From a virus: a stretch of 6,051 nucleotides of DNA. A program made the position numbers and the translations under genes. The DNA is taken from the IMG/VR virus record IMGVR_UViG_3300020041_000002, positions 1 to 6,051 of that record. One strand, given 5' to 3'. Shown one piece after another: positions 1-6,051 of the stretch. Within the stretch, counting starts at the first letter, position 1. Each line of letters begins with the position of its first letter. The notes below the pieces were generated by a model. It saw nothing but the letters and a program-made list of their open reading frames with translations, searched no databases and was not told where the DNA came from.

Positions 1-121
1 AAGGCTTTTTGGACACTCGTTTCTTCCATTATTGCCGCTTTGGCTGCCTTTTTCTTGTCCTCATGTTCCGCTCAGACTAGGGTTCAGCGTAGTGGTGTTC
101 ACATCGACACAGTACGTGTTG
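1..121. repeat. Terminal redundancy: exact copy of 5931-6051, the overlap of a circular contig (unit length 5,930 nt)
   Basis: Base-by-base comparison shows 1-121 identical to 5931-6051. An ORF reads continuously across the implied junction. Confidence 0.96.
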
Positions 122-159
122 ACTACATTATTCGCTCTAACAATTTAAATAACGTGTAG
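1..159 (+). CDS. 3' part of a small lipoprotein-like ORF that starts at 5898 on the circle (63 aa in total); partial here because of the window cut
   Basis: Frame 1 is open from base 1 to TAG at 157-159. It continues the frame of ATG 5898. The stop lies 1 nt before the VP2 ATG at 161. Joined translation: MSDTKTPFYKSKAFWTLVSSIIAALAAFFLSSCSAQTRVQRSGVHIDTVRVDYIIRSNNLNNV. Confidence 0.6.
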   Translation, partial: KAFWTLVSSIIAALAAFFLSSCSAQTRVQRSGVHIDTVRVDYIIRSNNLNNV

Positions 160-160
160 T

Positions 161-1408
161 ATGGCTACTCCCGCTGCCACATCTTTTGGTCAAGCTCTTG
201 GTCAATCCGCCGCCTCCTCGGGTGCAACCGGCTTAATCTCTGGTGCTCTTGGCCAGCTTTTCGGCGGCATGACCGCTCGTCGTCAATGGAAGTTTCAGCA
301 AAAACAGATGAAGCTTCAGCAAAAATATGCCCTCGAGCAAATGCAGAAGCAATCTGAACTTTCCTATGCTAACTGGCAAAAACAATTTGACTACGAAAAT
401 GCCTATAATGACCCCTCTAAGGTTTTTGATCGCTACTTGAAGGCTGGCGTAACACCTGCGGCCGTTTTAGGATCGTCGGGCGTTGGTGTTAATGCCACGA
501 TGTCTGGCGGCTCTGCTCCCATGCCTTCTGCTTCTGGTCCTTCCGGTGGTTCACCTGTTACCCCCGGCGGCTTTGCTCCTACCAGCCCCACCGCTATTGC
601 GGAGAGCATGGTTGCGCAATCTACGGTTGACCGCAATACTGCTGCTGCTAATCGAGACGATGCTGAAGCTGATCTTATGAGAGGCAATACTCATAGCGCT
701 GACTGGCGAAAGGAGATGGACAATCTGGAGAGGAAGGCTTTGGAATATCATATCAACAATGCCTCTGAGTTAATTCGCCTTAATCGCGCTTTGGCCGACA
801 TTCATGCCGCTGACGCCGAGTACGCAGATCTTATGGCTACATATAAGTTTCAAGACTTTGTCGCCATGTATGCGAAGCATGTTGAGGAAGCAAATCAGAT
901 CAAGAAATACAATGATAAATATTTCGATTCTGTTTACGCTGCCCAAATCGCCCGAGATTATGCCGCTGCCTACGAATCTGCCGCCTCTGGTGATGTCTTA
1001 GAAGTTGAGTCTGAAATACGTAAGGTAAACCTGGCTGATCTTCGTGAGTGGTTTAATCTCAATTGGGATTCAGAAGTTGATGTCCCCGAGGTTGATGGAA
1101 AAGGTAAGCCTACCGGTAAGACAACGAAAATGACAGGTCGTCAGATTCACCAGCAGCTTATGGGTCTCGCCGCCTCGGAAGGCCAGCAAGACCTTTCTGG
1201 TCGTTGGTTTCAAAATCGGTCCAGCAAGAACGCCTTTGGTTATGGTTTAGCGAGAACCGCCTTGCTTGGCGCCATGGCTATCGCCGGCACGGCTGTTACG
1301 AAGCGTCCTACCCCTGTCGATTACGATGAAAGTAGAGAAATCTACGGCAAAGATGGCAGATACGCTGGAACTACGAAGTCGTCCCGTCGTTATGTAAGAG
1401 AAAATTAA
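161..1408 (+). CDS. VP2: Microviridae VP2-type DNA pilot / minor capsid protein (415 aa)
   Basis: The layout is typical of VP2/H-like pilot proteins. There is a Gly/Ala/Ser-rich N-terminus, then a Q/K-rich coiled segment (RRQWKFQQKQMKLQQKYALEQMQKQ). That is followed by NAYNDPSKVFDRYLKAGVTPAAVLG, which resembles the conserved ...M.RLK.AGLNP... VP2 motif. A G/S/P low-complexity linker follows. ATG start, TAA stop at 1406-1408. Confidence 0.82.
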   Translation: MATPAATSFGQALGQSAASSGATGLISGALGQLFGGMTARRQWKFQQKQMKLQQKYALEQMQKQSELSYANWQKQFDYENAYNDPSKVFDRYLKAGVTPAAVLGSSGVGVNATMSGGSAPMPSASGPSGGSPVTPGGFAPTSPTAIAESMVAQSTVDRNTAAANRDDAEADLMRGNTHSADWRKEMDNLERKALEYHINNASELIRLNRALADIHAADAEYADLMATYKFQDFVAMYAKHVEEANQIKKYNDKYFDSVYAAQIARDYAAAYESAASGDVLEVESEIRKVNLADLREWFNLNWDSEVDVPEVDGKGKPTGKTTKMTGRQIHQQLMGLAASEGQQDLSGRWFQNRSSKNAFGYGLARTALLGAMAIAGTAVTKRPTPVDYDESREIYGKDGRYAGTTKSSRRYVREN

Positions 1409-1434
1409 CCAATTTTTTCGACTTTTTAACCTTT

Positions 1435-1462
1435 TTTGTTTGCTCTTTTTGTTTTATATTTG
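1435..1462 (+). promoter_or_regulatory. Candidate Bacteroidetes-type promoter: -33 TTTG (1435-1438) and -7 TAnnTTTG (TATATTTG, 1455-1462)
   Basis: The -7 element matches the Bacteroides sigma-ABfr consensus TAnnTTTG exactly. A TTTG starts 20 nt upstream. The site lies in the T-rich 80-nt gap between VP2 and ORF105, about 27 nt before ATG 1489. Confidence 0.4.
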
Positions 1463-1488
1463 CGTTGTAAACCAATAACCATGTTACC

Positions 1489-1806
1489 ATGAAAACAAAT
1501 AAAAAGTGTAGTTTCTCGGATTTACCCATTAATGTTGTCGAATACATGTTTACCGAATGGCTTGTCCGCCAAGGTTTATTTTCCGTGTATAAGGCGAATT
1601 ACGAAAAATTTTATCCAAATCATCGACCTTTTCGCGACAATTTGCGCGTTAAGATTCGCAGCCTATGCCGCTCGTCTATTCTTGGTGTCGAAAATCTCAT
1701 TTCTACGTCTTTCCCGTTTACCATGACTCCGGAAGGTTATAACTTTTGGTTAGATCGATCGAATCTTTGGCGGCAGTTTTGTAAAAAATTTAAGTCTATT
1801 CTCTAA
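1489..1806 (+). CDS. Hypothetical protein, 105 aa, no family recognised
   Basis: ATG-initiated ORF in the gene-sense strand directly downstream of the candidate promoter. Codon third positions are T/C-biased like the core genes. The next ORF starts 11 nt after its TAA. Confidence 0.6.
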   Translation: MKTNKKCSFSDLPINVVEYMFTEWLVRQGLFSVYKANYEKFYPNHRPFRDNLRVKIRSLCRSSILGVENLISTSFPFTMTPEGYNFWLDRSNLWRQFCKKFKSIL

Positions 1807-1817
1807 ATCGTATTATT

Positions 1818-2141
1818 ATGACACAAGTTCATGTTGTTATTCGTCGAGTTAATCCGGCCCTTAAAATCGACCTCGCCCAGGTAGGTCATCTCAAAGATGG
1901 TCGTTTTGAACCCCTTCCTTTTAGCGCCTTTAAGGATACCCCTATTGCGCGCTTTCTGAAGAGCTCTCACATTAGCGATTCGCTTTACGTCGATCATTCG
2001 GATGCTCTCCATCTTGTTGTTGCTTGTGGAGATATCCCCGGCTCCGCCGTCGATTTTTTCGACAATACGATGGTACTTACTTTTAATTCTGAACTCAACT
2101 ACGATGAAAGCACGACGAAAGAAGAAGGGACGAGGAACTAA
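1818..2141 (+). CDS. Hypothetical protein, 107 aa, no family recognised
   Basis: ATG start 11 nt after the ORF105 stop. T/C-ending codon bias matches VP1/VP2/VP4. The translation has globular-looking composition (VVIRRVNPALKIDLAQVGHLKDGRFEPLPFSAFKD...). TAA at 2139-2141. Confidence 0.5.
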   Translation: MTQVHVVIRRVNPALKIDLAQVGHLKDGRFEPLPFSAFKDTPIARFLKSSHISDSLYVDHSDALHLVVACGDIPGSAVDFFDNTMVLTFNSELNYDESTTKEEGTRN

Positions 2142-2390
2142 AGTAGTAACCCGCCCGCTTGGTGGAAAAGTTCTTTGACTGTAAGCTCTCGGGAGAGTTC
2201 TCCCTCTCCTGGGAGTTTTCGCCCATATATAGAATCGTGTGCCGTTAAGCGCGAGGCGAGTAATTGTTTCCGGACGCCGAAGATATCGCGGATGCGAGAT
2301 CGAGGCCGGAAACAGCGCAGCCCGCGTAGGCACACAGTTTTCGCGCTCGAAAGTACCGTCTTTCGAAGCGCAAAGTATTATTCTTTGATC
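2142..2390 (+). other. Structured, relatively GC-rich segment with no convincing coding capacity; candidate ssDNA complementary-strand origin, regulatory leader or ncRNA
   Basis: Hand count of 2181-2380 gives about 54% G+C, which looks higher than the flanking genes by eye. Hairpins read directly: GGGAG/CTCCC (2191-2195/2200-2204). GTTTCCGG/CCGGAAAC (2266-2273/2306-2313) encloses GATATCGC/GCGAGATC (2282-2289/2294-2301, one A.G mismatch, GGAT loop). An 11-bp stem with one bulge sits at 2343-2353/2360-2371. The frame-0 translation is low-complexity and Arg-rich. The only ATG in the segment is at 2292. Confidence 0.5.
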
Positions 2391-2591
2391 ATGGATATTT
2401 TTGATTTCCACCCCCGTTTTTCTCCTGTAATCAACAGTATTCCCTACCGTTTTTCTATTGGCGCTTACCGTGGCAAGAAACGCGTTGTTATTGCCTGGTT
2501 CGCCGAAGAAGAGCCTGCTATTAATTATCTCACTCGCTGTCGTCTTGACTATCCTTCTATCAAATTTGATTGTCTTAGGAGCTTTTTGTAA
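2391..2591 (+). CDS. Small hypothetical protein (66 aa from ATG 2391; 99 aa if ATG 2292 is used); its stop overlaps the VP4 start
   Basis: TAA at 2589-2591 shares its last A with the VP4 ATG (2591-2593), forming TAATG. That is the classic arrangement for translational coupling. The sequence from 2391 (MDIFDFHPRFSPVINSIPYRFSIGAYRGKKRVVIAWFAEEEPAINYL...) looks protein-like. The start codon is uncertain. Confidence 0.5.
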   Translation: MDIFDFHPRFSPVINSIPYRFSIGAYRGKKRVVIAWFAEEEPAINYLTRCRLDYPSIKFDCLRSFL

Positions 2592-3661
2592 TGCCTTGTC
2601 TCTCTCCCATATGGATTCGAAACCGTCGCTATTTCGACAAGAAGAACCCTTGTCGAGGTGGTTCTGATGTTGCAAAGTCTGCGCTTGCTCTTCGCCCTTG
2701 GGATGTCGCCCGACAATGGCTCATGGTCCCCTGTGGTAAGTGTGAGGAGTGTTTGCGTCGTCTGCGTAATGACTGGTTCGTTCGCTTGGAGCGAGAGTTA
2801 GCTCGTTGTAAGGCTGAATCCCGGCAGGCTATTTTTATTACAATTACTATCTCGCCCAAATATTACGATGAAGCGCTGCGTGATCCTTCCAAGTTTATCC
2901 GACGGTGGAATGAGAGAATTCGCCACAAGATTGGTCATTCTTTTAAACATGCCTTTTTCCAGGAGTTTGGCACCCACCCAGAAACAGGATCGGCCCCGCG
3001 CCTTCATTTTCACGGCTTTCTTTTTGGGACCGATTGTCTTTACAACGAGATCCGATCGGCCGTCCGTGATTTAGGCTTCGTTTGGCTCGCAAAAGGAACG
3101 CACAAACGTGCACGATATGTTGTTAAATACGTTACTAAGCAAATTTATTTTGACCCCACTGAAATATCTAACCAAAATGTCGTTTTAGATGGAAAGACTA
3201 CATCTTTATCTTGCCTCCTCCAACATCGCCGTTATACGCGAAAATTCGTATCTGCTGGCGTTGGTGATTTTCTTGGTTATATGCCTCGCCCTTCTACCCG
3301 TACTTCGACGTGGTCTTACTTTGATTTTGAGAAACGTGTCAATTATAACTACTCGATTCCTCGATATTATCTTAAGTACCTTAAACCGGAAGACGACGTT
3401 GCCCGCTCGATTGCCGCTGCTGACGCTTATTCACGTTTTAGCAAGTCTCCTCTGGTTAAACGTATTGTGTCTCTGTGTGTTGATCGGTTCTCCCTCAATT
3501 CCTCCGTATCCCGTAGAGCGTCATATTCGTGGGAGCAAAAGCAAATAATGCGTTTTTCTGCTTCTTCTCGCAAGATGCCAGAATTCGATCCTCCTACCTG
3601 GCTTGACCAGGATATTGTTCGATTTTGGCAAGACCACTACAAACTTCAACTAATTATTTAA
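2591..3661 (+). CDS. VP4: Microviridae VP4 rolling-circle replication initiator (HUH endonuclease superfamily), 356 aa
   Basis: The N-terminal MPCLSPIWIRN and the Cys cluster PCGKCEEC (2729-2752) are typical of VP4. RCR motif 1 is FITITI (2834-2851). Motif 2 is HFH in RLHFHGFLFG (3005-3013). Motif 3 is YVVKYVTK with the catalytic Tyr (3116-3139). An AGGAG at 2577-2581 lies 9 nt before the ATG. Confidence 0.93.
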   Translation: MPCLSPIWIRNRRYFDKKNPCRGGSDVAKSALALRPWDVARQWLMVPCGKCEECLRRLRNDWFVRLERELARCKAESRQAIFITITISPKYYDEALRDPSKFIRRWNERIRHKIGHSFKHAFFQEFGTHPETGSAPRLHFHGFLFGTDCLYNEIRSAVRDLGFVWLAKGTHKRARYVVKYVTKQIYFDPTEISNQNVVLDGKTTSLSCLLQHRRYTRKFVSAGVGDFLGYMPRPSTRTSTWSYFDFEKRVNYNYSIPRYYLKYLKPEDDVARSIAAADAYSRFSKSPLVKRIVSLCVDRFSLNSSVSRRASYSWEQKQIMRFSASSRKMPEFDPPTWLDQDIVRFWQDHYKLQLII

Positions 3662-3664
3662 TTT

Positions 3665-5455
3665 ATGGGAAAACAACCTTTTATTTCTCACGCCGTTAAT
3701 GGCTATTCTCGCTATGATGTTCCCGAGAGTAAGGCCTTTACGTGTACGCCAGGAATTTTGTATCCAGTGCGGATTGATTTTATTAACGCTCGAGACCGTG
3801 TGTCTATCGAGCAAGGTATTGATGTTCGTAGCAACCCGTTGGCTGTTCCGACATTTAATCCTTATACTATTCGCTTGCATCGTTTTTGGGTGCCACTTCA
3901 ACTTTATCATCCTGAGTTGAGGACGAATAGCAGTAAGTTCGACATGAATGAGTTGAGCTTGAACTTTGTTGCCGCCTCGTCAACTTCGTCCTATCCGTAC
4001 ACTACGAACAATTACCCTTACTCAAATTCACTGCTTCGTTGGTTGCGTGTCGTCCCCGCTTCTATTCCGTCGACAACTTCCAGTAATGTTCCCATGTCGG
4101 CCAACCTTTCGGCCGCTCAATTAGGATATCCCTTAGGTTGGTGTACCGCTGATTCTTATCTCGCCTATTGGGATATCGTTCGCAATTATTATGGCTATTC
4201 GCAGTGGGGTCTCTATTCCTTTGCTTGGCCCAGCAGCTGGTATCTCATACCCAACAGTACTGGTGCCGCATATAATGTCCTTCAGTTCAGTGACACTCAG
4301 TGCTTTTTTTCGCAAAGATTTGGAAATCTTGAATTCTTAGATGCTTATTTCGAGAGCCAATTCTACCCCTCAGTCGTACCATCGACGAATAATACATATA
4401 ATAGAGGAAATCTATTTTCTCAGATATTGCTTTCGGACCTTGGTGCCACGATTACTGCCTCTAAGGATGGCTATCCCGTTTCCTCTCTTTACCCTGGAAG
4501 TACTTCGTTGTCCTCCGCAGGTCCTGCTAATCAGTTTGCTAACGGTCCCAGTGATACAACCCTCACTCCGCTTGGCGCATTTCTCGTCGCTCACCCAATG
4601 GCTGTTATACCTTCGAATCCCGATCGTTATAGCCGTTTGCTTCCCGTTGGTAGCTCCGAAGGTGTTTCCATGACTGGCGTTTCGACTATACCGCAGTTAG
4701 CTATTGCTTCGCGACTTCAAGAGTACAAGGATTTGCTTGGTGCTGGCGGATCCCGTTATAGCGATTGGTTGGAGACTTTCTTTGCTTCAAAGATTGAACA
4801 CGTCGATAGACCTAAGTTGCTTTTTAGTGCTTCGCAGACTGTTAACGTGCAGATTATCATGAATCAAGCGGGACAGAATAATTTTTCCGGACCGAGCGTA
4901 AACGGCCCTCTTGGTCAGCAGGGTGGCGCTATCGCCTTCAACCAAACCCTTGGTCGTCGTCAGTCTTACTATTTTCGCGAGCCTGGCTATATGATTGATA
5001 TGCTGAGCATTCGCCCTGTTTATTATTGGGCAGGTGTTTACCCCGATTACCTTCATTATACCGGTCCCGATTATTTCAATCCGATTTATAATGATATTGG
5101 ATATCAAGACGTTCCTGGCTTCCAATTTGGCTTTGGGACCACGTCAACCGCTGAAACCGTGGCTTACGAGCCTTGTTTTAACGAGTTTCGCTCCTCCTAT
5201 GATGAAGTTCTTGGCCAGTTGTCTCGATTCCAGGGTGCTTCCGATGCCCTTCCTGTCTATTCTTATTGGGTTCAACAGCGCGTTTTGTCGGCGAGCTACA
5301 ATCAGTATTACTCCCTTCTGTTTGTAGATATCGCACAAGTAAATTCGCCTTTTGCTTCCAATAAAGAGGATAATTTCTTTATCAACCTCTCGTATTCTGT
5401 CCAGAAGAAGAATTTGGTTAATAAAACATTTGCAACCCGCCTGTCTAATCGTTAA
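3665..5455 (+). CDS. VP1: Microviridae major capsid protein VP1 (F-like jelly-roll), 596 aa
   Basis: Several blocks are conserved in gokusho/alpa-type VP1. They are PGILYPV...NARDRVSI...RSNPLAVPTF...HRFWVPLQLY near the N-terminus, AYWDIVRNYYG, PDRYSRLLP, and LAIASRLQEYKDLLGAGGSRYSDWLETFF...VDRPKLL. The C-terminal block is AYEPCFNEFRSSYDEVLGQL. The ATG lies 3 nt after the VP4 stop. Confidence 0.93.
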   Translation: MGKQPFISHAVNGYSRYDVPESKAFTCTPGILYPVRIDFINARDRVSIEQGIDVRSNPLAVPTFNPYTIRLHRFWVPLQLYHPELRTNSSKFDMNELSLNFVAASSTSSYPYTTNNYPYSNSLLRWLRVVPASIPSTTSSNVPMSANLSAAQLGYPLGWCTADSYLAYWDIVRNYYGYSQWGLYSFAWPSSWYLIPNSTGAAYNVLQFSDTQCFFSQRFGNLEFLDAYFESQFYPSVVPSTNNTYNRGNLFSQILLSDLGATITASKDGYPVSSLYPGSTSLSSAGPANQFANGPSDTTLTPLGAFLVAHPMAVIPSNPDRYSRLLPVGSSEGVSMTGVSTIPQLAIASRLQEYKDLLGAGGSRYSDWLETFFASKIEHVDRPKLLFSASQTVNVQIIMNQAGQNNFSGPSVNGPLGQQGGAIAFNQTLGRRQSYYFREPGYMIDMLSIRPVYYWAGVYPDYLHYTGPDYFNPIYNDIGYQDVPGFQFGFGTTSTAETVAYEPCFNEFRSSYDEVLGQLSRFQGASDALPVYSYWVQQRVLSASYNQYYSLLFVDIAQVNSPFASNKEDNFFINLSYSVQKKNLVNKTFATRLSNR

Positions 5456-5467
5456 TATATTGATCTT

Positions 5468-5764
5468 ATGGCACTTGATTGGTTACTTGAAGATGCTCCC
5501 GCTTATGTTTCTCGCGGTCAGCGCATTCTTTCCGTTCTTAATGGTTCTGGCTCCGTCGATGTCCTTCCTGGTCGTCCGGATGTGACGGCGGAACCTTCCG
5601 ATTTTGAGAAGGGCGAGAAATACAATCCCGATATTGATTTCGACCCTAATTCGTTCTCTCGTATGGACAAGTTCGATGGTCTCGAGGTTGGTCAGGAACT
5701 TATTGATTCTCAGCTCGATAAGGCTAAGTCCGCCTCTAAGTCCTCCGCTTCTGAAGAAAAATAG
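5468..5764 (+). CDS. Acidic hypothetical protein, 98 aa; possible scaffolding-type protein (inference only)
   Basis: ATG 12 nt after the VP1 stop, with T/C-biased codons. By hand count there are about 20 Asp/Glu versus 11 Arg/Lys. I see no match to the gokushovirus VP3 motif I remember. Confidence 0.6.
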   Translation: MALDWLLEDAPAYVSRGQRILSVLNGSGSVDVLPGRPDVTAEPSDFEKGEKYNPDIDFDPNSFSRMDKFDGLEVGQELIDSQLDKAKSASKSSASEEK

Positions 5765-5794
5765 TATGTCCTTTACTTGATGATATATGCTACG

Positions 5795-5873
5795 TGCGCG
5801 GACCCCTTCTGCAAGAGTCCGTGAATTGCTGAAGGTTATTGGTAATGACTGCAGGAGAGGCCGCGCATTTTTC
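5795..5873 (+). terminator. Long imperfect hairpin followed by TTTTT; candidate intrinsic terminator and/or ssDNA origin hairpin
   Basis: TGCGCGG (5795-5801) pairs with CCGCGCA (5861-5867). The stem continues inward, with CCCCTTCTGCA (5803-5813) against TGCAGGAGAGG (5850-5860) carrying one bulge, one mismatch and one T.G pair. A further AGTC/GACT segment follows. A T5 run occupies 5868-5872. It sits in the 133-nt gap after the capsid gene block. Confidence 0.5.
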
Positions 5874-5897
5874 TATCGTTCTTTAATTTTTAAATTT

Positions 5898-6051
5898 ATG
5901 TCGGATACTAAGACCCCTTTTTATAAGTCGAAGGCTTTTTGGACACTCGTTTCTTCCATTATTGCCGCTTTGGCTGCCTTTTTCTTGTCCTCATGTTCCG
6001 CTCAGACTAGGGTTCAGCGTAGTGGTGTTCACATCGACACAGTACGTGTTG
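5898..6051 (+). CDS. 5' part of the small lipoprotein-like ORF (63 aa on the circle, ending at window position 159); an alternative in-frame ATG at 5787 would give 100 aa
   Basis: ATG 5898 is preceded by an A/T-rich leader. The N-terminus has a charged n-region (MSDTKTPFYKSK), a hydrophobic core (AFWTLVSSIIAALAAFF) and the lipobox-like L-S-S-C with Cys at residue 33. The ORF is truncated by the window edge and is absent from the supplied ORF track. Confidence 0.6.
   Translation, partial: MSDTKTPFYKSKAFWTLVSSIIAALAAFFLSSCSAQTRVQRSGVHIDTVRV
5931..6051. repeat. Second copy of the 121-nt terminal redundancy (matches 1-121)
   Basis: Exact identity to 1-121 on direct comparison. Confidence 0.96.

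Follow-up and report, generated by a model that had tools for sequence, protein, structure and literature searches.

Strand-locked, exchangeable hairpin modules in the main spacer of a microvirus genome as candidate complementary-strand initiation signals

What does a microvirus keep in the strongly folded 249-nt interval at 2142-2390, immediately upstream of its 66-aa gene and VP4? The window, i.e., the whole stretch of 6051 bases analyzed here (IMGVR_UViG_3300020041_000002), is a circular microvirus genome of ~5930 nt with a terminal overlap of 121 nt (1-121 = 5931-6051), and all of its genes lie on the plus strand (Table 1). A sequence-only reading had singled out the interval as a hairpin-dense, G+C-enriched island devoid of genes, and had proposed either a structured complementary-strand origin, a leader for the downstream genes, or a non-coding RNA. 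The nearest GenBank records are unclassified "Microviridae sp." from faeces of pig, dog, civet, and musk-deer, and the nine nearest share 72–76% identity across 76–85% of the genome. The host is probably not an enterobacterium, judging from the absence of a Shine-Dalgarno sequence at every gene of the window and from related prophages located in contigs with cellular genes.

A folded spacer built from hairpin modules

We find that the structure is real and that the interval is partly coding. As RNA, 2142-2390 folds to -101.7 kcal/mol (z -5.27) and as single-stranded DNA to -51.3 kcal/mol (z -4.59), and in neither case did any of 200 dinucleotide shuffles equal the native sequence. The minus strand is weaker as RNA (z -3.19). 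The nested hairpin described at 2266-2313 is present (GTTTCCGG at 2266-2273 paired to CCGGAAAC at 2306-2313), and so is the 11-bp hairpin at 2343-2371. The interval also contains a single ATG (position 2292), and the hammerhead core CTGATGA occurs on neither strand, both as previously noted. Of the at least three stem-loops claimed, the two just named stand, but the first (~2151-2166) sits inside a gene. The interval is indeed enriched in G+C, though at 52.6% (genome, 45.8%) rather than ~54%, which places it merely in the top 6% of 249-nt windows. The statement that all other gene junctions measure 1–12 nt or overlap was incorrect, as two more gaps exist: one of 80 nt at 1409-1488, which is unstructured (fold z +0.9), and one of 133 nt at 5765-5897, which forms a single large hairpin (fold z -2.6).

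Table 1. Positions of genes and spacer modules in the window
Feature	Position	Strand	Remarks
VP2-like pilot protein	161-1408	+	
105-aa gene	1489-1806	+	
107-aa gene	1818-2141	+	
24-aa basic ORF	2104-2178	+	MKARRKKKGRGTKVVTRPLGGKVL; stop TGA 2176-2178; other frame than the 107-aa gene, overlaps its 3' end
Module B	2183-2218	+	G+C-rich hairpin, 15 pairs including G-T; loop 2198-2203; then TTTT 2216-2219
TATATA box	2226-2231	+	remnant of the landmark "short hairpin C + GGTAWATA(C)"
Module D1	2237-2335	+	99-nt irregular hairpin, four helices
D1 helices	2237-2243/2329-2335; 2249-2261/2315-2327; 2265-2273/2306-2314; 2283-2289/2294-2300		last helix apical, loop GGAT
Module E	2343-2371	+	GCGCTCGAAAG / TACCGT (loop) / CTTTCGAAGCGC; 11-bp stem, one bulged A
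A/T-rich run AAAGTATTATTCTTTGATC and start codon of the 66-aa gene (2391)	2372-2393	+	no Shine-Dalgarno
66-aa gene	2391-2591	+	overlaps VP4
VP4/Rep	2591-3661	+	Pfam REP_ORF2-G2P
VP1 capsid	3665-5455	+	Pfam Phage_F
98-aa gene	5468-5764	+	
63-aa gene	5898-6051 plus 122-159	+	spans the terminal overlap

The coding part is small. Positions 2142-2178 belong to the end of a 24-aa ORF, whereas 2179-2390 constitute the true spacer (212 nt), and only for the latter does the earlier description as non-coding hold. In relatives, 154 copies of this ORF give 35 peptide variants, and because as many as 34 different DNA sequences specify the most frequent peptide, we regard the ORF as a gene; it is under clear purifying selection, with mostly synonymous change. 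The region ~2151-2166 had been considered as a structural hairpin with G-T covariation ("module A"), a reading that we reject, since the apparent covariation is synonymous change in this gene. The ORF has no Pfam or PHROG match. It is like protein J of phiX174 and G4, a small basic DNA packaging protein, in size and charge only, and by this analogy it may be J-like.

For the remaining 212 nt, a read-through or long ORF was ruled out: the window itself has an open frame 0 all the way from 2142 to 2591, yet this frame, joined to the 66-aa gene, is open in only 17 of 92 relatives. In these 92 genomes, the spacer varies from 69 to 228 nt and falls into all three mod-3 classes. We therefore consider 2179-2390 not coding, because the length classes are mixed, the frame is so rarely open, and two alternative forms of its largest module (D1 and D2, see below) cannot be aligned.

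On the left side of the spacer, module B folds to -8.2 kcal/mol (z -2.0) on the plus strand and to -6.5 kcal/mol on the minus strand. All relatives examined carry the same hairpin in very divergent sequences, usually followed by a T-run of 5–8, as judged from the alignment and from a scan of one relative (L006), whose genome has no better terminator-like site than module B (11 pairs, 8 of them G-C; TTTTTTTT). An automated count of hairpins with a T-run (29/64) proved too crude, as it was misled by extra small hairpins. The copy in the window, with its short T-run, was not flagged by the terminator scan. Module B looks like an intrinsic terminator, and termination is predicted there.

Module B is followed by a landmark that consists of the short hairpin C and GGTAWATA and that forms the constant left border of module D in three lineages. 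Hairpin C precedes GGTAWATA in most relatives and covaries in the alignments (CCGAA/TTCGG, CCGGC/GCCGG, CTGGC/GCCAG, and CCAGC/GCTGG); the window has lost it. The sequence GTATATAC at the landmark is its own reverse complement. The TATATA box is missing in 7 of 58 sampled relatives and is therefore not essential, and the spacing around it is variable (14 to 23 nt).

The nested hairpin turns out to be enclosed in a larger domain, D1, whose outer stem pairs GTGTGCC (2237-2243) with GGCACAC (2329-2335). As DNA, D1 folds to -29.4 kcal/mol on the plus strand (z -4.9) and to -24.4 kcal/mol on the minus strand (z -3.75). Across 28 distinct sequences, 95.5% of cells are paired and 14 of 33 pairs have changed on both sides; none of 500 shuffles equaled this, and slid controls reached only 28–48% paired. 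The outer stem occurs in four versions (GTGTGCC/GGCACAC in the window, CGCGC(T)GCC/GGCGCGC, CGAGCC/GGCTCG, and CGCGCACC/GGTGCGC), and D1 holds several invariant G-T pairs. In fact, the alifold consensus of D1+E contains 93 G-T cells versus 7 A-C cells, and thus the fold belongs to the plus strand.

D2, the commonest type of module D, is a three-way junction that cannot be aligned with D1 and takes its place as an alternative. It covaries as well, with 2213 Watson-Crick cells, 8 G-T, and 0 A-C, and with one helix present in five compensated versions. D2 contains a hairpin GACGC-GNA-GCGTC, in which N is A, C, T, or G, and also GGCC-GTTA-GGCC. The unpaired motifs AAGTGRA, AYGGAG, and GTAACGAA are conserved, and an apical insertion is variable. 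A minimal D is found in L185 and L207. An 11-aa ATG ORF within D2 was discarded, as it is broken by TAG loop variants and by changes of ATG to ACG or GTG. We note that a 290-aa ORF on the minus strand (1803-2675) spans the swappable D module; it has no Pfam hit.

The loop and upper stem of module E are nearly invariant across copies. Its DNA fold reaches -10.6 kcal/mol (z -3.2), and 59 microvirus contigs of IMG/VR contain its 25-mer without mismatch. Covariation of the stem is evident in copies located without the use of E, with CGCGAAAG/CTTTCGCG in L146, CTCAAAAG/CTTTTGAAG in L314, and TCCGAAAG/CTTTCGGAG in L265, and in L195 the lower stem is swapped for CCGGCC/GGCCGG. Between the end of E and the start codon of the 66-aa gene lie 19 A/T-rich bases, for which relatives show the consensus GTAAT/GTATT followed by a T-run and ATG. 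No U-tract follows E, and E is therefore not a terminator. A kissing partner for its loop (ACGGTAC) occurs nowhere else in the genome. A Bacteroidetes-type promoter (TAnnTTTG) between E and the start codon, which would leave D/E in an untranscribed gap, was rejected, as it is present in 3 of 97 copies, or 13 of 97 at relaxed spacing, and a sigma-70 scan gave nothing at the element beyond chance level.

Database searches place the element in no known family. Rfam 15 at permissive thresholds returned no match in the element, either in the window or in four loci with D2, minimal D, and the lineages (b) and (c) described below; the best match in the interval, Metazoa_SRP, is at chance level (E 5.4, 12.8 bits against a gathering score of 70), so that the earlier failure to assign an RNA family by eye is borne out. 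ARAGORN found no tRNA or tmRNA. A search of 185,579 bacterial species genomes found the 20-nt E core only once, as a chance hit that lies inside a coding region and has no stem; a host repeat or CRISPR-repeat mimic was discarded on this ground. A plasmid sso or oriT homologue was likewise rejected, as blastn of D1+E and D2+E against plasmids yielded two short chance matches only. Against 50,697 phage records, blastn of the region retrieved unclassified Microviridae sp. records only, with no homology to G4, St-1, or alpha3. Two GenBank records carry D+E, and no annotated feature covers D+E in either.

Distribution, orientation, and strand composition

Copies of the modules were gathered with the E 25-mer in IMG/VR, and many further ones with D-specific patterns, with a metagenome scan (among the matches listed), and from a sample of 58 relatives drawn through VP4, independently of the element. 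In this sample, 33 relatives carry D2+E, one D2 with an E variant, two D1+E, and nine D1 alone, while 13 have neither. Among these last, B is part of another three-way junction in six, with CCGAAGG and GCGAAGC hairpins, and stands alone in seven. E is missing singly in L131, L134, L140, and L148. D and E are thus optional and combined modularly, with about one-fifth of close relatives lacking both. Because 13 of 58 relatives do without either, D/E cannot be the sole complementary-strand origin.

The same modules occur far outside the close relatives of the window (lineage a). The block of landmark, D, and E recurs at 83–100% identity in two further lineages whose VP4 is only 26–30% identical to that of the window and whose other proteins have no detectable similarity to those of the window. 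In lineage (b) (L010 and many human-gut contigs), the block is found after the VP2 gene, in gene sense, and ~520 nt before an att core that precedes a 197-aa gene and VP4. Some members of this lineage are integrated, and RelA/SpoT, RecA, FNT-transporter, and ABC genes flank these prophages. Their junction core, ATTTAACATAATGA, is dif-like. A folded single-stranded attP for XerCD of the CTX-phage type was also considered for the block; because the core lies ~520 nt past E (L164, L168), D/E is not the attachment site. In lineage (c) (MG945515 = L002, L026, L040, L077, and others), which holds both D1 and D2 versions, the block sits between VP2 and VP4 and runs opposite to all of the genes.

The orientation of the block follows strand composition. 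Its sense strand is the T-rich strand in 106 of 108 microvirus-sized contigs, and the two exceptions, with ORFs on both strands, look chimeric. The TA skew is +0.18 where the genes run in the same sense as the block and +0.36 where they run opposite. At fourfold sites, the coding strand of lineages (a) and (b) has T 0.46–0.52, A 0.06–0.12, C 0.25–0.32, and G 0.12–0.18 (ranges that leave out L221, an odd contig with ORFs on both strands), and that of lineage (c) is the mirror, with A 0.41–0.47, T 0.08–0.10, G 0.24–0.32, and C 0.18–0.21. A broad clade with such a mirror composition includes Tortoise microvirus 19 (A 0.62, G 0.25, T 0.07, and C 0.06 at fourfold sites).

T-richness is expected from C-to-T deamination on the single-stranded strand of ssDNA phages (PMC1087484). 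In line with this expectation, phiX174 is strongly T-rich (T 0.63). The coding strand of the cultured gokushovirus phiMH2K, however, is A-rich without being a mirror pattern, and for this reason a T-rich strand cannot be taken as proven to be the packaged one. Statistically, the coupling of skew to orientation also counts for little, because the inversion happened only once in evolution. The observations nevertheless establish that the modules are strand-locked, not gene-locked, and that they are swapped between lineages.

Proposed initiation signals and the competing readings

A structure that is strand-specific, dispensable, and exchanged as cassettes leads us to favor an initiation signal: D1 and E would be accessory complementary-strand initiation signals that act on single-stranded DNA, a proposal to which we give about an even chance. 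Among the roles suggested by the sequence-only reading, a structured complementary-strand origin best matches optional, exchanged, strand-specific modules on the T-rich strand, and it is from this match that we infer the function.

The spacer at 2179-2390 would then be a mosaic whose hairpin modules are independent of each other and are read from the T-rich strand. In the window this is the gene-sense strand, which by family precedent would be encapsidated, and presumably all lineages package their T-rich strand. Module B would act as an intrinsic terminator closing a genome-long transcription unit, and D1 and E would be accessory cassettes passed among gut microviruses by recombination. Upon entry of the circular ssDNA into the cell, SSB would coat it, and the very stable hairpins would remain folded. 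A host priming enzyme (primase or RNA polymerase) may recognize the invariant loop and upper stem of E, the D domain, or both. The primer laid down there would allow host polymerase to make the complementary strand.

D+E keeps its identity (83–100%) across lineages whose Reps are only 26–30% identical, which is consistent with a host factor as ligand. A host repeat or transposon is unlikely, because the E core is absent from the 185,579 bacterial species genomes apart from the chance hit, plasmids gave no real match, and the block is present as a single copy at the same landmark. What is left is a strand-specific fold, of use to the phage yet dispensable and passed on as a cassette, that some factor shared by the hosts of these three lineages would recognize. 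Single-strand initiation signals have this profile, namely the G4-type and phiX174 sites, the M13 minus origin, and the sso cassettes of rolling-circle plasmids. A host enzyme is the putative ligand and priming the putative outcome.

The loops are consistent with this proposal. GCGNAGC/GCGNNAGC mini-hairpins have been reported at the priming sites of G4, St-1, and alpha3, at ssiA, and at N4 promoters (PMC13037366). Loops of D2 and of the B-based junction match them (GCGNAGC, CCGAAGG, and C-GTTA-G), and such C-G-closed GNA/GTTA loops fit DNA better than RNA. For other microviruses, conserved and compensated intergenic hairpins have moreover been put forward as origins of the negative strand, though unproven (PMC9865509). 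Besides the dispensability of D/E, the single inversion, and the A-rich coding strand of phiMH2K, several points run counter to an initiation signal on ssDNA: D1 has invariant G-T pairs, and RNA parameters give the whole interval a slightly better score than DNA parameters do, both of which would suit an RNA at least equally, and the copy in the window has no hairpin C. We know of no priming motif for the presumed hosts.

The strongest competitor is a reading in which D and E encode a small structured RNA, or constitute RNA modules, that the phages bring along as accessory cargo, for example an anti-defense or host-directed sRNA that in lineage (c) would be transcribed independently of the phage genes. 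We consider this possible, if rather doubtful. It accommodates the strong covariation together with the slightly better RNA fold, the G-U pairs found only on the element strand, the conserved unpaired motifs and variable apical insertion of D2, and the minimal D of L185 and L207. Accessory cargo typically shows such a patchy distribution with horizontal transfer, and a self-contained gene could lie in either orientation relative to the other genes, as the block does. Yet no Rfam family was found for any version tested, the C-G-closed GNA triloops are of the DNA type, and an RNA gene gives no reason for a sense strand that is T-rich in every lineage. Nor is there a recognizable promoter (nothing with sigma-70, a TATATA spacing of 14–23 nt, and TAnnTTTG in 13/97) or a U-tract terminator after E. 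Unlikely, in our judgment, is a reading in which D/E is a mobile structured "gene", either an RNA or a folded-ssDNA ligand, with D1, D2, and minimal D as alternative cargoes between the constant flanks C-GGTAWATA and E. Such a gene would act on a host factor, e.g., in counter-defense. A linked proposal, which starts from the block following the T-rich strand, is that the clade whose coding strands are A-rich would package the complement of its mRNAs.

Selfish or neutral hairpin elements (MITE- or PATE-like), or recombination scars, spreading among co-infecting microviruses and bringing the phage no benefit, could also leave presence/absence polymorphism in close relatives, near-identical copies in distant lineages, and D1, D2, and E in several combinations. 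We regard this as improbable: the modules always occur as one copy in the main spacer, at the same landmark and never within genes, without visible terminal inverted repeats or target duplications, and the compensatory changes and the invariant E loop indicate long-term selection on the fold. The bacterial genomes searched lack the E core apart from the chance hit, and D1+E and D2+E have no real plasmid match. An IS200/IS605-type PATE/MITE was specifically rejected, since hairpins C and E are unrelated, unlike the ends of such elements, each genome holds one copy, and the E core is missing from the same bacterial genomes. Very improbable is a role of the block in the viral-strand rolling-circle origin, with a Rep nick at the palindromic GTATATAC and with D/E as Rep-binding or enhancer elements. 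In three lineages, the hairpin + GGTAWATA motif consistently borders D on the left, and a nick site would explain both the sharp recombination boundary and the coupling of orientation to strand; we also take GTATATAC to resemble, loosely, the phiX174 site CAACTTG/ATATTAATA. Against this stand the near-identity of D/E where Reps share 26–30%, seven of 58 relatives without TATATA box, C, D, and E, the missing hairpin C of the window, and the loss of D and of E singly. The least probable proposal is the structured 5' leader for translation or stability of the 66-aa gene and VP4, which the sequence-only reading had raised. In the lineage of the window, E does end 19 nt before the 66-aa gene, itself overlapping VP4. 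The modules are, however, inverted and thus antisense to VP4 in lineage (c). In lineage (b) they follow the VP2 gene and are far from VP4, with ~520 nt separating them from the att core, beyond which come the 197-aa gene and VP4. The modules are missing in relatives whose downstream genes are identical, and the terminator-like B lies upstream with no promoter found between B and D. Orientation and context have largely refuted the leader.

Known single-strand origins and the wider meaning of the modules

The preferred reading, accessory initiation signals on ssDNA, has close parallels. The primase-dependent origins of G4, St-1, alpha3, and phiK are likewise non-coding microvirus spacers of ~130–140 nt with several stable hairpins on the packaged strand, and they also contain C-G-closed GNA/GNNA mini-hairpin loops (PMC13037366). 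A host enzyme recognizes these origins in single-stranded form, without specificity for the phage Rep. The spacer shares their hairpin character, on a T-rich strand that would be the encapsidated one. In contrast to G4-type origins, the modules have no sequence similarity to them and no assignable CTG-type start site. They are also optional, come in alternative forms (D1, D2, and minimal D), and move between lineages, and their part in priming is putative.

Mobility and dispensability are features of the plasmid elements ssoA, ssoU, ssoT, and ssoW, which are 150–200-nt regions of folded ssDNA, orientation-dependent, dispensable, and read by host RNA polymerase. These sso elements comprise several unrelated types and are exchanged as cassettes between replicons with different Reps, being interchangeable and host-specific. 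D and E follow the same distribution logic (orientation, dispensability, and Rep-independent exchange), a likeness that is distributional. They differ from ssoA in lacking RS-B and CS-6 (TAGCGT/A in the terminal loop), in having no plasmid sequence match, and in belonging to a phage replicon. TAGCGT appears only in some D2 copies, in one GACGC-GNA-GCGTC variant and partly in the stem, and never in the D1 of the window.

Other small phages place comparable signals in their largest spacer. In phiX174, the PriA primosome assembly site (n' site) of the F-G spacer is a structured ssDNA signal of this kind (PMC9865509). The hairpins of the M13/f1 minus-strand origin are another, also in the largest spacer of a small ssDNA phage. 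M13 mutants without the minus origin stay viable, which parallels the dispensability of D/E. The initiation enzymology of phiX174 and M13 is known for E. coli only. Folds and sequences differ from those described here, and similarity was not detected by any search made. Intergenic hairpins with an invariant loop and with stems compensated across divergent genomes are also known from reekeekee- and roodoodoo-microviruses; unlike D/E, these are single hairpins in other clades and with other sequences, for which neither exchange between lineages nor a link to strand composition is described (PMC9865509).

The structured spacer as a candidate minus-strand origin is an established idea and belongs to a known category. 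New are the D/E family itself, its modular alternatives, its exchange across three lineages that include prophages, and the coupling of its orientation to strand composition. To our knowledge, complementary-strand initiation has been worked out only for phages of E. coli and a few plasmids, and nothing is defined for the very abundant gut microviruses. D and E provide clonable candidates: the 29-nt hairpin E, whose loop is invariant, and the larger domains D1 and D2, which replace each other. These could reveal which host enzyme starts replication, and whether host range depends on such signals, as it does on sso types in plasmids. Block orientation may furthermore serve as a marker, readable from the sequence alone, of the packaged strand in metagenomic microviruses. 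It points to a clade with possibly reversed polarity; packaging of the strand complementary to the mRNAs has, as far as we know, not been described for Microviridae. The spread of the D/E modules means that a genome of only 6 kb, too, exchanges non-coding modules across lineages.

Open frames and a second gap in the window

Table. Features of the window, with coordinates and strand
Feature	Position	Strand	Remark
24-aa ORF, unannotated, very basic (MKARRKKKGRGTKVVTRPLGGKVL)	2104-2178	+	in another frame, overlapping the end of the 107-aa gene
63-aa ORF (begins MSDTKTPFYKSKAFWTLVSSIIAALAAFFLSSCSAQ)	5898-6051, continuing at 122-159	+	
Non-coding gap, 133 nt	5765-5897	+	one large hairpin
290-aa open frame	1803-2675	-	spans the spacer and neighbouring genes, crossing the swappable D module

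The 24-aa ORF has no match in Pfam or PHROG and is strongly conserved, its commonest peptide being written by 34 different DNA sequences. Its probable counterpart in phiX174 and G4 is the J DNA-packaging protein. The 63-aa ORF is a candidate small lipoprotein, with a segment resembling a signal peptide and an LSSC resembling a lipobox. We note that a 197-aa ORF of lineage (b), the L010 type of related microviruses, has a very similar start (MSKCPALLKSKKFWTLVASIVAAFSAFFLTSC, in contig L164).

The hairpin of the 133-nt gap (approximately 5795-5867) is closed by GCGCGG/CCGCGC pairs and followed by TTTTT, and the gap folds as DNA with a z of -2.6; its role might be that of a further terminator or ssDNA signal. 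The 290-aa minus-strand frame, which has no Pfam match, is probably a by-product of the coding strand's strong T bias.

Lineage (b) prophages and dif-like sequences

Prophage copies of lineage (b) microviruses occur in L164 (3225-9138), L168 and L248, as compared with L010 (2531-2554), in contigs that also carry cellular genes (RelA/SpoT, RecA, an FNT transporter and an ABC ATPase). A direct repeat of approximately 24 nt with the dif-like core ATTTAACATAATGA flanks these prophages. Bacteroidetes microviruses have been proposed to integrate via XerCD, and the prophages with their dif-like repeats agree with such integration. In this lineage, approximately 520 nt of G+C-rich, repetitive sequence (e.g., GAGGTTGGCCGGGTCCCCTCTCG, present twice) separate the 29-nt hairpin E from the dif-like core. 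Some copies (L164, L207) additionally carry the insertion ATAATACATTGTTCTATTTGCCCGGGCATATATGATACATTATTGT upstream of the short hairpin C, an imperfect inverted repeat centred on GCCCGGGC whose arms are similar to dif half-sites (ATAATGTAT).

Strand composition and packaging polarity

An A-rich coding strand characterises a broad clade of gut microviruses whose genes run in the order VP1-hyp-VP2-VP4. Its members include L002 (MG945515), L026, L040, L077, L204, L230, L246 and L352-L355 (PQ007273, MK765569, PP511621, PP511655). In this clade, fourfold-site composition is the mirror image of that in the window's lineage and in phiX174 (T 0.63, C 0.20, G 0.11, A 0.07); Tortoise microvirus 19, for example, has A 0.62, G 0.25, T 0.07, C 0.06. 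The spacers of L002-type members carry their structured elements opposite to the genes, on the complementary strand. These phages may package the antisense strand, a reading for which phiMH2K (A 0.47, but C > G) advises caution.

Spacer junctions and the breadth of the D family

In relatives without the large domain D and hairpin E (L001 at 5560-5625, L278, L293, L315, L326, L327 and L339), a three-way junction, CCCCAGGGGA ... TCCCCTGG, replaces the simple terminator-like hairpin B. Bearing two GAA-triloop hairpins (CAACC-GAA-GGTTG and CCGC-GAA-GCGG), this junction resembles D2, the commonest D type, in design but differs in position.

L352 is distantly related to lineage (c), the L002 type, and its VP2-VP4 spacer (3700-3790) carries GGCGGAAGTGAAGATCTGGAAGATCGAGCTTACGGCGAATTCGCCGTCGGCAGACAGTTTGC on the minus, T-rich strand. 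This sequence has the motifs AAGTGAAG and ACAGTTT in common with D2, in the same two-hairpin layout. Exact-match scans may understate both the age and the breadth of the D family.

Follow-up and report, generated by a model that had tools for sequence, protein, structure and literature searches.

A short gene across the circle junction of a gut microvirus is predicted to encode a lipid-anchored peptide, with exclusion and lysis as candidate roles

The window analysed here (the whole stretch of 6,051 nucleotides) begins and ends with the same sequence, bases 1-121 being identical to 5931-6051, and the contig is thus a circle of 5,930 nt. When the ends are joined, a frame that opens with the ATG at 5898 runs across the junction to the TAG at 157-159 and encodes a protein of 63 amino acids, MSDTKTPFYKSKAFWTLVSSIIAALAAFFLSSCSAQTRVQRSGVHIDTVRVDYIIRSNNLNNV. 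This ORF is missing from the mechanical list of reading frames because it runs off the end of the window. The gene has its own locus, not overlapping other genes, and its neighbours are the gene for a 98-aa protein and that for the VP2 pilot protein. Only one nucleotide, T160, separates its stop from the VP2 ATG at 161. The features of the locus are collected in Table 1; within the 5' part of the gene, 5931-6051 duplicates 1-121.

Table 1. Features in and around the junction-spanning gene, in coordinates of the window
Feature	Position	Strand	Description
Terminal direct repeat	1..121 (= 5931-6051)	.	Assembly signature of a circular genome
Conserved non-coding leader	5785..5897	+	Contains the spurious in-frame ATG 5787
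Predicted lipoprotein gene, 5' part	5898..6051	+	Start ATG 5898, n-region, hydrophobic core, lipobox, first mature residues
Predicted lipoprotein gene, remainder (non-redundant coordinates)	1..159	+	Codon 12 (AAG, 1-3) to codon 63 (154-156), stop TAG 157-159
Lipobox L30-S31-S32-C33	55..66	+	Cys33 codon 64-66 (= 5994-5996), predicted lipidation and cleavage site
Mature 31-aa peptide CSAQTRVQRSGVHIDTVRVDYIIRSNNLNNV	64..156	+	Predicted weak beta-hairpin
VP2 / DNA pilot protein gene	161..1408	+	phrog_8689, pilot protein; begins 1 nt past the lipoprotein stop

The initial annotation had proposed a junction-spanning ORF that stops 1 nt before the VP2 ATG and is packed like a real gene, and both the ORF and its spacing are borne out by joining the ends of the circle. 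It had also described the ORF as hidden, which is true of this linearisation; however, GenBank relatives annotate it as a hypothetical protein and it was called as a gene in hundreds of contigs. The suggested tight coupling to VP2 holds in this subclade, where the stop-T-ATG junction is kept in relatives, but not in a second clade, in which the gene is located elsewhere and its frame continues for ~130 codons into a J-like basic tail.

The frame is conserved and uninterrupted by stops, being intact in 91 of 91 related genomes. Its dN/dS is 0.068 at a pS of 0.63, at which synonymous sites are saturated, and the other two frames give 2.4 and 2.7. Comparable alternative-frame ORFs of ~100 codons are open in only 11-32% of relatives, and the 63-aa ORF is far beyond chance. 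It is found in all 21 GenBank relatives, which were retrieved by DNA or VP1 similarity and not by this gene. The segments 5898-5930 and 1-159 together form, to near certainty, a genuine protein-coding gene of 63 codons that is core in a gut-microvirus subclade. The wider family comprises ~76 clusters (at 50% identity), confined to microvirus-sized contigs and one Alistipes prophage, and the gene is absent from two relatives with ~40% VP1 identity.

An in-frame ATG at 5787 would yield a version of 100 amino acids, a caveat raised in the initial annotation. Whilst nothing closes this longer frame in the window or in about 40 relatives, and its product is annotated by several records and gene callers, it is highly improbable that the 100-aa protein is the real product. 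In 35 of the 91 relatives the frame stays open for at most 7 codons upstream of Met-1, the upstream sequence is unrelated in divergent members, and the upstream stretch is kept as DNA and holds a stem-loop. The 63-aa start is itself conserved. Judged from these relatives, the true start is ATG 5898, settling the caveat in favour of the shorter protein. No other 100-nt block of the genome is as conserved as the leader upstream of this start (0.92), and the conservation is at the DNA level, with relatives carrying frame-breaking changes. It consists of the stem GTGCGCGG...CCGCGCA, then TTTTTCT, then an A/T-rich stretch lacking a Shine-Dalgarno sequence; the fold z-score of the leader DNA is -1.8. 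An Rfam search around the gene and leader returned no match, and sigma-70 and terminator scans around the gene found nothing, the promoter scan being one that does not cover Bacteroidota promoters.

No significant match to the 63-aa protein, or to representatives of the other sequence types described below, was found in Pfam, PHROGs, NCBIfam, PADLOC or a PDB sequence profile. No Pfam family, Lysis_col included, was matched at E<=0.1, and the best PHROG match (E 0.037, not significant) is a family of unknown function. Neither PADLOC nor Pfam returned an Llp/Cor, defence or exclusion family, and the sub-threshold NCBIfam matches cover lipoprotein signal regions only. The top profile-search match, P0153, is 2,657 aa long with 41 matched stretches and consists of tandem repeats; its score adds up many weak matches to a hydrophobic-Cys repeat, and it was rejected as a false positive. 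No description of this gene was found in the literature on microvirus lipoproteins or lipoboxes and on Alistipes microvirus prophages. The earlier statement that lipoproteins are undescribed in Microviridae holds for that literature, but an nr entry, DAU60727.1, is already titled 'MAG TPA: lipoprotein [Microviridae sp.]'.

The N-terminal half of the protein resembles a lipoprotein signal peptide, with every element that the initial annotation had read from it. An n-region containing K5, K10 and K12 is followed by 17 residues without charge (F14-L30) and by L-S-S-C with Cys33, leaving 31 residues for the mature peptide. The motif passes the lipobox rule ([LVI][ASTVI][GAS]C with the Cys ~15-35 residues from the start, a re-implemented PROSITE PS51257-type pattern), and a Lys lies within the first 7 residues. 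Across the family the pattern is matched by 206 of 224 sequences, the failures being mostly frameshifted or truncated calls or near-variants; six type-B clusters have an atypical L-E-S-C, with Glu at -2. All 86 unique close relatives have the Cys, always with Ser at -1, and so does every intact distant family member; the Cys is also invariant in a 17-sequence alignment across types. In one group of sequences (P0216-P0227) the signal peptides are unrelated, yet the position of the Cys and the mature domain are the same. Loss or interruption of the frame, or loss of the Cys, in relatives, which the initial annotation had named as grounds for rejecting its reading, was not seen.

On this pattern of conservation the product is very probably a prolipoprotein that is processed to a lipid-anchored beta-hairpin of ~30 amino acids. 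The Lys-rich N-terminus and the hydrophobic helix of 17-19 residues would take it through Sec, Lgt would lipidate Cys33, and signal peptidase II would cut before it. Against this, SPII signals usually have a shorter n-region and h-region than the 13 aa and 17-19 aa found here, and the helix could be a membrane anchor. In an AF2 model built from the 17-sequence alignment (mean pLDDT 66), a helix at 12-33 is predicted at ~87 and the mature part forms strands at 40-44 and 50-54, a hairpin with a pLDDT of only 50-60. Only 5 of 206 members have D or E at +2 to +6, and there is no acidic LES-type motif after the Cys. Since a CS(D/E)2 export signal is required for surface exposure in Bacteroides (PMC6222051), this scarcity of acidic residues would fit the periplasmic side, whether of the inner or of the outer membrane. 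Constraint is stronger on the signal half (dN/dS 0.047) than on the mature half (0.091, falling to 0.057 without the last 5 residues), which suggests that the helix does more than targeting.

The mature domain occurs in discrete types (A, B, C and D) that are swapped between close relatives and strongly conserved within each type. Lipoprotein type co-segregates with VP2 type, not with VP1. An association with the capsid (VP1) variable region, as a receptor mask predicts, was looked for and not found (p=0.13). Genomes that share <=30% identity in VP1 and VP2 can share 73% in the mature domain, which argues for a host-side target. A distant relative, a microvirus prophage that lies between host genes on an 839-kb scaffold of Alistipes montrealensis and has a 17-bp direct repeat at its borders, carries the gene as well, combining a type-A peptide with an unrelated VP2. 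The hosts of these microviruses are therefore probably Bacteroidales. An HTH_3 gene next to the lipoprotein gene at the Alistipes locus was considered as a co-expressed prophage repressor and rejected, as it lies outside the 17-bp repeats and is thus a host gene. A cultured lysogen exists, Alistipes montrealensis kh20.

For the role of the peptide we tentatively favour envelope-level superinfection exclusion of the kind known from T5 Llp and Cor, one of the two roles put forward in the initial annotation, and place it only narrowly ahead of a lysis function, with which it is nearly tied. To our knowledge, all characterised small phage lipoproteins other than spanins are exclusion proteins. Llp is lipidated and periplasmic and binds the FhuA plug (PMC9586334). 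Likewise, the anchored peptide would bind a host envelope component from the periplasmic side, and the infected or lysogenic cell would thereby become refractory to further microvirus entry. Because the type follows the pilot protein and not the capsid, we propose that exclusion would act at VP2-dependent DNA delivery and not by masking the receptor of the capsid; pilot-protein mutations are known to shift host range in a Bacteroides microvirus (PMC13064476). Types that are swapped and yet internally conserved are the pattern expected of a specificity determinant. The carriage of the gene by a prophage, and the presence in the same genome of a separate, better Sgl-type candidate for lysis, also speak for exclusion. 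On the other side, presence throughout the subclade would be easier to understand if the function were essential, as lysis is, than if it were accessory, and searches detected nothing homologous to Llp, Cor or a defence or exclusion family. The VP2 association may be mere linkage of genes 1 nt apart, and it breaks down in the Alistipes prophage. The ~130-codon J-like extension of the second clade is hard to square with a simple exported peptide.

A possible alternative is that the protein is a lysis or release effector like the colicin lysis proteins (bacteriocin release proteins), serving as the phage's single-gene lysis protein. The processed lipopeptide of ~30 aa, possibly together with the conserved and perhaps stable signal peptide, would build up in the envelope, which would be permeabilised, or a host lytic activity would be triggered, and virions would escape. 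Size and architecture match: colicin lysis proteins are made as a 47-aa precursor, of which 19 aa are the signal and 28 aa the lipidated mature peptide (PMC2896534), are lethal if over-expressed and activate outer-membrane phospholipase A (PMC2896534; PMC9517006). The genome has no peptidase, endolysin or E homologue detectable in Pfam or PHROG. The gene is core (21/21) and very strongly constrained, its signal peptide is more conserved than its mature part, and in small phage genomes the one gene for a small membrane protein normally serves lysis. The sole lysis mechanism worked out in microviruses is that of phiX174 E (PMC3394797).

Several observations are difficult to reconcile with a colicin-like route. 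There is no similarity to the colicin lysis family (Pfam, E<=0.1), and phospholipase-type quasi-lysis alone leaves the peptidoglycan closed to a particle of ~25 nm. Swapping of types between close relatives would not be expected if the protein inhibited an essential, conserved target in the host. The relatives with ~40% VP1 identity that do not carry the gene also have no peptidase and must lyse otherwise; when these two genomes were screened for a substitute lysis gene, no peptidase or other family turned up, and the only candidates were putative alternative-frame hydrophobic ORFs. In the window itself, a strongly conserved two-helix membrane ORF of 119 aa is overprinted inside the Rep (VP4) gene at 3189-3548 and suits the usual Sgl pattern better. 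It is a rival lysis candidate, and its architecture would come closer to that of E or K than the lipoprotein's does. The earlier remark that the genome has no recognisable lysis gene is true by homology, but is weakened by this ORF. That the lipoprotein is the lysis gene of Bacteroidales microviruses and founds a new class of single-gene lysis protein is, all told, doubtful. Such a protein would act as a colicin-like lipopeptide, or its signal peptide and lipobox would clog Lgt, LspA or Lol; we know of no phage 'protein antibiotic' for which this maturation pathway is a target.

It is unlikely, though worth weighing, that the protein is no lipoprotein but an uncleaved N-in/C-out signal anchor in which the conserved helix is itself active, whether by binding a host inner-membrane protein, as the transmembrane domain of phiX174 E binds MraY, or by jamming Lgt, LspA or Lol (this estimate covers both targets jointly). 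A helix of 17-19 residues can span the membrane, and no other part of the protein is as constrained (dN/dS 0.042 over codons 11-33). Ten of its residues (F14, W15, T16, L17, I21, A23, A24, L25, A27 and F29) never vary between types that have different C-terminal domains, and E too has a conserved helix and a replaceable C-terminal domain. The atypical L-E-S-C of some members would also fit an anchor. However, the Cys and a small -1 residue are kept where the helix is wholly different (P0216-P0227), which a helix-centred mechanism leaves unexplained, and within each type strong purifying selection acts on the C-terminal domain as well.

The other role initially proposed, an outer-membrane spanin subunit like Rz1 that fuses the inner and outer membranes at the last lysis step, went unsupported, there being no endolysin or identified i-spanin partner. 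Rz1 is known for intermolecular disulfides, and Cys33 is the sole Cys in the window's protein, leaving none spare for such bonds. The spanin reading is exceedingly improbable: although the protein is a small lipoprotein with a short mature part, and VP2 has an N-terminal hydrophobic segment and coiled coils that are superficially i-spanin-like (PMC3091885), VP2 is a virion pilot protein, the mature peptide is not proline-rich, and neither an endolysin or canonical holin (Pfam, PHROG) nor a spanin PHROG match was found.

Gut microviruses are among the most abundant phages of animal guts, and outside the phiX174 group their lysis and their exclusion of competitors are essentially uncharted. Here a core gene is predicted to put a lipid-anchored peptide of ~30 residues into the Bacteroidales envelope. 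Either leading role, if true, would be a first for ssDNA phages. Exclusion would lead to the envelope component used in microvirus DNA delivery, and lysis to a point of weakness in the envelope of Bacteroidales that is new. At this length the peptide can be synthesised, and a genome of this size can be rebuilt and rebooted, as has been done for a gokushovirus (PMC7062461).

Set beside known systems, the protein shares with lambda Rz1 and other o-spanins the character of a small phage lipoprotein of outer-membrane type, but it has no i-spanin partner, endolysin or proline-rich mature region, and its neighbour is a pilot protein. Like phiX174 E it is a small, membrane-targeted microvirus protein with a conserved N-terminal hydrophobic helix and a variable C-terminal part. 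It differs from E in not being overprinted, in its lipobox Cys and in its predicted N-in/C-out topology with an exported C-terminus; the absence of PHROG or Pfam similarity and the separate, non-overlapping locus set it outside the E type. With the colicin lysis proteins (Lysis_col) it shares a precursor of ~45-65 aa, a lipobox, a lipidated mature peptide of ~28-31 aa and a small selfish replicon exporting a cytoplasmic product (PMC2896534). It differs from them in having no Pfam match and in host phylum and genetic context, and release of virus particles through the Lysis_col mechanism of OmpLA activation and quasi-lysis is hypothetical. T5 Llp and Cor of the T1/phi80-like phages are likewise small phage-encoded lipoproteins with an SPII-type signal. 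Sequence similarity to them was not detected, and they differ in the length of the mature part (61 aa, as against about 30 here), in belonging to tailed coliphages and not to an ssDNA microvirus of Bacteroidales, and in being accessory, whereas the gene here is core and its signal peptide unusually conserved. Streptococcus phage TP-J34 provides a further comparison: its Ltp, a lipoprotein encoded by the prophage, stops the injection of DNA and not adsorption. Although Ltp is much larger, comes from a Gram-positive host, targets the tape-measure protein and has no homology to the microvirus lipoprotein, it acts at the same step that we propose, by analogy, for the peptide described here.

The window begins and ends with the same 121 bases, so that the contig is a 5,930-nt circle. 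Closing the circle bears out the initial annotation's proposal of a junction-spanning ORF, which runs for 63 codons from the ATG at 5898 across the join to the TAG at 157-159 and is absent from the mechanical ORF list solely because it overruns the window end. It is packed against VP2 as tightly as had been described, with only T160 between its stop and the 415-aa VP2 (DNA pilot protein) gene starting at 161, and the product has the residue positions assigned to it: a Lys-containing n-region, a 17-residue hydrophobic run from F14 to L30, an L-S-S-C motif ending in Cys33 and a 31-aa mature peptide. The remaining genes are an ordinary microvirus complement (see table). A further, unlisted 24-codon ORF (2104-2178, plus strand; MKARRKKKGRGTKVVTRPLGGKVL) overlaps the end of ORF 1818-2141 and is kept in 74 of 74 complete genomes; its product resembles phiX174 J, a small and basic DNA-binding protein. 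Between this J-like ORF and the 66-aa ORF lies a G+C-rich non-coding gap (2179-2390) with inverted repeats at 2183-2197/2204-2218 and 2265-2273/2306-2314.

Coordinates of genes in the window and of run-on lipoprotein ORFs (180-220 aa) in a second microvirus clade
Genome	Feature	Position
Window	VP2	161-1408
Window	~105-aa ORF	1489-1806
Window	~105-aa ORF	1818-2141
Window	66-aa ORF	2391-2591
Window	VP4/Rep	2591-3661
Window	VP1	3665-5455
Window	98-aa ORF	5468-5764
L091	Run-on lipoprotein ORF	7977-8585
L092	Run-on lipoprotein ORF	1512-2114
L106	Run-on lipoprotein ORF	~4670-5320

Sixty-one microvirus genomes in GenBank are similar to the window in DNA sequence, and the first ten fetched have a small homologous ORF ending 1-11 nt before the VP2 start, labelled 'hypothetical protein' in seven. 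A protein search returned 382 relatives, nearly all on contigs no larger than a microvirus genome (longest 12.1 kb); of the 120 listed, 74 have a length of 63 aa and 42 one of 100 aa. With 80 loci kept from 210 further IMG/VR loci, our comparison set comprised 91 genomes (the window and 90 loci). The ORF is uninterrupted in all 91, and the order stop-T-ATG(VP2) is repeated among the close relatives. Pooled Nei-Gojobori dN/dS across 86 distinct gene sequences is 0.068, at nearly saturated synonymous sites (pS 0.63), compared with 2.4 and 2.7 for the other two frames of the same nucleotides. Most codons are used in several synonymous forms, which indicates that conservation acts on the protein and is not imposed by a DNA element overlapping the gene. 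These data identify the ORF as a genuine gene on which purifying selection is strong. They also argue against the alternative start at ATG 5787: the upstream frame is shut seven or fewer codons before Met-1 in 35 of the 91 genomes, so the 37-residue Arg-rich extension of the 100-aa form is not a conserved product, and on this alignment the 63-aa start is the correct one.

The leader at 5785-5897, which the Arg-rich extension would occupy, is the most conserved non-coding stretch of the genome, containing the 100-nt block that ranks first in the whole genome for DNA-level conservation (mean column identity 0.92). It has a conserved stem (GTGCGCGG...CCGCGCA) followed by a T-run, TTTTTCT, and is retained even in divergent relatives. 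The leader has no match in Rfam and a DNA fold z-score of -1.8; it may be a terminator, a regulatory hairpin or a complementary-strand origin of the ssDNA genome.

The 63-aa product is probably a lipoprotein, a reading with good support. It passes our own implementation of a PROSITE-type lipobox pattern, having Cys at 33, K/R within the first seven residues, six uncharged residues and [small/hydrophobic]x3-[AGS]-C. Cys33 is unchanging across the 86 distinct sequences of the close set, as is Ser32, and an alignment of 17 sequences from divergent types has M1, S11, K12, F14, W15, T16, L17, I21, A23, A24, L25, A27, F29, C33 and D47 invariant. Searching 1.84 billion representative proteins with a profile gave 76 clusters at E below 1e-3. 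Some members (P0216, P0218, P0219, P0225 and P0227) have quite unlike signal peptides, yet the same mature domain and a Cys in the same place, and others (P0196, P0200, P0205 and P0207) keep the signal peptide and Cys with a different mature domain. These members show a modular architecture of signal, Cys and mature domain, and the Cys outlasts exchange of either flanking module, the pattern expected of a lipidation site. NCBIfam gave sub-threshold matches only, all to the signal/Cys regions of known lipoprotein families, and AF2 predicts a confident helix at 12-33 followed by a low-confidence beta-hairpin (40-44 and 50-54). Several features speak against a simple lipoprotein: both the n- and the h-region are long, Glu occupies -2 in six type-B clusters (L-E-S-C), and the signal half is under tighter constraint than the mature half (dN/dS 0.047 vs 0.091), remaining 55-91% identical even where mature domains share only ~23%. 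Ordinary targeting signals are not conserved above the mature part in this way, and the helix probably also acts in a sequence-specific manner.

Mature domains fall into discrete types: A (...RVQRSGVHIDTVRVDYIIRSNN...), which is that of the window, B (...RHYVVQSASSVKSGDTTRTTITYEQVGNFKRP), C (...HRVQQTATSFSGKDSVVMTITYDSRGNIKK) and rarer ones, with at least one A/B recombinant (P0137). One type-B member (P0128, nr DAI54480.1) carries the name 'chitin synthase regulator', which is almost certainly an automated misnaming. Among GenBank genomes picked by VP1 (capsid) or DNA similarity and not by the lipoprotein gene, the gene lies directly upstream of VP2 in 21 of 21 with VP1 at least ~46% identical to the window's; the two genomes without it are at ~40% VP1 identity, making it core to the subclade and not an accessory gene of patchy occurrence. 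Types have been shuffled with respect to the capsid: the nearest VP1 (locus L009, ~75% identical) is paired with type B, and type is not associated with the variable part of VP1 (p=0.13). Type does track the adjoining VP2, which is 64-79% identical in close type-A genomes (those with mature domains of 70% identity or more) vs ~45% or less in others.

A scan of one genome per prokaryotic species yielded a single locus, L091, a microvirus integrated in an 839-kb scaffold of Alistipes montrealensis kh20. The prophage (scaffold1, 7878-13624, ~5.7 kb) has a 17-bp direct repeat, TTACTATTATGTTAAAT, at both ends, 5,730 bp apart, and host genes flank it, with relA/spoT, HIT and an HTH gene to one side and a formate/nitrite transporter to the other. 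This carriage shows an association of the lipoprotein gene with Bacteroidales, which are probably the hosts, in agreement with the A/T-rich, Shine-Dalgarno-free leader of the gene, and it makes kh20 a cultured lysogen for this lipoprotein family. The prophage VP1 and VP2 are at most 30% identical to those of the window, whereas the lipoprotein mature domain is 73% identical, which suggests that the partner of the peptide is a host component and not a phage protein.

In the clade of this prophage (~30 clusters, including L092 and L106) no stop codon closes the lipoprotein frame behind the mature domain. The frame runs on through ~130 poorly conserved codons, crossing a ~135-aa gene in another frame, to a conserved basic J-like tail (...RRGGRRGK..IPLGGSHL) that, in this clade, lacks a separate start codon; conservation is confined to the two ends, the lipoprotein part and the tail. 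In the window this tail is the separate conserved 24-codon ORF. The long ORF may yield a single product, serve re-initiation or frameshifting, or be read-through that is tolerated, and is a caveat on the simple exported-peptide model in this clade. Immediately after VP2, L091 (12802-12906, …VIRHLWRKSK) and L092 (601-714, …LIRYLWRKAK) have a tiny single-helix ORF, possibly encoding a further small membrane protein.

The statement that the genome has no recognisable lysis gene holds for known families, as no peptidase, endolysin or E homologue was found in it, but overlooks a conserved membrane ORF overprinted in VP4 (Rep). This 119-codon ATG ORF (3189-3548, plus strand) is open in 95% of 73 complete relatives, vs 11-32% for other alternative-frame ORFs of ~100 codons, and VP4 synonymous-codon diversity falls from 0.46 to 0.19 within the overlap (Mann-Whitney p=4e-27). 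Its product combines two strongly hydrophobic helices with a basic tail, a layout like that of holins or of single-gene-lysis (Sgl) proteins; no family matches it, and gene finders hardly ever call it (5 database matches). It is a candidate for a lysis protein (E/holin-like) or for a K-like membrane protein, and a serious rival for the lysis function. Two other plus-strand alternative-frame ORFs are a 73-aa one at the 5' end of VP1 (3699-3920, open in 86% of relatives) and a 68-aa one in VP4 (2868-3074, 79%); region 3701-3800 is unusually conserved (0.91).

Bacteroides lipoproteins require a CS(D/E)2 export signal for surface exposure and otherwise face the periplasm (PMC6222051). An acidic residue after Cys is nearly absent from the family (5 of 206 members), and the product would be exported, lipidated and periplasm-facing, its anchored peptide binding a host envelope component. 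We tentatively place superinfection exclusion first because, to our knowledge, every characterised non-spanin small phage lipoprotein acts in this way. Swappable types under strong within-type constraint, typical of specificity determinants, also favour exclusion, as do carriage of the gene by a prophage and the presence of another lysis candidate in the genome. Llp carries a lipid, sits in the periplasm and binds the plug of FhuA (PMC9586334). In the sole cultured Bacteroides microvirus, pilot mutations change host range (PMC13064476), and since type tracks the pilot protein and not the capsid, exclusion would act at the DNA-delivery step rather than by receptor masking. Close behind, though itself doubtful, is an effector resembling the colicin lysis proteins, a near-exact match in size and layout whose 47-aa precursor gives a 28-aa mature lipopeptide, lethal if over-expressed (PMC2896534). 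The core status of the gene and its conserved signal peptide would suit such an effector, but the colicin lysis family has no homology to the 63-aa protein and phospholipase-type leakage would leave the peptidoglycan unopened. That the helix is instead an uncleaved signal anchor, E-like or jamming lipoprotein maturation, we consider improbable. The spanin (Rz1-like) role once thought plausible is very improbable, as endolysin and i-spanin partner are both absent and the peptide is not proline-rich.

The accessory genes that reviews name for microviruses are peptidases and methyltransferases only (PMC9239249), and one study states that a microvirus lysis mechanism has been worked out for phiX174 E alone (PMC3394797). 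The claim that lipoproteins are undescribed in Microviridae stands for the searchable literature, in which we found no description, but an automated nr record (DAU60727.1) is already named 'lipoprotein'. By sequence the gene belongs to none of Llp/Cor, the colicin lysis proteins, the spanins or phiX174 E. It would work like the general class of small phage-encoded envelope lipoproteins, and is a real and directly testable gene, though not a categorically new one.
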